Sequence record: KM657822
From: Escherichia phage vB_EcoM-VpaE1
Length of the DNA: 64,000 nucleotides
Reading direction: 5' to 3' (one strand)
Part shown: positions 1 through 64,000 of the stretch, piece after piece
How positions within the stretch are numbered: position 1 is the first letter of the stretch
Layout: each line of letters begins with the position of its first letter
The notes under the pieces: model-generated
The model's input: only the letters and a program-made list of their open reading frames with translations
Databases searched by the model: none
Told to the model about the DNA's origin: nothing
Program-made: the position numbers and the translations under genes

Positions 1-2367
1 ATGCGCATGGTAAATGACCACGCAGAAGTGATTAAGAGTTCAACTTCTTTGGAGACATCTCAAGCACAGATTACAATGACACCTGAAATGTTCAGCCTTC
101 TGAGTTCTGGTGTATACACATTCAAAGAAAGGGCAGTGATTCGTGAACTGTCATGTAATGCAGTAGATGCTCAGAAAGAAGCTGGAAAAGAGAACATCCC
201 ATTCCATGTGCATTTACCTACTCGATTTGAGCCTTACTTTGAAGTCCGTGACTTTGGAACTGGTTTAACCCATGACAAAGTAATGAGTTTGTACCTGAAC
301 TACGGGGCTTCTACGAAGAATGACTCTAATGATTACATTGGTGCAATGGGTATCGGCTCAAAATCACCATTTGCAATTGCTCAGTCATTCACAGTGTCTA
401 GCTATGTTGATGGTGTTGTTAATAAGTACTCTGTTTACCTTGAGAATGGTATCCCTCAAGTAACTAAGCTTACTACTAACCCAACAAATGAACCTAATGG
501 CTTAGCTGTACGCGTGGCAGTTGCTGACCACCGTATTTCAAAGTTCTTTGAAGAGGCTGGTCACGTATACTCATACTTTGCTGTAAAACCAGAAAGTAAC
601 ATTGTATATGATGATGTGTTAGCAGATATGAACGTCATTGCTCGTGAAGAAGGTGTTTATGATGCCATGATTCATAAGCAAAGCTGGCGTTCTAGTGGTA
701 ACAGGACAGAGTTTAATGTGGTGATGGGTAATATTGCCTATCCAGTGAACATGGAAGCATTACTTGGTGATGATTTCTTCAAAGTATTGCCAGAATTTTT
801 CCGTAGGAGCGTAGACCTTGTAAACATCTACATGCCTATTGGTTCAGTTGCTATTGCAGCTTCTCGTGAAGCATTGCAGATGAATGACACGACAAAAAAT
901 GTTATCATTGAGGCTACTAAAAAGATAACTGAAGCCATTACAAAGGATGTTATCAAGAAAGTTAATAGCCAACCTACACTCATGGATGCTGCACAGGCTT
1001 ATGCTGAGTTACGTTTGAACTCACGAGAGATGTTTAATGCTGTGTGTCCAAAGCTAGAGTGGGGAGGCGTTAAGCTTGATTCTCTGGAAGAAGAATTGCT
1101 AAACATTCGTCGTGGGATTATCTACGCAGAAGACGGCTCAGTCATTTATGAACGTGACGGTAAAGGTAATATTAAGGTTGACAGTAAAGGAAACAACATT
1201 CCTAAAGTGGACTACCTATACAATCCAGTTGCTTATGTCAAGTTCAACTCTTTAGAGAGTAAGATTCGTGCAACAGCACTTTCCTACACTCAAGAGGCAA
1301 GTATGTTCAATATCTTTGGTGCAATGCGTAAAAGCCAAATTGAACAGTTTTTGTTCGTGATTAATGACCGTCGCAATAAAAACGGAACTGAGAAGACTGT
1401 AGGACGCAATCAAATCTTGCGTGGTGCATGTCGAGACTACGCCAACGAGTCAAGTCTGTTTCACAGATACAATGGTATTGTGTTTGTATTCTCGACTGAA
1501 AAAGAGTTGGATGATTTAATAAATCTACACAAACTTGATAAAAGCTTGTTAAAGATTGTGAAGATGTCTGATAAGGAACATCACTACCAGCGTAAAGAAG
1601 CTGTAAGAGGTGTTGTAAAACTCTGGAAAGCTGTTCCAGCAGAAGGTGTAGCTTCCTATAAAGAGGTTTCAGAGGACTTCGATACAATTGAAGAACCTCA
1701 GCTTTACATTAAGGCAGTTGGCGATACAGTTGATGGCGAATGTTTTTGCTCATCTCCAGAAGATGTAGCCAAGTCAGTTGCTAATGTTACAGGGAAGACA
1801 GTCTATGTTTTCCGAAAAGCAAATTGGAAAAAGATACCAGAAGACTGGATTGAAGTAGATGAGAAGCTCTTGAACGACAGCTTAACTGATGTTCACTGGA
1901 TTAATCATAACAGGTATATGACACGTATCTATATGAATGGTGTTCTTGACCTTACAAGCAGTTGGATTATCGCCAGAAACTTTACATTCAATAACAGGAA
2001 GATTTCTCGTGGTTATTGCTATTCACGAGATACTAACAAAACTATCTTCCTAGAAGGCAATGAAGATGCTGTAGAGGCAATGTTCGGTAAAATCCAATAC
2101 GTTGCTGCACCATTTGCATACACTTATACTATTAGTGTATTGAAAACTTTGAAAGACTGTCTTGACAACGATACAAAGCTTTACAAGAAAATTAAGAAAG
2201 CTGGTGACCGTATGGTTATTAAGGTGACAAACTATCTTTCAAAAAGAAAACAAGAAAACTTCTTGCTTTCTCATTTAGATTGGAATAAAGTGTCACCCAT
2301 CGAAGTGAGTAAGTTCTTAGGTTTTGATGTAAAATGTGTTCCAGAAGGAACTACAATTTACGATTAA
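1..2367 (+). CDS. rIIA: rIIA-like membrane-associated protein (GHKL ATPase-like N-terminus)
   Basis: N-terminal motif RELSCNAVDA resembles the GHKL ATPase fold seen in T4 rIIA; 788 aa; immediately followed by rIIB homolog. ATG at position 1, so the true start could lie left of the window. Confidence 0.8.
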   Translation: MRMVNDHAEVIKSSTSLETSQAQITMTPEMFSLLSSGVYTFKERAVIRELSCNAVDAQKEAGKENIPFHVHLPTRFEPYFEVRDFGTGLTHDKVMSLYLNYGASTKNDSNDYIGAMGIGSKSPFAIAQSFTVSSYVDGVVNKYSVYLENGIPQVTKLTTNPTNEPNGLAVRVAVADHRISKFFEEAGHVYSYFAVKPESNIVYDDVLADMNVIAREEGVYDAMIHKQSWRSSGNRTEFNVVMGNIAYPVNMEALLGDDFFKVLPEFFRRSVDLVNIYMPIGSVAIAASREALQMNDTTKNVIIEATKKITEAITKDVIKKVNSQPTLMDAAQAYAELRLNSREMFNAVCPKLEWGGVKLDSLEEELLNIRRGIIYAEDGSVIYERDGKGNIKVDSKGNNIPKVDYLYNPVAYVKFNSLESKIRATALSYTQEASMFNIFGAMRKSQIEQFLFVINDRRNKNGTEKTVGRNQILRGACRDYANESSLFHRYNGIVFVFSTEKELDDLINLHKLDKSLLKIVKMSDKEHHYQRKEAVRGVVKLWKAVPAEGVASYKEVSEDFDTIEEPQLYIKAVGDTVDGECFCSSPEDVAKSVANVTGKTVYVFRKANWKKIPEDWIEVDEKLLNDSLTDVHWINHNRYMTRIYMNGVLDLTSSWIIARNFTFNNRKISRGYCYSRDTNKTIFLEGNEDAVEAMFGKIQYVAAPFAYTYTISVLKTLKDCLDNDTKLYKKIKKAGDRMVIKVTNYLSKRKQENFLLSHLDWNKVSPIEVSKFLGFDVKCVPEGTTIYD

Positions 2368-2448
2368 AGTGTTTGACAAGGGGCTTCAAAACCCCTTAAA
2401 ATAGCATCACAAAATGATTTATTAACTAACAAGAGAGAGAGTAATAAG

Positions 2449-3558
2449 ATGACTACTAAAACTAAAGCACAGATTGACGCAGAAATTTACAAACTGGTTA
2501 AAGAAGGTAAGCTGACTAAAACAGCTATTGCACAGAAATTTAATACTTCAACCCGTTCAGTCGGTCGTGCTGTAGAGCGTCATGAAGCAACCTTAAAAGG
2601 GAATAAGAAGGCAACTTCTACACCAGCTACGAAGACTTTGAAACAAGTTGCTAAGACTTTTAAAAAGAAAGCTGGCAAACCAGTTGAAAAGGTTGTTAAA
2701 GATGCTGTACAGAAAGCTCCAGTAAATAAACTGCATGAAGCTATGCAGAAAGATGACAAGATTGAGTACATGATTACTGGTGACTCTGTAATTATGACTT
2801 ACGGTTCAGAGTCTGAAATTGTTGAATCTACTCATCCGAACTATCAAGAGATTGTAGTTCATGTTGTGAAAGGTGAGTTTAAGAAAGCCTTTGAACTGAT
2901 GAACATTCGTAAGTCTATCGAAAACTTCACTCAGGGTGCTATCACAATCAAAGGCGACAAACTATTCTACGGTGCTGTTGAGATGCGTTCTACTCTGGTT
3001 GACCGTATTCTTCACATGATGAAGACTGGAGATAAAGGTTTCGAACGCCTTGTGATGTTCTTCGAAAAACTGATGGAAAACCCATCTAAAGATTCCGTAG
3101 AACAACTTTGGGGCTTCGTATCTCACCTTGATGTTGAAATTGATGAAGAAGGCTACATCATTGGTTGGAAGAAAGTATCTACTCGTGAAGGCAAGCTGGT
3201 TGACTCCCACACCTACAGAGTACCTAATGATTTGGGTAACATTGTAGAAATGCCACGTTGGATGGTTGATAATAACCGTAACGTGACTTGCTCTCAAGGT
3301 CTTCATGTTGGTGCTTGGGATTATGTTCGTTGTTTCTCAGGTGATACAATTCTGAAGGTTCGTGTCCATCCACGAGACGTTGTATCCGTACCAACTGATT
3401 ACAACGATATGAAGATGCGCTCGTCTCGTTATGAAGTTGCAGCAATCGTTGATAGCCAGCGTAATGTTCTGAAAGCATGGGATGGCAAGACTGAAGCTCT
3501 ACATGTTATCGTTGGTACTGCTGGCGAACTTATTTCTCAGCGTAAACGTGAAATCTAA
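2449..3558 (+). CDS. rIIB: rIIB-like protein
   Basis: Recalled T4 rIIB blocks match (LFYGAVEMRSTLVDRIL...; VRVHPRDVVSVPTDYNDMKMR); adjacent to rIIA. Confidence 0.85.
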   Translation: MTTKTKAQIDAEIYKLVKEGKLTKTAIAQKFNTSTRSVGRAVERHEATLKGNKKATSTPATKTLKQVAKTFKKKAGKPVEKVVKDAVQKAPVNKLHEAMQKDDKIEYMITGDSVIMTYGSESEIVESTHPNYQEIVVHVVKGEFKKAFELMNIRKSIENFTQGAITIKGDKLFYGAVEMRSTLVDRILHMMKTGDKGFERLVMFFEKLMENPSKDSVEQLWGFVSHLDVEIDEEGYIIGWKKVSTREGKLVDSHTYRVPNDLGNIVEMPRWMVDNNRNVTCSQGLHVGAWDYVRCFSGDTILKVRVHPRDVVSVPTDYNDMKMRSSRYEVAAIVDSQRNVLKAWDGKTEALHVIVGTAGELISQRKREI

Positions 3559-3574
3559 TAAGTAATTCTCTTAA

Positions 3575-3598
3575 AAGGCTGCTTCGGCGGCCTTTTTT
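3575..3598 (+). terminator. intrinsic terminator after rIIB
   Basis: GC hairpin ggctgcttcggcggcc followed by T6. Confidence 0.7.
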
Positions 3599-3659
3599 AT
3601 TTGTATTTTGTGCAGAGTGCTGTATAATTGTTTTCACGATAAACTAAACAGGAGAACCA

Positions 3660-4208
3660 ATGAAGAAATTGATTCTAGGTTTGTGCTTAATGCTTACAGC
3701 ACACTTATCTTATGCAGTTGACTGCCCAGAGCTATCAATTAGCCAAAAAGTAAACATGTTAAAAGCTTACCAGTATGGTGAGAATAACATGGGTAAAGGT
3801 TGGGGTATAACTCTAGCTGCTATAGCCTTACAAGAGTCAGAGTTAGGTCTGAAGGTAGAGAATAAAAAGACACATGATTATGGTATTTTCCAGAATCACT
3901 TGAAGACTGTTGTAAAGCGTAACAAAATTAGTCCTAATGTGGCTAAAAAGAAACTCTTAAAAGACTTTGACTATGCTGCAAAGGAAACGCACAAAGAGCT
4001 TGAGTTTTGGACAAAGGTACATGGTCAGCCAAAGTCAAAGAAGACTTTACAAAAAGTTTTAGCATCATATAATGCTGGGTATTCGTACAGAATCCCTAAA
4101 GCTAAGAAGTATTCTCAAGATGTCTATAACAACATGAAAGTTATCGCTCAATGTGAATTTGCAACAAACATTTCTAAGGTAAATCATGAAAAAATTAAGA
4201 AAGTCTGA
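3660..4208 (+). CDS. secreted protein, lytic transglycosylase (SLT)-like
   Basis: N-terminal signal peptide MKKLILGLCLMLTAHLSYA; AIALQESELG...YGIFQ resembles the SLT catalytic-Glu region. Confidence 0.4.
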   Translation: MKKLILGLCLMLTAHLSYAVDCPELSISQKVNMLKAYQYGENNMGKGWGITLAAIALQESELGLKVENKKTHDYGIFQNHLKTVVKRNKISPNVAKKKLLKDFDYAAKETHKELEFWTKVHGQPKSKKTLQKVLASYNAGYSYRIPKAKKYSQDVYNNMKVIAQCEFATNISKVNHEKIKKV

Positions 4209-4881
4209 TGAAGTACTGTGTCACGCTTATGACTTACATCCTTATGAGTTAGGTCTTGATTCCTGTGTATGGACTCCAGAACAGTGTAGGGATTTTGAAG
4301 ACACCGCAAGAGAAGTTGTATGTTCACTCGAAGAGTTCCACACATCAGAGCCAATTGTGAATGTTGTAGATAAAGAGACTGGACAAACTATAGGCGTGAG
4401 TCGTGATAGCTTAGTCATAGTCAATAAAGACCTTGTAGAAAAAGGGAATCTCATCTTAGCAGATATTGATGGTGTTCTTACAAATTTTAATCACGAAGAT
4501 TGCTCAACGGAATTGACTGACGGTTCATTCTCGCAGTATACCAATCTTCTTGATTCTGTAAGAGCAAAGCCGACGTATGTTTTCAATATCATTGATGCAA
4601 TTGCTAATCATGCTGCTGTTGGACTCTTGACAGCGAGAGGTGAATCTCAGAGAATACCTACTGAGATGTTTTTAAGGCATAACACAGAGCATGACTACAT
4701 GCTTTTTATGCGTGGTTTTGGGACTAACTCTATAAGTGCAGAAAGTTTGAAAGTGAGGATGATTCAGTCTTGCATTCTGCCTTACTTTAATATAGTATGT
4801 TTTATAGAAGACACAGAGAAGAATGTGCAGAAGGTGAACAGAATCCTTCCACACATTAAAACCATGTTAGTTAAACATTGA
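4186..4881 (+). CDS. hypothetical protein (possible HAD-like phosphatase)
   Basis: ORF with DIDGVL motif resembling HAD motif I; otherwise unrecognised. Confidence 0.3.
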   Translation: MKKLRKSDEVLCHAYDLHPYELGLDSCVWTPEQCRDFEDTAREVVCSLEEFHTSEPIVNVVDKETGQTIGVSRDSLVIVNKDLVEKGNLILADIDGVLTNFNHEDCSTELTDGSFSQYTNLLDSVRAKPTYVFNIIDAIANHAAVGLLTARGESQRIPTEMFLRHNTEHDYMLFMRGFGTNSISAESLKVRMIQSCILPYFNIVCFIEDTEKNVQKVNRILPHIKTMLVKH

Positions 4882-4891
4882 GAGAAAACTT

Positions 4892-5356
4892 ATGAACAAT
4901 ATCATTACGGTAGCACTGGACGATACGGTAAACAAATCTGCAATAGTTCGTAAAATGATTCAAGGTAACTTTGAAGGTAAAATTTTTCGTGCTGTTAATG
5001 TAAAAGCTGATGGCAGCATTCGTGAATATCGTGCATTATTGAATGTTAAAAAACACGTAAAAGGTGCTGGTTCAACGACTGCACACAAAGAAAACCTGAT
5101 GACTATCTATGATATGGGTAAGGCTTCAGAGTTAGGTGCTGAAGGTATCGTTAAAGAAGGTGCTCCGTATCGCTCTTTCAATCTGGAAACTACTCTTATG
5201 CTTTCCTTTACAAGTGGTTCTAAAACAATCACTTATCTCTTTACTGATGCTGCAACGGTATCTGCTATTAAGGATAGCACTGTCAAAGCTGGCGTAGTTG
5301 CTGCTGCAAAAGCTTCTTCGATGGCTGCGAATATCCTTGCTAAAGTCCTCGGTTAA
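4892..5356 (+). CDS. hypothetical protein
   Basis: ORF with upstream RBS; followed by terminator. Confidence 0.5.
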   Translation: MNNIITVALDDTVNKSAIVRKMIQGNFEGKIFRAVNVKADGSIREYRALLNVKKHVKGAGSTTAHKENLMTIYDMGKASELGAEGIVKEGAPYRSFNLETTLMLSFTSGSKTITYLFTDAATVSAIKDSTVKAGVVAAAKASSMAANILAKVLG

Positions 5357-5368
5357 GGTTAAGATACA

Positions 5369-5389
5369 GGCTCCTTCGGGAGCCTTTTT
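5369..5389 (+). terminator. intrinsic terminator
   Basis: Hairpin ggctccttcgggagcc followed by T5. Confidence 0.7.
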
Positions 5390-5408
5390 CATTTTAGGAG
5401 ATTGTTAA

Positions 5409-5756
5409 ATGACATTTAAAGAGTTCTGTCAAGCTACTTTCATAATTGTTTTCTTAGTTGGTGCAGGTGTCTGGGGAGGATACTCTTACAGAGACTATCA
5501 AGTTGCTGAAACTGAGCTAAACAATCAAAAGCTCATAAGTGTTGCTAAAGATGCTTATCAGGAAGGATTAGTCACACTGAGCACCAATTACAAAAATGAT
5601 TTGAAAGATGTGCTTGCTAAGAATAAGCATACAAAAGAGGTACTAACATATGAAAAAACTAAGCCAGAGTTTTATAATGTTTGTGTTACTGATAACTATG
5701 TCAGGGTGTTCAACGAACAAAGTGAACAGTACATTCAAAAACTCCCAAGTAAGTGA
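5409..5756 (+). CDS. candidate i-spanin (Rz-like)
   Basis: N-terminal TM segment then helical periplasmic-type region; overlapped at 3' end by a lipoprotein ORF in another frame. Confidence 0.4.
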   Translation: MTFKEFCQATFIIVFLVGAGVWGGYSYRDYQVAETELNNQKLISVAKDAYQEGLVTLSTNYKNDLKDVLAKNKHTKEVLTYEKTKPEFYNVCVTDNYVRVFNEQSEQYIQKLPSK

Positions 5757-5919
5757 GAGCGATAAGTACACTCAAGAAGAGTCACGGTATATCATCAAAG
5801 GTAACACAGGCAGTGATGTAGCAGCAGCCCTTGAGTTCTATCGTGACGGCTTTTACCAGTGTACAATCAAAGCTAATAACCTTATTGACATGATTTTATT
5901 AGGGAATAAGCAGCAATGA
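5650..5919 (+). CDS. candidate o-spanin (Rz1-like lipoprotein)
   Basis: Signal peptide with lipobox LITMSGC; start embedded in 3' end of preceding ORF, the classic Rz/Rz1 arrangement. Confidence 0.4.
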   Translation: MKKLSQSFIMFVLLITMSGCSTNKVNSTFKNSQVSESDKYTQEESRYIIKGNTGSDVAAALEFYRDGFYQCTIKANNLIDMILLGNKQQ

Positions 5920-6185
5920 CAGAGAATCAAGATACTTTCTATGTAGAAGGTTACTTACTGTTACCACGACCAAAAGAAACTTATATGCGAATTGATTTCT
6001 CACCAACCATTATGGATAATGTGATGTGCCATATCTTTATGCAAGGTGTCACAGCACAACTTAAGCATGTTGGCAAAGAGTGCAAAATAAAGGTTGACAC
6101 TCATCCAGAAATCAAAGAGAATCACTACACATGGTTCTTACCAGACTCTAAAGAAATCTTAGCAGTTCTTAAAACGAGGAAATGA
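5916..6185 (+). CDS. hypothetical protein
   Basis: ORF in tightly packed same-strand gene series. Confidence 0.4.
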   Translation: MTENQDTFYVEGYLLLPRPKETYMRIDFSPTIMDNVMCHIFMQGVTAQLKHVGKECKIKVDTHPEIKENHYTWFLPDSKEILAVLKTRK

Positions 6186-6496
6186 TTATGCAATTCCAGC
6201 CAACAAATCGTGGATTTTCTTATGCAGAATTTAAAGATGCTAAAGGGGAAATTTGTACTTTACAAGAGAGTTCATCATACGAACCATGTATCTGGTTAGG
6301 TGCTAAAGAGGTCTCTGTTCAGTACCTAGATAATGGCTGGAAAACACTTGATATTCCAGCATTAGTAGGCAAAGATTTTGTAGGTAACCAAAGAATGAAA
6401 CTCAATCAAGAACAGGTAAAAGAACTGTTGCCGTACCTTCAATACTTTGCTGAAAATGGTGAATTACCAACAGAGGAACTTACAAATGCAGATTAA
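6182..6496 (+). CDS. hypothetical protein
   Basis: ORF, start overlaps previous stop (ATGA). Confidence 0.45.
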   Translation: MIMQFQPTNRGFSYAEFKDAKGEICTLQESSSYEPCIWLGAKEVSVQYLDNGWKTLDIPALVGKDFVGNQRMKLNQEQVKELLPYLQYFAENGELPTEELTNAD

Positions 6497-6812
6497 TGGA
6501 AGAGACTTTGTAGCCGTTTACTACGAGAACAATAAAGAAGTTGGTGTAGCACAAGTAACTTATGGTAATGGTAAGTGGTTATACGGAACAATCGCAGTAG
6601 TTGGAACAAGAAGTGATACAAAAACTTTTAAAGATTGTGTTGACCTTCTTGAAGAATCCATCCACAATCATTGGTGTCTGATATGGATGACCGACAACGA
6701 AGTGATAGAACGCTTCAAAAAGATTGGTATCAACATTGATAGTATTGAGCATGTTGATTTATATGAACTAACTGAGAAGGTAAACTATGAAAGTAATACT
6801 GGCCAGAGATAA
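6486..6812 (+). CDS. hypothetical protein
   Basis: ORF; start moved to ATG at 6486 preceded by gaggaa RBS. Confidence 0.4.
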   Translation: MQINGRDFVAVYYENNKEVGVAQVTYGNGKWLYGTIAVVGTRSDTKTFKDCVDLLEESIHNHWCLIWMTDNEVIERFKKIGINIDSIEHVDLYELTEKVNYESNTGQR

Positions 6813-7014
6813 AAAGACACGGAAAATTATCCGGTCAGCAGTATCCATTGGAAGAAATGAAGTGATTCCTTTTACAGCAAATGATGTGATAATCTACAGG
6901 AAAAAATTAGCATTCAGTTATTGCTTACGTGGCTTTATCTCCCAGCCATTGGAAGACTTTAAAAGTCGTTGTGGTAAAGGTATCATCATTCAAGAGGCAA
7001 TTATCAATGGCTGA
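6787..7014 (+). CDS. hypothetical protein
   Basis: ORF in series. Confidence 0.35.
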   Translation: MKVILARDKKTRKIIRSAVSIGRNEVIPFTANDVIIYRKKLAFSYCLRGFISQPLEDFKSRCGKGIIIQEAIING

Positions 7015-7207
7015 CTTCTGCAAAGACTGTTCTATCGAAATGTTCGGACGTGATACAGGTGACTTAAAAGGTCTCATCACTGAAGATGACTTTAAAGCTG
7101 GTTATGCAATGCCAGTAATCTGTGAAGGATGTGGGTGTATCTGGGTAGACCACGAAGGGCAACGTGTAAAACCTTCTGAAGACAAAGAATCTTGGGAGAG
7201 ATGTTAA
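7006..7207 (+). CDS. small zinc-ribbon protein
   Basis: CxxC...CxxC pattern (FCKDCS ... CEGCGC); start taken at internal ATG 7006. Confidence 0.4.
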
Positions 7208-7208
7208 G

Positions 7209-7994
7209 ATGGGTATTGTAAAAATCATCAATGGTGATATCTTTGCTGCATTTGATAAAGGTAAGTTTGACATCATTGGTCACGGTTGTAATTGTATGAA
7301 TTTAATGGGTGCAGGTATCGCTGACAAGATTTCTAAACTTTACCCAAAAGCATATGAGACCGATACAGAAGTTTACCTATATGCAGGTGGCATAGGTCAC
7401 AAACCCTGTGAAAATTTACTGGGTAATTTCTCTGTAGCACGTTTAGAACAAGGCCGTATAGCTAACCTTTACACTCAGCTTAAGACTGGTAAAGATGCCC
7501 GATACAGTGCTTTAGAGTCATCTTTGAAGCAGCTTAACAGATACTGTGAAGTCAACCAGTTGAAGAAGGTTGGTTTACCTATGATTGGTGCAGGTATCGG
7601 TGGGCTAGACCCTCAAGCCGTCACAGTTATCATTAATCAGGTGATGAAGAGTGTAGATGTGTATCTTTATGTCTACGAAGGAGAGATGTACCACAAGTTA
7701 CGCTCAGGTTGGAAGAACTACTGTGAACCAGAATACTTTGCAGGTGTAGCAGTGTTCACAGATAACGCAGTTACCCTCTTCAGACGAAGAAAAGGTAAGA
7801 TACATCAAAGTAACCCTCCGGTTGAAAAGATGTCTCTAAGTAACGCTCTAGTTACCCACCTGTCGAAGAGCAATCACAGGATTGCAGTAACATTTGGCAG
7901 TGATGCAGATGCTTACATCTATGCAAGAACTGATGAGGATATCGAGACAGTTTTCTCTTCACCAGAAGTTACCTTCTTAGACGCAAAGAACTAA
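7209..7994 (+). CDS. macrodomain protein, TARG1/OARD1 (DarG-like) type, with C-terminal extension
   Basis: GDIFAAFDKGKFDIIGHGCNCMNLMGAGIA and LPMIGAGIGGL match the recalled OARD1/TARG1 blocks GDLFAC...HCISEDCRMGAGIA and MPRIGCGL. Confidence 0.75.
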   Translation: MGIVKIINGDIFAAFDKGKFDIIGHGCNCMNLMGAGIADKISKLYPKAYETDTEVYLYAGGIGHKPCENLLGNFSVARLEQGRIANLYTQLKTGKDARYSALESSLKQLNRYCEVNQLKKVGLPMIGAGIGGLDPQAVTVIINQVMKSVDVYLYVYEGEMYHKLRSGWKNYCEPEYFAGVAVFTDNAVTLFRRRKGKIHQSNPPVEKMSLSNALVTHLSKSNHRIAVTFGSDADAYIYARTDEDIETVFSSPEVTFLDAKN

Positions 7995-8413
7995 GAAACT
8001 CCGTAGAATATTCACAATAGTCTAAGCCTTCCTTATCTGGTAAATTTTTCAGGTAAGGAGGGCTTTTTCATTTCAGATTTGTGCAGGTAGAGTTCTGTAG
8101 AGAAATCTGTAGAGAGAATTTTAAACTCCAAAGAGAAAATTCATTTTCAAACTGTGTAGGTAATCTCCAAAGAGCTTTTTCATTTTCAAAACGTGCAGAG
8201 AAAAATCAGGTCGGGCAAGAAAAATCATTTTAGAATTGTGCAGGTAGGTGGGGATGTCGCCATTTCTCACAAGGCTACCACATCTAAAAAGAAAAGTCAA
8301 CAGAAAAATTTGTAGCGGATTGAAAAATAATTCTTGATTGTAGTTCTGTTTTGTGGTAGTCGCGTGCGCCCGTTTCATTACAGTTTTTTGCAAAAATATT
8401 TTTAAAATCCCTA

Positions 8414-8442
8414 TTGACTCTCTGACTATGGTTATTTAATAT
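8414..8442 (+). promoter_or_regulatory. sigma70-like promoter
   Basis: TTGACT - 17 nt - TAATAT. Confidence 0.6.
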
Positions 8443-8503
8443 TTGCATCAACAGGGGGGCGATGACCTCCCAACTAACTAACCTTAAACTAGGAGATTCA
8501 AAA

Positions 8504-8884
8504 ATGGCTTATCGTGCACCTAAATTCATCAATAAAGACAACTTCCGCAACGCACTGGAGAAGACACTTGATGAAAAATTTAACAGCAAATTGATTGTTG
8601 TTCACGCATATAATTTTAAGTATGATATTAACGGGAACAGAATCAACCATTACACGGCAACAATGTTAGATGGCACACTTTCAAGTGAAAAAGCCATTAT
8701 CAATGCACTTGCAGGACGTGGGAAAAACCTGATAAAATGCGATAAGAGACGTTATCAGGGTGGCGCATATGGCTATGATGATGCTGTTTATCATCTTGAA
8801 AATATGGGCTATTCAGTGGAAAAAGCTGGAGTGTCTCAAATAATCGGCAGTGACGGCTATGTGACAATTTTCAAAATTAACTGA
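8504..8884 (+). CDS. hypothetical early protein
   Basis: ATG preceded by conserved taggagattc RBS cassette. Confidence 0.55.
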   Translation: MAYRAPKFINKDNFRNALEKTLDEKFNSKLIVVHAYNFKYDINGNRINHYTATMLDGTLSSEKAIINALAGRGKNLIKCDKRRYQGGAYGYDDAVYHLENMGYSVEKAGVSQIIGSDGYVTIFKIN

Positions 8885-8972
8885 TAAAGTACTTTACAAG
8901 GGGCTTATAGTTCGATAAAGTAAGCCCCAGATAAAGAGCTTTACCACTAAATCCTAAATTGGAGATTCCAAA

Positions 8973-9230
8973 ATGGCTATTATCAAAAACGTTGTAATTC
9001 ATGCAAAAACTCGTGATGACGCTCGCATCATGGCGAAAAAGTTAGGCGGGAAAGTGATTGACAACGGGAAAAAATCTGCTGTAAGATGGGGCGTACAGGT
9101 TGATAAACGTTTAATCTTAAAACGTAGTTCAAACAACCTTTTTAAAGGTGTAAAATCACTCGGTAAAGTGAACGTCTTTACCAAAAAAGGCTATAAAATG
9201 CACTTATCATTGACTGGCAATTTAATCTGA
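8973..9230 (+). CDS. hypothetical early protein
   Basis: ORF preceded by conserved hairpin+RBS cassette. Confidence 0.55.
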   Translation: MAIIKNVVIHAKTRDDARIMAKKLGGKVIDNGKKSAVRWGVQVDKRLILKRSSNNLFKGVKSLGKVNVFTKKGYKMHLSLTGNLI

Positions 9231-9320
9231 TAAAGTACTTTACAAGGGGCTTAAAAGTTGTTACCTTAAGCCCCAGATAAAGAGCTTTACCACATTAACC
9301 TTAAACTAGGAGATTCTAAA

Positions 9321-9617
9321 ATGAAATTATCAAATAAAGTTAGGGAAAATCTAAGCAAGTTACTCAACAAAATTGATTTTATCGAGACCTCAAGAAATAC
9401 TCATGAGGTTATGGAATGGTTGCACGGGAAAATAAATGGCCGTCGTGTAGTGATTTGCTTATGGAATAGTTGCAGGGAGTATAAAAAACCTGTATTACAA
9501 ATTAATATTTATGACGATACTTTTAAAAGCCCTGTTAAATCTAAAAGTGACTTATTAGAATCTTATGAGATAACTTTAAATGGCAAGGTATCACGCAAAG
9601 AGGTAACACCATGTTAA
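9321..9617 (+). CDS. hypothetical early protein
   Basis: ORF preceded by conserved cassette. Confidence 0.55.
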   Translation: MKLSNKVRENLSKLLNKIDFIETSRNTHEVMEWLHGKINGRRVVICLWNSCREYKKPVLQINIYDDTFKSPVKSKSDLLESYEITLNGKVSRKEVTPC

Positions 9618-9943
9618 TGATGGGGACAACTGCAATCATCGCCATTATAGCACTTTATAAGGCTTACAGCGCCTACAATCTGGCAAGTAAGGCAATTACG
9701 CAACAGGTTAATAATAGCCTTGTAATGAGTTTTCTGGAGCGTTTAAGTGATGAACAAATAAAACGGTTAGAAATGAGCTTCAGATTTCAATCAAAAACTT
9801 ATCAAATCAGCGACATTTTCAAAGATAATTTTCAGCTTGTCGATGATTATAACTCCCTGATAAATGCTTTAAATATCAGTGACTTAAAAGACTATTACAC
9901 TGTAATTGTCCAAGAACTGAACAAACGAAAAAATTTCTCTTGA
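9611..9943 (+). CDS. hypothetical membrane protein
   Basis: ORF with N-terminal hydrophobic segment; start overlaps previous stop. Confidence 0.45.
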   Translation: MLMMGTTAIIAIIALYKAYSAYNLASKAITQQVNNSLVMSFLERLSDEQIKRLEMSFRFQSKTYQISDIFKDNFQLVDDYNSLINALNISDLKDYYTVIVQELNKRKNFS

Positions 9944-10033
9944 TTTTAGTTTTAAAAACAAGTAAATTACTAATCAACGGGGAGGGAATGACCTTCCCCA
10001 CTAAATAAAGTCCTTAAACTAGGAGACTCGAAA

Positions 10034-10306
10034 ATGTATACTACTAACAACGGTCGTACTCTAAACGTAACTTTACGGCACTATGTAGACGGTGTAATGC
10101 ACTTTGAGGATTTACGGGCTGAACAGCACATTTTGGATTGGCAACTTGCAGGATTCCAAAAAACTGTTACAGGATACGGTAAAAAGATTCCAACCAGTTG
10201 GAAGGTACACTATGAAGGACGTTTGCGCAGAATTTATCAGGATGTATGTAGCAATAGTGCATCGAGTTACATCATAGTAAAAGGTAAAAAACTGCATTTA
10301 GTGTAA
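10034..10306 (+). CDS. hypothetical early protein
   Basis: ORF preceded by conserved cassette. Confidence 0.55.
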   Translation: MYTTNNGRTLNVTLRHYVDGVMHFEDLRAEQHILDWQLAGFQKTVTGYGKKIPTSWKVHYEGRLRRIYQDVCSNSASSYIIVKGKKLHLV

Positions 10307-10392
10307 AGTACTTTACAAGGGGCTTATAGTTCGATAAAGTAAGCCCCAGATAAAGAGCTTTACCCCTAAATCCTAAATTGGAGAACTTAAAA

Positions 10393-10797
10393 ATGGCTAT
10401 TAATAACCGTGAGTTATCAATCTTAAAAGCACGTTTGACCGTTAACCGGATTAATGTTATCACGTCATCAGCGCCTGATGAGACATTGCACAACATTATC
10501 GGGAAGATTCAAAGCGTTATCTTAGACGTTGAAAACGTAAAAAAATCATTGGCTGACGTTGCAGCAGGTATCACGCTAGACGGTGCACAATACGAAATGG
10601 CTGACATGTTGGGCAAATCTAAGGTAATGAATAAAGAGCTTGATTTAAAAATGTTCAGATTCGCTGTGAAAGTATGGCTATCCGTCGAGTATGATGCTAA
10701 TTATGCAATCGCTGACTTTTTCGCCACTTGGTTGCAGCGTAATTTGACAAATCACGATTTTCGTAATATCTGCGATGCAATCTATGCAGAACTTTAA
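10393..10797 (+). CDS. hypothetical early protein
   Basis: Start moved to ATG 10393 directly after conserved RBS. Confidence 0.55.
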   Translation: MAINNRELSILKARLTVNRINVITSSAPDETLHNIIGKIQSVILDVENVKKSLADVAAGITLDGAQYEMADMLGKSKVMNKELDLKMFRFAVKVWLSVEYDANYAIADFFATWLQRNLTNHDFRNICDAIYAEL

Positions 10798-10896
10798 AAA
10801 ATTTTCTTGACACTGGTTTTTATGTAGGTTAAATTACACATCAACGGGGGGCGATAACCTCCCCACTAAATAAAACCCTAAACTGGAGATTCTAAA

Positions 10897-11100
10897 ATGG
10901 CTATTATTAACGGTTTAAACATTGAAACTACACACATCAAAGATATTAAAGTTGGTGATGCAGTCCTCTTTCACGGCGTAGAAAAAACCGTCACGGCGAA
11001 AGACATTACAGAGGATTCATTCATGGGTCGGTCGCTCTTCGGTGATTCCTATTGCTTAGGTTACCGTGCGGTTTTAAAAGTTGTCAAAAATAATAAATAA
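10897..11100 (+). CDS. hypothetical early protein
   Basis: ORF preceded by conserved cassette. Confidence 0.5.
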   Translation: MAIINGLNIETTHIKDIKVGDAVLFHGVEKTVTAKDITEDSFMGRSLFGDSYCLGYRAVLKVVKNNK

Positions 11101-11185
11101 AGTACTTTACAAGGGGCTTAAAAGTTGTTACCTTAAGCCCCAGATAAAGAGCTTTACCACTAAATCCTAAACTGGAGATTCAAAA

Positions 11186-11728
11186 ATGAAATGCTTTCAC
11201 GGTACTACCCAAGAAAACTTCCTCAACCTGATTAATAACGGTGATAAGCCATCAGGTGCATGGAATTGTTCGGACATGGACGGCAATTTTTACGTGTATC
11301 CAGAAAATAAAATCTACGGCGACGATGAGGAAGAGATAATCTCTGAAGGCATACAGCAAGCGTTAGGCAATGCCACTATTACAGCCGCTTTCCAGATGAA
11401 AACCCAAAATATTGTTATCTTGGAACTTGATATCCCAGAGGATGACCTGAATGATGATTATTCTTGTGATAATATGTCTGGCGTAGCAAGTTTTACAGAA
11501 TACTTCGATTTAAATTGGATTAAAAAGGTTTATGTAACCGAGTTTAACGCTATGTATTCGCCTTTTTGTCTTCCTTCACTGGATAACCCAAATATGAATT
11601 ATCTTGATGAGACATTAAAACTACTTGCTAAAAGTGTTCAACAATCGGACAGTATTCAGGTTTTTTGTGACATCATGGACACACTAACGGAAAACATCGC
11701 AGAAGAGGATTTGAAGAGCTTTTTCTAA
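11186..11728 (+). CDS. hypothetical early protein
   Basis: ORF preceded by conserved cassette. Confidence 0.55.
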   Translation: MKCFHGTTQENFLNLINNGDKPSGAWNCSDMDGNFYVYPENKIYGDDEEEIISEGIQQALGNATITAAFQMKTQNIVILELDIPEDDLNDDYSCDNMSGVASFTEYFDLNWIKKVYVTEFNAMYSPFCLPSLDNPNMNYLDETLKLLAKSVQQSDSIQVFCDIMDTLTENIAEEDLKSFF

Positions 11729-11794
11729 TAACCTATACAATCACCTTATAAACACTATTCAGCCCCTTGTAGGGGCTTTTAAGAGGCTTAAATC

Positions 11795-12028
11795 ATGCTT
11801 ACAACCGTTTATCTTATCCTTTCTATATGTAATGGTCATTCATGCGATTTTAAAGGGCTTGAAGATTTTACAGGAAGTAAAGAAAATGCTATTCAAGTTT
11901 GCCAGATAGCGAGACAAGACTATCCCGCAAGTGATGATATTCAGTGTTACTTTAAGACAGAAGATGAAGACGGTATCTATTTTGACAGTGTAGATGGTCA
12001 GTATGAAATTATCATTGAAAAAGACTAG
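11795..12028 (+). CDS. hypothetical protein
   Basis: ORF. Confidence 0.4.
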   Translation: MLTTVYLILSICNGHSCDFKGLEDFTGSKENAIQVCQIARQDYPASDDIQCYFKTEDEDGIYFDSVDGQYEIIIEKD

Positions 12029-12117
12029 ACAAGCCTGATAAAAATCTGTAAATTGTCAATCAACGGGGAGGGGATGACCTTCCCCACTAAATAAAATCCT
12101 AAACTGGAGATTCAAAA

Positions 12118-12459
12118 ATGGCTTATGTAACCGTAATTACCGATAAAGCTGGCGCATCTTGGTCAACTCAAGTAAGCGATAAGATGTCACCTATGCAGTG
12201 CCTAAAGTACTTTGAGCAATGGAACAAAGGCGAGGATGTCAGCCCCTTTCAAGTAGTGCAGATTATCCATACAGATAACGAAGGGAAGAAAACTGTTTTG
12301 AATAGTGAGTACTACGCAACCAGATTTGAAACGAGATGTAAAGCAATGAAGCTCTTGCGTGAGTCTGGTTATTCTCATATTGCGGCAATAATCTGGGATG
12401 ACTTGCTAAAAAGTCAGCGTATCAGCTATGTAAAACCTGAAAAAATATTCATCAGTTAA
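12118..12459 (+). CDS. hypothetical early protein
   Basis: ORF preceded by conserved cassette. Confidence 0.55.
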   Translation: MAYVTVITDKAGASWSTQVSDKMSPMQCLKYFEQWNKGEDVSPFQVVQIIHTDNEGKKTVLNSEYYATRFETRCKAMKLLRESGYSHIAAIIWDDLLKSQRISYVKPEKIFIS

Positions 12460-12681
12460 TCAATAACTTACAAAAAACTTTTAAAAAAGTGTTGACAATG
12501 CCCCTTGACATTGGTAACTTTGTTCGAGGGGGTTTATCTAAAAGGGATTAACTTAAAAGATTCTTTATAGATAAACTTAAAAAATTGCTTGCAATCAGAT
12601 ATCAAAACAAGTAAATTACTAATCAACGGGAGGGATAACCTCCCCACTAAGTAAAGTCCTTAAACTAGGAGATTCAAAAAA

Positions 12682-13212
12682 ATGAACAAGTTCAAAGCTA
12701 TCAACTTCATTCGTTCAAATAGTGTTATGTCAAAGCCTGTTAAAGACACCTATGAATTTCGTTGTAATGGTGTACATTTTGCAACAATCACCAAATCAGA
12801 AAACGGGGTTTATTACGTCCATCGTCGTAATGTTTCTACTGTTGTAGTTTCTCACTTTATGCAAGCTGTCGCGGAACTTCTCCCGATGTTTTTAGGTCTT
12901 TACTTAGATGAGTGTAAAAACGTTCACAATCACGTTAAAAACCTTTTAAACAGTTATAAAATGGCTTATGAACGCTCTATCAAGTCCTTAAACAAGTTTT
13001 ACAAAGCACCTGAAAATACTGTGTCAATAGCCTATGGTGTAAGCGGTGAAATGGTAAACTTATCAAATGTGGAAGAAATCAAGCTGCATGATTTACGCCC
13101 TAGCGGTTACTCTAAGACTCTAGGTGAAGGTTTAACGTTCAATATCAAGAACTTAGAGAAAACTTTAAAAGATATTGAAAAAGATATTGACGAGACAATC
13201 AAAAATCTGTAA
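12682..13212 (+). CDS. hypothetical early protein
   Basis: ORF preceded by conserved cassette. Confidence 0.55.
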   Translation: MNKFKAINFIRSNSVMSKPVKDTYEFRCNGVHFATITKSENGVYYVHRRNVSTVVVSHFMQAVAELLPMFLGLYLDECKNVHNHVKNLLNSYKMAYERSIKSLNKFYKAPENTVSIAYGVSGEMVNLSNVEEIKLHDLRPSGYSKTLGEGLTFNIKNLEKTLKDIEKDIDETIKNL

Positions 13213-13280
13213 ATTGTCAATCAACGGGGAGGGGATGACCTTCCCCACTAAATAAAGTTCTTAAACTAGGAGATTCTAAA

Positions 13281-13529
13281 ATGGCAACTATCCGCGCTAC
13301 TGTAAACGCTTATGGCTGTTATACTCTGGACGTTAAATTTGATATTGGTGGGACTGATGAATGTTTTTCCTTAGTGAAGACAGTTATCAAGCAAGTAATC
13401 CCAGATTATAACCCTACTGATGACTTCTGGAAAGATGCCGTAAAAGAGGCCATAAACGATGAGCATCACTATCATTACTGGGGTGATTTGATTGTCTCCC
13501 TGTACTACAATAAACAAGGTTACAACTAA
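13281..13529 (+). CDS. hypothetical early protein
   Basis: ORF preceded by conserved cassette; last gene of the plus-strand block. Confidence 0.55.
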   Translation: MATIRATVNAYGCYTLDVKFDIGGTDECFSLVKTVIKQVIPDYNPTDDFWKDAVKEAINDEHHYHYWGDLIVSLYYNKQGYN

Positions 13530-13567
13530 TCAACGCAGCGGGGCTATTTAGCCCCAGATACCTGAAC

Positions 13568-13589
13568 AGCCCCTCATAGGGGCTTTTTT
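13568..13589 (+). terminator. intrinsic terminator ending plus-strand early block
   Basis: Hairpin gcccctcataggggc followed by T6; preceded by a second hairpin ggggctatttagcccc. Confidence 0.7.
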
Positions 13590-15245
13590 ACGTCTATGTA
13601 ATAGCCTCTATACAACCCCTTTCCTTTCCTTTCCAGAATCTTACTAGACCTTAAAAGCAATAACTCTATAGTCTACTCTATAACCTCTTATCAAATCAAC
13701 TTAAATATAAGCCCATAACCCGAAAGGGAAGGGCAACCATTTAAACGCTCTATAAAGCCCTATAACAGCCTTATCAACCTAACTTAATGGGTTGCATTAA
13801 CTCACCCTTAAAAGCCCTTCCTAGAGCTTCTCAGAGCCTTAAAAGAATCTTATAAGGGTGTAAGCTTTACCATCTCGTTAGTTCCTTGTGAATAACTAAA
13901 AAGGGCTTGTTAGTGTCTTAAAAGTATGTTATAGGGGCTATAAAGTTACTTTGAAGTTGCTTAAAAGTTACGTAAAAGGGGCTATAAAGTTACGTAAATG
14001 CTAGCCCCCTTAACATTTTCTTAACAATTTCTTAACAATCCCTACATAGTTATGCTTTTAAGACACTTGTTAGCAACTTGTTAGCCCCTTGTTAAATCTC
14101 TGTTAAGACCACGTAAAAGCCTTGTAAGAGTCTTTGACATAGCCTTAAAAGCTCCTGTAAAGCTCTATAAAGAGCTATCTGTACAGTTGGGGTGTAACTA
14201 CTAGGAAGAGGCTTAAAAGAGCTTATAAAGAGCTATAGAGAGCTTTTAAGAGGTATGTTTAAGGAATCACTAGGGATTGGTAACAATACCAATTAAGAAA
14301 GGAAGGGAACGATAAGAAAGAGAAGTTGTGTTTGAACCAACCACTGTGACCATGTTAACAGCTTGTTAAAAAGATTAAACACTTGTTAGAAACTTGTTAA
14401 TTATCTTAACAAAATAACTCTTAAAAATTAACTTGTTAGCTCTTGTTAGTCATTTGTTAAGCCTCTGTAAAGACTATTCAGCACTTGTTAGAAAACTGTT
14501 ACAGTCTTGTTAGTTCTGTTAAGAAACTGTTAAGACCTTTGAAGAGTTGTTAAGAGCTTGAGAGAGTTGTTAAGAAATTGTTAAGGATATTTTAAAATTT
14601 TGCAAAGTACTTGTAAGGGAGCTGTTAAGGGCTACCAAGCAGATATACATCATGAGGTAGATTCTACCGAATCAACTCTACAGATATTTTTCAGTTCCTT
14701 CAAAGACCCTAAAAAATGACTTGATAGTCCTATTTTATAAAAATTTTAAAATTCTGAATAATTACCTATACAGCCTTTTAAAAATACAGGTAATAACAGG
14801 CTTATAAGATACCTTGTTAGTACCGTGTTAGACCTTGTGAGATAAGGTCTGTAAAGATATTCCTGTTAAGTTTGTTAAAACAGTCTATATAGAGGCTTAG
14901 TAATACCTAGTGAACACCTATAGAGAGTGTCATAGCTAACATAATGGGTTACTGTTAAGTAACACAGATAACCTAGAGATTAAGAGGTGTATAGGAGCTT
15001 CTAAGAAGGTGTAGAGAGATGGTTAAGGTGATTGTATAGGCTGTTAAGAAGGCTTGTTAGAGGGCTAGTTAGAAGGTTTATACAGAGGGCTATTAAGACC
15101 ACTAGATAGTTACTAAGATACTATATAGTACTATATAACTATATAGAGAGTAAGATTAAGAAGGTTGTTAAGAAGGGTAGATATTTTGTTCACATATGAT
15201 GGTGACCCAGAGGTTGGGACAACCGATAAAATTTTATAAAAATTA
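13590..15245. repeat. ORF-free region with dense same-strand YTGTTAR motif array
   Basis: No ORF of 60 aa or more in the six-frame track; about 28 copies of [CT]TGTTA[AG] all on the plus strand, often 10-11 bp apart; TATAAAG motifs also present. Confidence 0.8.
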
Positions 15246-15279
15246 AAAAGCCCCCGATTAAGGAGGCTCTTAAGATATT

Positions 15280-15903
15280 TTAAATCAGTGTTTCTAGAAC
15301 TGTTTTTAATGATGACTTGGTTGTCTGATAAAAATGAGTGAATCCATTGTTTTTATCGAATACCTGCATCATGACATCATCTCCCTTGATTGGGTACACT
15401 CGGATACCATAGTGAAACCCATTAAAGATAGCAGAACCATTACAGAATACACTAAAATCATCCACTGAGATATACTCTTCATGTCCTGTGATTTTTATAC
15501 AGACACCTTTACTCGGTCTCTTAGGATTGATGTCTTCCATCACAGACATACTCTGTCCACCAAGAGAAACCATAGTGACCACTTTACGGTTCTTCTGTTT
15601 AAAGTACATCTTAACTTTCTGCAAAGTATCTTCATAGAACGGATAAGACTTCTCTACAAAGATTCCTTCAAGTGGCTCTTTACCATTTTTAACTTCTCTG
15701 TAACCCCGTACTGCAAAGACAATCTGTTTTAATCTGTCAAGACTTTCTTCAGAGAGTGCTTCTTGAACATCACTCCAGTCAAGTACTAGGTAGTTACCTT
15801 CAACATCTTTTAAGTTATCTTTTTCCATAGCTATCACACCACTATCGTAAAACTTGGTAAGCTGGAACTGCGAATTTATTACTATTGTTCTTGATGAGGT
15901 CAT
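15280..15903 (-). CDS. hypothetical protein
   Basis: ORF; start may be the internal Met near 15828 to avoid overlap. Confidence 0.45.
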   Translation of the reverse strand: MTSSRTIVINSQFQLTKFYDSGVIAMEKDNLKDVEGNYLVLDWSDVQEALSEESLDRLKQIVFAVRGYREVKNGKEPLEGIFVEKSYPFYEDTLQKVKMYFKQKNRKVVTMVSLGGQSMSVMEDINPKRPSKGVCIKITGHEEYISVDDFSVFCNGSAIFNGFHYGIRVYPIKGDDVMMQVFDKNNGFTHFYQTTKSSLKTVLETLI

Positions 15904-16306
15904 CCTCTGAAACTAAAAATGTAATACCACATAAGTGTCTGTAACGACTATCATACTCGAATATCTTAAACAGATATTTACCATCATGATAAACCTGTTG
16001 CACTTCACCTTCTGCAACAATCTCGCCTGTAATAAAATTTTTTAGTTTATACACATTACCAACCTTAGGTACTGTTTTCATCTCAGGCTCTTTTAGTGCT
16101 ACACCTATTTTTACATCACCGAGTAAATGAGAACTCTCAAAAGCTACGTGTTTCATATAGGCTTCTGAGCATTCCCAGATAAAACAGTGTACAAGAACCT
16201 TAGCAGCATGTCTTGAACAGTCTAACTTATCACAAATTTCTGTGTACATCTCATCTTTAGTTGAGTTGTCAAGCATTGCTCTTTGCACTATCTCTTTTAC
16301 TTTCAT
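15842..16306 (-). CDS. hypothetical protein
   Basis: ORF in minus-strand block. Confidence 0.45.
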   Translation of the reverse strand: MKVKEIVQRAMLDNSTKDEMYTEICDKLDCSRHAAKVLVHCFIWECSEAYMKHVAFESSHLLGDVKIGVALKEPEMKTVPKVGNVYKLKNFITGEIVAEGEVQQVYHDGKYLFKIFEYDSRYRHLCGITFLVSEDDLIKNNSNKFAVPAYQVLR

Positions 16307-16724
16307 AAGCTCTCCGAATAACCCTATTAAGCATCTCTAAAGTCAGCTTTCCAGATTCTAAATGTGGCATGATGAGTTTTAAAGCTTTTTCAACATCATT
16401 CACAACATCTATTATACCTTCTGCATAGGCTTCTACAAGGATATCTTTTACGTTTTGTTGGTTACCTTTTTGTGGTATCACTAGACGCATATCAAAATCA
16501 TTTGCTTGAGGATGGTCACTGCCACGCCAATAACCCTCTTTGTTAAAGCTGATGTAGTTACCGTGGTAAAAGTGTATACCATTAACTTTAAACTTTTCCA
16601 GTACAAGGCATTGAATGGGGTATTCAGTATCCCAATCCCTGACTCCTAGAGCCTTCACTGTTGCGATATACTTCTGTGTTTTTGCATCTATGATGTCAAG
16701 TTCTTGACCAGCAATGATTTGCAT
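16269..16724 (-). CDS. hypothetical protein
   Basis: ORF. Confidence 0.45.
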   Translation of the reverse strand: MQIIAGQELDIIDAKTQKYIATVKALGVRDWDTEYPIQCLVLEKFKVNGIHFYHGNYISFNKEGYWRGSDHPQANDFDMRLVIPQKGNQQNVKDILVEAYAEGIIDVVNDVEKALKLIMPHLESGKLTLEMLNRVIRRAYESKRDSAKSNA

Positions 16725-16778
16725 ATTCGCTACCTTCTAAGTTTCTACAAAGGGGCTATCAAGTAACCCCTCAAGTTA

Positions 16779-17003
16779 TTACTCAGACTTTTCAGTCTTC
16801 TTATCGGATTTCTTACTAGTCTTCTTCTCAGCTTTCTGCTCAGGTTCCTTCTCAGGAGTTGCTTTGATAACCATATCAAGAAGCTCTGACAAGTCACTCT
16901 TCAGCAAAGTAACAGGCTGCTCATTGTAAAAGTTTTTGTCAAGATAAACTTTGAACTCTTCTATAGAAGGAAATCCAAAAATTGGTACAGGTGTCTTAAT
17001 CAT
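16779..17003 (-). CDS. hypothetical protein with Lys-rich C-terminus
   Basis: ORF. Confidence 0.4.
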   Translation of the reverse strand: MIKTPVPIFGFPSIEEFKVYLDKNFYNEQPVTLLKSDLSELLDMVIKATPEKEPEQKAEKKTSKKSDKKTEKSE

Positions 17004-17079
17004 TACTTAGTCTCTCCATAGGCATCTTTTAAGATTGCCTTGTTAATCATTTCAGCGATTGCAAAACGAACACATACAG

Positions 17080-17613
17080 CTATAATTGTAGGTTGCATTC
17101 TTTACTTACCTCTTCAAGTTTAACCTCAGAATCCTTAAGTCGTTTCTTATGAACTCTGAACCTCATTAGTGAGATGATGATACCAGCTAAAGGAACAACA
17201 TACAAGTACCAGATATCATGTAGCTTTGCAGTAATCTGTGTAATTGTCAAGTCTTGAGCTATGTAGCTGATTGCTGATACAGCTAGTAATGTTGCTAAGA
17301 AGAACACTAGTATCATAACAATATTTAGGCAGCCTCTGGCATGATATTCATGCTTAATGCACTTGTTCTTTTCGTCAACAACCCTGTTGTAGTCGTTTGT
17401 AAAGTCTCTGTAGAAAGCTTTCAAGTATTCTTGACTGTAGCCCTCAAAGCAACCTGTACCGTACCAATAATCACCACCAAAATGTGCTATGATACCGGTA
17501 TCTCCATTCGGTTTGGTTACTCTAAGAGAAGTATGATGACCAGTCTTCTGGTAATCTATTTTGTATCTTTCTTCGTAAATCATTTCCCAACCCCTCTCAA
17601 TCGTTTGTTCCAC
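17080..17613 (-). CDS. hypothetical membrane protein
   Basis: ORF with predicted TM helices in the C-terminal half. Confidence 0.45.
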   Translation of the reverse strand: MEQTIERGWEMIYEERYKIDYQKTGHHTSLRVTKPNGDTGIIAHFGGDYWYGTGCFEGYSQEYLKAFYRDFTNDYNRVVDEKNKCIKHEYHARGCLNIVMILVFFLATLLAVSAISYIAQDLTITQITAKLHDIWYLYVVPLAGIIISLMRFRVHKKRLKDSEVKLEEVSKECNLQL

Positions 17614-17798
17614 TCAAGGTCAACAAGCCTTTGCAGGACTTTCCCTCTAGGTGTTACACCTTTTAAATCTGCATCGTAGCAACGGTAAAAGTCACCTTCA
17701 GCGTGTTTACCATAGCATTTTCTGATATTCTGGCTTCTGCGATACTGCTCTAACAGGGATAGTTTGTAGTAATCTTCAACTGTAGTTAACTTTTTCAT
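17580..17798 (-). CDS. hypothetical protein
   Basis: ORF. Confidence 0.35.
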   Translation of the reverse strand: MKKLTTVEDYYKLSLLEQYRRSQNIRKCYGKHAEGDFYRCYDADLKGVTPRGKVLQRLVDLEWNKRLRGVGK

Positions 17799-18340
17799 TC
17801 TTTCACCATAGCGTTTCTGAACTGGCGTTGTGTTTCTCTTGTAATTTCGTTTGGAGTAAACCCTGCTTTTAGCATATCTCTGAAAAGAACTTCTAAATGG
17901 TTCCTCTCAATGATGTAAATAGCATTCTGAATAGCTGTTTTACGCTCCTTCAGGTCACTACTAATTTCTTCGCACTTACTGGTAAGCTCTGTGTCAACTT
18001 TCTTATAGACTGGCATAACATGTGTGTAGCAACCTTTATTAGTCTCCATGAAAAATTTAAAAGATTCTTCAGAGTCCTTTAGAGCAATCTCTATAAAGTT
18101 TTTGTAAGCACCTGTGAAAGATAAGGAATCAATCTCAGCAGTTGAGTATACAGTCCCTGCACACAGTCTTGCAGAAGTACTAAATGTGTGGTTTGGTGTT
18201 GTGTCAAAGTCTAAGTTCTTCAGTGGTCGGAAATAAACTGTACCATTGTGTGAGATGTGTGTTACAACAGCCTCAACACTCTTTGAAGGATTCTGTTTAA
18301 CATACAAAATAATTTTATCGTGTTCTTTCACTTTAGCCAT
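17795..18340 (-). CDS. hypothetical protein
   Basis: ORF. Confidence 0.45.
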   Translation of the reverse strand: MAKVKEHDKIILYVKQNPSKSVEAVVTHISHNGTVYFRPLKNLDFDTTPNHTFSTSARLCAGTVYSTAEIDSLSFTGAYKNFIEIALKDSEESFKFFMETNKGCYTHVMPVYKKVDTELTSKCEEISSDLKERKTAIQNAIYIIERNHLEVLFRDMLKAGFTPNEITRETQRQFRNAMVKE

Positions 18341-18412
18341 ATCTATTCTCCAGAAACTAAAAAGGGAACTACCTCTCGATAGCTCCCATCATAGTCAATA
18401 TTGTATACTCGG

Positions 18413-18994
18413 TCAAGAGTATTTTTTAGGCAGTAATGCACTGCGCTTGTTACTCTCTTCACTCAATAGTGCAATGAAATCATCACTTTTACCTTTCCAC
18501 GGGCTGAATGAAGGGATATGTTCGCGGATAGCCTCAATCACTGTCTTAAGTGCTGTGTTCTTCATCCACCAATCAGAATCTGCTGATGCTACCACGTAGT
18601 ATCCACCATCATCAGTTAAAATTGGCTCTGAAATACATGGTGAAATCAAAGTGGTGATAATTGAACCATTGTTCATGTAGTATGTGCGTTTCATAACCTT
18701 TTCAAGAAGCTTGTGAAGGTCGCCAAACAATGTTACAAGTTCTTTGTGGTCAATATCTTTTTCGAGGTTTGCTCGATACTTCAATAGTGCAGCATCAACC
18801 TCTCTGTCATTGAACTTGAAATATTGAACTTCTTCAACAAGGCAAACACTGATGTTGTTAACATTCATAGTCAACTTGCAAACTTTTGCAGGAGAGTTGA
18901 TACTTGGTTGAAAAAGTGCAATACAACCTTCAATATTTCCAAAATGTTGTACCAGTGTTACTTGTGGAGTGATATTCTGTTGCTCTTCGGACAT
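18413..18994 (-). CDS. hypothetical protein
   Basis: ORF. Confidence 0.45.
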   Translation of the reverse strand: MSEEQQNITPQVTLVQHFGNIEGCIALFQPSINSPAKVCKLTMNVNNISVCLVEEVQYFKFNDREVDAALLKYRANLEKDIDHKELVTLFGDLHKLLEKVMKRTYYMNNGSIITTLISPCISEPILTDDGGYYVVASADSDWWMKNTALKTVIEAIREHIPSFSPWKGKSDDFIALLSEESNKRSALLPKKYS

Positions 18995-19338
18995 TACAGT
19001 TTCCTCATTAAATACTTTTTAAGTTGTGTGTTAGGTTTCTCAAAAACTTCTATAGAAGATATCTTGACAGATTCACCACGCATACCAGTATGTTTGAATA
19101 TGTAGTACTCTAACATCCCTATATACTTTGCTGGTAAGTCATGCTTGACATACACCGTTACAGAATCTTCAAATTCAACGACCTTTGTACCATCTTTGTA
19201 GTTAAACTCTTTAGGATGGTTGTAGTTGTCTATGTCGTACATTAAAAAGAGTCTTTTACGTTGTAAGTCAAGCTTATTTGTTAAAGACTCTTTGATATCT
19301 GAGAAGTTTTTGTAAACTGTGACATGGAGCTTACTCAT
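18994..19338 (-). CDS. hypothetical protein
   Basis: ORF. Confidence 0.45.
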   Translation of the reverse strand: MSKLHVTVYKNFSDIKESLTNKLDLQRKRLFLMYDIDNYNHPKEFNYKDGTKVVEFEDSVTVYVKHDLPAKYIGMLEYYIFKHTGMRGESVKISSIEVFEKPNTQLKKYLMRKL

Positions 19339-19624
19339 CGTTAAACTCTCTGACGAAGAAATAGTTGACTTTATTATTACCTACCATAAGGTCAAAGCAG
19401 GTATTCTCAAAAGGTTTGTTGTAGGCATCATATGAAACGTATGGGTCAGATACTTGCTTAGTACTTAACTTCTTACTTGAAGGGTTTAAGAGGCCACCAT
19501 ACAGCTTCTTGATAGCCTCTTCTACAACAGACCAGATAATTTCGTCAGTAATTTCTTCGTACAGGTCTAGTTCACGCTCTAGTGAGAAGTCACAAATAGG
19601 GAAAATAACCTGTACTTTACTCAT
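19331..19624 (-). CDS. hypothetical protein
   Basis: ORF. Confidence 0.45.
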   Translation of the reverse strand: MSKVQVIFPICDFSLERELDLYEEITDEIIWSVVEEAIKKLYGGLLNPSSKKLSTKQVSDPYVSYDAYNKPFENTCFDLMVGNNKVNYFFVREFNDE

Positions 19625-20031
19625 TAACGAATAACCTGTGAGACTTGAATTGCTTCAGTTACTGATAAGTCACCCACTTTCTCTTCTTTGATAAAAGTGA
19701 AGGTGAGTTCAACAGGTTCTTCCGCTTCTTCTTCTTCTTCTTCTTCTTGCTCAACTGGAACACCATTAAGCTCATCAAAGATTGATTGAGTTGTCCAGTC
19801 TTCTCCACCATCTGGATAATGGATGGCGTAAAGAGGAAACTCCATATCATACCAGCCAAATACAGGACAACCATCTGCATCATCTCGCATTCTGCGAAGG
19901 GTGCTACCTGAGCCTGTAAAGCGAAGACTGATATTTCCATTACACTCAAAAATCACTGCGTCGGCAAGTCCGGCATCTTCTCGACCATCATGGCCAAAAG
20001 TGTCAACTTTTACTTGAATCTCTTTATTCAT
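19624..20031 (-). CDS. hypothetical protein with poly-Glu tract
   Basis: ORF; acidic EQEEEEEEEAEEP run. Confidence 0.45.
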   Translation of the reverse strand: MNKEIQVKVDTFGHDGREDAGLADAVIFECNGNISLRFTGSGSTLRRMRDDADGCPVFGWYDMEFPLYAIHYPDGGEDWTTQSIFDELNGVPVEQEEEEEEEAEEPVELTFTFIKEEKVGDLSVTEAIQVSQVIR

Positions 20032-27894: not shown

Positions 27895-27970
27895 GGGGTC
27901 ATAGTTTATATGGTTAAAATTCGAGTTTTGCAAACTTGGGAACTGAGTTCAATTCTCAGTGACTCCACCA
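27895..27970 (+). tRNA. tRNA-Ala (TGC)
   Basis: Anticodon stem cgagt/acttg, loop ttTGCaa; CCA. Confidence 0.7.
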
Positions 27971-27976
27971 ATTAGT

Positions 27977-28051
27977 GCATCCATAGTTTAAACGGGAAAA
28001 TTACAGTCTTCCAAACTGAGGTTGAGGGTTCGATTCCCTCTGGATGCTCCA
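27977..28051 (+). tRNA. tRNA-Gly (TCC)
   Basis: Anticodon loop ctTCCaa; T-loop GGTTCGATTCC; CCA. Confidence 0.65.
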
Positions 28052-28057
28052 AATAAT

Positions 28058-28134
28058 GCTGCTTTCGTATAATTGGCTATTACACATCCCTTGTAAGGAT
28101 GGAAATGCAGGTTCGAGTCCTGTGAGCAGCACCA
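28058..28134 (+). tRNA. tRNA-Thr (TGT)
   Basis: Anticodon stem catcc/ggatg, loop ctTGTaa; CCA. Confidence 0.7.
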
Positions 28135-28229
28135 ATTCAGAGGTCAAGTGAAAGACCGCTGGTGTCAACTGAAGACCGTAACAAATTCCACGGAGTTGAG
28201 TTAGCGGCACAACTTCAGACCTCTTTCAT

Positions 28230-28304
28230 ACTCGCTTAGTTTATATGGTAAAACATCACCCTTACAAGATGAAGAAAAAGGTTCAAGTCCTTTAGTGAGT
28301 ACCA
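28230..28304 (+). tRNA. tRNA-Val (TAC)
   Basis: Anticodon loop ctTACaa; T-arm aaagg-ttcaagt-ccttt; CCA. Confidence 0.65.
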
Positions 28305-28305
28305 T

Positions 28306-28383
28306 GTTCCAGTATCCCAATTGGCAGAGGATGCAAGCTCAAACCTTGTACTAGTGACGGTTCGAATCCGTCTTGGAACACCA
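28306..28383 (+). tRNA. tRNA with CAA anticodon (Leu by anticodon; short variable arm)
   Basis: Anticodon stem gcaag/cttgt, loop ctCAAac; T-arm gacgg-ttcgaat-ccgtc; CCA. Confidence 0.6.
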
Positions 28384-28402
28384 ATTTTGAGAGGCTATTT
28401 AG

Positions 28403-28960
28403 ATGAGATATTTGAAGTATGCTTCATGGATTTTCCTAGCTTTACTAGAACCATTTGCAGCAACCCTAGCAGTCATCTTAGCACCTTTCGTAGTTCCATT
28501 CTACAGTGAGAAGAAAGGACATCTACCTTTTGGATTCAGATGGATGGAGACCTATGACAACCCAATTGATGGTGATGAAGGCCACGTTAAAAGATGGGCT
28601 AAGATTAGAAAGATTGGTAAGCTGGGTGTCTACATGCAGAGAGTTGGATGGCTCTGGAGAAACAAAGCTTATAACTTCTCTTACCATGTATTAGGAAGAG
28701 ATGTAAAAGATGTTACTAAGTGGAAAGGTAATATCAACGTAAGTTCTAACCCTGAAGATAATCAGACTGGTTATCTCCTAATGTGGAACAGTAATGCTTG
28801 GGGATTATTCGCTTTTATCCCATCAATTAAAGTCTTTGGTAAACAGTTTTACTGGAGAATTTATGTTGGGTGGAAACTTAAAAGTGTTGTCCCAGAAGAA
28901 AGAGCATTCTCAAGGGAAAGAGTTATGTTGGCATTCTTTATTCATCCACTGAGAAAGTAA
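28403..28960 (+). CDS. hypothetical membrane protein encoded inside tRNA cluster
   Basis: 185-aa ORF with N-terminal hydrophobic segment, Trp-rich; no tRNA overlap. Confidence 0.5.
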   Translation: MRYLKYASWIFLALLEPFAATLAVILAPFVVPFYSEKKGHLPFGFRWMETYDNPIDGDEGHVKRWAKIRKIGKLGVYMQRVGWLWRNKAYNFSYHVLGRDVKDVTKWKGNINVSSNPEDNQTGYLLMWNSNAWGLFAFIPSIKVFGKQFYWRIYVGWKLKSVVPEERAFSRERVMLAFFIHPLRK

Positions 28961-28968
28961 AGATTTAA

Positions 28969-29044
28969 AGGGGATTAGTTTACAAGGTTAAAACCTCGGT
29001 CTTTGAAATCGAAGAAGTTGGTTCAATTCCAACATCCCCCGCCA
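28969..29044 (+). tRNA. tRNA-Gln (TTG)
   Basis: Anticodon loop ctTTGaa; unpaired 1-72 (A/C); CCA. Confidence 0.65.
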
Positions 29045-29046
29045 AT

Positions 29047-29125
29047 GCTCCATTACTCCAATTGGCAGAGAGGCCAGACTTAAAATCTGTGTTATGTATC
29101 GGTTCGAATCCGATATGGAGTACCA
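29047..29125 (+). tRNA. tRNA with TAA anticodon (Leu by anticodon; short variable arm)
   Basis: Anticodon loop ctTAAaa; T-arm atcgg-ttcgaat-ccgat; CCA. Confidence 0.6.
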
Positions 29126-29130
29126 AATTT

Positions 29131-29206
29131 AGCGGTATAGCATAACTGGCAATGCAACAGTCTCTGAAGCTGTCCTATTAAGGTTCAAATCCTTATGCCG
29201 CTGCCA
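29131..29206 (+). tRNA. tRNA-Gln (CTG)
   Basis: Anticodon stem acagt/gctgt, loop ctCTGaa; CCA. Confidence 0.65.
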
Positions 29207-29237
29207 CTTCTAAGGGTTCTTACGAGAGTCCTTAAAT

Positions 29238-29313
29238 GTGGCCTTATCATAAATGGTAATGACCCATGCTGTGAACATGGTCTATACGGGTTCAAATCCC
29301 GTAGGTCACCCCA
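29238..29313 (+). tRNA. tRNA-His (GTG)
   Basis: Anticodon stem ccatg/catgg, loop ctGTGaa; CCA. Confidence 0.7.
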
Positions 29314-29318
29314 ATTTA

Positions 29319-29395
29319 TAGTCCAAGTAGCTTATATGGTTAAAGCGCGTGTCTGAAAAACATGAGAAGAGGGTTCAAATCCCACTGGACTACCA
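29319..29395 (+). tRNA. tRNA-Phe (GAA)
   Basis: Anticodon loop ctGAAaa; T-loop GGTTCAAATCC; acceptor register ambiguous by 1-2 nt. Confidence 0.6.
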
Positions 29396-29411
29396 ATTTC
29401 AAAGGTGCTTA

Positions 29412-30146
29412 ATGAAAGAGATGACAGAACAAGGTAAGGAGATTTTTAATCTCTTAAAAACCGGTAAAGGGTTTTCTAACCCACTTATTACTGGTGCAGC
29501 AGTTCTCGGTGGAACCGTAGCTGCCTCTACATCACTTGTAAGCTCTATTAGCTCTGTAACAGACCCTGCAATGAAGGAGAAACTTGTTGCTGCTGGACTT
29601 ACAACAGTCCTTCTAAACAGCTTTACAACAAGCCTTACAAGCACTACAGCAACTACTAAGACCCTAACAGACTACGGTCAAAAGTCTATTGATGAGTTTT
29701 CATCACGTATGCAGGTAGCAAAGGGATATTCCAATGTTATGGGTGCAGCAGGAGAACAGGTTGGTTGTACACCATTCAGTGGTATTATGGGTGTTGCTAC
29801 AGAATATGGTCAAAAAGCTATTGACACAATTAACAGTACACTAGATAGTGTTAATGGTGTGTTAAGTGACTTACAAGATGCTATTGATAAGGGTCTTGAT
29901 ACTGTTTCTGATTTAGCTAACCAAGCTGTTAGTAAGATTAATGAAGGTATCTCAAAGATTACAGCTTATGCAGATGAAGTTGTGCAGATGATTGAAGAAG
30001 AAGCTGCCCTTATTGCAGAGTACCTTAAAACGAATATCAATGGGTTCTTAGCAGGTATCTTACCAGACTGGTTTGACGATGCTTGTAAAACTGGTGTGAT
30101 TGACACTATTGCAACACCAGAAATGAAGAACGCATTACAGAAATAA
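29412..30146 (+). CDS. hypothetical protein (Gly/Ala-rich N-region, helical C-region)
   Basis: Start moved to ATG 29412 after aaaggtg RBS, downstream of tRNA-Phe. Confidence 0.5.
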   Translation: MKEMTEQGKEIFNLLKTGKGFSNPLITGAAVLGGTVAASTSLVSSISSVTDPAMKEKLVAAGLTTVLLNSFTTSLTSTTATTKTLTDYGQKSIDEFSSRMQVAKGYSNVMGAAGEQVGCTPFSGIMGVATEYGQKAIDTINSTLDSVNGVLSDLQDAIDKGLDTVSDLANQAVSKINEGISKITAYADEVVQMIEEEAALIAEYLKTNINGFLAGILPDWFDDACKTGVIDTIATPEMKNALQK

Positions 30147-30147
30147 T

Positions 30148-30240
30148 GGAAGATTAACCCTAAAAGGTAAGGGAGCAGTTTGCTAAACTGCTAGTAGCTG
30201 AGAAATCGGTGTACCAGTTCAAGTCTGGTATCTTCCTCCA
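30148..30240 (+). tRNA. tRNA-Ser (GCT)
   Basis: 93 nt with long variable arm; anticodon stem gcagt/actgc, loop ttGCTaa; CCA; begins 2 nt after upstream stop codon. Confidence 0.7.
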
Positions 30241-30244
30241 ATTT

Positions 30245-30320
30245 GAATCCGTGACAGAAATGGATATGTGCCTGTCTGCAAAACAGGTTTATAAGGGTTC
30301 AAGTCCCTTCGGATTCTCCA
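30245..30320 (+). tRNA. tRNA-Cys (GCA)
   Basis: Anticodon stem cctgt/acagg, loop ctGCAaa; T-arm aaggg-ttcaagt-ccctt; CCA. Confidence 0.7.
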
Positions 30321-30482
30321 AGTTATTTTACTCTCTCTCAATTAAAATAATAATAATGCCCTGCTATAAGTATTCTTCCTTTCGCTACCGAAGAGTATTT
30401 TTAGACAGGGCTTTTTTACAGAGTTATACTTTATAGGAAGACTTATACAGTATGTCTCTGACGTACATTGTGGTTTCTCCTT

Positions 30483-30506
30483 GACGGTCTCCGTGCCGTC
30501 TTTTTT
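30483..30506 (+). terminator. intrinsic terminator after tRNA cluster
   Basis: Hairpin gacgg...ccgtc followed by T6; a second hairpin plus T-run lies at about 30358-30417. Confidence 0.6.
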
Positions 30507-30542
30507 AAGGGGAAACAAGATTAATTATTTGGAGAAAACATA

Positions 30543-30743
30543 ATGAGCGAGAACGTTTATAAAGAACTTTATGAAGCTAACAAGAAGTTAGAGTTTATGC
30601 AGAATACTATCATGGCAATTGCAGACAGATTATCTGTAGCAACAGGTATTGATATTAAAGAAGCATCTATGGATGCACTTCTTGATGCTGTTGATGCAAA
30701 GTTCGAAGTTAAGAAAGAAGAGACTGCTACAGACTCTGAATAA
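30543..30743 (+). CDS. hypothetical small protein upstream of terminase
   Basis: 66-aa ORF with RBS; position matches a small terminase subunit but no motif support. Confidence 0.4.
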   Translation: MSENVYKELYEANKKLEFMQNTIMAIADRLSVATGIDIKEASMDALLDAVDAKFEVKKEETATDSE

Positions 30744-30764
30744 TTCTATTTGCGGAGGCGCTTA

Positions 30765-32366
30765 ATGGACTTAAATGCTGTTAAGCAGAAGCGAGTGGAA
30801 GATGTTAGGAAAGTCCTAGCTGGAGAGTTGGGGCTTTCTGATGAAGTAAAAGAAATTATCAAATCATTCGGTAAAGACCCCTCTAAATTCCTTCCAACTC
30901 AAATTCTGACTTTATTAAGATACACACCAGACCAAGTTCGCCTCATCTTTAAATTGATGACTGATAAGAACTATGTAGCCCCTCAACCGGGTTCTCAAGA
31001 GGTCTTTTTAAATACTAATGCTGACTTGGTTCTCTATGGTGGTGCTGCTGGTGCTGGTAAGACTGCCGCATTGTTAATGGACTCTTTAAGATTTATTGAA
31101 GACCCTAACTATAATGCTGTATATTTCCGTCGAAATACAACACAATTACAAGGTGGTTTATGGCCTGCTGCAAAGAAACTATTTGGTAAGTTTGGTGGGA
31201 TTCCTCACGAGCAGAAAATGACTATCACATTCCCTTCTGGGGCAACTATCAAGTTTACCTACCTAGAACTTGAAAAGCACGCTGAAGGTCATCAGGGTAT
31301 TGAATACTCAGCTATTTACTTTGACGAAGGTACACACTTCTCTGCTTCACAGATTTCATACCTACAAACCCGTCTACGTTCTGGTGCTGAAGGTGATTCA
31401 TACATGAAGATTTCCATGAACCCAGACAGAGACCACTTTATTTACGATTGGGTAGAGCCATTCTTAGATGAAGAAGGCTATCCAGACCCTGAAAAATGTG
31501 GTCGTATTCGTTGGTATGTAATGAACGATGGTGTGATGGTTTCTGATTGGGAGAGAGACAAGATTCTTGAAATGTTCCCTCTTGAGATTCCTCAAACATA
31601 CACCTTTATCTCTGGTACGATTGATGATAACCCAATCCTTGACTTCTTAGAACCTAAGTACCGTGGTAAGTTGGAAAACAACACCCCTGTAAACGTTGCA
31701 AGACTTCGTTTCGGTAACTGGAAGGCTCGTGCAGAAGGTTCAAACTACTGGCAAAGACAATGGTGTGAGATTGTTGATTCACTCCCAGAAGATGTATTTG
31801 ATGTTAGAGCATGGGACTTAGCAGCAACTTTACCATCTGAGATTAACCCTAATCCAGACTGGACAGCAGGTGTTAAGATGGGTAAATCTAAAAAAGACGG
31901 TTGCTATTATATCATTGATGTAGTAAGATTTAGAGATAGACCCTCTGGAGTCGAAACACAAATTAATTTGACTGCTGAAAGTGACGGTAAGCGAACTGGT
32001 ATTTTTATCCCTCAAGACCCAGGCGCTGCTGGTAAATCCTACGCAACATCCCTCATCAGGAAACTTGCCGAGAAAGGCTATCGTGCAAGAGCTAAACCAA
32101 CAAATAAAGATAAAGTTACCCGCTTTGCGGGATTTTCTGCTGCTTCTGAAGCTGGACTTGTAAAAGTCTTGAGAGGTAGTTGGAATGAAGCTTACTTTCA
32201 AGAGCTTGAAGGCTTTTGTGGCGATGGTAAAACTAAAGATGACCAAGTGGATGCTACCAGTGATGCTTTCAACAGTCTTAACGAAGTTAAATTATTCAAG
32301 CCACCATCAATGGGTGCTCACACAGATTTAGTGAGGGGAAACCCATATGAGGGGCTTAGACGTTGA
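30765..32366 (+). CDS. terminase large subunit
   Basis: Walker A LYGGAAGAGKTAAL; size and position ahead of portal; start set at ATG 30765 after ggagg RBS. Confidence 0.8.
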   Translation: MDLNAVKQKRVEDVRKVLAGELGLSDEVKEIIKSFGKDPSKFLPTQILTLLRYTPDQVRLIFKLMTDKNYVAPQPGSQEVFLNTNADLVLYGGAAGAGKTAALLMDSLRFIEDPNYNAVYFRRNTTQLQGGLWPAAKKLFGKFGGIPHEQKMTITFPSGATIKFTYLELEKHAEGHQGIEYSAIYFDEGTHFSASQISYLQTRLRSGAEGDSYMKISMNPDRDHFIYDWVEPFLDEEGYPDPEKCGRIRWYVMNDGVMVSDWERDKILEMFPLEIPQTYTFISGTIDDNPILDFLEPKYRGKLENNTPVNVARLRFGNWKARAEGSNYWQRQWCEIVDSLPEDVFDVRAWDLAATLPSEINPNPDWTAGVKMGKSKKDGCYYIIDVVRFRDRPSGVETQINLTAESDGKRTGIFIPQDPGAAGKSYATSLIRKLAEKGYRARAKPTNKDKVTRFAGFSAASEAGLVKVLRGSWNEAYFQELEGFCGDGKTKDDQVDATSDAFNSLNEVKLFKPPSMGAHTDLVRGNPYEGLRR

Positions 32367-32382
32367 TAGCTAGGTGAGAAGA

Positions 32383-33849
32383 ATGGCAGATATTACAGAA
32401 ACACAAGAAAGCTTACCACCATTTAGAATGGGTGAAGTAGGTTCTTTGGGTCTGAAGGTTAAGAATGGAAGAATCTATGAAGAACCTCGTCAGGCACTAA
32501 GGTTCCCTGAAAGTATTAAAACTTTCCAATTAATGATGCGTGACCCTGCTGTAGCAGCATCTGTAAATATTATTAAGATGTTTGTCAGAAAAGTCAACTG
32601 GAGATTCGTACCTCCAAAGGGAAAAGAGCAAGACCCTAAAATGCTTGAAAGAGCAGACTTCTTTAATTCTTTAATGGATGACATGGAGCATGATTGGGCA
32701 GATTTTATTAATTCTGTAATGTCATTCTGCACTTATGGGTTCTGTGTTAACGAGAAAGTTTATAAGAAGCGACAGGGTAAAAAAGGAAAGTACCAGTCAA
32801 AATTTGATGATGGTCTAATTGGATGGGCTAAATTACCAATCAGAAACCAATCAACACTTGATAAGTGGTATTTTGACGAAGACTTTAGAAAAGTTACTGG
32901 TGTTAGACAGAATCTGAGAAATGTTTCACATATTGCTGGAGCAATTAATCTTGGAGAAAGAACACTAACAAGAAAACTTCCACGAGCTAAATTCATGCTG
33001 TTTAAGTATGATGATGAATATGGAAACCCAGAAGGTCGTTCACCATTACTTAATGCTTATGTACCGTGGAAGTATAAAGTACAGATTGAAGAGTACGAAG
33101 CTGTTGGCGTTTCAAGAGACTTGGTAGGTATGCCGAAGATTGGTTTACCACCAGATTATCTGGATGAAAATGCAGAACCTGAAAAGAAAGCTTTCGTACA
33201 ATACTGCAAAACTGTTGTTAATGATATGATTGCTAATGACAGAGCAGGTTTAATCTGGCCTAGATATATCGACCCAGATACTAAAGAGGATATTTTTGAG
33301 TTCTCATTAGTTTCTAGACAGGGTGCTAAAGCATACGATACAGGTTCTATTATTGACAGATATTCCAAGCAGATTATGATGGCATTCATGTCAGATGTTC
33401 TTGCTATGGGTCAGTCAAAATACGGTTCATTCTCTCTTGCAGATTCTAAGACAAGCTTACTAGCAATGTCGGTAGATATTCTGCTGAAGCAAATTAAGAA
33501 CGTAATTAACCGTGATTTAGTTGCACAGACTTATGCTCTTAATATGTGGGATGATGAAGAACATGTACAAATCACATATGATGATATCGAAACTCCAGAC
33601 CTTGAAGCAATTGGTTCTTATATTCAGAAGACTGTTGCAGTAGGTGCTTTGGAAGTTGACAAAGAGCTATCTAACAAGCTTAGAGAGCATATTGGTCTTC
33701 CTCCTGCTGATGAGTCTCAGCCAGTATCTGAAAAGCTTTCTCCAAATAGCCAAAGCCGCTCAGGAGATGGTTATAAGACCGCTGGAGAAGGTACTGCAAA
33801 GACACCTTCAGCGAAAGACCCAAGCACAGCAAATAAGGCAAATAAATAA
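32383..33849 (+). CDS. portal protein (by synteny)
   Basis: About 490 aa immediately after terminase; acidic C-terminus. Confidence 0.6.
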   Translation: MADITETQESLPPFRMGEVGSLGLKVKNGRIYEEPRQALRFPESIKTFQLMMRDPAVAASVNIIKMFVRKVNWRFVPPKGKEQDPKMLERADFFNSLMDDMEHDWADFINSVMSFCTYGFCVNEKVYKKRQGKKGKYQSKFDDGLIGWAKLPIRNQSTLDKWYFDEDFRKVTGVRQNLRNVSHIAGAINLGERTLTRKLPRAKFMLFKYDDEYGNPEGRSPLLNAYVPWKYKVQIEEYEAVGVSRDLVGMPKIGLPPDYLDENAEPEKKAFVQYCKTVVNDMIANDRAGLIWPRYIDPDTKEDIFEFSLVSRQGAKAYDTGSIIDRYSKQIMMAFMSDVLAMGQSKYGSFSLADSKTSLLAMSVDILLKQIKNVINRDLVAQTYALNMWDDEEHVQITYDDIETPDLEAIGSYIQKTVAVGALEVDKELSNKLREHIGLPPADESQPVSEKLSPNSQSRSGDGYKTAGEGTAKTPSAKDPSTANKANK

Positions 33850-34349
33850 TGGCTGAAGTTATCTCTATTTCAAATGCTACACGAGTGCATTCGTATAGAG
33901 GTGTTCTTATTATCACTGACAAATTATCTGTAGAGGCTGGCTCAAGGGTCAGCCTTTCAGGTTATGTAAGTGATGGTGGAACCTCTGACGTTTTCACTAT
34001 TTGCAGGTTACTTGATGCTCCAATGAGTGGAAAACCGTTTATTTCAGGAAATTGTAGTGAAATTGTTAAAATTCCATTTGACAGTTCATGCCTTTTTGGT
34101 GTAAAGTTATATAACTGCGAGAATAAACGTATCAATGTTAATAGCATTGAAGCCGCTTTCATTACCCTCGACACTGCATTTCAATCTCCAATGACAGTTA
34201 ATAAAGAAACAAACAGACTTGAGTACATTTTTTCACAAAATGATTACAAAGTACTTGTCAAAGGTAAAGTATATGATATGATTGTAAATGTGGTAGATGA
34301 ATCTGGTAACCATTCAACAGTCCTTAAACAAAAAGTAAGGTTTAATTAA
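33849..34349 (+). CDS. hypothetical head-module protein
   Basis: ORF coupled to portal stop. Confidence 0.45.
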   Translation: MAEVISISNATRVHSYRGVLIITDKLSVEAGSRVSLSGYVSDGGTSDVFTICRLLDAPMSGKPFISGNCSEIVKIPFDSSCLFGVKLYNCENKRINVNSIEAAFITLDTAFQSPMTVNKETNRLEYIFSQNDYKVLVKGKVYDMIVNVVDESGNHSTVLKQKVRFN

Positions 34350-34681
34350 TGGGAACATTAACTATTGATGGTAAGAATAAAATCCTCGCCACGCTAACCC
34401 CAACGACTATTATTTTACACAATGTAGACCCAACGGCAGACCCTACAGCAAATAAGGTTACTCAGCCAGTGGCTATTTATTTTTCTGAACCGGATAATGG
34501 CTTAATTGCCTCAGAAGACACAGTTAATATTACTGTTCCATCTTCTGCAACGGTCTCACACTATAGCTTGTGGGATGCTAACGATAAATGCGTGGCAACT
34601 GGTGCTCTTAGCAAACCTCAATTCTTTGCTGAAGAAGGTATCTATGTTATCTCTTCAGTCTCTGTAGATTTAAACAAATAG
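34349..34681 (+). CDS. hypothetical head-module protein
   Basis: ORF. Confidence 0.45.
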   Translation: MGTLTIDGKNKILATLTPTTIILHNVDPTADPTANKVTQPVAIYFSEPDNGLIASEDTVNITVPSSATVSHYSLWDANDKCVATGALSKPQFFAEEGIYVISSVSVDLNK

Positions 34682-34692
34682 GGTGAGTAAAA

Positions 34693-36039
34693 ATGAGTTC
34701 GAATATCTTCAGACTTGCTGATAGATTATTCAACCAACCTTTACTAGCCACTGAATCATTAGCTCACTCAGCAGCAACTTATGTGAATAACAGATTGCTG
34801 GGTGATGTCCAAGCAGCAGTAAACTTTGATAAACCCAAAGGTGAAGCAAGAAGTCTTTTAAAAGTAAAAGATGACATTGCTATTATCCCTATTATGGGTG
34901 GTTTAACCCATCGTATGACATTCATTGATGCAATGTGTACAGGTGGACTAAGCTCTTATGAAGGTTTACGTAGAGGTTTTGACGAAGCTTTAGCAGATGA
35001 GTCAATTAAGACTATTGTTCTGCACATTGATTCTGGTGGTGGTGAAGCTTCAGGTTGCTTTGAATTAGCACGTCACATTATGGCTTCAAGAGGCCAAAAG
35101 AAAATTATTGCTTATGTAGATGAGTTCGCTTGTTCCGCTGCATACGCTCTTGCATCTTCTGCTGAAGAAATTATTGCATCACCAGATGCAGATGTTGGTT
35201 CTATCGGTGTAATCATGGTTCATCAGGAATTAACTAAGGCATTTGAAAAGAATGGCGTAACAATTAACGTCATCAAAGCTGGTGAGTTTAAAGGTATGGG
35301 TTCACCATTCCAAGCACTCTCAGAAGAAAGCAAAGAAAGACTTCAAAAGAGAATTAATGATACCTACGCAACCTTTACAGGTTTTGTAGCCGAATCTCGT
35401 AATCTCTCTGAAGAAGCTGTAAAGAATACTGAGGCGAATGTTTATTCTGCTCAGGAAGCTCTTGAACTTGGTTTAATTAACTCAATCATGTCTCAAGATG
35501 ATTTCTTAAATTACTTACAAGGTTCTGAAGAGGCTCCTGTAAGTTTAAACGTTAACAATTCAGGTGAAGAAATGACTGAACAAGAAAAGCAAGAACTAGA
35601 AGCTTTGCGTCTTCAGGTTGCTCAAATGAAAGCTAAAGAACAGGAAGCTGCTTTGTCAGATTTGACTAATAAGATTTCTGCTTCTGCTGAAGCTTTTGGA
35701 TTTGATGCAAAAGAAGTCGCAACGACTATTTTAGGTGCTGGTCTTGATAACCCTCTGAGTGTTCTGTTTATGAATGCTATGGAAGGTGCTAACCAGAAAC
35801 TTAATGAAACTATCGCGTCCCATGCTTCTGCAATGGAAGAAAAAGAATCAGAAATTACCAAGCTGAAAGAAACTGCTGGTGCTGTTCTTGAACATTCCAA
35901 CGCTATGGAAGAAGTGGGTAATGACGGCGAAGCTGATTTGGTTGAAGAAGAAAAAGAACCAGCTAAAAATACTTCCGAAGACACTGCTGAACAACGCAAA
36001 CTGGCTCTCCAGAATGCTCTAAAATCTCTTATCAAATAA
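34693..36039 (+). CDS. prohead protease (S49/ClpP-like) fused to scaffold-like coiled-coil region
   Basis: LHIDSGGGE...YVDEFACSAAYALAS...GSIGV matches the S49 peptidase fold; Glu/Ala-rich helical C-terminus. Confidence 0.7.
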   Translation: MSSNIFRLADRLFNQPLLATESLAHSAATYVNNRLLGDVQAAVNFDKPKGEARSLLKVKDDIAIIPIMGGLTHRMTFIDAMCTGGLSSYEGLRRGFDEALADESIKTIVLHIDSGGGEASGCFELARHIMASRGQKKIIAYVDEFACSAAYALASSAEEIIASPDADVGSIGVIMVHQELTKAFEKNGVTINVIKAGEFKGMGSPFQALSEESKERLQKRINDTYATFTGFVAESRNLSEEAVKNTEANVYSAQEALELGLINSIMSQDDFLNYLQGSEEAPVSLNVNNSGEEMTEQEKQELEALRLQVAQMKAKEQEAALSDLTNKISASAEAFGFDAKEVATTILGAGLDNPLSVLFMNAMEGANQKLNETIASHASAMEEKESEITKLKETAGAVLEHSNAMEEVGNDGEADLVEEEKEPAKNTSEDTAEQRKLALQNALKSLIK

Positions 36040-36050
36040 GGAACACAATA

Positions 36051-36428
36051 ATGGCATATCAAGGTTTTACTAAGTTAGGTAAAAGAGAACCTCTGAATGA
36101 TATCATTCTTTGGGAACAGATTACCCCAACAGGCCACTCTCGTAAAGAGTACACTCCAGTTGCTTCAACAGAATACCGTGTAGGTGAAGTTCTGAAAGCA
36201 GATGGTACTAAGGTTACAGCAGGGCAAGAGGCTCAGGCTGATTCAGTATGTATCGTTAACTTTTATGCAGACTCACAACTGTCTTATCATGGTCAGTTGA
36301 AAGTTGTTGGTATTTACCGCGACGCAGAACTGAAAGACATGCTTACTCTTGAAGCAAGCGTTAATGCTGATGAAGTCAAGAAGGCTCTGGCTGCTAAAGG
36401 TATTGATTTCGTACCAACTGGCCTGTAA
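36051..36428 (+). CDS. small head protein (possible decoration protein)
   Basis: 125-aa ORF between protease and capsid gene. Confidence 0.4.
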   Translation: MAYQGFTKLGKREPLNDIILWEQITPTGHSRKEYTPVASTEYRVGEVLKADGTKVTAGQEAQADSVCIVNFYADSQLSYHGQLKVVGIYRDAELKDMLTLEASVNADEVKKALAAKGIDFVPTGL

Positions 36429-36461
36429 TAACAATAATAAGACATTCTGGAGAATTTTACA

Positions 36462-37568
36462 ATGTTGACTAATTCTGAAAAAAGCAGATTTTTCCTTGCT
36501 GACCTGACTGGTGAAGTCCAGTCTATCCCAAATACTTATGGGTATATTTCCAACTTAGGTCTGTTCCGTTCAGCACCAATCACCCAAACTACTTTCCTTA
36601 TGGACTTGACTGATTGGGATGTTAGCTTGCTTGATGCGGTAGACCGTGATAGCCGTAAAGCAGAGACTAGCGCACCTGAGCGTGTTCGTCAAATTAGCTT
36701 CCCAATGATGTATTTCAAAGAAGTTGAAAGCATCACTCCTGATGAGATTCAGGGTGTACGTCAGCCAGGCACTGCAAACGAACTGACTACTGAAGCTGTA
36801 GTACGTGCTAAGAAGCTGATGAAGATTCGTACCAAGTTCGATATTACTCGTGAGTTCCTGTTTATGCAAGCTCTGAAGGGTAAAGTTGTCGATGCTCGTG
36901 GTACTCTGTACGCTGACCTGTACAAGCAGTTCGACGTTGAGAAGAAGACTGTTTACTTCGACCTTGACAATCCTAATGCTGACATCGATGCTTCTATCGA
37001 AGAACTGCGTATGCACATGGAAGACGAAGCTAAGACTGGCACTGTAATCAACGGTGAAGAAATTCACGTAGTTGTTGACCGTGTATTCTTCAGCAAACTG
37101 GTTAAGCATCCTAAGATTCGTGACGCTTATCTTGCACAGCAGACTCCGCTGGCTTGGCAACAGATTACTGGTTCTCTGAGAACTGGTGGTACTGACGGCG
37201 TTCAGGCTCATATGAACACCTTCTACTACGGTGGTGTTAAGTTTGTCCAGTACAACGGTAAGTTCAAAGACAAGCGTGGTAAGGTTCACACTCTGGTGAG
37301 CATTGATAGTGTAGCAGCAACTGTTGGTGTTGGTCATGCCTTCCCTAACGTATCTATGCTGGGTGAAGCTAACAACATCTTCGAAGTGGCATATGGCCCA
37401 TGTCCTAAGATGGGTTATGCAAATACACTTGGTCAGGAACTGTACGTATTTGAATACGAAAAAGACCGTGACGAAGGTATTGACTTCGAAGCTCACTCTT
37501 ACATGCTGCCATACTGCACTCGTCCTCAGTTGCTGGTAGATGTTCGCGCTGACGCTAAAGGTGGCTAA
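36462..37568 (+). CDS. major capsid protein (by synteny)
   Basis: 368-aa ORF after protease/scaffold; strong RBS. Confidence 0.65.
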   Translation: MLTNSEKSRFFLADLTGEVQSIPNTYGYISNLGLFRSAPITQTTFLMDLTDWDVSLLDAVDRDSRKAETSAPERVRQISFPMMYFKEVESITPDEIQGVRQPGTANELTTEAVVRAKKLMKIRTKFDITREFLFMQALKGKVVDARGTLYADLYKQFDVEKKTVYFDLDNPNADIDASIEELRMHMEDEAKTGTVINGEEIHVVVDRVFFSKLVKHPKIRDAYLAQQTPLAWQQITGSLRTGGTDGVQAHMNTFYYGGVKFVQYNGKFKDKRGKVHTLVSIDSVAATVGVGHAFPNVSMLGEANNIFEVAYGPCPKMGYANTLGQELYVFEYEKDRDEGIDFEAHSYMLPYCTRPQLLVDVRADAKGG

Positions 37569-37588
37569 TAAACTTAGGAGGGTTATGA

Positions 37589-38038
37589 ATGTGTTATACA
37601 GGCGACCCAGCCAATAACCCTCTTGATAGAGTAAGAATCCTCTGCACAGACACTAATAATGATGAAATTCTTATTGAACAGTCTGTGCTAGAGTGGTTCT
37701 ATCTAGAATCTGGAAAGGATGAAAAGAAAGCAGCCATCAAAGCTCTTAAATATTTACTCTTTCAAGTAGCCAAGATGGGAGATGAGAAGGTTGGTGGTGT
37801 TTATTTACGTAACTCTTCCAGATTCAAATCTCTGAAAGCTGTTTATGACGACCTTGTTAAAAGCTCTGTTTCAGGACTACCCTATGCAGGTGGTATTAAT
37901 CAGTGTGATATTGACATGCGTCGTCAGAATCCTTGCTCTGTCAAGAAATACACAGAATATGGTGATGCTGCCAGATACGAAGGCAGAGATTACTGCAACC
38001 GTGTTAATGGCGTATTTATTATCGAGCGAGATGAATAA
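37589..38038 (+). CDS. head-tail joining module protein
   Basis: ORF in connector region. Confidence 0.4.
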   Translation: MCYTGDPANNPLDRVRILCTDTNNDEILIEQSVLEWFYLESGKDEKKAAIKALKYLLFQVAKMGDEKVGGVYLRNSSRFKSLKAVYDDLVKSSVSGLPYAGGINQCDIDMRRQNPCSVKKYTEYGDAARYEGRDYCNRVNGVFIIERDE

Positions 38039-38520
38039 TGGTTAAAAGGGTTATTCACCCCGCTAGAGCAAAATTAGTCGGGGCTATGAAGAACTTGCAA
38101 ACGGCTAATGCTCAAGTTGGGTATTTTCAAGAACAAGGTCAACATAGCTCTGGTTTTTCTTATCCTGCTTTAATGTATTTACAAGAGGTTATTGGGGTTC
38201 CTTCAGCTTCTGGTAAAGTATATCGTAGGTTGTTTGAAATCACTATGATGCTAAACAAACAGACCTTGTTAGAGCAGACTAAGAAGAATCTATATAAGCA
38301 ACTTAGCAGTCTCAACACAGACCCTTCAAATACCTTAGAAGCATTTGCAAAGAATGCTCAAAAGGCAATTAAAAGGGGTTTTGGTAATTCTGCTATCCTC
38401 CCTCCTAACGCACCTTCCACAGTCAAGAAAAAAGGCTTTAACGCACCTCTTGTTGAGACAGGTGACTTAAGGGATAACCTTGCTTATAAAATTTCTACTA
38501 AGAAGGGTATTAAAAAATGA
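38038..38520 (+). CDS. head-tail joining module protein
   Basis: ORF. Confidence 0.4.
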   Translation: MVKRVIHPARAKLVGAMKNLQTANAQVGYFQEQGQHSSGFSYPALMYLQEVIGVPSASGKVYRRLFEITMMLNKQTLLEQTKKNLYKQLSSLNTDPSNTLEAFAKNAQKAIKRGFGNSAILPPNAPSTVKKKGFNAPLVETGDLRDNLAYKISTKKGIKK

Positions 38521-38918
38521 GACTCTTAAACAGACACAGCTTTGTAGTAAAGCGTAAAGTCTCTGAAGACGGTCATTATAATGATGATGGTGATTGGGTA
38601 GCTTCACAAGATATTGTAGAGGTTAACTGTAAAGGTAATATCCAGCCATATATCAAAGGCTCTGTAAAGAATGGTACACAGATTGCTTTACCGGAAGGTA
38701 TTAGACTCACCGATACAAGAATCCTATATACCACATATAAACTTAGAACTTCAGATGATGTAGAGTGGAATGAGTCTGATATTGTTATGATTGATGGTCA
38801 TGAGTATGAAGTATTTATGACTATGGATTGGTCACAGCAATTAGCCCATACGTCCCATTATGAATATATCATTATTAGAAGGGATAAAATGAATGCAGTT
38901 AGAAACAGCAGAACTTGA
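38517..38918 (+). CDS. head-tail joining module protein
   Basis: ORF. Confidence 0.4.
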   Translation: MRLLNRHSFVVKRKVSEDGHYNDDGDWVASQDIVEVNCKGNIQPYIKGSVKNGTQIALPEGIRLTDTRILYTTYKLRTSDDVEWNESDIVMIDGHEYEVFMTMDWSQQLAHTSHYEYIIIRRDKMNAVRNSRT

Positions 38919-39492
38919 AAAAGGTCTAGTTAGAACCTTAGTGGATGTTATTGGTCACAGACTAGCTCGTGATAAAAATAATAGACCAAATGTAATTAGA
39001 GCTTACCCTTCTGATAACTCGAATGACAAAGGTTTAAAACCTGACCAGCCATTTATCACCGTATATTGTCAAGATGCTGCAACACCTTATGGTTGGGTTC
39101 TTGATAAGTTTGTTGAGGATGATGTAGTTTGCTACAGAATTGCTTTTCAAATTCCTGTATTGATTACGGTAAATGGTAAAGGTGCTCACAGTATTATGCT
39201 TGAGCTTAAACAACGATTAGAGATGAGTTCAGTCAGAGATTTAATCCTTGAAGAGACAGGAGCTACAGTCTTAGACACTGGAGCTATCCCGAATGACTAT
39301 ACCTATCTCAATACAGATTTCGAAAATTCTGCGCCTCTTGTTGTAACTCTTGTAAAAAACTCAGTCCTGAAAGATGAACGTGGAAGTATTATTGAGCGTG
39401 TCATTGTTGATGGTGAGTTTGTTTATGAAGAAGGACAAGAGCCACCAGAATATACTATCCATCTAGATGTAGACTCCAAAGGGGTAAAATAA
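38893..39492 (+). CDS. tail completion/terminator-like protein
   Basis: ORF immediately upstream of sheath candidate. Confidence 0.35.
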   Translation: MQLETAELEKGLVRTLVDVIGHRLARDKNNRPNVIRAYPSDNSNDKGLKPDQPFITVYCQDAATPYGWVLDKFVEDDVVCYRIAFQIPVLITVNGKGAHSIMLELKQRLEMSSVRDLILEETGATVLDTGAIPNDYTYLNTDFENSAPLVVTLVKNSVLKDERGSIIERVIVDGEFVYEEGQEPPEYTIHLDVDSKGVK

Positions 39493-40845
39493 ATGTGGAA
39501 TCCAATTGTTAATGTAGATATTACATTGAACACCGCAGGAACTACAAGAGAAGGTTTTGGTTTGCCACTATTCTTAGCTTCAACAGATAACTTTGAAGAA
39601 AGAGTGCGTGGCTACACTTCCTTAACTGAAGTTGCTGAAGATTTCGATGAGAGGTCTGCTGCATATAAGGCTGCTAAACAACTTTGGAGTCAGACTCCTA
39701 AAGTAACTCAGCTTTATATTGGTAGACGTGCTATGCAGTACACTGTATCAATTCCTAATGCTGTTACTGAAAGTACTGACTATTCAATTACTGTAGCTGT
39801 TGGTGGTGGAATTTCTCAACCATACCAGTACACAGCACAAGACTCAGACACTGCTGAGAACGTGTTGCAACAGTTTAAAACACAGATTGAAGCTGACCCA
39901 ACAATCAAAGATAAGGTTTCTGTGAACGTAACTGGTAGCAATGGTTCTGCCACAATGGTTATTACCAAAGCTGGTGATAATGACTTTGTGAAAGTAACAA
40001 CTACAGCACAGACTGTATATATTGCAAGTACAACTGCTGATACAGCATCAACTGCTCTGGCAGCTATTGAAGCTTATTCTACTGACTGGTATTTCATTGC
40101 AGCAGAAGATAGAACTCAACAGTTTGTCTTAGCAATGGCTTCTGAGATTCAGGCTCGCAAGAAAATCTTCTTTACAGCTAACTCCGATGTAACAGCACTG
40201 CAAGGTACAGAGTTAGCCAGTGCAAATGATGTTCCAGCACAGCTTGCTAAGAGTATGTATACTCGCACAGTTTGCTTGTGGCATCACACAGCGGCAGAAG
40301 ATTATCCAGAGATGGCATACATTGCTTATGGTGCTCCATATGATGCAGGTTCAATTGCTTGGGGTAATGCTCAGCTAACTGGTGTAGCTGCTTCTCTACA
40401 GCCAGCTAATAAGAGACCTCTGACAAGTATTCAGAAGTCAGCTTTAGATGCACGTCACTGTAACTTTATTGACCTTGATGGTGGTGTTCCAGTGGTTCGT
40501 AGAGGGATTACTTCTGGTGGGGAATGGATTGATATCGTCCGTGGTGTTGACTGGTTAGAATCAGACCTGAAAACTTCTCTGAGAGACTTGCTAATTAACC
40601 AGAAGGGTGGTAAGATTACTTATGATGATACTGGTATTACCCGTATTCGTCAAGTCATTGAAACCTCTCTACAAAGAGCAGTCAACAGAAACTTCCTGTC
40701 ATCTTACACAGTTAATGTTCCTAAAGCCTCTCAAGTTGCTTTGGCAGACAAGAAAGCTCGTATCCTGAAAGACGTTACCTTCTCAGGTATCTTAGCAGGG
40801 GCTATCTTGGATGTTGACTTGAAAGGTACAGTGGCTTACGAATAA
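39493..40845 (+). CDS. tail sheath protein (by synteny)
   Basis: 450-aa ORF followed by 148-aa tube candidate, chaperone pair and tape measure. Confidence 0.55.
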   Translation: MWNPIVNVDITLNTAGTTREGFGLPLFLASTDNFEERVRGYTSLTEVAEDFDERSAAYKAAKQLWSQTPKVTQLYIGRRAMQYTVSIPNAVTESTDYSITVAVGGGISQPYQYTAQDSDTAENVLQQFKTQIEADPTIKDKVSVNVTGSNGSATMVITKAGDNDFVKVTTTAQTVYIASTTADTASTALAAIEAYSTDWYFIAAEDRTQQFVLAMASEIQARKKIFFTANSDVTALQGTELASANDVPAQLAKSMYTRTVCLWHHTAAEDYPEMAYIAYGAPYDAGSIAWGNAQLTGVAASLQPANKRPLTSIQKSALDARHCNFIDLDGGVPVVRRGITSGGEWIDIVRGVDWLESDLKTSLRDLLINQKGGKITYDDTGITRIRQVIETSLQRAVNRNFLSSYTVNVPKASQVALADKKARILKDVTFSGILAGAILDVDLKGTVAYE

Positions 40846-40860
40846 TAGAGGTAAATTGGA

Positions 40861-41307
40861 ATGGCTATGTATCAGCAATATTCCCCTAAAGACGTTGTAT
40901 GTAGCTGGAATGGTATTGCCATTGAAGGCTTTGCCCCAGACTCATTCTTACGTCTACAGAGAACATCACCACTTGTGACACCAGTCGTTGGTGCAGGTGG
41001 TCAGGTTGCTCTGACAAGAAATGCAGACAAGACAGGTACTATTGAGATTGAGCTAATGCAGACTTCTCTCTCTAACCAGATGCTTTCTGCAATTCAAGCT
41101 AAACAAGACAATATGGAACTTGAAGAAGATATCTCTTCTAACTTCGTAATCTACGACCCATCAGGCTCTGTTCTGGCAACTGGTATTAATGCTTGGTTGC
41201 AGGAGTTACCACAGATTGAACTTGGTCGTGACCAGAACTCTAAAACTTGGATTTTTGGTTGTGAGAAGCTAGACTACACTTCTACAATTCCAGCGTCAAG
41301 TGTTTAA
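40861..41307 (+). CDS. tail tube protein (by synteny)
   Basis: 148 aa; followed by strong terminator. Confidence 0.55.
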   Translation: MAMYQQYSPKDVVCSWNGIAIEGFAPDSFLRLQRTSPLVTPVVGAGGQVALTRNADKTGTIEIELMQTSLSNQMLSAIQAKQDNMELEEDISSNFVIYDPSGSVLATGINAWLQELPQIELGRDQNSKTWIFGCEKLDYTSTIPASSV

Positions 41308-41317
41308 TAAATCCTAT

Positions 41318-41352
41318 AAGGGGGAGACTTTAAAAGGTCTTCCCCTTTTTTG
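41318..41352 (+). terminator. intrinsic terminator after sheath/tube genes
   Basis: Hairpin gggggagacttt...aaggtcttcccc followed by T6. Confidence 0.75.
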
Positions 41353-41380
41353 TTTCTTTTAAAAGTATTAAGGAATCACA

Positions 41381-41779
41381 ATGAAAACAGAATCTAGAGT
41401 AATTAATGGCAAGAAAGTAAATATCGTTCTGCTTGGGGCAAGAGATGGTATTAAGATGTCTATGAAGTTGGGTAAAATTGTTGTCCCAACTTTTGCACAG
41501 ATGCTATCAAGTCTGACTGACAAGGGTAAGAAAGAAGCTCCAATGGTTCCATTTAAAGAACTTGTTGAAGCTTGTTTTGACAGAATTGAAGAAATTAACC
41601 TTGAAGAGATGGCTACCTTATTATTTCAAGGGGCAACTGTTGACGACTTCCCACTTAATATTGATACGTACTTCCAAGCAAACTACGGTGAGTTTATTGA
41701 TTACTTAGCATTTGCGCTGGAGGCAAACTTCGGAAGTTTTTTCGAAGCAAGCATTTTCAAAAGCCTAACTTCTCAGTAA
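41381..41779 (+). CDS. tail assembly chaperone (by synteny)
   Basis: ORF immediately upstream of tape measure. Confidence 0.45.
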   Translation: MKTESRVINGKKVNIVLLGARDGIKMSMKLGKIVVPTFAQMLSSLTDKGKKEAPMVPFKELVEACFDRIEEINLEEMATLLFQGATVDDFPLNIDTYFQANYGEFIDYLAFALEANFGSFFEASIFKSLTSQ

Positions 41780-41781
41780 AC

Positions 41782-42020
41782 ATGGGTAACACTCTACAGA
41801 CACCACTAACTGATGCTGCTGTAGAGGCAACCTATGAAGAAGCAGACGAGATGAAATTTGTGCTTGCTATTTATGGTATGGAAGGGTGTAAAGAAACACT
41901 TGACCAACTCTTTGCTATGACATTCTCTGATTTATTATCATTGAGACAATTTCTTGAAATTCAGAGGTCGTATAAAGAGGAAATTGCTTACAACGAACTT
42001 AGAAGAGCAGGAAAAATGTA

Positions 42021-42021
<1 letters not shown>
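41782..42021 (+). CDS. tail assembly protein (by synteny)
   Basis: 79-aa ORF between chaperone and tape measure. Confidence 0.35.
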
Positions 42022-50040
<8,019 letters not shown>

Positions 50041-50042
50041 TA

Positions 50043-51215
50043 ATGGCAGTAGGTGAAATTCAAATTAGTGCCTTGCCTCAAGCAGCCTTACCAATTGACC
50101 TTAGTGATATCTTCCATCTTAAGCAGGGTATTGAGGATAAGAGATGTACTCTTGAGCAATTACTTGCTCCACACTCAAGCCTAAGAAATAACCCTCATGG
50201 TGTTACTAAAACACAAATTGGTTTAGATAATGTTATTAACGCCCTTCAGTTAGTTGCTGCAAATAACTTATCAGATATTGTTAATGTAGCTGAGGCAAGA
50301 GCAAATCTACAGATTATGTCTTCAGAAGAGGTTAATAACCTTGTTCAACAGCATATTCAGGACAAGAGCAACCCACACAATACAACTAAGGCACAGGTTG
50401 GTTTAAGTAATGTTCAGAACTGGACAACATCTAACCTTTATAATGAGGATGCAGATAAGTACGCTACAGCAAGAGCAGTAAATAACTTGTACAAGGCTGT
50501 TCAGGCTTCCTATCCAGTAGGTACTATCCATCTTTCCATGAACTCTGCAAACCCCTCTACATATTTAATTTGTGGAGGTACTTGGGAGTTAGTTTCAAAG
50601 GGTAGAGCATTGGTTGGTTATGACTCTGACACAAGACCAGCAGGTTCTGTATTTGGTGCTTCAACTGTCACTTTGTCAGTTAATAACATGCCTCAACACT
50701 CTCACTCTGTGTCTCTTAGTGGTGGTGGTCATACTCATAATGCAACGGTGTCAATTTCAGCTTTTGACTATGGGGCTAAGACTACCAACTCTTTTGACTA
50801 TGGAACAAAGGATACCAATACAACTGGTAACCATACACACAACGTATCAGGGAACACAAGTACAAATGGCACTCACAACCATGATGTATACCCTAGAGAA
50901 AATGATGGTACTGGTAATGCTGTAGCTGACTCTGATGGTGGTGGTGCATGGAGAACATCAAGAACATCTAGTGACGGTGCACACTCACATAGTTTTAGCG
51001 TTACATCTGGTACATCTGGTAACCACAGCCACTCTGTAGGTATTGGTGCTCACAGCCACACAGTCGGTATTGGTTCACATACACACAGTGGTGCTGTGAC
51101 AGTTTCTTCTTCTGAGCATACACATAGTGGCAATACGAATAGTGTTGGTGGAGGTCAGGCAGTTAATATTGAACAGCCATCCTTCGTACTGTATGTATGG
51201 CAGAGAACAGCTTAA
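50043..51215 (+). CDS. tail fiber protein with C-terminal HxH-repeat tip
   Basis: C-terminal repeats [32 protein letters not shown]; C-terminus shared with the next fiber. Confidence 0.65.
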
Positions 51216-51225
51216 TTTCTTTACA

Positions 51226-51246
51226 GGGGCTTTCAAGCCCCTTTTA
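51226..51246 (+). terminator. intrinsic terminator
   Basis: Hairpin ggggctttcaagcccc followed by T-run. Confidence 0.65.
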
Positions 51247-51261
51247 AGAGGAAAATTTATA

Positions 51262-53616
51262 ATGGCAGATTACAATTTGAGTGAATTAAACTCAATCGAT
51301 ACAATCCGTTCAGATGACCTTCTTCATGTCAGAGTTAAAAAGAGACCTGAAATGCTTGGCGATGAAGACCGTCGAATGACTTATCAAGATTTATTAGCGT
51401 CTTTTAAACTTGAAAGATTTGTTCAGATTGCTGGTAGTAATATGACAGGTGACTTAGGGATTGTTAAGTTACTTTATGGTGGTAAGGCAGTATTTGACCC
51501 AACAGGCTCTTCTGAGATTAATATTGGGGATGTTTTAAAGACTTTTAAAATTAACGCAAATGGTCTTAGGCTAACTATTACAGATGCTTCAAGGTCAGCA
51601 ACTGTTTATCATACTCTGAATAAACCAAGTCCTAATGAACTTGGGATGAGAACTAATGAAGAGAATGATGCAAGATATGCAAGGTTGGCTGTAACAAATA
51701 ACTTCAACATTAGGCAAGCAATTGTCGTTGATGGTGAGCAGTTAACTCTTAAGAAAGCAACTAATGCAGGAGCTTCATATATTCAGGGTAGAAATGCTAA
51801 TAACCAGCAAACGTGGTATGTTGGACAGGGAAATGCAAACAACACTAATGTTTATCTGTACAATCATGCCACTGGCTCAATGTTAACCCTTGACGCAACA
51901 GCGTCATTTAACAAGACACTAAGAGTCATGGGTCAAGTTCAGCCTTCTGACTTCTCTAACTTAGATGCTAGATACTTCACTCAGACAGTTGCTAATCAGA
52001 GGTTTGCACAGTTAACTGCGAATAATACTTTTAGAGGCGTGAATACATTTAATCAAATCCTATCAATTGAGACGAATAGTGCAGCCTTAAGGTTAAAAAA
52101 TACTGTAGCTAATGGTGCACTGTACATTAAAGGTGAAAGTAATGATGGCTCTAGTAAGTGGTATGTAGGTAATGGTGATAATACACCTGCCGTATTAATT
52201 CACAACTATACATATGGGTCTAATCTTAGACTCGACAATGGTTATGTTGAGGTTAATAAGCAACTTAAAGTCGTTGGTCAAGTTCAACCTTCTGATTGGA
52301 CTAACATTGACTCTAGATATATTCCGGCAGGAACTTTGAGTAATCTTGCTAAACTTAATGTATCTAATACTTTCACAAATGTGCAAACTATTGTGTCTGA
52401 CAACGAGGGTTTGGTATTAAGGAGCTTAACACAGGGACAGCCACAATATATCCGTGGTGTTGATACTGCGAATGTATCTAGGTGGTGGCTGGGCGCAGGA
52501 AGTGCTAATTCTAACGTGGTAACCTTGAGCAACAGCTTTTCAGGCACTCAAATTTCCCTAGAGCCAACATTGGTTAGTATGAATAAGAACCTGTATATTA
52601 ATGGGCAGGTTCAACCACAAGATTGGTCTAACTTAGATGCTAGATACTTTGTTAAAACTAAGTTATTAGACCAATCCTTAATGACTGTAACTGTAAATAA
52701 CCTCGAAGACCACCCAGCATTTAATCTTGGGTACTCAGGCTTTGTCAGAAACAATGGTGTTACTGACGGCTTGAGGGATTTGGCAATTCATGTTGCACAC
52801 TCTAGCAAGACTGCTGCATATGCAAGAGGTATCTCTTTTTCGTATGGCTCAATGGGTTTAGGGGTATTCACCTATGCCTATGATGACGAGGGTGAATACG
52901 CTGGAGAAGCACAGCTTTATACAACTGATTTTAAACCAACACCTTCAGATATTGGTGCATATACTAAAGCTGAAACTGACCAGAAGATTGCACAGGCAGT
53001 AAGTGACTCTACAGACCTTAATAAAATCTATCCAGTAGGTATTGTAACGTGGTTTAATAGTAACGTTGACCCTAATACAGCACTTCCTGGTCTAACTTGG
53101 ACGTACCTGAATAATGGTGTTGGTAGAACTATCAGAATCGCAGCAGCAAATGGTTCAGATGTTGCTACAACAGGTGGTTCAGATTCTGTGACGCTATCTG
53201 TTGGTAACTTGCCATCACACACCCATAGTTTCTCTGCTACCACTTCATCTTTTGATTATGGTACGAAGGGAACTAACACTACAGGTGGACACACTCACTC
53301 TGGTAGTGGTTCTACTAGCACAAATGGTGAGCACAGCCACTACATCGAGGCATGGAATGGTACTGGTAGAGGTGGTGATAAGATGTCATCATATGCCGTA
53401 TCATACAGGACGGGTGGGAGTAACACTAATGCAGCAGGGAACCATAGTCATACTTTCTCTTTTGGTACTAGCGGTGCTGGCGACCATTCCCACTCTGTAG
53501 GTATTGGTGCTCACAGTCACACAGTCAGTGGTAATACTGGTGGTACAGGTTCTGGTTCAGCATTTAGTGTTACCAACCAGTTCTACAAGTTAATGGCTTG
53601 GGTAAGAACTGCTTAA
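51262..53616 (+). CDS. long tail fiber protein with internal repeats and HxH-repeat tip
   Basis: Start set at ATG 51262 to avoid overlap with previous gene; three repeats ending GQVQPSD(W/F)(S/T)N(L/I)D(A/S)RY; C-terminus paralogous to previous fiber. Confidence 0.7.
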
Positions 53617-53695
53617 TCCTTTGTTGACTGATTGTTAAGATGGTGTTAATATTCTTTATGGGTATTCTCACCATCTTGGCTGATGAGGTGATTAA

Positions 53696-53890
53696 ATGCC
53701 TACAATCCTAGCAATTCTTCTAAAAAATCTAGGTAGCTTCTTCTGGAAACTCATTTTATCCCTTCTAAGTGAATACATGATTGAGAAAGTGTTCTTTAAG
53801 CTTGCAAGATACCTTGCGAGTAAAACAGACACGCCTATCGATGATGAGTTCGTAGATAACTTAGAAAAAGCTTTTAAGGGGGAGAAATAA
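53696..53890 (+). CDS. small membrane protein (holin candidate)
   Basis: 64 aa with hydrophobic segments. Confidence 0.35.
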   Translation: MPTILAILLKNLGSFFWKLILSLLSEYMIEKVFFKLARYLASKTDTPIDDEFVDNLEKAFKGEK

Positions 53891-54262
53891 ATGAAGTGGC
53901 TAGAGGAAGCTTTTAAAAACAATATTGGTGCAATTGTTGTTGGTATTTTTAGTGTTATTGGGATGTATACCACCATGCAAGTTTCAAGTGGTAAGCAAGA
54001 AGTGTCTATCACAACAAAGTTACAGCAGCTAGATAATTATTCCAAAAGTAATTATTCAGCTATTCGTGATTTACAGTCTGACATGAGACTGCTTCAGTTA
54101 GGGATGGAGAACCAGAAAGTCCAGTTAGAGAATGTTAAGGGAGAGAACGCAAAACTTACTAAGACTCTTGATAAATTCTCTGATAGCGTGAACAATCTGG
54201 CTCAGTCAGTATCAGCCCTCCAAGCTATTACTGAAAAGAACACAAAGAATACTGAAAAGTAA
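53891..54262 (+). CDS. membrane-anchored coiled-coil protein (lysis-associated candidate)
   Basis: N-terminal TM then coiled-coil. Confidence 0.35.
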   Translation: MKWLEEAFKNNIGAIVVGIFSVIGMYTTMQVSSGKQEVSITTKLQQLDNYSKSNYSAIRDLQSDMRLLQLGMENQKVQLENVKGENAKLTKTLDKFSDSVNNLAQSVSALQAITEKNTKNTEK

Positions 54263-54267
54263 AGTTT

Positions 54268-54296
54268 AAGGCTCCTTTTTACGGGAGCCTTTTTTG
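54268..54296. terminator. bidirectional intrinsic terminator between convergent blocks
   Basis: Hairpin aaggctcc...ggagcctt flanked by T-run. Confidence 0.7.
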
Positions 54297-54299
54297 TTT

Positions 54300-55199
54300 C
54301 TACTTACCTACTGACAAAGGTGCTTCAATCTTTCCTGCATGTTGGTAGTTACTAATTCCACCGATAAAGTCACTTGCAGTAAGATGTTTTAAGTCACTTA
54401 AAGTGTTAAGCTGTACACCAATCTCAAAAGTAGGTGCATGAAACTCTTCATTGTTCATCAGTTCATAGACCTGCTTCATATGGTTATGATAAATCTGAGT
54501 ATCTCCAAAGACACCTATCAAGTATCGTGGAGTGTATCCAGTCATCTTACAAAGAACTTCTAAGATGAAGCCATAAGACGCAATATTAAACGGAAGTCCT
54601 AAAAAGGTGTCTACAGAACGCTGATACCATTGTAAGTCAACTTCACCTTCATTAGTAATATAAATCTGAAACAGAACATGGCAAGGTGCTAAAGCCATCG
54701 AGTTAGCTGAAATATCTGCTGCATTCCAAGCATTAACAAGCATGTAGCGGTCTGTAATATCACCCTTCATCTTCGTTACTAAGGTCTCTAACTGGTCTAC
54801 AACACAACCATTATGACCCTCAAAGTTTCTCCACTGAACCCCGTAGATTCTACCACCTGCATCCTCTAACCAGTCTTGTTCAGAAGAGTAGTTAGAGCTT
54901 AACCAACGTTTAAAATCATCTGACCAGATAGTCCAGCGTTCCCCATCATTTTCACCCCAAGTACGGTAACGGAGTTCACCAAGTTTATTCTCACCATTCA
55001 GGAACCATAAAGCTTCCCCAATAACTTGCCGTGTAAACACCTGTTTAGATGTTAAGAGTGGAAAACCAGTCCTCATATCAAAACGAAATTGTGGTGGAGC
55101 AAATGCAGAGATAACATCTCCAGTTCGTGTAGTACGCAGTTCACCAACGGATAAAACATGGTTCAGGATATTTTTGTAACTTGAATCTGCTTGTGACAT
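54300..55199 (-). CDS. td: thymidylate synthase
   Basis: RTGTG-type N-motif, FPLLTSK, and active-site LAPCHVLFQIY. Confidence 0.85.
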   Translation of the reverse strand: MSQADSSYKNILNHVLSVGELRTTRTGDVISAFAPPQFRFDMRTGFPLLTSKQVFTRQVIGEALWFLNGENKLGELRYRTWGENDGERWTIWSDDFKRWLSSNYSSEQDWLEDAGGRIYGVQWRNFEGHNGCVVDQLETLVTKMKGDITDRYMLVNAWNAADISANSMALAPCHVLFQIYITNEGEVDLQWYQRSVDTFLGLPFNIASYGFILEVLCKMTGYTPRYLIGVFGDTQIYHNHMKQVYELMNNEEFHAPTFEIGVQLNTLSDLKHLTASDFIGGISNYQHAGKIEAPLSVGK

Positions 55200-55200
55200 A

Positions 55201-55746
55201 TCAAAAGTGTCCTTTTACTTGTGGAACATAGATTTCAAAGGTTGCTTTACCATCATCTGAGGGTCTTGACTGCACCTTTGCAAATACACGGCTATCATAC
55301 AGTTTCTCGAAGAAGTTTTCAAAAGGTAAATACACAGTGGCCTCTTCAGTAACTTTATGGAAAACTGTATGGAAAACTACACCAGCATATGGTAAAGCAT
55401 TGACAAGGACACCTGCACCACCAATTACAAAGACATCTTCATCAATAGAGCTATCAAGATACTTCAAAAATGCTCCAAAGGATTCTTTACTGGCCTTAGC
55501 ATACATTACATCATCTTTGTCAAAGTCTATACCCAAATATGGAACAGAGTTCGTTAAGACGAGGTTTGTACGTTCTGGTAATGGTTTACTACCCAGAGTC
55601 TTGAAAGTCTCATTACCCATCACTACTAAGTTGTTTTTAGTGAGTCTCTTAAACTCTTGCATATCCTGTTTATGTCGAGGCCACGGCATACCAGTTGGAG
55701 TACCAAACTCCCCATTTTCACCACTTGCAAAGATTAATTTAATCAT
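55201..55746 (-). CDS. frd: dihydrofolate reductase
   Basis: MIKLIFA...G.PTGMPW...D...F...T.NNLVVMG matches the DHFR signature. Confidence 0.85.
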   Translation of the reverse strand: MIKLIFASGENGEFGTPTGMPWPRHKQDMQEFKRLTKNNLVVMGNETFKTLGSKPLPERTNLVLTNSVPYLGIDFDKDDVMYAKASKESFGAFLKYLDSSIDEDVFVIGGAGVLVNALPYAGVVFHTVFHKVTEEATVYLPFENFFEKLYDSRVFAKVQSRPSDDGKATFEIYVPQVKGHF

Positions 55747-56003
55747 TTTGTAAATCCTTTCTTAATGAACCAGTTGATAGCATTCTTCACAGCTTTATTG
55801 CTATGGTAGATTAAGTGTGGTGCAGGTTGGTATGAACCATAAGCCCAGAAAGCAATGATTTCATTACATCCTGTACACCTTGTACTCTCTTCAGCAATAT
55901 GACCGTTGACTATTTCACTTACCTCGCCTTGTAAGTCTGTACACCCACAATGTGGACATCGGATAGGTGTTCCATCAGACTCATAGCAGTGTTCAATTTT
56001 CAT
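55743..56003 (-). CDS. zinc-finger protein
   Basis: CPHCGC ... CTGCN cysteine pairs. Confidence 0.45.
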   Translation of the reverse strand: MKIEHCYESDGTPIRCPHCGCTDLQGEVSEIVNGHIAEESTRCTGCNEIIAFWAYGSYQPAPHLIYHSNKAVKNAINWFIKKGFTK

Positions 56004-56519
56004 TTACTTAACCTCAAAAACTGGCTCAAGAACCAATATAAAGTCTACACAGTCATCTTCTTCATCCAGAATACCATCAAAGTTCTTAGGAACGAAGTCG
56101 AAGAGGCTCATAACAAAACAGTCAGAAGTGACCTTAATAGTTCCTCCCATGTTCTCTACAGTTAACACTGTACGACTTTCTTTTACCTCCCTCAGAAGAT
56201 TACCCACAAAGTCATCTAAGAAGTACTTCATCAGTGACTTAAAACCTTTAGGATAATCTGTACCAGAGTATGTTTCAATCTGAGGCACAAGCTTAACATT
56301 TATACTAGTCTTTGTTAAGAACGTGTTAGAGAACATACTATCAGGTAACTTACAAACACTCTTTCCAGTACCTTCATGTTCAATCTCAACAAAACCAGCT
56401 TCGTCGCCACATGTAACTATTTTAAAAGATGCTTCATTCTCATACTGTGAAGCCATAAACTTTTTAAGCATCTCTTTAAGGAAATCTGCATGAGCATCTT
56501 GTAAGTAGATATCAATCAT
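56004..56519 (-). CDS. hypothetical protein
   Basis: ORF. Confidence 0.45.
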   Translation of the reverse strand: MIDIYLQDAHADFLKEMLKKFMASQYENEASFKIVTCGDEAGFVEIEHEGTGKSVCKLPDSMFSNTFLTKTSINVKLVPQIETYSGTDYPKGFKSLMKYFLDDFVGNLLREVKESRTVLTVENMGGTIKVTSDCFVMSLFDFVPKNFDGILDEEDDCVDFILVLEPVFEVK

Positions 56520-56532
56520 AGTTAATCACCTA

Positions 56533-56892
56533 TTATGGGAACAAACACTTAATGTCATCGTTTTTGAAAACGAAACTTGTGTAGTTATGACCATCAACAT
56601 CCAACCAAACAGCCTGAACATCTACACCATCAAGATTCTGGTAAAGCTCTTTGATGAAGTGGTCTTTCACAATCTGGCTACTAGTGGTTTCCAGCTTGAT
56701 GTTTGAGATTGCTGAACCTACAGCCATATAACCCATAACACGTTTCTTCTCAGTATGCTTAATCTTACCATCTTTGTAAGCCATAATGAGATTGGAGAGA
56801 ATCTTCACACCATAATACTTTTCAAGGTGAGTAGGTACACCATAAAAGCCTAATGCGAAATTTTCAGAGTGGATAATGTTTTCACGTTTCAT
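56533..56892 (-). CDS. hypothetical protein
   Basis: ORF. Confidence 0.45.
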   Translation of the reverse strand: MKRENIIHSENFALGFYGVPTHLEKYYGVKILSNLIMAYKDGKIKHTEKKRVMGYMAVGSAISNIKLETTSSQIVKDHFIKELYQNLDGVDVQAVWLDVDGHNYTSFVFKNDDIKCLFP

Positions 56893-56893
56893 A

Positions 56894-57223
56894 TTAATCT
56901 GCCAACCTTAAATTGAAATTAACACCAAATTTTTCACATACTCCCAACATATACTCAAGGGAGACGTTACCAGTGAGATGGATTATGTTGGATACACGAG
57001 CCTGAGAGATACCACAAATTTTAGCAACTTGCTCTTGAGAAAGACCTCTGGATTTAATCTCTCTCTTAAAACGATGTGCAACGAAGTCTCTCATTTCGTC
57101 TACATCCATTGGACAAATATAACTCTCCATTTCAGCCTCTCTATCAGCCTCCCAATCATCTTGTGGGGCATAAGGGTCAAAAACCTCATTCATCTTTCTT
57201 CTTCCGTTTGCGTGAAGTGTCAA
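56894..57223 (-). CDS. helix-turn-helix (XRE-like) DNA-binding protein
   Basis: LSQEQVAKICGISQARVSNI resembles an HTH_3 motif. Confidence 0.6.
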   Translation of the reverse strand: MTLHANGRRKMNEVFDPYAPQDDWEADREAEMESYICPMDVDEMRDFVAHRFKREIKSRGLSQEQVAKICGISQARVSNIIHLTGNVSLEYMLGVCEKFGVNFNLRLAD

Positions 57224-57398
57224 TCAATGAATCTATGTTTGTAGCCCTAACCTTTTCACGTTCATCATTAAGATAATCATCAAGAGCCTTTTCAATCTGT
57301 GAATCATCTTGACAGATAACTGTAAAGACTGTAAAGCCGTCTGTATCATCAATTATCTTACCATAACCGCTTCTGGGATGTAACTTTTTAAGAGCCAT
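57186..57398 (-). CDS. hypothetical protein
   Basis: ORF. Confidence 0.35.
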   Translation of the reverse strand: MALKKLHPRSGYGKIIDDTDGFTVFTVICQDDSQIEKALDDYLNDEREKVRATNIDSLIDTSRKRKKKDE

Positions 57399-57399
57399 A

Positions 57400-57783
57400 T
57401 CAAATACCTGTGCAGCTTCTGTTTTCTAAGAAATACTCAACACCATACATAGCTTTTTGCATCAAATCTTCTTTAAACTGGATACGGTGGTTGAGCATAG
57501 CCTGTACATCAATATCATCACGGTGTTTCTCTTTAATATTTGCAGATTGCAGGAAATACTCTGCAAGAACGCGATACTGATAGTCAGTTACCTTATCAGT
57601 CATCTCTGTCAAAGACTCTTCAGAGATTGGTTTAAGTAGCTCACCATTAGCCAAAGCAACACCTTTAACAATCTGGCAAGTATCTTCTGGAACACCTGAT
57701 AAGTCCACATTTGGAAGTTCTGTTGCATTGACTGGTGAATTCATTGCCATAACCATTGCAGCAGCTAATAAAATCTTTTTCAT
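57400..57783 (-). CDS. secreted/periplasmic hypothetical protein
   Basis: Signal peptide MKKILLAAAMVMAMNSPVNA. Confidence 0.5.
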   Translation of the reverse strand: MKKILLAAAMVMAMNSPVNATELPNVDLSGVPEDTCQIVKGVALANGELLKPISEESLTEMTDKVTDYQYRVLAEYFLQSANIKEKHRDDIDVQAMLNHRIQFKEDLMQKAMYGVEYFLENRSCTGI

Positions 57784-57889
57784 AATGACCTCAAAGTTAT
57801 ATTAAATTTTGTATTACATTGAGTATAAAAATAAGCTATAACACCTGACTTGTCAACAGATTTTATAGCTTATTTGGCAGATTTTTTAT

Positions 57890-58150
57890 AAGGCTACTGC
57901 CATCCTTCCATACATTACCTTACCTTACCTCACCTGACCTGACCTGACCCTACCTAACATTACCGTGCCACACCTCACTTAAAAACCCTCTTAAAAGACT
58001 CTTAAGTGATGTAATCGAATTTTTATGTAGCTCCGATTAACTACCCATACCAAGCCTAACCTGACCGCACCAAACCTTACAACACCACACCATACCTGAC
58101 CATACCAAACCTCATTAAAAGACCCTCTTAAAGACCTTTTAAAAAGGAGC
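57890..58150. repeat. G-poor ACCTTACC-type tract plus conserved palindromic module (two units)
   Basis: taccttaccttacctcacctgacctgacc... tract followed by conserved about 75-nt module cacttaaaaaccctcttaaaagactcttaagtgatgtaatcgaattttt atgtagctccgattaactacccatacc. Confidence 0.8.
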
Positions 58151-58174
58151 CTCCGAAGAGGCTACCTAGTCAAC

Positions 58175-58615
58175 TTAGAAAGGTTTTCTACGTTGCTTGT
58201 TAATGTTAGCTTTCATAGCAGCTAAATGGTTTTGCTGTTCAATCAGTCGTGAGCGTTCTTGATGGCTAAGTGCCATAGTGTTCACATTCTCAATCGCTTG
58301 AGTGGCTTGCTTTAAAGCGCGACCAATCTTACCAGACATTTTACGTTTTGCAATAGTTGCTTGATGCTTAGGTTCAACCACACGATAACCAACACCCATT
58401 GAAGCAACCAGATAAATCTTCTCTTCTTTAAGAAGCTTCTCAATAAACTTCTCAAGTCGGTTTAGACGTGTAAGCGCATAAGCCTTCATTTCATCTTCGT
58501 ACTTAACAATGTCACCTTGATAAGTTGGCTTCACAATACCTAAGAAGGTGTCCATCTCAGAGTGTGATACAGTGTCACCGTAACTAAACTTTGCTGCTAA
58601 TGCTTTTGTATTCAT
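58175..58615 (-). CDS. hypothetical protein (cassette gene 2)
   Basis: ORF flanked by repeat blocks. Confidence 0.5.
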   Translation of the reverse strand: MNTKALAAKFSYGDTVSHSEMDTFLGIVKPTYQGDIVKYEDEMKAYALTRLNRLEKFIEKLLKEEKIYLVASMGVGYRVVEPKHQATIAKRKMSGKIGRALKQATQAIENVNTMALSHQERSRLIEQQNHLAAMKANINKQRRKPF

Positions 58616-58617
58616 AA

Positions 58618-59223
<606 letters not shown>

Positions 59224-59289
59224 TTAGTTGATTGTTAAGTTGTTTGTAAAGAACCCTCAACAGAAGACTCTTTAGAAACTTGGTAGATT

Positions 59290-59700
59290 TTTAACGTGGC
59301 TACTACCATCCACCCATACCATACCGAACCTTACCTTACCAAACCAGACCGCGCCTTACCAAACCAGACCAAACATTACTTTACCCTACCTCATTAAAAG
59401 ACCCTCTTAAAGACCTTTTAAAAAGGTAAGTCTCATTTTAATGTAGCTGAGACTAACTACCCATACCTCACCCTACCAGACCAGACCTTACCCTGCCAGA
59501 CCCTACCGAACATCACTTAAAAATCCTCTTAGAAGACTCTTAAGTGATGTAATCGAATTTTAATGTAGCTCCGATTAACTACCCATACCCTGCTTTACCT
59601 TACCGTACCGTACTTTACCCTACCGTACCGAACAATACTTAACCCGACCTTACCCTACCGGACATCACTTAAAAACCCTCTTAGAAGACTCTTAAGTGAT
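59290..59700. repeat. G-poor ACCTTACC-type tracts plus conserved palindromic modules (three units)
   Basis: Same unit architecture and orientation as 57890-58150; near-identical 75-nt module at 59512-59585. Confidence 0.8.
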
Positions 59701-59915
59701 GCTGGTGAGTACCCGTTGGTTTATGATGCTCAGTATACTCACCAAATTTTCTATGTCAACAACTTTTATAAAAAAGTTCTGATAGCTATATGCGTCACGA
59801 AACAAAAGATTGTAAACAAGACACCCATTGCAAAAGATGTGTCCAAAAGCTTACTTGCAACATATGACAATACAAAGACAACCAGTATAAACAAAATGAC
59901 TGTACTGAACATAGT

Positions 59916-61019
59916 TTACTCATAATCCCTAATAACTAGCCCGACAGGGAACTGTAAAGAACCCTTACGAGTCATCTTCTGGAACTGAACCGTTAAAGGC
60001 TTCCCGATAAACTCTTCAGGATGCTCAGCAAGATACTGTTTCTTCTCATGAGTAGTCTTCCATGAGACATCTACAAAGACGTTAGGAAGAGTCTCTACAA
60101 CGAACTTGCCATGACCACGCTTATCAGTCTTTACACCAGTCACTTTAAACTCTTCAGTGTGCATCTTCTTGTGTTTAATCAAGAAGTATGAACGGTGACA
60201 ACACTCATAGAAGGAGTCTTCAGAGATTGAACGGTACATTGCACCTTCAAACTTAGCTTCAACCCACTTATCGTGAGCTTCATCAAACTCTTCCCAAGAA
60301 TTTACACGACGAGACTTAACAGGAACAACTTTACAGCCGTCTCTAAAGTCATTCAATGGTGAAGTCTCAATAATATCTCTACGTTCAGGCCATGTCTTAG
60401 TGCTATCACAGATGTCATACCAGTAGAACTTAAGAAGATGCCTGTCAGGGTTCTCTTCATTTTTAATCATGGAGACAATATCTTCCAAGTCCCATCCATG
60501 AGCATAAATCTCACCATCGAAGTGTTTAACTTTTGGGTGAAGTAGCATCATCTTGTTAATATCACCGATTAGCTCACGGGGTATATGATACTCTGTGTTC
60601 TCTCTTGAGTATGCTATGAAGCCTTGAAAAGCTATAGTATCTCGTGTAATCCTACAACGTACACCATCCAGTTTCGGTTGAGCATCAGCAGGGAACTTCA
60701 AATACTTTGCATGGCTAACCTTTGCAGCATCATGAGCAAGCTGTACACCTACCTTCTCAGTATTCTGTGCAGATTCTTTTGTGTAAGCATAACCTTTACG
60801 GTCAACTTGCTTTTTATACTTAGCAGCAACTTCAAAGAGAGCTTGCTGTTCAGCGTTACGCTCATTCTTTTTACCGATGTTTTTAGGTTCTGCTGTATAC
60901 TCTTCAAACATCATCTTGCCATTTTCTTTACCATAGGTTGTAATAACTTTGTCACCTACAGCAACGCATGACCAGACGTTGAAGGAACCATCTTTATTTT
61001 GTTTGTACAGAATTGTCAT
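59916..61019 (-). CDS. ATP-dependent DNA ligase
   Basis: Adenylation motif I PKLDGVRC (KxDG). Confidence 0.85.
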   Translation of the reverse strand: MTILYKQNKDGSFNVWSCVAVGDKVITTYGKENGKMMFEEYTAEPKNIGKKNERNAEQQALFEVAAKYKKQVDRKGYAYTKESAQNTEKVGVQLAHDAAKVSHAKYLKFPADAQPKLDGVRCRITRDTIAFQGFIAYSRENTEYHIPRELIGDINKMMLLHPKVKHFDGEIYAHGWDLEDIVSMIKNEENPDRHLLKFYWYDICDSTKTWPERRDIIETSPLNDFRDGCKVVPVKSRRVNSWEEFDEAHDKWVEAKFEGAMYRSISEDSFYECCHRSYFLIKHKKMHTEEFKVTGVKTDKRGHGKFVVETLPNVFVDVSWKTTHEKKQYLAEHPEEFIGKPLTVQFQKMTRKGSLQFPVGLVIRDYE

Positions 61020-61222
61020 TTTCTCTTACCACCAATTTCTACGTCAATAACTTGAACATCACCAGCAACATCAAACTTATGAATGATACTTTCTACAGTG
61101 TAAGTCCAATCCTCAATGCGAACCAACTCACCTTCTCGTGGGACGATTGGGTTACGTTGAGCTACCGTTGTAGTGGAGTGAACAACATCATAACGATAGA
61201 TATAGTTTACTAAAACTTGCAT
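61016..61222 (-). CDS. hypothetical protein
   Basis: ORF coupled to ligase start. Confidence 0.4.
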   Translation of the reverse strand: MQVLVNYIYRYDVVHSTTTVAQRNPIVPREGELVRIEDWTYTVESIIHKFDVAGDVQVIDVEIGGKRK

Positions 61223-61231
61223 AGTTTTCCC

Positions 61232-61450
61232 TTAAAAGGATAAGTCAATATCAATACGTTCACCCTTAAGGACTCCAGTACGGTCTTTTGCAATCTTCCC
61301 TTCAACAATAAGAATGTGTGCAGACCTTAAAGTGTCACTGTTAAAGGCTTTTACGAACTTGCTAGGCATCACTACAATACACATCTCCTGAATCAAATCT
61401 GGAGTGTAGCAGTTGTCGTGAAGTTGCTGAATAACGTCTGAAAGTGTCAT
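61232..61450 (-). CDS. hypothetical protein
   Basis: ORF. Confidence 0.4.
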   Translation of the reverse strand: MTLSDVIQQLHDNCYTPDLIQEMCIVVMPSKFVKAFNSDTLRSAHILIVEGKIAKDRTGVLKGERIDIDLSF

Positions 61451-61511
61451 ATGGCCTCCTATATAAGATATTGTATAAGGTACTCTTCCATGAGCACCTT
61501 GTCAATACTAA

Positions 61512-62066
61512 TTAGTGTACTTCAAGCCAATTCTTACCAACTTTACCAGTACCAGTTACAAGCGTTTCCTCCTTAAGCCCTAAGTTTCTTGATGCCTGAC
61601 CATACATCCAGTCAATCACTGCTTTAACATCCTGTGTCATCTCTTCTGGGCACTCCCAACTATTCTCATCGTGGTATGCCAAAAGCAATCTAGCACCAAT
61701 AGCTGGTTTTCGACCATTCAGCTTTGTAAGACCCTCTTCACAAGTTCTTCTACAAGCGAGGTTGATGGCTTCATTCTGAACCTGACTTTCCGAACCCATG
61801 AGCAGATAATTCAATAGCTTGTGTGGAGATTTACACCACAACCATGCACCAGCAACCTTTACAAAACCACCTTTAGAGATTGCAGCAGTCTTACCAAATA
61901 CCTCTTCAAGAGCCTTCTTAGTGGCTTTGAAGTCTGCTTCTAAATTATCTATCAACTTCTTAATTTTAGGGAGGCGTACAAAGTATGTTTGCTTAGTTAA
62001 AGCACCCTCCTCAGTTGTAGATGCTTTAATCGTCTTAGCAAATTTCTCATCGCCAGCCCCGAACAA
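61512..62066 (-). CDS. DNA polymerase family A, C-terminal portion (downstream exon or fragment)
   Basis: Begins inside motif B (FGAGDEKFAKTI, cf. T7 YGAGDEK), contains motif C LAYHDE and the C-terminal GKNWLEVH. Confidence 0.8.
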   Translation of the reverse strand: MFGAGDEKFAKTIKASTTEEGALTKQTYFVRLPKIKKLIDNLEADFKATKKALEEVFGKTAAISKGGFVKVAGAWLWCKSPHKLLNYLLMGSESQVQNEAINLACRRTCEEGLTKLNGRKPAIGARLLLAYHDENSWECPEEMTQDVKAVIDWMYGQASRNLGLKEETLVTGTGKVGKNWLEVH

Positions 62067-62279
62067 TACATCTGGTCAATACACTCGCAAGGTGTACCAG
62101 TTCTCTTATGAACTTCTCCGCATTTCTACGGAGTGTCGGACTATATCACGTAGCAGTGGTGCTACCGTTGCACTTGGGGATGGTCATTAGCTTACCACCC
62201 TACTCTACTCAGTTCATACGTTAAGTATGCTTTTCGATAGTCTCTGAACGTTTCTCTGTTAGGAATCTCTATAGTTATG

Positions 62280-62516
62280 TTATTTGCTTAGGTAGTCAAT
62301 TGCTCTTTGCATATTATCAACGCTATCTGCAAGCAACCCCAAAGCTCTGTTGCAATTGTGGCATAACATACCTCTTACCTTTCCGGTTTTGTGGTCATGG
62401 TCAACAACAAGCTTAGCCTTGTGTCGTGAACCATTCATGATAAAACCTTCACCGCCACAAATTTGACATTTGTAATCACAGTTGCGGAGTAGAGTTTCGA
62501 CCTCTTCTCTTTCCAA
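62280..62516 (-). CDS. HNH endonuclease (Endonuclease VII family)
   Basis: CQICGGEG...LVVDHDHKTGKVRGMLCHNCNRALG. Confidence 0.75.
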   Translation of the reverse strand: MEREEVETLLRNCDYKCQICGGEGFIMNGSRHKAKLVVDHDHKTGKVRGMLCHNCNRALGLLADSVDNMQRAIDYLSK

Positions 62517-62740
62517 GCCATATTATGTCCTTTCTCACCGCAATGTGATGAACAATAAACTTGCCTTGCTGTTCTCGGCATGAACACCTCCTCACAGCTA
62601 GGACATTTCTTAGTAAGAACCCTGTGTTCTGCCCTTCTGTCAAATTTTAACACACAACTTCTGCACCGTTTTTGATTGTATTGGTACGGTTTAAACTCCG
62701 TGCCACACTCAGTGCATAATCTCTCTTCGTAACCTGCCAT
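62435..62740 (-). CDS. zinc-finger protein, probable N-terminal part of the homing endonuclease (different frame)
   Basis: CTEC...CRSC, CPSC...CSSHC cysteine pairs; overlaps the HNH ORF by about 80 nt in another frame. Confidence 0.5.
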   Translation of the reverse strand: MAGYEERLCTECGTEFKPYQYNQKRCRSCVLKFDRRAEHRVLTKKCPSCEEVFMPRTARQVYCSSHCGEKGHNMAWKEKRSKLYSATVITNVKFVAVKVLS

Positions 62741-62807
62741 TATCTCTCTCCTTTGTTTTAGGAGTCCTAACAGAGACTTCGCTGCTGATTACCATATCTT
62801 TACAGAC

Positions 62808-63974
62808 TTAGGCTTCCAGCAATTCACAACGTTTTACATGCGCCACTGACGCATAAATGCCATTTTTGGCTTTCTTACGACCTTTGCTAATTTCTTGAAG
62901 AAGATTTGTATCCTGAGTGGCTCGACAGGTCAAGATGTCTTCCTCTTTATTAAGGCTGAAGTAGATGCTATTTAAAGTATGCGCATCAGTTCCTGAGTAC
63001 ACTACGTACAAGTCATTTTCCGAATCATAATGCAAATACTTGTCAATCTCTGGGTTTAGATACTGGTCAAAATGTTTGCAATAGTACCTGCCATCCTCTT
63101 GTTTGACGAACTCAACCTCTTCTTTACCCTCTGTTACTGCTTTAGTGAACTCTTTATCACCCATAAAGTTACACAGCAGTACAAGTTGCGCGCTATTCAT
63201 ATCTGCTGAAACAATATTAGTTCCTTCCTCACAAGTCCAAACCTCCCTCATAGGTGCTCCATAGACAGCAGCACCAGACGGTACGTTTACAATACCATAT
63301 TGTGTCATACGTCCAGTTGAAGTACCAAACACCATTGCACCAGCACTAAGGCGACCATCAGGACGAATCTGGTTCAACCAACCTTTTTCATCATCCTTTG
63401 AGTTCTCAATAGTTCTGCGTCGGTGCATCAAAGTATAGTATTTCGCAATCTTCTGTCCAAGCTCACCTTCAATCGTATCATAGGATGATTCGGTAAGTTT
63501 TGGTGAAGTACGGATTAAGCAAGGTTCAAGCAAATCTGTGTACTTCTTAACAGACCAGTTATGCTCAATGTACTGTACACCTTCGTGCTCAACATAACTC
63601 AAACCACACCGCTCGACCATTTCCTGCCACTTAGGATGCTTTGTAATCATCTTTTTATTGTCTTTGAAACGACAAACTTTGACAGGGCGACCGTCTGAGT
63701 CTTTCTTGTAGTTCCAGTCATCTGGAATCCAACCAACTGATTTCAAGTAGTCTTTAACAACTGCTACCTGAGTCATACGAGAAACTTCAAACTCAATTGG
63801 TGTATATGGTGCATCAATCAAACCTGTGTAGCGACTTGACTCAAGTCCAAAGTGGTTAACAACGTGGCTGTTATAGTACTTCACAGTTTTGACTGTTTTT
63901 ACTGGCTTCCAGTCTTTGCATTTCTTACCAATCTTTGCGTTCAACTCATTGCAAATTGCACGAGCATCCTTCAT
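62808..63974 (-). CDS. DNA polymerase family A, N-terminal/middle portion (truncated by window end)
   Basis: PolA blocks GTSTGRMTQYG..NVP and motif A-like VSADMNSAQLVLL; ends with RKKAKNGIYAS aligning to the first half of motif B. Confidence 0.8.
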   Translation of the reverse strand: MKDARAICNELNAKIGKKCKDWKPVKTVKTVKYYNSHVVNHFGLESSRYTGLIDAPYTPIEFEVSRMTQVAVVKDYLKSVGWIPDDWNYKKDSDGRPVKVCRFKDNKKMITKHPKWQEMVERCGLSYVEHEGVQYIEHNWSVKKYTDLLEPCLIRTSPKLTESSYDTIEGELGQKIAKYYTLMHRRRTIENSKDDEKGWLNQIRPDGRLSAGAMVFGTSTGRMTQYGIVNVPSGAAVYGAPMREVWTCEEGTNIVSADMNSAQLVLLCNFMGDKEFTKAVTEGKEEVEFVKQEDGRYYCKHFDQYLNPEIDKYLHYDSENDLYVVYSGTDAHTLNSIYFSLNKEEDILTCRATQDTNLLQEISKGRKKAKNGIYASVAHVKRCELLEA

Positions 63975-64000
63975 TGCTACAAAGCCTTCCTTGTACTCTT

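Follow-up and report, generated by a model that had tools for sequence, protein, structure and literature searches.

A predicted overlapped two-component spanin pair in a Felixounavirus genome

[quoted passage not shown] The two frames lie on the same strand, the o-spanin ORF being in frame +1 relative to the i-spanin ORF, and each is preceded by its own Shine-Dalgarno sequence, that of the o-spanin lying within the i-spanin coding sequence. In the first-pass annotation the pair had been described as embedded, a term for pairs in which, as with lambda Rz/Rz1, the first gene contains the whole of the lipoprotein gene. We found instead that the two ORFs have 107 nt in common and that the lipoprotein ORF runs a further 163 nt past the i-spanin stop, so the pair is overlapped, not embedded, both the shared stretch and the extension past the stop fitting the definition of the overlapped class given by Kongari et al. 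2018 (PMC6139136). What can be retained from that annotation is the arrangement itself, namely a TM-anchored ORF overlapped in another frame by a lipoprotein ORF, which appear here as an N-terminal hydrophobic segment and a lipobox-bearing +1-frame ORF.

Table 1. Positions of the spanin pair and of the other features discussed, in window coordinates
Feature	Position	Strand	Description	Basis
Muralytic-like gene	3660..4208	+	182 aa	
Polynucleotide kinase gene (pnk)	4186..4881	+		
Gene upstream of the hairpin	4892..5356			
Terminator-like hairpin	5368..5394	+	AGGCTCC-TTCG-GGAGCCT and T-run	Terminator scan; terminator at the equivalent place in the Mijalis GenBank record
i-spanin Shine-Dalgarno AGGAG	5397..5401	+	7 nt before ATG	Sequence; also in the table of Kongari et al. 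2018
Predicted i-spanin gene	5409..5756	+	115 aa; stop included in coordinates	ORF list, hydropathy, PHROG 1152
o-spanin Shine-Dalgarno GAGGT	5636..5640	+	9 nt before ATG at 5650	Sequence; also in the table of Kongari et al. 2018
Predicted o-spanin gene	5650..5919	+	89-aa precursor; stop included	ORF list, lipobox rule
Dual-coding overlap	5650..5756	+	107 nt read in two frames	From coordinates
Segment for o-spanin signal peptide and lipobox	5650-5715		66 nt	
Segment for i-spanin motif E82-E103	5652-5717		66 nt	
Next ORF	5916..6185	+	89 aa	PHROG 4391 (unknown function)
Soluble endolysin gene	20474..20938	-	T4-type lysozyme, 154 aa	Pfam PF00959 (Phage_lysozyme) E = 9e-41; PHROG 7 endolysin E = 1e-57
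First gene labelled holin elsewhere	28403..28960	+	185 aa, one N-terminal TMD	Pfam DUF7338 E = 5e-61
Second gene labelled holin elsewhere	53891..54262	+	123 aa, N-terminal TMD, helical tail	

The 115-aa predicted i-spanin has a lone hydrophobic segment, FCQATFIIVFLVGAGVWGG, at its N terminus (residues ~6-27; Kyte-Doolittle 19-residue mean 1.75) and none elsewhere, and the remaining 88 residues (28-115) make up a polar tail with one cysteine, the putative periplasmic domain. The protein therefore has a single N-terminal TM domain and most of its chain would lie in the periplasm, as in a two-component spanin; since the TM helix is flanked by neutral charge on either side, the N-in/C-out topology itself is one that we infer. 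In a profile search the protein was matched by PHROG 1152, 'Rz-like spanin', at E = 1e-41. A Pfam scan of the pair at E <= 0.1 returned no Rz or Rz1, only sub-threshold matches to the unrelated SH3b_T, NAGLU_N and DUF6567; the table of Kongari et al. 2018 gives the Felix O1 i-spanin as lacking a predicted coiled coil. When the i-spanins of distant lineages were aligned, G24 within the TM helix, E82, N90, C92, Y97 and N102 proved invariant, and these residues define a C-terminal motif, EKxxPxFxNxCxxxxYxxxFNE (E82-E103). An AlphaFold2 model made from the single i-spanin sequence reached a mean pLDDT of 46.9, too poor for use.

The precursor of the predicted o-spanin begins with MKKLSQSFIMFVLLITMSGC and carries the lipoprotein signal MKKLSQSFIMFVLLITMSG↓C (the arrow marks the cleavage site), which fits a PROSITE PS51257-type rule: K/R stands in the N-region, a hydrophobic core follows, the Cys is residue 20 and the +2 residue is Ser. 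The signal peptide would comprise residues 1-19, with the lipobox TMSG↓C20, and leave a mature form of 70 aa. A Ser, not an Asp, after the lipobox Cys is the pattern of outer-membrane sorting known as the '+2 rule', and the predicted signal-peptidase-II signal of the o-spanin has no Asp at this position. We applied the lipobox rule to all candidate starts of the 64-kb window (n = 1183, six frames, minimum ORF length 40 aa), and only the o-spanin start passed, which argues that the lipoprotein signal is not a chance pattern. The LITMSGC lipobox proposed in the first reading of this DNA is accordingly confirmed as a match to the rule and as unique in the window; its strict form, TMSG↓C, has Met at -3 and departs from the classical L-x-x-C, a variant allowed by the broader rule and by the curation of Kongari et al. 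2018.

The mature 70-residue o-spanin contains no proline at all and one further cysteine, Cys71. Across lineages L4, C20, G54, C71, N76 and L78 are invariant in the o-spanin alignment, with S21 and T22 nearly so, and each partner therefore keeps one putative periplasmic cysteine (i-spanin C92 and o-spanin C71) that is invariant in five lineages. Periplasmic cysteines for intermolecular disulfides are a general requirement of spanins (Kongari et al. 2018), and the conserved pair of residues predicted here fits that requirement. An AlphaFold2 model of the o-spanin, built from an alignment of 8 close homologues, had a mean pLDDT of 46.7, too low to be used; in NCBIfam the protein gave sub-threshold matches only, to the N termini of unrelated lipoproteins, for which the signal peptide alone is responsible. 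The conserved elements of the two proteins meet within the overlap, where the same 66 nt encode E82-E103, the most strongly conserved part of the i-spanin, in one frame and, in the second frame, the signal peptide of the o-spanin with its lipobox. This co-encoding is kept in relatives at ~30% identity.

Neither protein differs from its Felix O1 counterpart, p014 for the i-spanin and p015 for the o-spanin (100% identity), and the pair is in fact already catalogued. In their supplementary tables Kongari et al. 2018 enter Felix01 as 'ovl', with the i-spanin at 5330-5678, the o-spanin at 5571-5841, a 107-nt overlap, the lipobox TMSG, a 19-aa signal peptide, a 70-aa mature form and one periplasmic cysteine in each protein, and in the paper itself both proteins are placed in the 'JH2' overlapped i-/o-spanin families together with JH2, wV8, Moogle, Mushroom and UAB_Phi87, the i-spanin family also taking in the phiEco32/NJ01 podophages. 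Through its identity to the Felix01 entries the pair of the window belongs to both families. Proteins, overlap length, ribosome-binding sites, TMSG↓C lipobox, signal length and mature length are all equal between the window and Felix O1, and differences are found at the nucleotide level only, the surrounding region having 96.7% identity over 1.8 kb. Matches to these 1.8 kb around the pair are found in 256 phage records, with nucleotide identity reaching 98.3%, and come nearly all from Felixounavirus and relatives, UAB_Phi87, Felix O1 and Escherichia phage dune included; by these matches the window is a Felixounavirus genome. Moreover, the pair is annotated as i-spanin and o-spanin in GenBank for dune, finno, Mijalis, GEC_vB_BS and others, RefSeq names Felix O1 p014 'Rz-like spanin', and the Mijalis genome announcement describes a spanin complex that is overlapping and bimolecular. 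What is known from the literature and GenBank thus already includes the pair with its overlapped architecture, and also the scattering of lysis genes in Felix O1-like phages, and the discovery value of our analysis is small; the spanins were recognisable from raw sequence alone, and the architectural label is corrected from embedded to overlapped. The JH2 spanin family can be described as proline-free in its o-spanin.

Searches for more distant relatives gave the family a wider setting. A tblastn search gave 349 phage records for the o-spanin and 400 for the i-spanin, every match covering at least 80% of the query, and the pair recurs with its overlapped layout in five lineages at 26-35% identity: other Ounavirinae (Erwinia and Hafnia Kolesnikvirus), Kuravirus podophages (SU10), Proteus Gorganvirus (Isfahan), Klebsiella phage e270.1 and a P2-like Yersinia phage (YenM324). 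The adjacent, overlapping layout was kept in all 10 of the relatives that we examined. A protein homologue search with the o-spanin found no relative below 72% identity, with many shortened gene calls of 68-73 aa among its matches, and an exhaustive phmmer search against 1.84 billion representatives gave 5 matches, including one spurious (a 604-aa repeat protein) and one genuine distant o-spanin with the lipobox LVSG↓C. Profile searches of both spanin families against PDB sequences gave chance-level matches only (E >= 0.13), and we found no solved spanin structure applicable to the JH2 family in the literature.

In the window the pair lies outside a lysis cassette, the endolysin gene being 14.6 kb off on the other strand, whereas in three distant lineages the homologous pair lies directly downstream of holin and endolysin genes. 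In Proteus phage Isfahan these are a PHROG 198 holin and a lysozyme-like gene (best match PHROG 1259, baseplate hub/tail lysozyme, with weaker endolysin matches), in Klebsiella phage e270.1 a PHROG 24402 holin and an endolysin-type gene of PHROG 315, and in Yersinia phage YenM324 a PHROG 175 holin and an endolysin-type peptidase. Since three different holin and endolysin families precede one and the same spanin family, it is the spanin role that this family appears to occupy, and we regard the lysis-cassette position of the homologues as strong contextual evidence for that role.

Taken together, these comparisons suggest that the two ORFs encode a two-component spanin of a Felix O1-type myophage, of the class delineated by Summer 2007 and Kongari et al. 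2018, an assignment to which we give a probability of about 0.9. Of the initial designation as an Rz/Rz1-like spanin pair, the functional part is carried by PHROG 1152, GenBank, the Kongari curation and the relatives; the lambda likeness is reduced to topology, as neither protein matches the Pfam Rz or Rz1 families. One alternative would make the lipoprotein an early outer-membrane lipoprotein with another job, such as receptor masking or superinfection exclusion, and the TM protein an unrelated neighbour whose overlap reflects dense packing. Lipoproteins with such functions include T5 Llp and the phage Cor proteins. An early-type region (rIIA, rIIB, polynucleotide kinase and small ORFs) with the endolysin far off would suit one, and a mature lipoprotein that lacks a proline-rich region, a TM protein that lacks a predicted coiled coil in Kongari's table and a literature in which we found no experiment on the JH2 spanin family, its lysis role included, are all compatible with it. 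Against it, the two genes co-travel in overlapped layout through five unrelated phage lineages, fill the spanin slot after holin and endolysin in three of them, and keep one invariant periplasmic cysteine per protein, matching the spanin disulfide requirement; furthermore the experimentally confirmed spanins of T4 also lie in an early-type region, beside the polynucleotide kinase gene. We therefore consider an exclusion lipoprotein very unlikely at this locus.

That both frames of the predicted spanin pair are translated is suggested by the pattern of substitutions across the 511-nt region, which we compared in six Ounavirinae sequences (the window, dune, Felix O1, Sf17, Mijalis and SUSP2). 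The i-spanin-only part (241 nt) has 79 variable sites (33%), 50 of which fall at codon position 3, with a synonymous to non-synonymous ratio of 58:28, and the o-spanin-only part (163 nt) has 57 (35%), with 39 at codon position 3 and a ratio of 47:25. In the 107-nt overlap we counted 24 variable sites (22%), with no position-3 bias in either frame and none synonymous in both. This fits what would be expected if both frames were translated and under purifying selection, with the overlap doubly constrained. The further idea that the 115-aa ORF is the sole gene, and the 89-aa ORF a chance frame with a fortuitous lipobox-like string, could appeal to phages in which the latter is unannotated or given an internal-ATG start (SUSP2, SPARTY, Isfahan, e270.1, dune and Sf17), to its many shortened database copies and to one comparative paper that gives the i-spanin only in one phage, but such omissions are a known gene-caller bias for overlapped o-spanins (Kongari et al. 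2018), the frame is preceded by a GAGGT ribosome-binding site of its own, no other ORF of comparable size covers 163 of its 270 nt, and these show the position-3 and synonymous excess just given, and the idea is ruled out, in our view with next to no residual likelihood, by that codon-position pattern, by the uniqueness of the lipobox among the 1183 starts and by the conservation of the ORF, whose homologues at ~30% identity retain signal peptide, C20, C71 and C-terminal motif.

The state of the public annotation of the o-spanin gene deserves a remark of its own. In dune (locus 2399..2620) and Sf17 (locus 2573..2770) the gene is started at an internal ATG, with loss of the signal peptide, in SUSP2, Hafnia phage SPARTY, Proteus phage Isfahan and Klebsiella phage e270.1 it is unannotated, and many metagenomic gene calls are shortened to 68-73 aa. 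Overlapped o-spanins are missed through gene-caller bias (Kongari et al. 2018), and we attribute the missing and mis-started annotations to this disfavour of overlapped genes; many deposited genomes still omit or mis-start the o-spanin gene.

Within the window the pair stands in an early-type block of rIIA, rIIB, polynucleotide kinase and small ORFs, and is separated from the gene upstream by a terminator-like hairpin of 7 pairs (5 of them G-C) with a TTCG loop, which ends ~15 nt before the i-spanin start codon. A scan for sigma-70-like promoters was not enriched over shuffles and placed no site between hairpin and i-spanin start, and the T4-type late promoter TATAAATA has no copy near the pair and one in the whole window, below chance expectation. 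With a hairpin and no promoter-like site ahead of the i-spanin, the pair would be transcribed either by read-through or from a promoter of a type missed by the scan. An Rfam search of positions 4800-6600 gave one sub-threshold chance match, over the terminator hairpin. On its downstream side the o-spanin stop is overlapped by the ATG of the next ORF (ATGA), which suggests that the spanin pair may be translationally coupled to a run of small early-type genes.

The likeness to lambda Rz/Rz1 consists in the combination of a type II inner-membrane protein with a small +1-frame outer-membrane lipoprotein, in cysteines in the periplasmic parts of both partners, and in a presumed common role, the disruption of the outer membrane once the wall has been degraded. 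However, Rz1 lies wholly within Rz whereas the JH2-type pair is overlapped, has no Pfam Rz/Rz1 match and lies outside a lysis cassette; moreover, Rz1 depends on a penta-proline stretch (Kongari et al. 2018) where the mature o-spanin here is free of proline, and the i-spanin here is without a predicted coiled coil. As judged from these sequence comparisons the pair resembles lambda Rz/Rz1 in topology only and is outside the Rz/Rz1 sequence families.

In gene placement there is a parallel with T4, where pseT.3 and pseT.2, which encode the spanins, lie at a distance from e and t (Kongari et al. 2018). In both phages the spanin genes are unlinked to endolysin and holin and lie in an early-type region, and in both they are linked to pnk: T4 has pseT.3, pseT.2, pseT.1 and pseT (134002..135781), and the window has, in the reverse order, pnk, one ORF, i-spanin and o-spanin. 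This linkage involves spanins that have no detectable homology and may be coincidence. The T4 genes differ in being separated, not overlapped, and in their cysteines, as the T4 i-spanin has none in its periplasmic part and the o-spanin two, against one invariant Cys per protein here. In BLASTP comparisons with PseT.3/PseT.2 the i-spanin gave no alignment and the o-spanin aligned at the lipobox region only (E = 0.06), and hhalign returned probabilities of 1% and 13.5%, which leaves the pair outside the T4 sequence families. Since the T4 spanin genes are unlinked, linkage to the endolysin is not obligatory for spanins. The first-pass annotation had correctly placed a lysozyme gene some 15 kb away, and this gene lies on the opposite strand, with 14,555 nt between it and the pair's end; the presentation of this distance as an oddity does not stand, as for Felix O1-like phages scattered lysis genes are the norm in print (genome papers of Moogle and Meda), and T4 has them too.

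How such a pair would act can be proposed by analogy with lambda Rz/Rz1 and T4 PseT.3/PseT.2, the model of a complex across the periplasm being drawn from these systems (Kongari et al. 2018 and references therein), on which essentially all of the experimental spanin work has been done, that is on lambda Rz/Rz1 together with the T4 complementation of those authors. The i-spanin would sit in the inner membrane with its N terminus inside and its C terminus in the periplasm, and the o-spanin would be lipidated on Cys20, cleaved and Lol-sorted to the inner leaflet of the outer membrane. Binding between their periplasmic parts would follow, with the i-spanin motif E82-E103 and residues ~54-83 of the o-spanin, in its C-terminal half, as the probable contact sites, which we propose because they are conserved. 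The complexes would be covalently stabilised through i-spanin C92 and o-spanin C71 as disulfide-linked homodimers and would span the periplasm through the peptidoglycan mesh, being kept inactive as long as the wall is intact. Once endolysin set free by the holin has degraded the wall, the complexes would be released to fuse the inner and outer membranes, and this fusion would remove the final barrier to phage release.

One can go further and speculate that the JH2-type spanins are a mechanistically distinct fusion machine, in which a motif-made contact, a motif locked by co-encoding and a dosage set by read-through come together. On this proposal the contact between the spanins may be made by EKxxPxFxNxCxxxxYxxxFNE in place of a proline-rich region or coiled coil, the i-spanin motif may be evolutionarily locked by being co-encoded with the o-spanin signal peptide and lipobox over 66 nt, and spanin dosage might be set by terminator read-through, given a pair that lies behind a hairpin in an early-type operon. 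As a joint reading we consider this unlikely.

Several other genes of the window bear on lysis by annotation or by domain content. [quoted passage not shown] The second, whose product of 123 aa combines an N-terminal TMD with a helical tail, is called holin in BPS15Q2, Mordin, Sf13 and SUSP2. Finally, a muralytic-like gene lies 1.2 kb upstream of the spanin pair, nearer than the canonical endolysin. Its putatively exported 182-aa product begins with a Sec-type signal peptide, MKKLILGLCLMLTAHLSYA↓VD, is named 'putative lysin' in dune and Sf17, and has a weak, sub-threshold match to the SLT transglycosylase family (PF01464, E = 9.5e-4, 19.2 bits against a cut-off of 21.3 bits).

What the first reader, a model, noticed from the sequence alone, without database searches (positions are those of the whole stretch)
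7209..7994. TARG1/DarG-type macrodomain protein, candidate counter-defence against ADP-ribosylating systems
The N-terminal 150 aa match the TARG1/OARD1 macrodomain, the same type used by the DarG antitoxin to remove ADP-ribose from DNA. A phage copy could reverse ADP-ribosylation by host DarT-like toxins or other ADP-ribosyltransferase defences. The 110-aa C-terminal extension is unassigned.
Basis: partly seen in the sequence, partly recalled or inferred. Interest (0 to 1): 0.75.

Follow-up and report, generated by a model that had tools for sequence, protein, structure and literature searches.

The report
Phage enzyme that erases ADP-ribose tags
This Felix O1-type phage gene encodes an ADP-ribose-removing macrodomain related to a T4 protein shown to defeat the bacterial DarTG2 defence, fused to a fast-evolving extra domain of unknown fold, so it is most likely a counter-defence enzyme of a kind described only recently.

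Summary
Window 7209-7994 (+) is an intact 261-aa gene in a Felixounavirus genome. Residues 1-157 are a confident macrodomain: Pfam Macro scores above its cutoff, and the AlphaFold model best matches TARG1 and DarG macrodomains.

One refinement. The catalytic Lys of DarG (K80) and TARG1 (K84) is replaced by an invariant Gln (Q90), while the catalytic Asn (N28) is kept. This Asn/Gln site matches Streptomyces SCO6735, which cleaves thymidine-linked ADP-ribose from DNA and needs that Gln. It also matches T4 Tk.4 (AdfM; 35% identical, E 3e-24), whose knockout sensitises T4 to DarTG2.

The most likely function is removal of DarT2-type ADP-ribose from phage ssDNA. This is inferred and has not been tested in any Felix O1-like phage.

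The 104-aa C-terminal part is a real folded β-rich domain. It has no match in Pfam, PDB, viral structures or 1.84 billion protein representatives outside this fusion family. It evolves several-fold faster than the macrodomain. It is not the DarT-binding domain of DarG, and no toxin gene is adjacent.

Verdict: a new architectural variant of the recently described phage AdfM counter-defence kind. Interest is moderate.

The parts
7209..7994 (+). Complete gene (261 codons plus stop) for the two-domain macrodomain protein. It is the orthologue of Bas63 gp95 'putative phosphatase' (98% identical).
7209..7679 (+). N-terminal macrodomain (residues 1-157), TARG1/DarG/SCO6735 (ALC1-like) class, T4 Tk.4/AdfM subfamily. 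Motifs: H25-G-C-N28-C, M33-G-A-G-I-A38, N86-L-Y-T-Q90, P124-x-I-G-A-G-I-G131.
7290..7292 (+). Codon AAT for Asn28. Equivalent to DarG N22, PhiKZ AdfM N23 and SCO6735 N27. Invariant in the family.
   Evidence: PMC13309987; PMC9411070
7476..7478 (+). Codon CAG for Gln90. Occupies the position of the catalytic Lys of DarG (K80) and TARG1 (K84). Equivalent to the essential SCO6735 Q85. Invariant in the family and in T4 Tk.4 ('NLYTQ').
   Evidence: PMC9411070
7680..7991 (+). C-terminal domain (residues 158-261): a linker helix followed by six β-strands and a short helix. It is an orphan fold found only fused to this macrodomain, and it evolves fast.
7007..7207 (+). 66-aa CxxC...CxxC (zinc-ribbon-like) ORF whose stop lies 1 nt before the macrodomain ATG. 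Probably co-transcribed and translationally coupled. A functional link is not shown.
   Evidence: annotated as Mushroom gp119; Bas63 gp94
8024..8065 (+). Strong intrinsic-terminator-like hairpin (17 pairs followed by a T run) 30 nt after the stop codon. It marks the end of the transcription unit.

Best explanation
The gene encodes an orphan, phage-borne ADP-ribosyl hydrolase of the T4 Tk.4/AdfM type. It has no partner toxin.

Proposed mechanism: when a host DarT2-type toxin ADP-ribosylates thymidines (N3) in single-stranded phage DNA and blocks replication, the N-terminal macrodomain binds the ADP-ribose and hydrolyses the base-ribose bond, restoring replicable DNA. Catalysis would use the SCO6735-type site, not a catalytic lysine. 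In that site Asn28 locks Gln90, which positions the distal ribose while a backbone-held water acts.

The C-terminal domain is a lineage-specific, rapidly diverging accessory module fixed onto the enzyme. Its role is unknown. My best guess is that it recognises a variable partner, such as the toxin or another host or phage protein, rather than taking part in catalysis.

Shown here: the fold, the class, the active-site residues, homology to T4 AdfM, the orphan status, and the conservation and selection pattern. Inferred: catalytic activity, the DNA-thymidine substrate, the anti-DarTG2 role, and any role of the C-terminal domain.
For: - Macrodomain: Pfam above cutoff. The model's best structural matches are TARG1 and DarG macrodomains.
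- DarG is the only hit in the defence-protein library PADLOC (E 3.4e-13) and in NCBIfam.
- 35% identity, E 3e-24 to T4 Tk.4 over the whole macrodomain (gene position next to vs confirmed). Tk.4 = AdfM, and its knockout sensitises T4 to DarTG2.
- N28 and Q90 are invariant in 19 full-length and 13 macro-only relatives. They align with N27/Q85 of SCO6735. In SCO6735, Q85A is dead and N27S nearly dead on dT-ADPr DNA, and the protein rescues DarT toxicity (PMC9411070).
- TARG1, DarG and SCO6735 were the only hydrolases active on N3-uracil ADPr among the panels tested in PMC13036486, and all three also hydrolyse thymine-linked ADPr.
- Strong purifying selection on the macrodomain (dN/dS 0.01-0.06 within the genus).
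- Dispensable in Bas63 on laboratory and defence-system strains that did not include DarTG, as expected of a conditional counter-defence gene.
- Syntenic conservation across Ounavirinae-like phages.
- The hosts' species (E. coli) carry DarTG1/2 systems used in the cited studies.
Against: - No Felix O1-like phage has been tested against DarTG.
- 35% identity to T4 AdfM does not guarantee the same substrate.
- For T4 AdfM only genetics is published, not enzymology. The biochemically proven phage AdfM (PhiKZ gp104) is the Lys type and only 24% identical to this protein.
- SCO6735 K34, important for its DNA activity, is Ala35 here (though PhiKZ AdfM also has Ala there). The long Lys-bearing mobile loop of SCO6735 is about 5 residues shorter here.
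- Profile E-values do not separate DarG from Poa1p, BT1257, SCO6735 or TARG1; all are about 1e-16 to 1e-17.
- One relative (P0026) fuses this macro type to a cyclic-phosphate-processing cREC_REC domain, which hints at small-molecule substrates in some members.
Confidence: 0.55

Rival explanations
1. The macrodomain acts on small ADP-ribose derivatives rather than on DNA. Candidate substrates are ADP-ribose-1''-phosphate (Poa1p-like 'phosphatase'), O-acetyl-ADP-ribose, or an ADPr-based immune signal or toxic metabolite. Its role would be to detoxify them or silence signalling.
For: - Public annotations are 'phosphatase' or 'O-acetyl-ADP-ribose deacetylase'.
- The profile matches yeast Poa1p as well as it matches DarG.
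- The survey of viral NAD/ADPr systems argues that phage macrodomains mainly target low-molecular-weight ADPr derivatives (PMC9503650).
- Relative P0026 is fused to a cyclic-phosphate-processing cREC_REC domain.
- A polynucleotide-kinase gene and NAD-salvage genes lie a few kb upstream in this phage type.
Against: - Poa1p has Ser, not Gln, at the key position, and aligns only in two pieces.
- No Tpt1/KptA-type enzyme that would produce Appr>p is annotated in the relative's genome.
- The nearest experimentally characterised homologue (T4 Tk.4) has a DarTG2 phenotype.
- In Bas63, gp95 was not a counter to Sir2-HerA or the other NAD-linked systems tested, whereas g79/g80 were.
Confidence: 0.15
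2. It reverses ADP-ribosylation of RNA or protein, not DNA, installed by other host toxins. Examples are uracil-N3 ADP-ribosylated RNA or Glu/Asp-linked protein modification.
For: - TARG1, DarG and SCO6735 also hydrolyse uracil-linked ADPr on ssRNA (PMC13036486).
- SCO6735 and TARG1 also de-modify proteins (PMC9411070).
- The phage invests heavily in RNA functions: 25 tRNAs and a Ro60-like gp130 in Bas63.
Against: - No bacterial anti-phage toxin that makes U-ADPr RNA was found in the papers read here. The known RNA-targeting defence CmdT modifies adenine and was described as irreversible.
- SCO6735 is inactive on 2'-OH and 5'-phosphate ADPr nucleic acids.
- The TARG1 Lys/Asp dyad used for protein substrates is absent.
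Confidence: 0.15
3. It neutralises a toxin mainly by binding rather than catalysis, acting as an antitoxin mimic. The hypervariable C-terminal domain and/or the macrodomain would sequester DarT or another ART, as AdfB does and as DarG and SCO6735 partly do.
For: - Catalytically dead SCO6735, DarG and TARG1 still inhibit DarT by interaction.
- ICP1 AdfB works by direct interaction with DarT.
- The C-terminal domain evolves 3-10 times faster than the macrodomain and is unrecognisable in Kolesnikvirus. That pattern is typical of arms-race interfaces.
- The two-domain layout parallels DarG.
Against: - The active-site residues are invariant and under very strong purifying selection, which argues for catalysis.
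- The C-terminal domain has no sequence or fold similarity to the DarG C-terminal domain.
- No interaction could be tested here.
Confidence: 0.08
4. It regulates the phage's own ADP-ribosyltransferase activity by erasing self-inflicted marks, as might be imagined for T4 with Alt/ModA/ModB.
For: T4, which has a homologous macrodomain, encodes three ARTs (general knowledge; mentioned in PMC9503650).
Against: No ART is annotated in a complete Felixounavirus genome. None of the neighbouring ORFs hits an ART or defence profile.
Confidence: 0.03

Closest known systems
T4 Tk.4 = AdfM (anti-DarT factor Macrodomain; bioRxiv 10.1101/2025.11.20.689424)
   Same: Phage-encoded orphan macrodomain. 35% identity over the whole domain (E 3e-24). 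Same HGCNC / MG[AS]G[IV]A / NLYTQ / IGAGIG motifs, including Gln at the DarG-Lys position. Non-essential accessory gene.
   Different: Tk.4 is a 155-aa stand-alone macrodomain, whereas this protein carries an extra 104-aa C-terminal domain. It comes from a different phage family (Straboviridae rather than Ounavirinae). The anti-DarTG2 phenotype is shown for Tk.4 only.
PhiKZ gp104 = AdfM (PMC13309987)
   Same: Phage orphan macrodomain of the DarG-like class. The catalytic Asn is conserved. It has proven hydrolysis of DarT2-made ADPr on DNA.
   Different: Only 24% identical (E 3e-4). It keeps the DarG-type catalytic Lys (K78) where this protein has Gln. It is single-domain and is imported into the phage nucleus.
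Streptomyces coelicolor SCO6735 (PDB 5e3b; PMC9411070)
   Same: Same Asn/Gln active-site configuration (N27/Q85 against N28/Q90). Orphan TARG1-like macrodomain that cleaves dT-ADPr DNA and protects from DarT.
   Different: It is bacterial and DNA-damage-induced. It has a mobile loop 5 residues longer with Lys89/Lys94, and Lys34 where this protein has Ala35. It has no C-terminal domain. Single-sequence similarity is weak (E 0.35; profile E 5.7e-17).
DarG antitoxin of DarTG2 (T. aquaticus 5m31/5m3e, M. tuberculosis 5m3i)
   Same: Macrodomain of the same class. Two-domain layout with the macrodomain at the N terminus.
   Different: The catalytic Lys80 is replaced by Gln. The C-terminal domain is unrelated. 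There is no adjacent darT. The protein scores far below the NCBIfam equivalog cutoff (48 against 250 bits).
Human TARG1/OARD1 (4j5r)
   Same: Best single-sequence and structural match. Same class.
   Different: The Lys84/Asp125 catalytic dyad is absent (Q90 and G131 here).

Membership tests
Macro domain superfamily (Pfam PF01661) | Profile score above the curated gathering threshold | tested here: met
   32.1 bits against a cutoff of 22, residues 25-141 covering profile positions 2-117 of 118
Macro domain superfamily (Pfam PF01661) | Three-layer alpha/beta/alpha macro fold | tested here: met
   AF2 model pLDDT 84.8. 216 PDB hits with E<=1e-3 and the 50 best listed are macrodomains or macrodomain-scaffold designs, led by TARG1 and DarG. 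Target TM 0.77-0.81
TARG1-like / ALC1-like macrodomain class | Closest relatives among solved structures are TARG1, DarG, SCO6735, BT1257 and Poa1p rather than MacroD or PARG types | tested here: met
TARG1 (OARD1) | Catalytic dyad Lys84 / Asp125 | tested here: not met
   K84 aligns with Q90 and D125 aligns with G131 (alignment)
DarG antitoxin (NCBIfam NF048014 equivalog) | Full-length score at or above the curated cutoff | tested here: not met
   48.1 bits against a cutoff of 250. Only profile positions 4-154 of 338 are matched. PADLOC DarG matches positions 18-146 of 329
DarG antitoxin (NCBIfam NF048014 equivalog) | Catalytic Lys80 (T. aquaticus numbering) | tested here: not met
   'NFPTK' of DarG aligns with 'NLYTQ'. 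Q90 is invariant
DarG antitoxin (NCBIfam NF048014 equivalog) | Catalytic Asn22 | tested here: met
   N28 is invariant and lies 6 residues before the G-x-G loop (PMC13309987)
DarG antitoxin (NCBIfam NF048014 equivalog) | C-terminal DarT-binding domain | tested here: not met
DarG antitoxin (NCBIfam NF048014 equivalog) | Encoded next to a darT toxin gene | tested here: not met
   Neighbouring ORFs are small, with no PADLOC hit and no relevant Pfam hit (only a sub-threshold SLT match on the 3660-4208 ORF). Annotations of relatives show no ART
Phage AdfM, T4 Tk.4 type | Sequence homology to T4 Tk.4 across the macrodomain, with shared signature motifs | tested here: met
   35% identity, E 3e-24. Motifs
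Phage AdfM, T4 Tk.4 type | Phage-encoded, orphan, dispensable without the defence system | tested here: met
   Felixounavirus genome. Bas63 gp95 (98% identical) has positive fitness scores, meaning nonessential
Phage AdfM, T4 Tk.4 type | Protects the phage from DarTG2 | not testable with these tools
   No published test of a Felix O1-like phage was found. This needs plaque assays.
Phage AdfM, T4 Tk.4 type | Removes ADP-ribose from DarT2-modified thymidine in ssDNA | not testable with these tools
   Biochemistry exists only for PhiKZ AdfM, DarG, TARG1 and SCO6735
SCO6735-type (Gln) active site | Asn27 and Gln85 equivalents present | tested here: met
   N28 and Q90 align with N27 and Q85 (residue roles from PMC9411070)
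SCO6735-type (Gln) active site | Extended Lys-bearing mobile loop and Lys34 for DNA binding | tested here: not met
   The loop after Q90 is about 5 residues shorter (Q90...R98 against Q85...R98 in SCO6735). Ala35 replaces Lys34. Lysines K92 and K95 are present in the short loop
Poa1p-like ADP-ribose-1''-phosphate phosphatase | Specific similarity to Poa1p and a source of Appr1p (Tpt1/KptA pathway) | tested here: inconclusive
   Poa1p profile E 4.4e-17, but the match is split and has Ser at the Gln position. No KptA is annotated in relatives. Enzyme activity was not testable.

The most novel reading that the evidence does not exclude
The hypervariable, orphan-fold C-terminal domain is a specificity module that binds the DarT2 toxin or another variable host factor. 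On this reading, Ounavirinae convergently built a two-mode antitoxin mimic: an enzymatic eraser plus a toxin or target binder, analogous to but unrelated to the DarG C-terminal domain. The rapid turnover of the domain (unrecognisable between Felixounavirus and Kolesnikvirus) would then track the diversity of host toxins.
Probability: 0.15. Interest if true: 0.65.

Novelty: new variant of a known kind. Interest (0 to 1): 0.45.

Why it matters
Felix O1-type phages are widely used for Salmonella and E. coli diagnostics, biocontrol and therapy, so knowing which defences they can disarm helps predict host range. If confirmed, this gene would extend the AdfM anti-DarTG2 counter-defence, described only in 2025-2026, to a third major phage group. 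It would also support the view that the Gln-type active site seen in SCO6735 is the common phage solution. About 2,800 of 50,697 phage records carry a Tk.4-like macrodomain. Finally, the gene offers a natural two-domain variant whose fast-evolving extra domain could show how such erasers are targeted or how they track toxin diversity.

Tried and rejected
**C-terminal domain identity.**
- There were no usable hits in Pfam (only a sub-threshold NAC hit, E 0.13), and in PHROGs only its own family 335.
- BFVD returned only the SUSP2 orthologue.
- An exhaustive hmmsearch against 1.84 billion representatives found only the same fusion family or fragments of it. The remaining hits (P0033, P0034, P0037-P0039) are PQQ/β-propeller or repeat proteins and were rejected as spurious blade-like similarity.
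- The afdb50 fold library was unavailable.

**C-terminal domain as a general nucleic-acid binder.** Not supported: net charge and pI vary from 4.75 to 9.66 across homologues.

**A conserved partner gene.** A zinc-ribbon-like ORF precedes the gene in Felixounavirus, and a different one does so in one distant relative (L004). Another relative (L005) has none, so a conserved two-gene module was not established.

**An adjacent toxin (true TA system).** Rejected.

**Literature searches.**
- A search for 'AdfM' was swamped by a journal DOI prefix.
- No paper links DarTG with Bas63 or Felixounavirus.
- A guessed BASEL accession was the wrong phage. The correct accession, MZ501086, came from the PhageMaP methods.
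- One search was an empty placeholder script.

**Kolesnikvirus C-terminus against the Felix-type C-domain profile.** No similarity (hhalign probability 0.1%).

Full report
**1. Observation**

The window is a Felix O1-like myovirus genome (Felixounavirus, Ounavirinae). The 2-kb region around the gene is 92-94% identical to about 200 Escherichia, Salmonella and Shigella phage records. The protein is found at 90-100% identity in about 200 records and at 60-80% in another 43.

Public records call the gene 'phosphatase', 'putative phosphatase', 'O-acetyl-ADP-ribose deacetylase' or 'hypothetical protein'. It belongs to PHROG 335 'phosphatase' (E 2e-113).

**2. The N-terminal domain is a macrodomain of the TARG1/DarG class**

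- Pfam Macro (PF01661) matches residues 25-141 over almost its whole length, at 32.1 bits against a gathering cutoff of 22.
- DarG is the only hit in NCBIfam and in PADLOC.
- By sequence, the best solved relatives are human TARG1 (E 1e-5) and T. aquaticus DarG.
- A profile of 13 family members matches BT1257, yeast Poa1p, SCO6735, M. tuberculosis DarG and TARG1 about equally well, at E about 1e-16 to 1e-17.
- An AlphaFold2 model built from 19 homologues is confident (pLDDT 84.8, pTM 0.85). Its best PDB matches are TARG1 (E 1.5e-9, target TM 0.81) and the DarG macrodomain (E 1.7e-8, TM 0.77).

**3. Active site**

The other refutation test, 'catalytic residues absent', needs care.

- *What is missing.* In the alignments, the catalytic lysine of DarG (K80, 'NFPTK') and TARG1 (K84) aligns with Gln90 ('NLYTQ'). 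TARG1 Asp125 aligns with Gly131.
- *What is kept.* The catalytic Asn (DarG N22; PhiKZ AdfM N23) is conserved as Asn28.
- *Conservation.* N28 and Q90 are invariant in all 19 full-length relatives and all 13 macro-only relatives, including T4 Tk.4.
- *Why this site is likely active.* This is the configuration of Streptomyces SCO6735 (N27/Q85; aligned). That enzyme removes thymidine-linked ADP-ribose from ssDNA, rescues cells from DarT, loses all activity with Q85A, and loses nearly all activity with N27S. The published mechanism has Asn locking Gln, which positions the distal ribose while a backbone-held water acts (PMC9411070).

The protein therefore lacks the TARG1 and DarG lysine chemistry but has a validated alternative. 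Two differences from SCO6735 remain: Ala35 in place of the DNA-contacting Lys34 (the active PhiKZ enzyme also has Ala there), and a loop after the Gln that is about 5 residues shorter.

**4. Closest functional precedent**

- The T4 hit lies between vs and tk.3/tk.2, so it is tk.4. Its product is 35% identical to our macrodomain (E 3e-24).
- A 2025 preprint found tk.4 as the single T4 gene needed on DarTG2-expressing hosts. A clean knockout confirmed this, and the gene was named adfM.
- Independently, PhiKZ gp104 was also named AdfM. It was shown in vitro to remove DarT2-made ADP-ribose from DNA and to protect chimalliviruses (PMC13309987). That protein is the Lys type and only 24% identical to ours.
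- In the hydrolase panels of PMC13036486, TARG1, DarG and SCO6735 were the only enzymes active on N3-uracil ADPr, and all three also reverse thymine-linked ADPr. SCO6735 is inactive on 2'-OH-linked and 5'-phosphate-linked ADPr.

The most economical reading is that the Felix O1-type protein is an AdfM-like eraser of DarT2-type DNA ADP-ribosylation.

**5. It is an orphan, not a DarG**

- It scores 48 bits against the NCBIfam DarG equivalog cutoff of 250, and only the macro half of the DarG profiles is matched.
- The neighbouring ORFs are small and have no hit to defence profiles or ART families.
- No ART is annotated in complete relatives.
- The gene is the last of a + strand block that follows rIIA, rIIB, an SLT-domain protein, a polynucleotide-kinase-like gene and the spanins. 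A strong terminator-like hairpin sits at 8024-8065.
- A 66-aa CxxC...CxxC ORF (7007-7207) ends 1 nt before the start codon. It is annotated in phages Mushroom and Bas63. It is not consistently present next to distant homologues.

**6. The C-terminal domain**

*It is a real folded domain.* Residues 158-261 are predicted as a linker helix plus a six-stranded β-rich domain with one short helix. This holds in the full-length model and when modelled alone (pLDDT 79, pTM 0.72).

*It has no detectable relatives outside this fusion family.*
- Pfam: nothing.
- PHROGs: only its own family.
- Viral predicted structures: only the SUSP2 orthologue.
- Exhaustive profile search of 1.84 billion representatives: only members or fragments of the same macro fusion. 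The remaining hits are β-propeller or repeat proteins, which I regard as spurious.

*It evolves much faster than the macrodomain.*

| Comparison with the window protein | Macrodomain identity | C-terminal domain identity |
|---|---|---|
| Suspvirus/Mooglevirus-type homologues | 76-81% | 46-53% |
| Distant syntenic homologues | 40-54% | 13-19% |

| dN/dS | Macrodomain | C-terminal domain |
|---|---|---|
| Within the genus | 0.01-0.06 | 0.11-0.56 |
| Against Mooglevirus | 0.13-0.16 | 0.45-0.60 |

- In the Erwinia Kolesnikvirus orthologue, which has the same 260-aa length and the same synteny, the C-terminal 100 aa are no longer recognisably related.
- Its charge is not consistently basic, which argues against a generic DNA-binding tail.

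The domain is thus selected, since the ORF is always intact and dN/dS is below 1, but it is diversifying. Its function is unknown. Binding to a variable partner is my leading guess, with low confidence.

**7. Supporting context**

- Bas63 gp95 is 98% identical to our protein.
- In the PhageMaP knockout screen it has positive fitness scores, meaning nonessential, on laboratory strains and on strains carrying defence systems. It was not called a counter for any of them.
- DarTG is not mentioned anywhere in that paper, so the relevant test has not been done.
- The same screen showed that Bas63 g79/g80 (Prs and NadV, which lie just upstream of rIIA and just outside our window) counter Sir2-HerA. 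This phage type therefore carries other NAD-related counter-defences.

**8. Rivals**

- *Small-molecule ADPr processing* (Poa1p-like phosphatase, OAADPr deacetylase, signal degradation). This is the traditional annotation and is argued for phage macrodomains in general. One relative fused to a cREC_REC domain fits it. But there is no source of Appr1p in the genome, and the closest tested homologue has a DarTG2 phenotype.
- *Reversal of RNA or protein ADP-ribosylation.* Biochemically possible for this class, but no matching host toxin turned up in the papers read here.
- *Neutralisation mainly by binding.* Conceivable, but the invariant active site argues for catalysis.
- *Regulation of a phage ART.* Unlikely, because no ART is annotated.

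**9. Novelty and verdict**

The kind is a phage orphan macrodomain that undoes DarT2 modification. It has been known since 2025-2026, for T4 and PhiKZ. This protein is a homologue in a third phage lineage. It has the Gln-type site and an additional, lineage-specific orphan domain making up 40% of its length.

I rate it a new variant of a known kind, of moderate interest. Confidence by level of claim:
- Macrodomain fold and class: high.
- Catalytic competence: good.
- The specific anti-DarTG2 role: moderate (about 0.55).
- Any role of the C-terminal domain: low.

**Caveats**

- The structure models rest on shallow alignments (16-19 sequences).
- The dN/dS values come from few substitutions per pair.
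- The T4 AdfM evidence is a preprint with genetics only.

Noticed in passing
window 7007-7207 (+): A 66-aa ORF with two CxxC pairs (zinc-ribbon-like) ends 1 nt before the macrodomain start codon. It is left unannotated in SLAM_phiST56 but annotated in Mushroom (gp119) and Bas63 (gp94). It has no Pfam or PADLOC hit. A different CxxC...CxxC ORF sits in the same place in the distant relative L004, but not in L005.
   Followed up: partly
window 8000-8460: A ~460-nt region without a convincing gene lies right after the macrodomain gene. It contains a strong terminator-like hairpin (8024-8065), three tandem 38-45-nt repeat units (8122-8243) and a related 28-nt motif at 8059, 8171 and 8366. It may be a cluster of regulatory sites.
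   Followed up: no
window 8467-13286: Nine copies of a 43-nt cassette (a 'CCCCACTAAATAAA' or 'TTTACCACTAAAT' stretch followed by 'CCTAAACTGGAGATTC-AAAATG'), some extended to 90-108 nt with a GGGGAGGG/CCTTCCCC hairpin. Each ends in the ATG of a small gene. This looks like a repeated terminator/RBS (possibly promoter) unit organising a run of small genes of unknown function.
   Followed up: partly
window 14353-14594: A dense array of TGTTA-containing short repeats ('TGTTAAGAAACTGTTAAG...') with 7 overlapping copies. It resembles an iteron or protein-binding array.
   Followed up: no
window 25483-30320 (+): A cluster of 25 tRNA genes, typical of Felixounavirus. In relatives it is preceded by a Ro60-like/vWFA 'RNA-binding protein' (Bas63 gp130, reported as a counter to defence systems).
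   Followed up: no
window 3660-4208 and 4186-4881 (+): An SLT-domain protein (Pfam E 9.5e-4, below the cutoff) and an ORF annotated as polynucleotide kinase in Bas63 lie 2.3-3.5 kb upstream. T4 also has an SLT-domain gene (vs.1) two genes from its macrodomain gene tk.4, and distant relatives L004 and L008 keep SLT/PNK upstream. This may be shared ancient synteny.
   Followed up: partly
L008 (Erwinia phage vEam_PM_27) 4998-5780: The Kolesnikvirus orthologue has the same 260-aa length and the same position. Its C-terminal ~100 aa show no similarity to the Felix-type C-domain profile, and His25 of the HGCNC motif is Gln there.
   Followed up: partly
protein P0026 (339 aa, metagenomic): A Tk.4-type macrodomain with the NLYTQ motif is fused to a cREC_REC 'cyclic-phosphate processing receiver' domain (Pfam E 4.7e-7). 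This different accessory domain on the same enzyme type hints at small-molecule ADPr substrates in some members.
   Followed up: no
relatives: L007 23863-26572 (PP948675.1), L014 12747-15455 (Bas63 g79/g80); just upstream of window position 1: Ribose-phosphate diphosphokinase and nicotinamide phosphoribosyltransferase (NAD+ reconstitution; shown to counter Sir2-HerA in Bas63) lie immediately before rIIA, about 8 kb upstream of the macrodomain gene and just outside this window.
   Followed up: partly

Follow-up and report, generated by a model that had tools for sequence, protein, structure and literature searches.

The ten repeated sequences, here called cassettes, that precede the small genes of an early array in Escherichia phage vB_EcoM-VpaE1 are probably (we would put the probability at roughly 0.7) composite promoter/stem-loop units resembling the PeSLs (promoter-early stem-loops) of T4-like phages (Arbiol et al., 2010, PMC2839356; Comeau et al., 2014, PMC4122927), each serving one small early gene, and a further case of a known principle; which estimate covers jointly the proposal that the type A cassettes, too, are promoters of the host sigma-70 type. 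Each cassette would constitute a self-contained expression unit comprising a sigma-70-type promoter, a GC-rich stem-loop, and an A-rich leader with a GGAG Shine–Dalgarno (SD) sequence.

The array and its cassettes

The window—that is, the whole stretch of DNA analysed—comprises 64,000 nucleotides of the sequence record KM657822 and belongs to the genus Felixounavirus, with about 90% identity to Felixounavirus genomes. The array occupies some 5 kb and contains 12 small plus-strand genes, all encoding proteins of unknown function, together with four type A and six type B cassettes, which are about 90 bp long and have a 3' leader/SD module common to both types. Searches with nhmmer profiles recovered the same 4 + 6 copies, exclusively on the plus strand between positions 8412 and 13270 (E from 1e-11 to 1e-24), and no further cassettes across the rest of the 64 kb; none of the Rfam covariance models matched the cassettes, either at the gathering threshold or at E up to 1. 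The claim of the preliminary description that two cassette families stand before nearly every small early gene was confirmed for 10 of the 12 genes: of the remaining two, the gene at 9611 is translationally coupled to the preceding gene, and that at 11795, which has neither cassette nor promoter, sits after a true terminator. The types are intermixed in the order B A A (coupled gene) B A B A (terminator) B B B, an arrangement that can be called alternating only loosely.

Type B cassettes

In the type B layout a −35-like hexamer is followed after 17 nt by TAAATT or TAATAT, then by ATCAAC, a G/C hairpin of 6–8 bp, ACTAA(A/G)TAAA, TAAACT(A)GGAGA, and the ATG. The promoter elements proposed for this type at the outset (TTGACA and TAAATT) were borne out in a set of 124 distinct copies, 114 of them with the hairpin: the −35 hexamers are TTGACA-like, the spacer measures 17 nt in 113 of the 124, and the hairpin begins 10 nt past the −10 box in 97 of the 114.

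All five copies listed beforehand are present, and a sixth, at 8412–8503, had been missed; the latter (nhmmer E 2.9e-11) is the first predicted promoter of the array. This type B cassette 1 (8414–8506) has its −35 box TTGACT at 8414–8419, its −10 box TAATAT at 8437–8442, ATCAAC at 8447–8452, the hairpin at 8454–8471, the SD GGAG at 8492–8495, and the ATG at 8504. The other five, likewise on the plus strand, have TAAATT as the −10 box. Cassette 2 (9940–10036), whose −35 box TTGATT (9940–9945) overlaps the stop codon of the upstream gene, has the −10 box at 9963–9968, the hairpin at 9979–9999, the SD at 10022–10025, and the ATG at 10034; in cassette 3 (10807–10899) the −35 box TTGACA occupies 10807–10812, the −10 box 10830–10835, the hairpin 10846–10864, the SD 10885–10888, and the ATG begins at 10897; and in cassette 4 (12026–12120) TAGACA (12026–12031) precedes the −10 box at 12049–12054, the hairpin at 12065–12085, the SD at 12106–12109, and the ATG at 12118. 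Cassette 5 (12589–12684) consists of TTGCAA (12589–12594), the −10 box (12612–12617), the hairpin (12628–12644), the SD (12668–12671), and the ATG (12682), and cassette 6 (13187–13283) of TTGACG (13187–13192), which lies inside the coding sequence of the upstream gene, the −10 box (13210–13215), the hairpin (13226–13246), the SD (13269–13272), and the ATG (13281).

The hairpin of the ompA 5' UTR is a 5'-terminal stabilising stem-loop that hinders 5'-end-dependent decay. The type B hairpin would similarly be 5'-terminal in the transcript that it belongs to, beginning about 3 nt after a transcription start that is placed only by the position of the −10 box, and by capping that end could protect the mRNA from decay; where RNA comes in from upstream, the same hairpin would also delimit the 3' side of that RNA. 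Over 40 different hairpin sequences were counted at this one fixed position, with loops that are not conserved across genera, and therefore a generic structural role is favoured over a sequence-specific protein site.

Type A cassettes

The motif GGGGCTTA-N13-TAAGCCCC occurs exactly four times in the 64 kb (8900, 9246, 10319, and 11113), with none expected from 100 shuffles, and these hairpins, together with the flanks AAAGTACTTTACAAGGGGC and AGATAAAGAGCTTTACC, proved to lie where the preliminary description had placed them. That description had nevertheless regarded type A as a mere hairpin after the previous stop codon, which view turned out to be wrong: the hairpin is enclosed by a putative promoter consisting of TTTACA, a 17-nt spacer, and TAnnnT, and lies inside the spacer while overlapping the −10 box.

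Cassette 1 of this type (plus strand, 8885–8975) begins with the upstream arm TAAAGTACTTTA (8885–8896) and continues with the −35 box TTTACA (8893–8898), the hairpin (8900–8928), the −10 box TAAAGT within it (8916–8921), the downstream arm TAAAGAGCTTTA (8932–8943), the SD (8961–8964), and the ATG (8973). Cassette 3 (plus strand, 10304–10395), which shares its loop subtype, has the −35 box at 10312–10317, the hairpin at 10319–10347, TAAAGT at 10335–10340, the downstream arm at 10351–10362, the SD at 10380–10383, and the ATG at 10393. Loop subtype 2 is common to the other two plus-strand copies: cassette 2 (9231–9323), with the −35 box at 9239–9244, the hairpin at 9246–9274, the −10 box TACCTT at 9262–9267, the downstream arm at 9278–9289, the SD at 9309–9312, and the ATG at 9321; and cassette 4 (11098–11188), with the −35 box at 11106–11111, the hairpin at 11113–11141, TACCTT at 11129–11134, the downstream arm at 11145–11156, the SD at 11174–11177, and the ATG at 11186.

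We compared 75 distinct type A copies from four genera of the Ounavirinae (Felixounavirus, Mooglevirus, Suspvirus, and Kolesnikvirus). The −35 box is TTTACA in 74 of them, 67 have a spacer of 17 nt and 8 one of 18 nt, and the −10 box conforms to TAnnnT in all 75 despite 14 different hexamers; the invariant columns read, in order, CTTTACA, T-A-n-n-n-T, and GATAAAGAG.TTT. In addition, the context AAAGTnnTTGACA is common to type A and other promoters of the phage. From this conservation we infer promoter activity and start sites. By consensus the hexamers (TTTACA; TAAAGT or TACCTT) are weak, and TTGACA never replaces TTTACA, so that something other than sigma-70 binding may be what keeps this box invariant.

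The flanks TAAAGTACTTTA and TAAAGAGCTTTA can pair across the promoter to form, together with the inner hairpin, an interrupted helix of about 20 bp, composed of segments of 6, 5, and 8–9 bp with a 1×1 mismatch and a 3×3 loop and beginning at the upstream stop codon. Since the hairpin lies within the promoter, a type A transcript does not carry it in its 5' UTR, and the helix can form solely in RNA that reads through from upstream. Single-sequence folds gave −24 to −28 kcal/mol with z from −3.3 to −4.6 (for cassette 1, dG −25.7 and z −4.55), and RNAalifold independently yielded the same three helices. Paired cells make up 97.6% of the alignment, and its covariation score reaches 0.106 versus 0.056, with 0 of 500 shuffles reaching either, which statistics overstate the significance because the copies are related and few independent events underlie the covariation. 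The column pair 9–62 is GC in 55 copies and UA in 11, and the pair 23–49 is GC in 66 and UA in 9, these nine being confined to Kolesnikvirus.

The early RNase III sites of phage T7 are irregular helices, some 20 bp long, that contain an internal loop but lack a U-run and are located between the cistrons of a region transcribed by the host RNA polymerase, and E. coli RNase III cleaves such helices of about two turns. Type A alone has the form of such a signal, the type B stems (6–8 bp) being too short, and the putative cleavage would, as in T7, leave the upstream message with a 3' stem. In T7, however, three upstream promoters feed one long transcript, whereas in the array nearly every gene has a promoter of its own, and, unlike in the T7 sites, one strand of the type A helix is the −35 region. 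The preliminary description had taken type A for a promoterless intercistronic RNA element, a target of RNase III or of a protein, and the type B hairpins for recognition sites in the 5' UTR. The form of the interrupted helix, the covariation in its outer and inner parts, and the lack of a U-run at the cassette hairpins all accord with that interpretation; pairing, though, cannot by itself account for the three invariant bases of T-A-n-n-n-T in 75 of 75 copies at 17–18 nt from TTTACA (74 of 75), within a loop and 3' arm that are otherwise free, and the unconserved type B loops weigh against recognition sites there. We therefore find it improbable that an RNA element is all that type A represents, and the original interpretation stands in part: an RNase III-type role for type A is plausible and compatible as an addition to the promoter, and fails only as the sole role.

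While RNA begun at the type A promoter itself would carry no hairpin, read-through RNA would fold up the whole promoter region, the −35 strand (CUUUA), with the bases preceding it, pairing with the invariant GAUAAAGAGCUUUA, which pairing would combine with the inner hairpin into the interrupted helix. As part of the main reading we propose that the helix insulates the gene from upstream transcription, whether through attenuation or through RNase III-type cleavage, and that the upstream message retains a protective 3' stem. A more tentative proposal, possible in our judgement though rather doubtful, is that type A is doubly coded: in DNA a promoter, and in read-through RNA a helix—formed by the −35 strand and the first transcribed bases—that cuts or stops the incoming transcript, so that each of the tandem promoters would insulate itself from the preceding one. 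Such double coding would explain both the absence of drift from TTTACA to TTGACA and the invariance of GATAAAGAG.TTT in four genera. Insulation, RNase III-type processing, and protection of RNA ends are the roles that the cassette hairpins may have.

Terminators of the array

That the hairpins are not canonical terminators, as had been noted from the start, was borne out, since none of the ten is followed by a U-run and the scan for terminators on this strand called only 8024–8065 and 13568–13584, and no cassette hairpin. The latter of these, AGCCCCTCATAGGGGCT followed by TTTTTT on the plus strand, closes the array. A further true intrinsic terminator on that strand, CAGCCCCTTGTAGGGGCTTTT (11757–11776), stands before the promoterless gene 11795–12028 and provides an internal contrast to the cassettes; the wV8 record marks the site orthologous to it as a Rho-independent terminator.

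We accordingly consider it quite unlikely that the cassette hairpins are ordinary intrinsic terminators, one per gene, or that those of type B terminate antisense transcription. The GC-rich stems do come directly after stop codons, the wV8 and KhF1 records annotate type B hairpins as minus-strand Rho-independent terminators, and in a reporter a PeSL stem-loop terminated efficiently, cutting lacZ expression as strongly as rrnB T1 (PMC2839356); but the terminators at 8024, 11757, and 13568 in this same array do have U-runs, and an efficient terminator at the type B hairpin, downstream of that cassette's own promoter, would silence the gene. The termination function of the PeSLs may therefore not transfer to these hairpins, which lack U-runs.

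Flanking palindromes and early timing

Both type A flanks are also near-perfect 12-bp palindromes (TAAAG-NN-CTTTA), extremely conserved, one overlapping the −35 box and the other the start site, and might be read as DNA operators through which a dimeric regulator of the phage or host switches the promoters off or on. This we regard as very unlikely: columns 9 and 62 switch jointly from G-C to T-A in 11 distinct copies, which breaks both palindromes and keeps the arms complementary, while columns 12 and 59, whose change would be needed to restore the palindromes, never vary; nor is there a recognisable DNA-binding protein among those of the array. As to timing, RT-PCR in phage Felix O1 found transcripts of ORFs 16 and 20 (type A) and of ORFs 21 and 22 (type B) to be maximal at 5 min post-infection, and those of ORFs 17, 19, and 23 to peak at 25 min, the array thus not being cleanly separated by timing (PMC3185647).

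Gene exchange at the cassettes

An ortholog map of nine genomes shows a colinear order of genes and at least 10 events of presence/absence or replacement that involve single gene-plus-cassette units. The same gene may have a type B cassette upstream in one phage and a type A in another, and at one slot phages that are about 90% identical carry different cassette subtypes. Of the three junctions mapped within cassettes, two fall in the leader/SD module that both types share; as a whole the junctions lie in leader/SD homology or around the hairpin of type B and at no single fixed core site. Type B cassette 4 (12026–12120) contains a crossover relative to wV8, and the promoter half of type B cassette 1 is homologous to a Bas63 cassette that precedes a different gene. 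The cassettes are crossover points of gene gain and loss, as are the PeSLs of T4-like phages, which feature the preliminary description had missed. Because of their length of about 90 bp and their shared 3' module, we propose that they act as sites of homologous recombination, which would delete, insert, or replace gene-plus-cassette units according to the PeSL principle. That they should instead be integron-like sites of site-specific recombination, akin to folded attC sites, is the least probable of the alternatives, for despite the small same-strand genes separated by imperfect inverted repeats of 60–90 bp and gained or lost cassette by cassette, the examined loci have no annotated recombinase, the junctions do not share one fixed core and fit homologous recombination, and the cassettes carry promoters, which attC sites do not.

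Relation to the PeSLs and to previously listed repeats

PeSLs and cassettes alike are repeated intergenic motifs of about 70–100 bp in which the upstream stop codon and an AT-rich stretch, sigma-70-like −35 and −10 boxes, a stem-loop of a G-run and a C-run, the SD, and the next start codon are brought together. PeSL subclasses are set by the location of the stem-loop relative to the −35 and −10 boxes (PMC2839356), and those with the stem-loop between the boxes, overlapping a box, or downstream of the −10 box have their counterpart here: judged by sequence, both types have boxes at promoter spacing, and the stable stem-loop occupies a defined place, in the spacer and over the −10 box in type A and 10 nt downstream of that box in type B. 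Moreover, PeSLs flank ORFans in variable regions (PMC2839356), and the cassettes similarly extend from stop codon to SD and cluster beside small orphan genes of unknown function in a variable region, and in both systems indels or replacements between close relatives are bounded by the motif. Lineage sets the two apart, in that the papers claim PeSLs for T4-like phages only and all the cassette carriers are Ounavirinae, and kinship in sequence is not to be expected between them; since a PeSL is defined by its architecture, however, this difference limits the statement that they are the same family by descent, not that they are of the same kind. PeSLs have five loose architectures and the cassettes only two rigid ones; type A adds the outer helix between the −35 region and the first transcribed bases, which we did not find described for PeSLs; and experiments have demonstrated promoter activity, terminator activity, and mini-circles for PeSLs, whereas the cassettes are known from their sequence.

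In the Felix O1 genome paper five promoters other than these are named, temporal regulation and the passage around terminators are called unknown, and direct repeats of 57 bp and 39 bp are listed. Those repeats, as well as DR_1 to DR_9 of the wV8 GenBank record, are these cassettes, there recorded only as repeats and here read as probable PeSL-like promoter/stem-loop units.

The cassette array

Positions 8400-13600 of the window are about 90% identical to many genomes of Felixounavirus (the Felix O1-like myoviruses of E. coli and Salmonella), phage heid among them. The array comprises 12 small genes, all on the plus strand, preceded by a terminator, then 350 bp of non-coding DNA, and closed by a terminator at 13568; their products matched only families of unknown function in the Pfam and PHROGs searches. 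A profile search of the 64 kb returned exactly ten cassettes, all on the plus strand, and 10 of the 12 array genes have a cassette of their own: gene 9611 is translationally coupled and has none, and gene 11795, also without one, is placed behind a true terminator. A search of the cassettes against Rfam gave zero matches.

Two types, each of about 90 bases, can be distinguished: type A, with a hairpin between its promoter hexamers and complementary flanking arms; and type B, with a hairpin downstream from the -10. With 0 occurrences expected, the exact type A hairpin is found at 4 places, and its flanks are where the preliminary description had placed them. All the type B copies listed there were recovered, the count itself requiring correction to six since the first one (8412) had been left out, and the alternation of the two types proved only approximate, the order being B A A - B A B A t B B B, where the dash and the t stand for the two genes lacking a cassette. 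All ten cassettes contain GGAG as the Shine–Dalgarno core, for example at 8492-8495; the RegB nuclease of T4 cuts GGAG in such sequences, thereby shutting off early genes.

Type B: a predicted promoter followed by a hairpin

Type B, for its part, has the -35 hexamers TTGACA, TTGCAA, TTGACT, TTGACG, TAGACA, or TTGATT, with a spacer of 17 nt in 113 of 124 distinct copies; the hairpin starts 10 nt past the -10 in 97 of the 114 copies that bear one. These hairpins comprise more than 40 different sequences, compensatory variants included (e.g., GGTGAGG/CCTCAC). That the position is conserved and the sequence is not suggests that the hairpin serves generically as a structure at what would be the very start of the transcript; there it would resemble 5' stabilisers such as that of ompA.

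Some GenBank records annotate the type B hairpins as minus-strand terminators; our terminator scan did not call them. The earlier claim that the cassette hairpins are not terminators holds by the usual rule, in that a U-run follows none of the ten, whereas the real terminators of the array, at 8024, 11757, and 13568, all have U-runs.

Type A: a predicted promoter containing a hairpin

To the upstream regions of ten relatives from four genera we added viral contigs with the motif CCAGATAAAGAGNTTT, where an exact-pattern scan gave many single chance matches, which were filtered by requiring the -35 context; the resulting alignment holds 75 distinct cores. The invariant columns are CTTTACA, then a T and an A, a T four bases on, and then GATAAAGAG.TTT. 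TTTACA is present in 74 of the 75 cores, the spacer is 17 nt long in 67 cores and 18 nt long in the other 8, and the second hexamer is TAnnnT in every core, in 14 different sequences. The AAAGTnnTTGACA context is common to type A and to other promoters of this phage. Three fixed bases at the key -10 positions of an otherwise variable loop, at promoter spacing from a -35-like hexamer, form the signature of a sigma-70 promoter and would not be expected from a hairpin. The GGGGCTTA/TAAGCCCC hairpin is thus located within the spacer of the predicted promoter and overlaps its -10. The type A transcript would start about 7 nt past the -10, near AGAUAAAGAG, and would hence lack the hairpin.

Two other assignments were considered. 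Some type A copies read AATTGCTTTA, reminiscent of the MotA box, which in the middle promoters of T4 lies about 12 nt from the -10. We set this reading aside because the distance here is about 19 nt and because no polymerase-modifying proteins are reported for Felix O1 (PMC3185647). A division into early (type A) and middle (type B) promoter classes finds no support in the Felix O1 RT-PCR table, where genes behind type A and type B alike are at their maximum 5 min after infection (PMC3185647).

A predicted helix spanning the type A promoter

The type A flanks, TAAAGTACTTTA and TAAAGAGCTTTA, are mutually complementary, and in every copy the predicted fold (-24 to -28 kcal/mol; z -3.3 to -4.6) consists of helices of 6, 5, and 8-9 bp, interrupted by a single mismatch and a 3x3 internal loop. 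RNAalifold predicted the same three helices from the alignment. When this structure was specified, 97.6% of the cells were paired and the covariation exceeded that of all 500 shuffles, the copies being nonetheless related and the independent events few. Of the copies, 55 have G-C and 11 have U-A as the outer-helix pair formed by columns 9 and 62 of the alignment; for one pair of the inner helix the figures are 66 (G-C) and 9 (U-A), the nine all coming from Kolesnikvirus, a genus of Erwinia phages.

Each flank alone is a near-palindrome, as would befit a pair of operators; columns 9 and 62, however, change together while their palindrome partners, columns 12 and 59, stay constant, so that the conserved feature is the arm-to-arm pairing and not the palindromes. 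The invariance of GATAAAG is explained by its complementarity to the -35 strand. Since both arms occur together only in RNA reading through from upstream, the predicted helix would therefore have to act there; its predicted form resembles that of the RNase III sites of T7.

Relation to the PeSLs of T4-like phages

The promoter-early stem-loop cassettes (PeSLs) of T4-like phages are alike in anatomy, genomic setting, and link with indels; their subclasses are defined by the position of the stem-loop (PMC2839356), and they have been claimed for T4-like phages only (PMC4122927, PMC2839356). On sequence grounds, the present cassettes can be classed as putative PeSL-like units of promoter and stem-loop, here in a second subfamily of phages. 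The observation itself is solid and its explanation largely ordinary: as modeled, the type A promoter-spanning helix, and nothing else, is what goes beyond the published PeSL description. Our literature search, whose coverage stopped short of the phiEa21-4 genome paper (Lehman 2009), returned neither a paper connecting PeSLs with Felix O1-like phages nor a transcript map. The Felix O1 genome paper lists 57-bp and 39-bp repeats without comment, which correspond to these cassettes and are tagged DR_1 to DR_9 in the wV8 record, and calls the regulation unknown; the ten additional host-type promoters predicted here in 5 kb would, if true, answer that paper's open question of how the early small-gene region is transcribed.

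Kolesnikvirus (Panisse, L004; ST-3, L009) has a third cassette type, e.g., at 5651-5719 and 8138-8215 of L004, with TTGCAA or TTTACA, a hairpin GGGGTTAYGGTTATGAGAYTATAACCCC, then GTCGAAACAAACAACCC, and a different Shine–Dalgarno context (AAAGGAA); the cassette system thus diversifies by genus.

Cassettes as points of gene exchange

In an ortholog map of nine genomes the gene order is colinear, with at least 10 presence/absence or replacement events, every one of which involves one gene plus its cassette: the cassettes are sites of gene gain and loss. The subtype at a given slot varies among close relatives. Type A precedes the 126-aa gene in Bas63, SUSP2, and Mordin and the 113-aa gene in wV8, Mordin, and Sf16, whereas in the window both genes are preceded by type B; the 180-aa gene follows type A in most genomes but type B in Mijalis. 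According to the alignments, the junctions fall within the cassettes. In Mijalis the sequence matches, as far as the shared CCAACAATCCTAAACTGGAGAATCTAAAATG, the cassette that belongs to the missing gene in Mordin, and from that point the cassette of the next gene; in the window cassette at 12026, the wV8 extra-gene cassette gives way in the leader to the one of the 113-aa gene; and the first cassette of the window combines the promoter half of one Bas63 cassette with the leader of another.

If true, this would extend beyond the T4-like phages the idea that regulatory cassettes are recombination sites shuffling accessory genes. In Felix O1-like phages, which are used for typing and biocontrol of Salmonella and E. 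coli, the cassettes mark the points of accessory-gene turnover; engineering could also exploit them as ready-made expression units and sites of insertion.

Putative deletion scars were seen in Mordin (L008, about 3845-3950), where two type A cassettes are fused head to tail with no gene between them, and in L014 near 7472, where a Shine–Dalgarno sequence and ATG directly abut the -35 of the following type A cassette. At 13529-13560 of the window, ahead of the closing terminator, lies a degenerate hybrid remnant, the type B-like ATCAACGCAGC followed by the type A-like GGGGCTATTTAGCCCCAGATAC.

Other features of the window

The non-coding stretch from the terminator at 8024-8065 to the first cassette holds four to five copies of a repeat of about 30 nt (TTTTCATTTTCA..TGTGCAGGTAG), 40-110 bp apart, at 8059-8243 and 8366-8393; some relatives have small minus-strand ORFs annotated there. 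A non-coding segment of about 130 nt at 12460-12588, conserved in three genera, contains TTGACA, 17 nt, and TAACTT (TAGATT or TACATT in relatives) within a hairpin CCCCTTGA..TCGAGGGG, then TTTAT and a further conserved stretch, ..AAAAGGGATTAACTTAAAAGATTCTTTATAGATAA; this segment may represent a small RNA or else a terminator in which a promoter is embedded. Other putative promoters in which a hairpin occupies the spacer or spans the boxes occur at 2372-2405 (TTGACA-AGGGGCTTCAAAACCCCT-TAAAAT), 25330-25365 (GGGTATTGACAATGTGTTTAATACCC then TTTAATAT), and, on the minus strand, 61451-61511 (TTGACA-AGGTGCTCATGGAAGAG-TACCTT), and this phage generally seems to embed hairpins in its promoters.

The 1.75-kb non-coding region at 13530-15279, which separates two convergent gene arrays and may be an origin or genome-end region, is densely packed with short repeats, both direct and inverted (TGTTAAGA / CTTGTTA units, together with an inverted pair of 29 nt whose members are separated by 528 nt), and its counterpart in the heid record carries tagged repeat_regions. 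Finally, 23 tRNA genes are clustered on the plus strand at 25483-30317.

Follow-up and report, generated by a model that had tools for sequence, protein, structure and literature searches.

A conserved array of four direct repeats, a candidate protein-binding element, in a Felixounavirus genome and its relatives

We describe an array of four direct repeats which, in our opinion, is very probably a set of binding sites for a sequence-specific DNA-binding protein, that is, a protein-binding cis element. It lies in non-coding DNA behind a macrodomain gene of Escherichia phage vB_EcoM-VpaE1, of which we analysed 64,000 nucleotides (record KM657822, one strand; hereafter the window). The repeat has the core TCATTTYMRAWNYGTGYAG and can be reduced to a two-part, asymmetric motif, TCATTT-N7-GTGCA, and its four copies all have the same orientation, along the direction of transcription. 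Judged from its sequence, this is a previously undescribed direct-repeat array, a candidate for protein binding, of a familiar kind. What the binding would serve is a separate question. Tentatively, we take the array as the initiator-binding (iteron) part of a replication origin, a reading which is possible, though we would not call it probable.

A 2.5-kb query around the array matched 251 phage records, nearly all of them Felixounavirus with 90-94% identity, whose hosts are Escherichia, Salmonella and Shigella; by this sequence comparison the window is Felixounavirus. It also contains a cluster of 25 tRNA genes, typical of the group, and it starts with rIIA, where records of Felix O1 type are conventionally opened. 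A long block of plus-strand genes begins at rIIA, and its last member is the left neighbour of the array (7209-7994, plus strand). This gene is labelled 'phosphatase', and the earlier note took it for a macrodomain gene lying upstream of the repeats. Indeed its product matches Pfam Macro at residues 25-141 (E=1.2e-7), the sole match when the ten proteins flanking the array were scanned against Pfam. The neighbourhood is conserved, since the macro gene precedes the array in FelixO1, phiSUSP1, Michonne, SunLIRen and Coenus. Between the macro protein and its Erwinia homologue the N-terminal macro domain alone aligns, with 44% amino acid identity; the C-terminal half, which we considered as a possible binder of the repeats, was dropped for the reason that it is not conserved with that homologue.

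The array sits within a gap of 510 nucleotides free of open reading frames (7995-8504). The gap opens with the intrinsic terminator of the macro gene (8024-8065, plus strand), which by the terminator scan has 17 pairs, a loop of 8 nt and a T-run; AYO145A carries a terminator annotation at the matching position. The T-run of this terminator is at the same time the 5' flank of the first repeat. At the other end of the gap stands the first small gene downstream (8504-8884, plus strand), an open reading frame for 126 amino acids (MAYRAPKF...) without a Pfam match, and in other genera the first gene 3' of the array is a different one.

All four copies are on the plus strand. Copy 1 (TCATTTCAGATTTGTGCAG, 8068-8086) follows the T-tract GGGCTTTTT and scores 28.9 bits with our position weight matrix; it has an orthologous copy in all enteric genera and in Erwinia phages. 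Copy 2 (TCATTTTCAAACTGTGTAG, 8141-8159) follows the A-tract GAGAAAAT and has GTGTA in place of GTGCA, a change seen in the window only, as its relatives have GTGCA there; in Si3-type phages this copy is deleted. Copy 3 (TCATTTTCAAAACGTGCAG, 8180-8198) has the T-tract GAGCTTTTT at its 5' side and copy 4 (TCATTTTAGAATTGTGCAG, 8225-8243) the A-tract AAGAAAAA. The starts are 73, 39 and 45 nt apart. These measurements agree with the positions given in the earlier note (near 8066, 8140, 8176 and 8226) and with its spacing of 40-70 bp. Its consensus, on the other hand, is only approximate: the invariant parts, TCATTT and GTGCA 7 nt apart, stand, whereas the 5' TTTT holds for copies 1 and 3 but is replaced by an A-tract in copies 2 and 4, and the 3' GGTA is missing from copy 3.

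The array is very far from what chance would produce. A degenerate 19-mer has four matches in the 64 kb, where 0.23 are expected, and none of 100 shuffled sequences reached four; a stricter 22-mer has three matches against 0.02 expected. All of the motif matches are confined to 176 bp. The claim of four direct repeats following the macrodomain gene is thus correct, with four copies on the same strand. With a position weight matrix built from 13 genomes the four sites of the window score 25-29 bits, and no other site in the window exceeds 13.5, a background value, given that shuffled genomes have a mean best score of 12.7. In the complete genome of the relative D4 (89,439 bp) the same four sites are again the only matches, with 26-30 bits. 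Since there are only four strong sites in the window and in D4, the array fits a single genome-level cis element, unlike the class of promoters or operators that is reused at many early promoters.

The array is conserved beyond Felixounavirus. The gap has matches in 223 phage records with megablast and in 287 with blastn, and the latter set includes 28 Erwinia and 11 Citrobacter phages; Mooglevirus and Suspvirus records are also in the match list. For Erwinia phages the only part of the query that blastn could align is 8140-8242, which is the repeat block. We aligned 13 intergenic regions from four genera of Ounavirinae: Felixounavirus (the window, FelixO1, AYO145A, Ro111lw, Si3), Suspvirus (phiSUSP1, EP1), Mooglevirus (Michonne, ESh20, ESh22) and the Erwinia phages of Kolesnikvirus (SunLIRen, Coenus, BoyaciRG1). 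The order of macro gene, terminator, repeats, promoter and small genes is the same in all 13. Four co-oriented copies are found in every region except two, namely Si3, which has three copies, and Ro111lw, whose copy 1 is mutated to TTATTT and falls below the search threshold. The earlier note had raised the case of close relatives with identical gene order that lack the repeats; instead, the repeats are present in all of the aligned relatives, in each of the four genera.

Among the 50 sites of this alignment (41 of them unique), TCATTT and GTGCA are 94-97% conserved, and the 7 nt between the two half-sites vary in sequence while their length is constant. Among the enteric genera the cores have an identity of 0.85-0.87, compared with 0.61 for the spacers and 0.73 for the macro gene at the nucleotide level; between enteric and Erwinia phages the corresponding values are 0.68-0.77, 0.39-0.41 and 0.59. 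The non-coding cores are better kept than the adjoining coding gene and the spacers drift freely. As far as the aligned sequences go, the repeats are thereby shown to be under stronger purifying selection than their surroundings in four genera. The distances between copies are not kept in the same way: the starts are 75, 41 and 45 nt apart in Suspvirus and Mooglevirus and 37, 37 and 39 nt apart in Kolesnikvirus, so that the spacing is irregular and out of helical phase.

We also considered whether the repeats could be something other than sites on DNA. A coding repeat was rejected, as spacings of 39, 41 and 37 nt, or of 45 and 39 nt, differ by numbers that are not multiples of three and would shift the frame; moreover, no stop-free frame is shared between the genera, the stop-free segments differing both in frame and in extent. 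An element acting in RNA, either a protein-binding repeat RNA or a small RNA, made by read-through of the terminator or from the opposite strand, would have in its favour that the copies run in the same direction as the transcription unit upstream and that copy 1 overlaps the T-run of the terminator, so that read-through transcripts would carry all of the repeats. We nevertheless find this explanation very unlikely. The preceding terminator is strong, and there is no promoter-like site in 8066-8413 on either strand. An Rfam family was rejected, the best score being 27.5 bits against a gathering score of 211. Folding is no better than that of shuffled sequence on either strand (z = +0.98, +0.54 and -0.14). 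Besides, the sites keep a pair of invariant blocks whose distance is fixed and show no compensatory changes, a pattern typical of a DNA-binding site. Given the strong terminator before the array, and with no promoter preceding it, no fold, no Rfam family and no reading frame, an element working at the level of DNA appears the better interpretation. For the same scan result a set of sigma-70 promoters was rejected: no site was found in 8066-8413, and the sequence 3' of GTGCA, in which one would look for a -10 element, shows no conservation. Tandem promoters were likewise discarded after consideration of both strands, as promoter hexamers can be forced onto copy 1 (8/12) and are not conserved.

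It is the combination of two invariant blocks at a fixed 7 bp, asymmetry, fourfold head-to-tail repetition, uniqueness in the genome and constraint that suggests a binding array. The iteron-like arrangement proposed in the earlier note is therefore well supported in the sense of a candidate protein-binding array, kept in four genera with cores more conserved than spacers and neighbouring gene. The functional reading in that note, a regulator site or an origin, would be a further and more conjectural step. Which protein would bind is suggested by the positions 3' of GTGCA, which consistently read GGT in enteric phages (GTGCAGGT) and TAG in Erwinia phages (GTGCATAG). Because the flanks of GTGCA differ in this way, a binder encoded by the phage and co-evolving with its site seems most likely, in preference to a host protein shared by Enterobacterales. 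To our knowledge, none of the consensus sequences of IHF, Fis, CRP, sigma-E, sigma-54 and the MarA/Rob marbox fits the site; in the case of the marbox, the spacing of GCAC...AAA is off by one.

Among host proteins DnaA deserves separate mention. One could suppose that the array is a cluster for DnaA, or another host factor, with the 3' half of each repeat being a DnaA box that would bring in host replication or membrane-associated DnaA, and similar to clusters of the oriC type it does consist of short asymmetric TGTG.A boxes repeated within a few hundred bp. The DNA-binding domain of DnaA is essentially the same in Erwinia and Escherichia. With the domain nearly identical, a genus-specific change of the site is not what one would expect. 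The DnaA-box consensus is given as TTWTNCACA in bioRxiv 10.1101/866236, and its reverse complement agrees with the 3' half of the repeats of Erwinia phages (TGTGCATAG or CGTGCATAA) in 8 of 9 bases. The window and all enteric genera, however, read TGTGCAGGT or CGTGCAGAG and match at only 5-6 of 9, and for the window, where the copies read TGTGCAGGT, TGTGTAGGT, CGTGCAGAG and TGTGCAGGT (5-6/9 each), a DnaA-box cluster was rejected. The supposition further leaves the invariant TCATTT half-site, 7 bp away, unexplained, and differs from what is known of DnaA boxes in that all copies here are co-oriented. Finally, a scan of 185,579 species-representative genomes of bacteria and archaea for paired sites (two sites 17-30 nt apart) yielded 28 stretches, none of which is from Enterobacterales by title, so that no array of this kind was found in the host order in that collection. 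Taken together, we believe that a host DnaA cluster is highly improbable.

The same paired-site pattern, applied to IMG/VR, retrieved only contigs of the Ounavirinae type and a few unrelated coding repeats in tail-fibre-like genes; single-site patterns with 14 specified bases were saturated with chance matches there. As to earlier descriptions, these four repeats are missing from the direct repeats of at least 24 bp compiled in the Felix O1 genome paper (PMC3185647). We found no description of the array itself in the searchable literature, and a search for work on origins or iterons of Ounavirinae or Felix O1, experimental origin data included, gave nothing relevant.

The remainder of the gap bears on the possible function. 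Between copies 1 and 2 a repeat search and motif count revealed two CTGTAGAGA units, 12 bp apart (8095-8115, plus strand). They are similar to CTRTWRAGA, a repeat that is enriched around the terminal repeat of the chromosome, and are only partly conserved in other genera, hence it is uncertain whether they belong to the element. After copy 4 the alignment shows a variable segment (8244-8284), which in the window reads GGTGGGGATGTCGCC...CACATC, in most relatives is a C-rich tract, CCCCTCTCCCCCTCTTACTCCCCC, and in Erwinia phages is CGCCCACCCTCCCCTCTACC. The C-rich tract, which is replaced in the window, is also the break point of two independent assemblies. Then comes an A/T-rich block, AAAAGTCAASAGAAAAATTTGTAGCGGATTGAAAAATAATTCTTGA (8285-8345, plus strand), near-invariant in the alignment of the three enteric genera; it contains a degenerate fifth repeat-like unit (8288-8315, 63% identity). 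The stretch 8366-8413 (plus strand) starts with a sixth such unit found by the repeat search (8366-8393, 68% identity, at about -65 relative to the promoter) and continues, according to the stability profile, with the least stable 40-mer of the gap, which is 80% A+T in the window and lies directly upstream of a -35 element. In all seven genomes for which a nearest-neighbour profile was made, the 40-mer next to the -35 element (80-88% A+T) ranks first or second from the bottom in stability. The stretch 8366-8413 could act as an UP element or as an unwinding region.

The -35 element belongs to a promoter of sigma-70 type, TTGACT-17-TAATAT (8414-8442, plus strand), which the promoter scan identifies and which is the first promoter of the cluster of small genes that follows. 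Its TTGAC and TA.TATTT hardly vary, if at all, between the four genera. Both consensus and conservation thus confirm the promoter that the earlier note placed at 8414 and called the first early promoter; its early timing is something that we infer. Just after the predicted transcription start one can read from the sequence a putative hairpin of the 5' untranslated region, GGGGGG-CGATGA-CCTCCC (8454-8471, plus strand). In relatives the alignment suggests a hairpin at the same position with a different sequence, for example GGGCAAGCAAGCCC or GGGAAACATCCC.

Direct repeats, a conserved A/T-rich block, a stretch of 80-88% A+T and a promoter follow one another in an order that resembles an origin, with the A/T-rich block and the 40-mer lying 45-190 bp 3' of the array and the 40-mer coinciding with the upstream region of the promoter. 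We chose the origin as our tentative reading because iteron origins are laid out in this way, with a single, conserved, co-oriented array, then A/T-rich DNA and an active promoter. The origin of phage lambda (O protein) and those of iteron plasmids (F with RepE, R6K with pi, pPS10 with RepA) likewise have co-oriented direct repeats of 18-22 bp at a single locus, adjoining A/T-rich DNA and a promoter, and their sites are asymmetric and consist of two parts. In the complexes of RepE, pi and RepA with their iterons, a monomer with two DNA-reading domains contacts successive major grooves. By analogy, the binder of the present array would read TCATTT and GTGCA, 7 bp apart, in successive major grooves, and four protomers would load side by side in one orientation. 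The A/T-rich block and the strong promoter of host type (8285-8442) might then supply easily melted, transcriptionally activated DNA, at which the gp4-like primase/helicase and the DNA polymerase could enter.

In size and number the repeats conform to what is expected of iterons, at least three direct repeats of about 17-22 bp at one locus, as there are four of 19 bp within 176 bp. Classical iterons are, in addition, regularly spaced. Here a regular spacing of about two helical turns is not seen: the distances are variable, 37-75 bp, whereas in iteron systems they are regular and about 20-23 bp. Another difference is that no initiator gene adjoins or overlaps the array. Among the ten flanking proteins none is recognisable as a cognate initiator (Rep, O or DnaA-like), and a Pharokka-style annotation of a whole relative contains only one small HTH 'transcriptional regulator', which is far from the array. 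The window encodes a small XRE-type HTH protein at 56894-57223. Unlike these systems, moreover, the array, as a putative origin, belongs to a virulent myovirus of 87 kb with a T7-like primase/helicase and polymerase, and no plasmid resembling it was found in PLSDB. Replication of virulent phages with T7-like replisomes often starts from transcripts or recombination intermediates. It also speaks against an origin that the least stable DNA is 130-190 bp away from the last repeat and doubles as the UP-region of an ordinary promoter. GC skew declines gradually after the array with no change of sign, so that neither GC nor AT skew is informative about an origin. The lack of an adjoining initiator gene and the irregular spacing weaken the case for a textbook iteron origin, and together with the three copies that suffice in Si3-type phages and the uninformative skew they call for caution.

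The promoter beside the array also brings to mind the transcription-activated origin of T7. The primary origin of T7 consists of the promoters phi1.1A and phi1.1B followed by an A/T-rich region; it has no iterons and uses the phage RNA polymerase. Like the present element it is intergenic, lies a few kb from a short direct terminal repeat (DTR) at the border of the early region, has a promoter adjoining A/T-rich DNA and goes together with a primase/helicase of the gp4 type. It differs in having no iterons, while here repeats are situated upstream of the promoter. Felix O1 is without a phage RNA polymerase (PMC3185647).

The position of the array exactly between the terminator (8024-8065) and the promoter (8414-8442) can also be understood in terms of transcription. 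A phage regulator bound to the repeats might act as a roadblock that insulates the cluster of small genes from read-through coming out of the 30-kb block of plus-strand genes, or might activate or shut off the promoter at 8414 remotely. That all copies point along transcription, and that the degenerate units at 8288-8315 and 8366-8393 come nearer to the promoter, the latter to about -65, would be in line with such a role, and the temporal regulation of Felix O1 transcription is itself stated as not understood in the genome paper (PMC3185647). We regard transcriptional control as doubtful all the same. The four good sites are 170-350 bp upstream of the -35 element, at a distance that differs between genera, and conservation is poor for the degenerate units nearer to the promoter. 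None of the many other promoters in the small-gene cluster carries a site of this kind, and the first gene behind the promoter varies between genera, which leaves no constant target. A strong intrinsic terminator, furthermore, already insulates the two units. Because of the distance, the other early promoters without sites and the variable first gene, a classical operator in particular is unlikely.

The location of the array on the physical chromosome needs to be considered as well. Direct terminal repeats are known from relatives, namely one of 608 bp in UAB_Phi87, determined by Bal31 digestion and sequencing (PMC4837284), and one of 613 bp in Ro111lw, determined by PhageTerm (PMC6454146). 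The Ro111lw record has an exact repeat of 613 bp at both ends, which maps to about 14004-14636 of the window. The terminal-repeat region is free of open reading frames and dense in repeats. With the DTR of Ro111lw mapping 5.8 kb from the array, the array was rejected as a terminal repeat or packaging site; a terminal redundancy of 1232 bp in BoyaciRG1 does cover the array, and as it starts in the middle of the macro gene it looks like an assembly overlap. From the array to the right physical end there are about 6.5 kb in the window, 7.2 kb in Ro111lw and 7.3-7.5 kb in D4 (8.4% of the genome), and in Erwinia phage Hena2 the array is 7.4 kb from the end of the record; overall the distance to the end of the DTR is 6.5-7.5 kb, or 7.5-8.4% of genome length. 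The physical map of D4 begins with the DTR, a leftward block that includes the endolysin gene, the tRNA genes and the structural genes, and continues with the modules for replication and nucleotide metabolism and with rIIA/rIIB through to the macro gene and the array. It ends with some 15 small genes, which have a host-type promoter and a terminator apiece, and then the DTR. The array is the inner boundary of this terminal small-gene cluster.

Such a map brings to mind the injection stop signal of phage T5 (Repeat Region 3 of the left terminal repeat), and by analogy the array could be a pause or boundary in DNA entry, at which a host protein or a very early protein halts ejection once the terminal 8% or so of the genome has entered, the part with the small genes of host-takeover type. 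The distance is a notable coincidence: in T5 the halt comes at 7.9%, inside an untranslated repeat region that is conserved (bioRxiv 10.1101/866236), and this region, like our array, is about 8% from the physical end and more conserved than the small genes of pre-early type that it delimits. The DNA between the array and the end consists of small genes with host-type promoters of their own, and the element is unique in the genome. The T5 region, however, extends over about 1.2 kb within a terminal repeat of 10 kb and is built of inverted repeats, nested palindromes and DnaA boxes in pairs (bioRxiv 10.1101/866236), whereas our array is made of four simple direct repeats; palindromes are absent, good DnaA boxes are lacking in enteric phages, and the array lies 5.8 kb outside a terminal repeat of only 0.6 kb. 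We also found no report in the literature of a two-step transfer in Felix O1-like phages. For these reasons an entry pause of this kind seems unlikely to us, and quite unlikely is the bolder version, in which the array would be a new kind of entry or boundary signal where a bound protein arrests ejection or partitions the chromosome after about 8%. If that version were true, Felix O1-like myoviruses would provide a second and mechanistically different case of two-step DNA transfer, so far described for T5-like siphoviruses only.

Among diagnostic and therapeutic phages Felix O1 and its relatives are classics, and yet the replication origin, the timing of transcription and the mechanism of DNA entry of this group are all undescribed. 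Near the early region no other non-coding element is as strongly conserved as the array. For those who engineer these phages, it follows that the gap is not to be used as a neutral insertion site. The simple consensus TCATTT-N7-GTGCA offers a direct experimental handle on their biology, as a bait, as four sites that can be mutated and as a landmark.

In most relatives, the segment immediately 3' of repeat copy 4 is a C-rich tract, CCCCTCTCCCCCTCTTACTCCCCC (window equivalent 8244-8284; relative loci L007, L008, L009 and L010), which takes the form CGCCCACCCTCCCCTCTACC in the Erwinia phages; its place is taken by 35 nt of unrelated sequence in the window, AYO145A and Ro111lw. The tract is also the exact internal breakpoint of two independent assemblies: the Andreotti record (MN850610) starts inside it, and the IMG/VR contig L269 terminates inside it, in Nextera adaptor sequence. 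A redundancy is found in the record of the Erwinia phage BoyaciRG1 (OR125561.1; loci L252 and L253), where exactly the same 1232 bp stand at both record ends; this stretch starts midway through the macrodomain gene and takes in the whole repeat array. In our opinion, this is most likely an uncollapsed overlap of a circular assembly and not a real terminal repeat.

Further downstream, a short GC hairpin (8454-8471) directly follows the predicted transcription start of the 8414 promoter. Relatives keep a hairpin at the equivalent position with different sequences (GGGCAAGCAAGCCC, GGGAAACATCCC), and judging from sequence it looks like a stem-loop that would stabilise the 5' end of early mRNAs. 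On the other side of the array, a small gene on the + strand (6929-7207) adjoins the macro gene upstream. Its product of about 66 amino acids contains two CxxC pairs (MADFCKDC…CEGCGC) and looks like a zinc ribbon. Other genera likewise have a small gene at this position, of 201 nt in the enteric genera versus 174 nt in the Erwinia phages.

The only lone match to the repeat PWM in the window is a weak one at 3575-3630, which scores 11.9-13.8 bits, that is, at background level. The match is made up of the rIIB terminator's T-run and, after it, TTTGTGCAGAG, and it sits within an apparent sigma-70 promoter that has TATAAT at its end. We consider the match to be probably a matter of chance. As for proteins that might bind specific DNA sequences, the only annotated candidate in the genome is a small protein encoded on the - strand at 56894-57223, which has an XRE/Cro-type helix-turn-helix signature (…GLSQEQVAKICGISQARVSNI…) and is labelled 'transcriptional regulator' in the D4 record.

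The physical genome end lies in an ORF-free stretch of about 1.6 kb (13700-15250), in which 14004-14636, the equivalent of the direct terminal repeat, is where Ro111lw's exact terminal repeat of 613 bp maps. The whole stretch is dense in YTGTTAR / CTGTTAAGA repeats, which occur in both orientations with an 11-bp period; YTGTTAR is found 26 times in one kilobase here versus at most three times in every other kilobase. These repeats may be packaging or end-replication signals. Another repeat, CTRTWRAGA, is over-represented near the terminal repeat, with 8 of its 32 matches in the window falling in kilobase 14, and it resembles two CTGTAGAGA units that lie 12 bp apart between repeat copies 1 and 2 (8095-8115). 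Given this likeness, the array gap and the terminal-repeat region, both of them non-coding, may be linked.

Follow-up and report, generated by a model that had tools for sequence, protein, structure and literature searches.

The 1.7-kb interval at positions 13590-15245 of Escherichia phage vB_EcoM-VpaE1 (record KM657822) is probably the cis-acting genome-end (concatemer-junction) and packaging region of the phage, in which helically phased motif arrays would bind a packaging protein and boundary elements would direct the cuts. The stretch that we analyzed, here called the window, comprises 64,000 nucleotides of this genome, a member of Felixounavirus and a Felix O1-like myovirus. A protein-binding array had been proposed for this interval from the letters alone, with a replication origin, a packaging site, and a nucleoprotein or partition-like structure as its options. 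The packaging or terminus option fits, the densest part of the array coinciding with the direct terminal repeat described below; partition is without support in a lytic phage, and an origin or an architectural role is less fitting than packaging.

A non-coding interval between convergent gene blocks

The longest open reading frames (ORFs) in the interval are 39 aa and 33 aa, in keeping with the original prediction that none reaches 60 aa, and the interval does lie, as described there, between two convergent gene blocks that end in terminators:

13568-13584, + strand: intrinsic terminator closing the + strand block (Felix O1 genes through 23), kept in all aligned relatives.
15271-15246, - strand: intrinsic terminator closing the - strand block (Felix O1 genes 40-24); KhF2 has an annotated terminator at the corresponding position.

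No Rfam family was found in the interval, the sole match being a sub-threshold Phe_leader at 15241-15301 (26 bits; gathering score 55), which lies over the second terminator. Sigma-70-like sites are at chance level, with 10 observed and 8.6 expected. A coding or RNA reading was rejected in view of ORFs of at most 39 aa, the lack of an Rfam family, and promoter-like sites no more frequent than chance.

A putative direct terminal repeat bounded by inverted elements

Felixounavirus is already known to have a direct terminal repeat (DTR), and from homology to relatives we infer that VpaE1 has the same ends; the repeat is present in one copy in the collapsed sequence and would be found at both ends of the virion DNA. 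Its parts are as follows:

14004-14636, no strand: predicted DTR, 633 bp, by homology to relatives with determined ends.
14002-14015, + strand: left boundary element, TAGCCCCCTTAACA; the left genome end would fall between A14003 and G14004.
14623-14636, - strand: right boundary element, GGTAGCCCTTAACA; the right genome end would fall after C14636.

Pr103Blw carries an annotated 581-bp DTR at both ends of its record, with boundaries that map to 14004 and 14636, and the records of SPJ41 (613 bp), NBEco004, and NBEco005 start or end exactly at the equivalents of these two positions. The Hafnia phage SPARTY (genus Kolesnikvirus) has a 439-bp DTR bounded at the homologous bases, GGTTA^GCCAC and GACCACT^AAGCAGATATACA (the caret marks the cut), and it is at the left boundary precisely that the records of Pr103Blw, SPJ41, and SPARTY start or end. 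For 40 nt on either side of both boundaries, VpaE1 is identical or nearly so to SPJ41 and Pr103Blw. The 608-bp DTR of UAB_Phi87 was found experimentally, by Bal31 digestion and run-off sequencing (PMC4837284); the UAB_Phi87 record is not opened at its physical ends, and the internal homologous boundaries that we used are 614 bp apart, compared with the published 608. The nearly identical UAB_Phi87 TerL falls in the Felix O1-like DTR cluster (PMC4837284).

The predicted cut sites in VpaE1 are TA^GCCCCC and GGGCTACC^AAGCAG, both conserved as far as Kolesnikvirus; their cores are kept in 10 genomes in addition to that genus, and the left boundary element is invariant in the 10 aligned genomes. 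TAGCCC(CC)TTAACA occurs only twice in 64 kb, in inverted orientation, once at each DTR boundary, and the ends of the DTR are inverted repeats of each other in Felixounavirus and in Kolesnikvirus alike. Two other candidate elements were discarded: a hairpin across the left cut site, GGGGCTA-N17-TAGCCCC, whose 5' arm is not conserved in Mooglevirus, and a cut motif TGCTW^G shared by both boundaries in VpaE1. The invariant TAGCC core is preferred over the latter because TGCTW^G is not conserved at the left boundary in Mooglevirus. The terminal repeat and its inverted boundary elements, which are key to the region, had gone unrecognized in the original prediction.

Sequence features around the repeat also bear on a second reading, that the interval is a replication origin or a replication-activating nucleoprotein complex, with the phased units acting as iteron-like sites for an initiator or an architectural protein, the AT-rich block described here as the unwinding element, and the terminal repeat merely overlapping the origin; the models would be the iterons of lambda ori or the p6 complex coating the genome ends of phi29. 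We regard this as unlikely, although several features would suit it: there are many same-orientation repeats in helical phase, the interval is strongly conserved, an AT-rich block (A+T of 85% or more) that includes the invariant CTATTTTATAAAAATTT core is found at ~14710-14770, just outside the repeat, and the cumulative GC skew has a local maximum at the interval. However, this maximum coincides with the switch from + to - strand genes and is explained by the polarity of transcription. The host-factor scan (DnaA, IHF, and GATC) of the interval gave nothing meaningful, with a single relaxed DnaA box, compared with 0.2-0.4 expected, and no IHF consensus site. No replication gene is adjacent, the primase/helicase and polymerase genes of the relative Bas63 lying beyond the virion-protein module, and the TerL gene (30750-32366 in the window) is ~15 kb away. 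The units, at 7-8 bp, are shorter than typical iterons (17-22 bp), and base-exact agreement of the array edges with the predicted cut sites would not be expected of an origin. The conserved AT-rich block beside the arrays, which would also fit an origin, is nonetheless a point against the packaging model.

Two families of oriented motifs

The interval contains 30 copies of YTGTTAR, close to the ~28 first reported; 26 are on the + strand and four on the - strand (binomial P 6e-5), so that the single orientation claimed for them holds nearly, though not for every copy. The remainder of the window has 71 copies in 62.3 kb (1.1 per kb), a density that predicts 1.9 copies for the interval (Poisson P ~1e-25), and 2000 dinucleotide shuffles of the interval gave means of 1.4 (+) and 1.0 (-) with a maximum of seven. 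Inside the terminal repeat are 22 of the 30 copies, with the other eight outside it. Of the reverse copies (14021, 14032, 14355, and 14406), those at 14021 and 14032 are part of an inverted TTAACA cluster at the left repeat boundary and are probably meaningful.

The TATAAAG motifs noted previously are also present, five on the + strand and none on the - strand, and they belong to a second family, CTNWAAAG, with 15 copies on the + strand and two on the - strand. Units of the form CTNNNNAG number ~67 over the 1.7 kb, in a register of ~10.6 bp. The units are laid out as follows, with the genome ends as predicted above:

13590-14003, + strand: unique non-coding flank beside the putative right physical genome end, with phased CTNWAAAG units (CTTAAAAG, CTATAAAG).
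14010-14038, - strand: three TTAACA units (the reverse of TGTTAA) at 11-bp spacing, just inside the left boundary.
14067-14106, + strand: four YTGTTAR units exactly 11 bp apart, with conserved cores and variable spacers.
14144-14256, + strand: central cluster of units at 10-11 bp, of the CTTWWAAG / CTATAAAG / CTATAGAG type.
14355-14628, + strand: main phased array of 14 exact YTGTTAR and degenerate CTNNNNAG units, reaching up to the right boundary.
14637-15245, + strand: unique non-coding flank beside the putative left physical end, with an invariant AAGCAGATATACA at 14637-14649.

In the terminal inverted repeat of the DTR, the TTAACA units at 14010-14038 are the left arm, with partners in 14567-14631 (20 nt at 95% and 29 nt at 90% complementarity). 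Periodic units reach ~400-600 bp past the repeat on both sides: the flank at 13590-14003 includes a 22-bp tandem repeat in three copies (13933-13998), and that at 14637-15245 has seven scattered YTGTTAR units, units of the CTATAKAG and TAAGARG types, and the AT-rich block. We found no description of these motif arrays in the open full-text literature, in which the DTR of Felix O1-like phages is reported.

CTTWWAAG-type units also occur in a divergent promoter region at ~23320-23440 and beside a TTGACA promoter-like site at 23830-23860, an indication that transcription control regions make use of the second motif family at least. It is conceivable, if improbable, that the whole interval is such an element, at which a regulator insulates or terminates the convergent units or silences the region, and that its overlap with the DTR is incidental; its position between two terminators would agree with this. 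However, strong intrinsic terminators already close the two flanking blocks, sigma-70-like sites are no commoner than chance, and the TGTTA family is essentially confined to the interval, with 10 + strand copies of CTTGTTAG here compared with one (+) and five (-) in the other 62 kb.

The motif arrays are helically phased

The gap between successive YTGTTAR motifs is 11 bp in seven cases, and gaps of 9, 10, 20, 22, and 31 bp also occur. The cosine score of YTGTTAR pair distances peaks at 0.67 for 10.25 bp, and the right-hand array has a phase coherence of R=0.75 at 10.4 bp. Autocorrelation without reference to any motif, with the whole interval compared to 70 background windows, is raised at lags of 10-11 (z 5.7-7.2), 20-22 (z 4.3-5.9), and 31-32 (z 3.7-6.6), and in the flank at 13590-14003 the autocorrelation is 0.39 at lag 11 and 0.38 at lag 22. 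By three measures the phasing is thus 10.25-10.7 bp, and the 10-11 bp spacing seen in the first reading of the sequence withstands this analysis. The example positions given there were correct to within 1 bp; the motifs are at 14067, 14078, 14089, and 14100 in one series and at 14485, 14507, 14516, and 14527 in the right-hand series, in which the site at 14496 is a variant, CTGTTAC.

Motif cores and phase are conserved among relatives

The interval is found in 255 phage records at ~77-92% identity, most of them opened arbitrarily and with the repeat omitted. All blastn matches are to Ounavirinae or related enterobacterial phages, with the exception of one record labelled Staphylococcus, and none is T7-like. 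Poor conservation among close relatives had been named as grounds for giving up the binding-array proposal; we find the opposite, with the intergenic DNA 82-85% identical between genera compared with 66-72% for the two flanking genes. Among nine relatives from three genera, the TGTTA cores in the DTR are 94% identical, DTR positions outside the motifs 71%, and the short spacers 73%; the motif cores are under purifying selection. With blastn, the array at 14355-14628 can still be found in Erwinia and Hafnia phages, and Kolesnikvirus keeps the architecture at ~69% identity, with a different motif, (C/T)TTCTAA(G/A), at the position of the 13590-14003 flank. Indels cluster at 10-11 and 22-23 bp, and because they come in steps of ~11 or 22 bp the phase is kept.

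Indels in 11- and 22-bp units, together with the many tandem-repeat rows of period 10-12, would also suit a functionless satellite that arose when slippage expanded a 10-11 bp tandem repeat in a dispensable gap and that is now drifting. This we consider very improbable, and it is already close to refuted: the interval is more conserved than its flanking genes across genera, the cores are kept while the spacers vary, the architecture persists in Kolesnikvirus, and the orientation bias is strong.

Comparison with other phage genome ends

The T7 concatemer junction offers the first comparison. The T7/T3 junction regions are cis-acting and needed for concatemer processing and packaging, and T7 likewise has a short exact direct terminal repeat in a non-coding junction and a single-orientation 7-mer both inside the repeat and on its two flanks. 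This T7 heptamer, CCTAAAG, which the VpaE1 secondary motif CTNWAAAG resembles, is present by our computation in 13 copies with a strand ratio of 13:0, three inside and 10 outside the 160-bp repeat. The flanking T7 arrays are presumably those called SRL and SRR, names that reportedly come from Dunn and Studier in 1983; the function of these arrays is not known to have been firmly established, a point against the packaging model. The two systems differ in that there is no sequence homology between the T7 junction, from Autographiviridae, and that of an Ounavirinae myovirus, and the left T7 array has a period of 13 bp (autocorrelation 0.57 at lag 13) rather than 10-11 bp. Moreover, the VpaE1 repeat is four times longer and itself holds most of the motifs, its ends are mutually inverted, and genes converge on it from both sides. 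Because motif and period differ and there are no T7-like blastn matches, the relation to the T7 junction is best described as analogy and not membership.

In phi29, the architectural protein p6 covers long stretches of DNA near the two genome ends, binding at regular intervals and wrapping it, a likeness to the periodic binding predicted near the VpaE1 ends. Unlike VpaE1, where the units are a conserved motif with a period of 10-11 bp, phi29 has protein-primed ends, and p6 has a 24-bp period and recognizes bendability rather than a conserved motif.

A 1662-bp ORF-free region with dense direct and inverted repeats straddles the inner boundary of the terminal repeat in T5-like phages, is more conserved than the neighboring ORFs, and has been linked to the injection stop signal (bioRxiv 10.1101/866236). 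The VpaE1 interval is similar to this Repeat Region 3, at the inner end of the 10-kb T5 terminal repeat, in its size (~1.66 kb in T5), its lack of ORFs, its overlap with a repeat boundary, its packing with direct and inverted repeats, and the conservation of their order and sequence beyond that of adjacent ORFs. They differ in that the T5 region, which is linked to two-step injection, is built on eight DnaA boxes together with long inverted repeats, whereas VpaE1 has only the one relaxed DnaA box, helically phased units of 7-8 bp, and a 0.6-kb repeat. The close similarity in size, position, and conservation pattern (bioRxiv 10.1101/866236) raises the idea of a DNA-entry or end-management signal, in which a protein on the first-entering end would pause or regulate ejection in the manner of the T5 injection stop, or would shield the ends against exonucleases or help genomes to recombine end to end into concatemers. 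We think this rather unlikely, as the ordered series of DnaA boxes is absent, two-step injection is not reported for Felix O1 in the genome literature examined, and both ends carry the same repeat. The genes at both ends are also transcribed towards the ends, and therefore no early genes need staged entry.

A further comparison is with the SPP1/SF6 pacL-pacC-pacR and lambda cosB R sites. Repeated short boxes flank a terminase cleavage site there, and the DNA is believed to bend or wrap about a ring whose DNA-binding domains are about one turn apart (PMC4737164). VpaE1 shares with these the feature of boxes in helical phase beside a putative cleavage site. It departs from them in having more than 20 units over 0.6 kb, two predicted cut sites 633 bp apart, and no recognizable small terminase (TerS), compared with two to four boxes over ~100-200 bp in headful or cos systems with an identified TerS. 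That the periodic units span more DNA than known pac sites need counts against the packaging model.

A model for genome-end recognition and packaging

We propose that the repeat would be present once between genomes in concatemers and that packaging would duplicate it, such that each virion DNA would start at 14004 and end at 14636. An oligomeric packaging DNA-binding protein, either small-terminase-like or an accessory factor, is predicted to occupy the TGTTA(A/G) units, which, recurring with each helical turn along one face of the DNA, would allow tens of turns to be wrapped or coated cooperatively. The coated DNA could then mark where packaging starts and ends. The inverted TAGCCC(CC)TTAACA elements would position a nuclease symmetrically for a cut or nick at both boundaries; the nicks would probably be on opposite strands, with strand-displacement synthesis to follow, as in the scheme proposed for T7. 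A likely role for the flanking arrays, with CTNWAAAG on one side and mixed units on the other, is that of auxiliary binding sites. Ring-shaped small terminases have adjacent helix-turn-helix motifs about one B-DNA turn apart, which is compatible with wrapping and with regularly spaced footprints (PMC4737164). The wrap-around model for small terminases is contested, since HK97 TerS threads DNA through its channel (PMC11331095).

A search for the binding protein by Pfam and PHROG, covering the ORF upstream of TerL, a 265-aa ORF in the tRNA region, and six flanking ORFs, found no small terminase or DNA-binding family. The 66-aa ORF upstream of TerL (30543-30743) and an 82-aa ORF beside the interval (13281-13529), both of which are candidates along with TerL, have no Pfam family and belong to PHROG families of unassigned function, and the ORFs neighboring the interval likewise fall in PHROG families of unknown function. 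AlphaFold models the 66-aa protein as a helical hairpin (pLDDT 83) and the 82-aa protein as a beta-beta-alpha-alpha-beta-beta fold (pLDDT 72), and Foldseek found no match in the PDB with E below 0.1 for either of these models (pLDDT 72-83). This search was a dead end and is not evidence of absence; Felix O1-like genome papers also recognize only the large terminase (including PMC4837284).

A related, and to our minds unlikely, variant dispenses with TerS: the whole 1.7 kb would act as a single phased nucleoprotein organizer, with one or more phage proteins polymerizing along one face of the DNA and wrapping it. Its units would include a directional TGTTA "dialect" within the repeat and a palindromic CTTWWAAG one outside it, and the wrapped complex would replace the small terminase and couple recognition of the ends to symmetric double nicking at the boundary elements, and perhaps to replication or concatemer formation.

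Implications for Felix O1-like phages

Felix O1-like phages (Ounavirinae) are widely used in diagnostics and biocontrol of Salmonella and Escherichia coli. Cut sites placed to the base by homology, together with conserved helically phased units and inverted boundary elements, provide a concrete and testable cis-element for packaging in these phages. It could help assemblies to be closed and oriented correctly, serve in the design of packaging-competent vectors or transduction assays, and act as bait for the array-binding protein. With VpaE1 and its relatives, terminal repeats set among arrays of short oriented repeats would be represented in three independent lineages, the others being T7 and T5, and this recurrence suggests that such arrays have a general role in DTR phages. 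If the organizer variant were true, it would mean TerS-independent genome recognition in a large group of therapeutic myoviruses.

A phased motif array fills the gap between convergent genes

The interval 13590-15245 has no ORF longer than 39 aa, and both flanking gene blocks are closed by intrinsic terminators, confirming the original prediction of a gene-free gap between convergent, terminated transcription blocks; an RNA family search found no structured RNA in this region. The same prediction described some 28 phased copies of YTGTTAR ([CT]TGTTA[AG]), all in one orientation. We counted 30 (26 on the + strand and four on the − strand) compared with 71 in the other 62.3 kb of the window. At that outside density the interval should hold 1.9 (P ~1e-25), and dinucleotide shuffles of the region yield ~1.4 per strand, with a maximum of seven. 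The array is dense and strongly directional (26:4, P = 6e-5), but four reversed copies depart from the single orientation proposed. Among 8-mers, CTTGTTAG occurs 10 times in the region versus once (+) and five times (−) in the rest of the window, and ACTTGTTA six times versus none (+) and one (−).

The proposed 10-11 bp spacing is also borne out. Seven gaps separating adjacent copies are exactly 11 bp, with others of 9, 10, 20, 22, and 31 bp; the pair-distance cosine score is maximal at 10.25 bp, and phase coherence across the right-hand array, which has 14 units, is R = 0.75 at 10.4 bp. Base autocorrelation across the whole interval, which makes no use of motifs, agrees, with peaks at lags of 10-11, 20-22, and 31-32 (maximum z 7.2 relative to 70 windows of the same genome) and a signal in all three sub-parts. 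There are 67 CTNNNNAG octamers in the 1.66 kb, about four times the density in the rest of the window, and the interval amounts to a degenerate tandem array of these octamers in a register of ~10.6 bp, with two main motif 'dialects': the directional TGTTA(A/G) and a second family, CTNWAAAG/CTTWWAAG (15 +, 2 −).

A transcriptional role is suggested for the second family only, as small clusters of its units also lie in the divergent promoter region at ~23320-23440. These CTTWWAAG-type units (CTTAAAAG, CTTTTAAG, CTTATAAG, and CTCTAAAG; 23320-23440 and 23830-23860) have ~10-bp spacing, adjoin TTGACA promoter-like hexamers, and sit between − and + gene blocks. Because the same units recur there, the second family may be the site of a regulator used at several loci.

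The array fills and flanks a putative direct terminal repeat

Searching with a 1.75-kb query recovered 255 phage records of ~77-92% identity, nearly all of them Felixounavirus and related Ounavirinae with Escherichia, Salmonella, Shigella, and Citrobacter hosts, and several database records start exactly at query position 475. One of the latter, Pr103Blw, carries at each end an annotated 'short direct terminal repeat' of 581 bp, reported in its paper from PhageTerm. Alignment with Pr103Blw places the left boundary at ...ATGCTA|GCCCCCTTAACA (window 14003|14004) and the right at ...CTGTTAAGGGCTACC|AAGCAGATATACA (14636|14637), a repeat of 633 bp. The repeats of SPJ41 (613 bp), NBEco004, and NBEco005 end at exactly the same two bases, and the 439-bp repeat of the Hafnia phage SPARTY, which belongs to another genus (Kolesnikvirus), with ~69% identity in this region, has its edges (GGTTA|GCCAC... 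and ...GACCACT|AAGCAGATATACA) at the homologous bases. Because its boundaries are homologous to repeat ends in relatives, we regard 14004-14636 as the putative direct terminal repeat (DTR) of vB_EcoM-VpaE1. Its location inside the interval is the key fact, and one invisible to the original prediction.

For UAB_Phi87, experiments combining Bal31 digestion with run-off sequencing gave a 608-bp DTR (PMC4837284), whereas the homologous boundaries in its record (JN225449 14500-16600) are 614 bp apart. Subtracting 608 from the published 87,669 also fails to give the record length of 87,603. The cut sites may lie a few bases away from the homologous positions, or the record and the paper may use different sequence versions. 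In most of the ~255 deposited Ounavirinae records the sequence opens at an arbitrary point and includes a single DTR copy, and several, such as pEC-M719 and UAB_Phi87, have spurious short ORFs annotated within the non-coding region. The Felix O1 counterpart is the gap separating convergent genes 23 and 24 (AF320576 12306-13928). The Felix O1 genome paper recognizes four transcription units, with two converging at this gap, and infers 'short terminal repeats' from gel sizing only; it does not discuss the gap itself.

The DTR contains 22 of the 30 YTGTTAR copies, with the following arrangement.

14010-14038, − strand: three reverse-orientation TTAACA units, 11 bp apart, just inside the left boundary
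14067-14106, + strand: four forward units, after the TTAACA cluster
14355-14628, + strand: near-continuous forward array in the right 280 bp, reaching the right boundary

The DTR ends are mutual inverted repeats, with 95% complementarity between 14008-14027 and 14567-14586 and 72% between 14007-14038 and 14600-14631. TAGCCC(CC)TTAACA occurs twice in the 64-kb window, once per boundary and in opposite orientations. Kolesnikvirus repeat ends are likewise symmetric (46-nt arms, 76% complementarity), with partly different sequence.

Phase and motif cores are conserved across genera

All 10 genomes compared, from Felixounavirus, Mooglevirus, and Suspvirus, have an ORF-free gap of 1.6-1.7 kb in which the same arrays occupy matching positions, each with a best period of 10.25-10.5 bp. 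In alignments the 3-4 nt spacers vary and the TGTTA cores are kept; within the repeat, identity to the window is 94% at core positions, 71% at non-motif positions, and 73% in short spacers. Indel lengths concentrate at 10-11 and 22-23 bp; units are therefore gained or lost whole, which keeps the phase. Poor conservation among close relatives would have counted against the original prediction, but the opposite holds: the non-coding DNA has 82-85% nucleotide identity between genera versus 66-72% for the two flanking genes, one of which encodes a 207-aa protein with 49-55% amino acid identity. These data contradict interpretation of the region as a drifting satellite.

Kolesnikvirus phages retain a TGTTAAG array inside the 439-bp repeat, and their left flank has a (C/T)TTCTAA(G/A) array in place of the Felixounavirus CTNWAAAG, with at least nine phased copies (Erwinia phage Pistou, L017:1129-2534, and SPARTY). 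Such a switch is what co-evolution of a binding site and its cognate protein would be expected to produce.

Short inserts and GATC avoidance

Three short hairpin-containing inserts lie in or near the repeat.

14273-14297: GGGATTGGTAACAATACCAATTAAG
14652-14675: ATGAGGTAGATTCTACCGAATCAA
14941-14972: ATAATGGGTTACTGTTAAGTAACACAGATAAC

Each has one copy in the window and is present in only some relatives, distributed across genus lines. The GGGATTGGTAACAATACCAATTAAG insert is also found inverted and elsewhere (~13731) in pEC-M719, and a related GAGATAGAnTCTATCGAATCC insert is at other spots in relatives; these may be tiny mobile palindromic elements. GATC is absent from both strands of the 64-kb window (~183 expected from dinucleotide-preserving shuffles), an extreme avoidance indicative of selection against recognition of the Dam or MboI/Sau3AI type.

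A probable packaging region with an analog in T7

On present evidence, the interval is best read as a DTR phage's concatemer-junction and packaging region. By our count, the CCTAAAG heptamer occurs 13 times at the T7 junction, on a single strand throughout; three copies are inside the 160-bp repeat and 10 in the flanks, and the left array has a period of 13 bp. The architecture is analogous, but sequence, period, and phage family differ, and this is therefore analogy and not membership. The established model for T7 and T3, two staggered nicks on opposite strands and then strand-displacement synthesis, predicts symmetric nuclease placement; the inverted boundary elements could position a nuclease in this way at both repeat edges.

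The phased TGTTA units would be recognized by a multimeric packaging protein. Ring-shaped small terminases have adjacent HTH domains about one B-DNA turn apart and give regularly spaced footprints (PMC4737164), a geometry matched by units placed once per helical turn on one face of the DNA; whether DNA wraps around or threads through the ring is still debated (PMC11331095). Family scans of the flanking ORFs and of the ORF upstream of the large terminase (TerL), together with predicted folds of the latter and of an 82-aa flanking ORF, gave no identification of the array-binding protein. TerL (538 aa, 30750-32366) is preceded by a 66-aa ORF (the pair spans 30543-32366) of PHROG 4397 (function unknown), which has the same position in Bas63 and a helical-hairpin predicted fold. 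It is a positional candidate for the small terminase, with no fold or family match supporting that identity. A cluster of 25 tRNA genes (25483-30320, + strand throughout), with a 265-aa DUF7217 ORF (29349-30146) among them, precedes the terminase and structural module.

A replication origin, another option named in the original prediction, would also be consistent with the phased repeats and with the conserved AT-rich block at ~14710-14770, but no initiator gene is nearby, host-factor boxes are lacking, and the local GC-skew maximum is accounted for by the genes switching strand there; an origin also leaves unexplained why the array ends at the cut sites. In T5-like phages, the inner boundary of the terminal repeat is occupied by a conserved ORF-free repeat region of 1662 bp, which is tied to the injection stop signal and organized around DnaA boxes. 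That organization is absent here (there is a single relaxed DnaA box). By analogy with T5 the region may have a role in entry or end management, but the present data give this no direct support.

The Felix O1-like terminal repeat is already published; full-text searches turned up no description of helically phased, conserved motif arrays filling and flanking it, of unique inverted boundary elements, or of exact cut-site conservation across genera. The region is a real, well-delimited cis-element of a known kind, previously undissected in the Felix O1-like lineage. It is useful and testable, though unsurprising in kind, and the switch from CTNWAAAG to (C/T)TTCTAA(G/A) may offer a way to identify the cognate protein through covariation.

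Follow-up and report, generated by a model that had tools for sequence, protein, structure and literature searches.

A DUF7338 gene embedded in the tRNA cluster of a Felix O1-like phage encodes a predicted inner-membrane protein with a possible role in lysis control

A protein-coding gene located in the middle of the tRNA cluster of Escherichia phage vB_EcoM-VpaE1 (KM657822) encodes a small, tryptophan-rich member of the DUF7338 family that is predicted to be anchored in the inner membrane. The gene spans positions 28403-28960 on the + strand of a 64,000-nucleotide stretch of DNA, hereafter called the window. It is real and conserved, and in the related Salmonella phage Felix O1 it is transcribed early. 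Relatives of the gene in other phages are found beside tRNA genes and beside lysis genes more often than expected if placement were random. Given these characteristics, we assign a probability of about 0.45 to the possibility that the protein is an envelope component of lysis control, serving either as a holin-class protein or as a partner or regulator of a holin.

The reading frame begins with ATG, ends with TAA, and encodes 185 amino acids. Its start codon is located 19 nt after the end of a tRNA-Leu(caa) gene with an encoded CCA (28306-28383, + strand), and a tRNA-Gln(ttg) gene (28969-29044, + strand) begins 8 nt after its stop codon, wherein both tRNAs were identified by ARAGORN and Rfam. 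The 19-nt leader is the entire spacing between tRNA-Leu and the reading frame, and it carries a Shine-Dalgarno sequence, GAGAGG (28389-28394, + strand), that was read off the sequence 8 nt before the ATG. ARAGORN reports 25 tRNA genes at positions 25483-30320, all on the + strand, with 18 upstream and seven downstream of the gene. An Rfam scan inside the reading frame yielded no match to an RNA family. Thus, the original prediction, which placed a 185-aa reading frame between tRNA genes with no overlap, is accurate.

This region of the window shares 98.7% identity with Escherichia phage EC106 and about 98% with Felix O1, and therefore the window can be assigned to Felixounavirus. The orthologous gene in Felix O1 is ORF48 (Felix01p097, NP_944875, annotated as “Phage conserved protein”), which is found at the equivalent position ahead of tRNA-Gln. 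The encoded protein matches Pfam family DUF7338 (PF24027) over its full length with 206 bits (cutoff 27) and an E value of 5e-61, such that residues 1-184 align with profile positions 1-176 of 180. It also matches phrog_2143 (E value of 1e-80). Neither family carries a functional annotation, and no function had been proposed for the gene in the original prediction either.

Three observations indicate that the reading frame is not a chance occurrence. First, it matches the Pfam and PHROG families noted above. Second, 22 distinct Felix-like alleles yield a pN/pS of 0.08 at a pS of 0.21, which is the pattern of a protein-coding gene under strong constraint by purifying selection. Third, tBLASTn searches reveal homologues in 563 phage records. 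A recent foreign origin of the gene was considered and ruled out, given that its GC and GC3 values equal the genome average.

When 1.84 billion cluster representatives were searched with a profile, 894 DUF7338 clusters (50% identity) were recovered at an E value of 1e-3 or below and 394 at 1e-10 or below, and nearly all members are 160-200 aa in length. A word-indexed search returned 39 relatives, all of which carry PF24027. The carriers identified by tBLASTn include Felix-like phages, many T4-like Straboviridae (from Klebsiella, Enterobacter, Cronobacter, Citrobacter, Salmonella, Escherichia, and Aeromonas hosts), Pseudomonas Otagovirus, and some jumbo phages. The cultured hosts of the carriers are all Gram-negative. 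Prophage copies are present in Betaproteobacteria and in one diderm Selenomonadaceae genome, wherein the prophage scan, conducted with a narrow alignment, encompasses only six loci and leaves the prophage and host range undersampled. Within these collections, DUF7338 is seen only in phages and prophages of diderm hosts, and all classifiable carriers are myovirus-type phages. The very wide conservation revealed by these homology searches stands opposite to the lack of conservation that had been named as an outcome that would speak against the gene.

DUF7338 proteins are phage-specific, stand-alone proteins with no characterized relative in either sequence or fold. No second Pfam domain is present in the longer members, and the lone fusion to a tail-fibre domain, encoded on a 1.2-kb contig, appears to be an assembly chimera. 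For the window protein, no Pfam family besides DUF7338 matches at E values up to 1, the PADLOC and NCBIfam HMMs likewise give no match at E values up to 1, and there is no match to the spanin families of Pfam and PHROG. A T4 homologue was sought among e.2-e.8 and trna.2/trna.3, and none exists in the region of T4 that extends from e to the tRNA genes. The neighbours of family members P0027, P0025, and P0031 and those in phage phiT5282EW are unannotated only. Our literature search found no experiment on any DUF7338 member and no relevant Felixounavirus transcriptomics paper.

Tryptophan accounts for 10 of the 185 residues of the window protein (5.4%), which is the highest proportion among the 69 reading frames of at least 100 aa in the window (mean 1.0%). 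The protein has a pI of 10.0 and contains no cysteine. It includes only one hydrophobic segment, at residues 7-33 (28421-28501, + strand), which reaches a Kyte-Doolittle maximum of 2.1 and is predicted to be a transmembrane helix based on hydropathy, an AlphaFold helix at residues 2-33, and family statistics. Among 174 family members, 95% have an N-terminal hydrophobic helix, and this is the sole such segment in 88%. Closer relatives (alignment A1) retain W9, P28, and the identity at position 15, which is acidic in the window protein. Thus, the tryptophan richness described in the original prediction is evident from direct counts, and its proposal of a membrane protein with an N-terminal hydrophobic segment gains predictive support from the family hydropathy and the modeled helix.

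The N-terminal flank of the helix is more net-positive than the C-terminal flank in 82% of the 174 members, and this charge bias predicts an N-in/C-out orientation. We infer that the protein is a bitopic inner-membrane protein with approximately six cytoplasmic residues, one transmembrane helix, and an alpha/beta domain of approximately 150 residues that would reside in the periplasm and would be rich in Trp and Arg/Lys. The C-terminal domain has a pI of 10, and the net charge of this domain averages +6.6 over the family. An AlphaFold model built from a 26-sequence alignment is confident (pLDDT 94.3, pTM 0.84) and comprises a 32-residue helix (residues 2-33), a short helical subdomain (43-96), and a five-stranded antiparallel sheet (106-184). 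A structural search with this model found no solved structural relative, a search of a viral structure library returned family members only, and a profile search against PDB sequences produced no meaningful hit.

A broad alignment of 65 sequences shows three conserved motifs. The first is a T-x-D-N-x-(I/L)-D-G-D loop at residues 50-58 (28550-28576, + strand), just past the membrane helix, in which T50 (98%), D52 (89%), G57 (95%), and D58 (80%) are retained. The second is a WLWRN motif at residues 83-87 (28649-28663, + strand), wherein W83, R86, and N87 are invariant across these diverse members. The third is an R-x-x-x-G-W-K strand motif at residues 152-158 (28856-28876, + strand), where G156 is invariant and W157 (95%), K158 (92%), and R152 (80%) are commonly present. 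Other positions conserved above 90% are G109, G123, P42, and P182, and R80 is conserved at 80%. A periplasmic disulfide formed by a conserved cysteine pair was also considered and rejected, as there is only one semiconserved cysteine (69%, position 150) and it has no partner. We speculate that the surface carrying the invariant W, R, and N residues binds an envelope ligand or a partner protein.

The genes that accompany DUF7338 in other phages suggest a function in the envelope or lysis rather than in tRNA biology. An endolysin gene lies within 1 kb of DUF7338 in 8 of 32 protein clusters (70% identity), a count that was scored with seven endolysin seeds and is probably too low. By our rough estimate, approximately 1 of 32 would be expected by chance (about 1.5-6% for a random gene in a phage of 40-170 kb), and so the enrichment is clear. 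About three-quarters of the clusters have no endolysin within 1 kb, with many of those loci being incomplete and the seeds few. The linkage of DUF7338 to lysis cassettes in other phages is nonrandom.

The endolysins concerned are of several types. Phage_lysozyme domains are found near DUF7338 at three loci (L061, L067, and L007), Amidase_3 in one (L065), and GH108 in two (L089 and L087). In two more (L066 and L073), the same position is held by a different 179-aa gene whose product is amidase-like as judged by sequence inspection only, without a Pfam scan. The presence of three Pfam endolysin types argues against a partner that is specific to one enzyme.

Distant members typically reside at the junction of tail-fibre genes and the lysis cassette, and the usual order begins with the tail fibre and tail-fibre assembly genes and continues with DUF7338, which may have a small TM protein gene on either side, before the endolysin and spanin genes. 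For example, loci L061, L072, and L078 carry a tail fibre gene, an assembly-like gene of 244 aa, DUF7338, a small TM protein gene, a SAR-type Phage_lysozyme gene, and a spanin gene, and in all three the DUF7338 start codon overlaps the preceding stop codon. Loci L065, L066, and L073 have a tail fibre, an assembly protein, and a 109-aa TM protein before DUF7338, which is followed by the Amidase_3 or the 179-aa amidase-like protein. In L089, the series is tail protein, 193-aa protein, DUF7338, 96-aa protein, GH108 endolysin, 72-aa and 75-aa proteins, and Rz-like spanin, and in L087 it is tail fibre, DUF7338, 180-aa protein, GH108, i-spanin, and lipoprotein o-spanin. In L081-L085, DUF7338 is convergent with a complete lysis cassette. 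Prophage L106 has a tail fibre, an assembly protein, a TM protein, DUF7338, a multi-TM protein, a 138-aa protein, a weak Rz-like match, and an integrase. Among named phages, Aeromonas phage phiWae14 has a lysozyme gene directly downstream of DUF7338, only 1 nt away, and in the T4-like phage S16 the lysozyme gene e is 0.9 kb downstream. The lysis genes of the window itself are dispersed, with an endolysin at 20474-20938 (- strand), 7.5 kb from the DUF7338 gene, and an Rz-like i-spanin at 5409-5756.

It might be reasonable to consider DUF7338 proteins as holins, and some annotations already do so. The genome announcements for phages Mushroom and Moogle, both annotated at Texas A&M, report a “class-III holin (1 TMD; N-in, C-out)” or a “putative holin,” and the Mushroom record places the holin label on the DUF7338 gene, a label that is copied in HP1 (HP1_24). 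These GenBank labels derive from predicted topology alone, and we found no experiment behind them. The predicted architecture does correspond to class III holins, with a single TMD, an N-in/C-out orientation, and a large periplasmic C-terminal domain. T4 holin T was rejected as a homologue: hhalign comparison of the 65-sequence profile with T4 T gives a probability of 0.2%, and there is no Pfam match at E values of 1 or below. In addition, DUF7338 is present, at about 50.1-51.0 kb of the genome, in phages KP15, KP27, and Miller (KP15-like/RB43-like), for which complete sets of a T-type holin (215 aa), an RI antiholin, spanins, and an endolysin have been published. Because these complete T/RI sets coexist with DUF7338, the protein is dispensable as a holin in these phages.

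Most lysis cassettes with DUF7338 also hold small TM proteins that resemble canonical holins. Together with the T/RI coexistence and the early appearance of the ORF48 transcript, this speaks against a sole or required hole-former that is expressed late. A holin gene would not usually be transcribed early, as ORF48 is in Felix O1, although this point is only indicative given that it comes from end-point RT-PCR. Within the window, no TM reading frame matches a PHROG holin, and a second holin candidate is a 123-aa protein with a TM segment and coiled coil (53891-54262), encoded directly after the tail fibres. This second gene matches the position of gene 79 of Felix O1, which its authors listed as a possible holin, rather than gene 48. 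We consider it unlikely that DUF7338 provides the actual hole-forming holin of Felix-like phages, and we tentatively give somewhat more credence to an accessory or regulatory role in lysis.

Another possibility is that DUF7338 proteins are early, inner-membrane-anchored proteins that exclude superinfecting phages or protect the envelope early in infection, like T4 Imm or Spackle, T5 Llp, or HK97 gp15. Specifically, the periplasmic domain would block genome delivery or the tail lysozyme of contractile-tail phages that arrive later. Several observations are consistent with such a function, including early transcription in Felix O1, a predicted topology that faces the periplasm, and a carrier set in which all classifiable phages are of the myovirus type. 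In addition, the gene is present in early or middle regions of T4-like phages and also in runs of small early-type genes, and in temperate-type contigs it follows tail-fibre genes or is near the integrase, which are typical positions for moron or exclusion genes. However, exclusion proteins are usually receptor- or lineage-specific and evolve rapidly, whereas DUF7338 retains its invariant residues across phages that use different receptors. This explanation also does not account for the repeated location of the gene directly upstream of several endolysin types with overlapping start and stop codons. Furthermore, the absence of Pfam matches besides DUF7338 means that there is no similarity to Imm or Sp, if Pfam holds those families. 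Exclusion is an unlikely explanation, on a par with the protein being the hole-former itself.

It is less probable still that the protein is a periplasmic enzyme or ligand-binding protein that acts on part of the envelope (for example, peptidoglycan, lipid-linked precursors, LPS, or phospholipid) independently of the timing of lysis. The motif-like conservation of T50, D52, G57, and D58 near the membrane and of W83, R86, N87, R152, and K158 would be compatible with this type of activity, as would the richness of the domain in aromatic and basic residues and the restriction of the family to diderm hosts. However, only W, R, N, and G residues are fully invariant, and no acid or nucleophile is (D52 and D58 fall short of invariance). 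Moreover, no related fold with known activity was found, and no domain fusions provide a hint. Among these options, lysis control remains the reading that we prefer, and the placement of the gene among tRNAs can be considered with this in mind.

DUF7338 genes abut tRNA genes in at least four myovirus lineages, and this linkage to the tRNA clusters of large virulent myoviruses is nonrandom. In Felixounavirus and Mooglevirus, the gene is embedded in or adjoins tRNA genes. In Otagovirus VCM, whose protein is only 28% identical, it starts 18 nt after tRNA-Gln, and in Avunavirus Av-05 (79% identity) it also occurs with tRNA genes. Several Straboviridae genera have the gene 0.07-1.2 kb downstream of tRNAs, and it is embedded among tRNAs in L043 and L049. 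In an unclassified lineage (L056, L059, and L062), a tRNA ends 16-270 nt upstream. A start codon 16-20 nt after a tRNA is a recurring arrangement, as seen in Otagovirus VCM and contigs L056 and L059. The tRNA gene immediately next to DUF7338 is frequently tRNA-Arg(tct), Gln(ttg), or Met(cat), and these are at the same time the commonest tRNAs encoded by phages. The comparison of Av-05 with the window is consistent with cassette exchange between the tRNA clusters of unrelated myoviruses: the reading frame shares 74% nucleotide identity, tRNA-Gly and an adjacent spacer of about 87 nt share 83-88%, and the order of the tRNAs is otherwise different.

A function related to tRNA, wherein the basic C-terminal domain would be cytoplasmic (N-out/C-in) and would bind or protect tRNAs, is very improbable despite the charge of this domain and the adjacency of the gene to tRNAs in Ounavirinae, several Straboviridae genera, Otagovirus, Avunavirus, and one unclassified lineage, because many of the distant members lack a tRNA within 10 kb and so do not need phage tRNAs nearby, the flank charges favor N-in/C-out, structural searches detected no RNA-binding fold, and an unrelated gene is embedded in the tRNA cluster in the same manner. 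This second gene (29412-30146, + strand), which was identified from the ORF list, Pfam, and tRNA boundaries, encodes a DUF7217 protein. Its ATG is located 16 nt after tRNA-Phe and its stop codon is 1 nt before tRNA-Ser. Because this layout is the same, tRNA embedding appears to be a property of the operon and not of DUF7338. On our preferred reading, DUF7338 proteins would have no role in tRNA biology, and their location in tRNA clusters would best be accounted for by coexpression along with the use of these clusters as exchange points between large myoviruses.

The arrangement of predicted expression signals is compatible with a single tRNA operon. Consensus scans identified two sigma-70-like promoters just upstream of the first tRNA (25427-25456 with 10 of 12 matches plus an extended TG, and 25336-25364; both on the + strand and recognized by consensus match only). 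Inside the cluster is a site with TTGACA and TATAGT separated by 17 nt (26833-26861, + strand, 11 of 12 matches), whose hexamers and spacing are the same as those of “P45” in the Felix O1 paper (PMC3185647). This is the nearest + strand site upstream of the DUF7338 gene with at least 10 of 12 matches, and the only other promoter-like site on that strand between 26861 and the gene is a weaker match (27254-27282, 9 of 12). The strongest terminator-like site downstream on the + strand is a hairpin with four G-C pairs and an uninterrupted T run (30483-30510) that follows the last tRNA, tRNA-Cys. A weak five-pair match on the same strand (29469-29482) lacks a T run. The scan found no promoter- or terminator-like site directly flanking the DUF7338 gene.

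These scan results and the layout shared by the DUF7338 and DUF7217 genes suggest that the two mRNAs belong to the tRNA precursor, with ends that would arise from tRNA processing. Since the ends of the DUF7338 reading frame are within 8-19 nt of the neighbouring tRNAs, tRNA processing alone would define a near-minimal mRNA, with a 19-nt leader that holds little beyond the ribosome-binding site and an 8-nt trailer. Under this model, host RNA polymerase would transcribe the gene early along with the tRNAs of the operon, and the gene has no obvious promoter or terminator of its own.

Published data on Felix O1 agree with early expression (PMC3185647, Table 3). The RT-PCR product of ORF48 was maximal 5 min after infection, as were those of ORFs 45, 46, and 49 of the cluster, and that of the lysin gene ORF35 peaked at 25 min (PMC3185647). 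The timing of ORF48 is only indicative, because the same end-point gel RT-PCR also placed a capsid gene at 5 min. Nevertheless, the orthologue is expressed, and lack of expression had been the other outcome regarded as evidence against the gene.

A broader proposal, which we regard as doubtful, is that DUF7338 represents a widespread and so far unrecognized class of lysis-control proteins whose mRNAs, in large virulent myoviruses, are cut from tRNA precursors. These type II inner-membrane proteins might then provide contractile-tail phages with a large holin that works independently of T, or with a general antiholin or lysis sensor. RNase P and tRNA 3′-end processing would excise the mRNA, and this tRNA-punctuated expression would set an early dose of the protein.

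The sequence family and the position of the gene have already been catalogued, and so the object itself is not new. We consider the function of DUF7338 to be a testable question of moderate interest. To our knowledge, no experiment has established which protein is the holin of Felix O1-type phages, a group in wide use for Salmonella typing and biocontrol. A single topology-based annotation is the source from which the “holin” label on the DUF7338 gene propagated through GenBank. If a role in lysis control is true, then a large family (894 clusters, with a fold that has no solved relative) would be added to the lysis toolkit, and the presence of a common gene in T4-like, Felix-like, and P2/Mu-like phages would be explained. 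If it is false, then the GenBank holin annotations need correcting. In either case, the two tRNA-bounded protein genes offer a simple, testable example of tRNA processing that would define phage mRNAs.

Comparisons with known systems reveal both similarities and distinctions. Like T4 holin T, DUF7338 proteins have one TM helix, a predicted N-in/C-out orientation, and a periplasmic domain of approximately 150 residues. Their genes often follow tail-fibre and assembly genes, as T4 t follows genes 37 and 38, and they are also found beside endolysin genes. However, their sequences show no homology to holin T, and no T-like fold appeared among the structural matches. They also occur alongside bona fide T holins in KP15, KP27, and Miller, and the Felix O1 representative is early. 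The cytoplasmic N terminus is also distinct, with approximately 6 residues in DUF7338 compared to approximately 30 in holin T.

The T4 antiholin RI and the Mu releasin gp25 (DUF2730) are likewise small proteins that combine a membrane segment at the N terminus with a single soluble domain. As with RI-type lysis regulators, DUF7338 genes are in or near lysis cassettes and are early, and they occur beside both SAR-type and cytoplasmic endolysins. Hydrophobic residues make up 16 of the 27 positions of the DUF7338 membrane helix, and such a strongly hydrophobic segment is presumably not SAR-like. Unlike RI and Mu gp25, DUF7338 has no Pfam match to these proteins, a larger domain, and a fold with no solved relative. 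T4 Imm and Sp, HK97 gp15, and T5 Llp resemble DUF7338 in being early, envelope-located (as predicted for DUF7338), and encoded near tail-fibre genes in some phages. However, DUF7338 has no homology to these exclusion proteins, is far more widely conserved than is usual for them, and is repeatedly linked to endolysins.

Finally, the genomic arrangement has precedents. The Escherichia coli thrU-tyrU-glyT-thrT-tufB operon includes a protein gene within a tRNA operon, and the DUF7338 gene similarly resides among tRNA genes, with no promoter- or terminator-like site directly flanking it in the consensus scan. T4 segB is also a protein gene between tRNA genes. Unlike either tufB or segB, the DUF7338 gene examined herein has both of its ends within 8-19 nt of tRNA genes.

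The tRNA cluster is directly preceded, on the same strand, by a 471-amino-acid ORF (23902-25317, + strand) that carries DUF2828 and DUF7788 domains and belongs to phrog_850, annotated as "RNA-binding protein". The product of this DUF2828/DUF7788 ORF may be a partner of the tRNA cluster in some RNA-related role.

The DUF7338 membrane protein gene is not the only protein-coding gene housed among these tRNAs, as a second encodes a DUF7217 (phrog_2114) protein (29412-30146, + strand). Although mechanical ORF calling places the start of this second gene at a GTG at position 29349, within tRNA-Phe, the annotation of phage Felix O1 and the sequence itself point to the ATG at 29412 as the probable true start. 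This ATG lies 16 nucleotides past the CCA of tRNA-Phe, and the stop codon falls 1 nucleotide ahead of tRNA-Ser. The DUF7217 protein exhibits weak PHROG similarity to tape-measure-like proteins. In the Felix O1 genome paper (PMC3185647), Gp49 is listed among the virion proteins.

Elsewhere in the cluster, gaps of 240-430 nucleotides (26155-26583, 26818-27066, 27144-27381, and 27472-27727) carry no convincing ORF. The Felix O1 cluster includes HNH endonuclease genes (ORF44, 45, and 47), and these are absent from the window. A permuted-tmRNA-like Rfam match at 26760-26943 is weak, scoring 32.5 bits against a threshold of 47 bits. A T-arm-like hairpin is also present in the cluster at about 26359-26375. 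The tRNA-Met(cat) called by ARAGORN at 25736-25812 (+ strand) is not reported by the Rfam tRNA model at E values up to 0.01; it could be a tRNA pseudogene or a tRNA of diverged sequence. Another tRNA with a CAT anticodon is located at 26664-26740, adjoining tRNA-Ile.

Av-05, an Avunavirus unrelated to this Felix-like phage, has its tRNA genes in a different order. Despite this difference, tRNA-Gly and its adjoining intergenic spacer of about 87 nucleotides (window positions 27965-28225) are 83-88% identical to positions 9563-9739 of the Av-05 locus (L030). This similarity provides evidence that tRNA clusters undergo mosaic exchange.

Among closely related contigs that carry DUF7338, the endolysin directly 3′ of this gene varies. 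In contig L065, it is an Amidase_3 endolysin (10625-11197), whereas in L066 (2772-3311) and L073 (10619-11158) the same place is taken by a different 179-amino-acid protein, putatively amidase-like by sequence inspection alone. The two membrane-protein genes upstream of the varying endolysin are conserved across all three contigs. This pattern is one of modular swapping, as is typical of holin-endolysin cassettes.

Other envelope-type ORFs of the window include a 177-amino-acid ORF of phrog_4343 with two C-terminal TM segments (17080-17613, − strand), and a 182-amino-acid ORF with a signal peptide (3660-4208, + strand) whose SLT transglycosylase match is weak (E ~1e-3, below the Pfam cut-off). 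Past the tail fibres (50043-53616), the final gene is a 123-amino-acid ORF (53891-54262, + strand) whose product combines an N-terminal TM helix with a coiled-coil tail. Small genes of similar build, TM plus coiled coil, flank DUF7338 in locus L061 and in prophage L106. The position of the 123-amino-acid ORF corresponds to that of Felix O1 gene 79, a holin candidate according to the genome paper (PMC3185647), and, in following the tail fibres, to that of T4 holin t.
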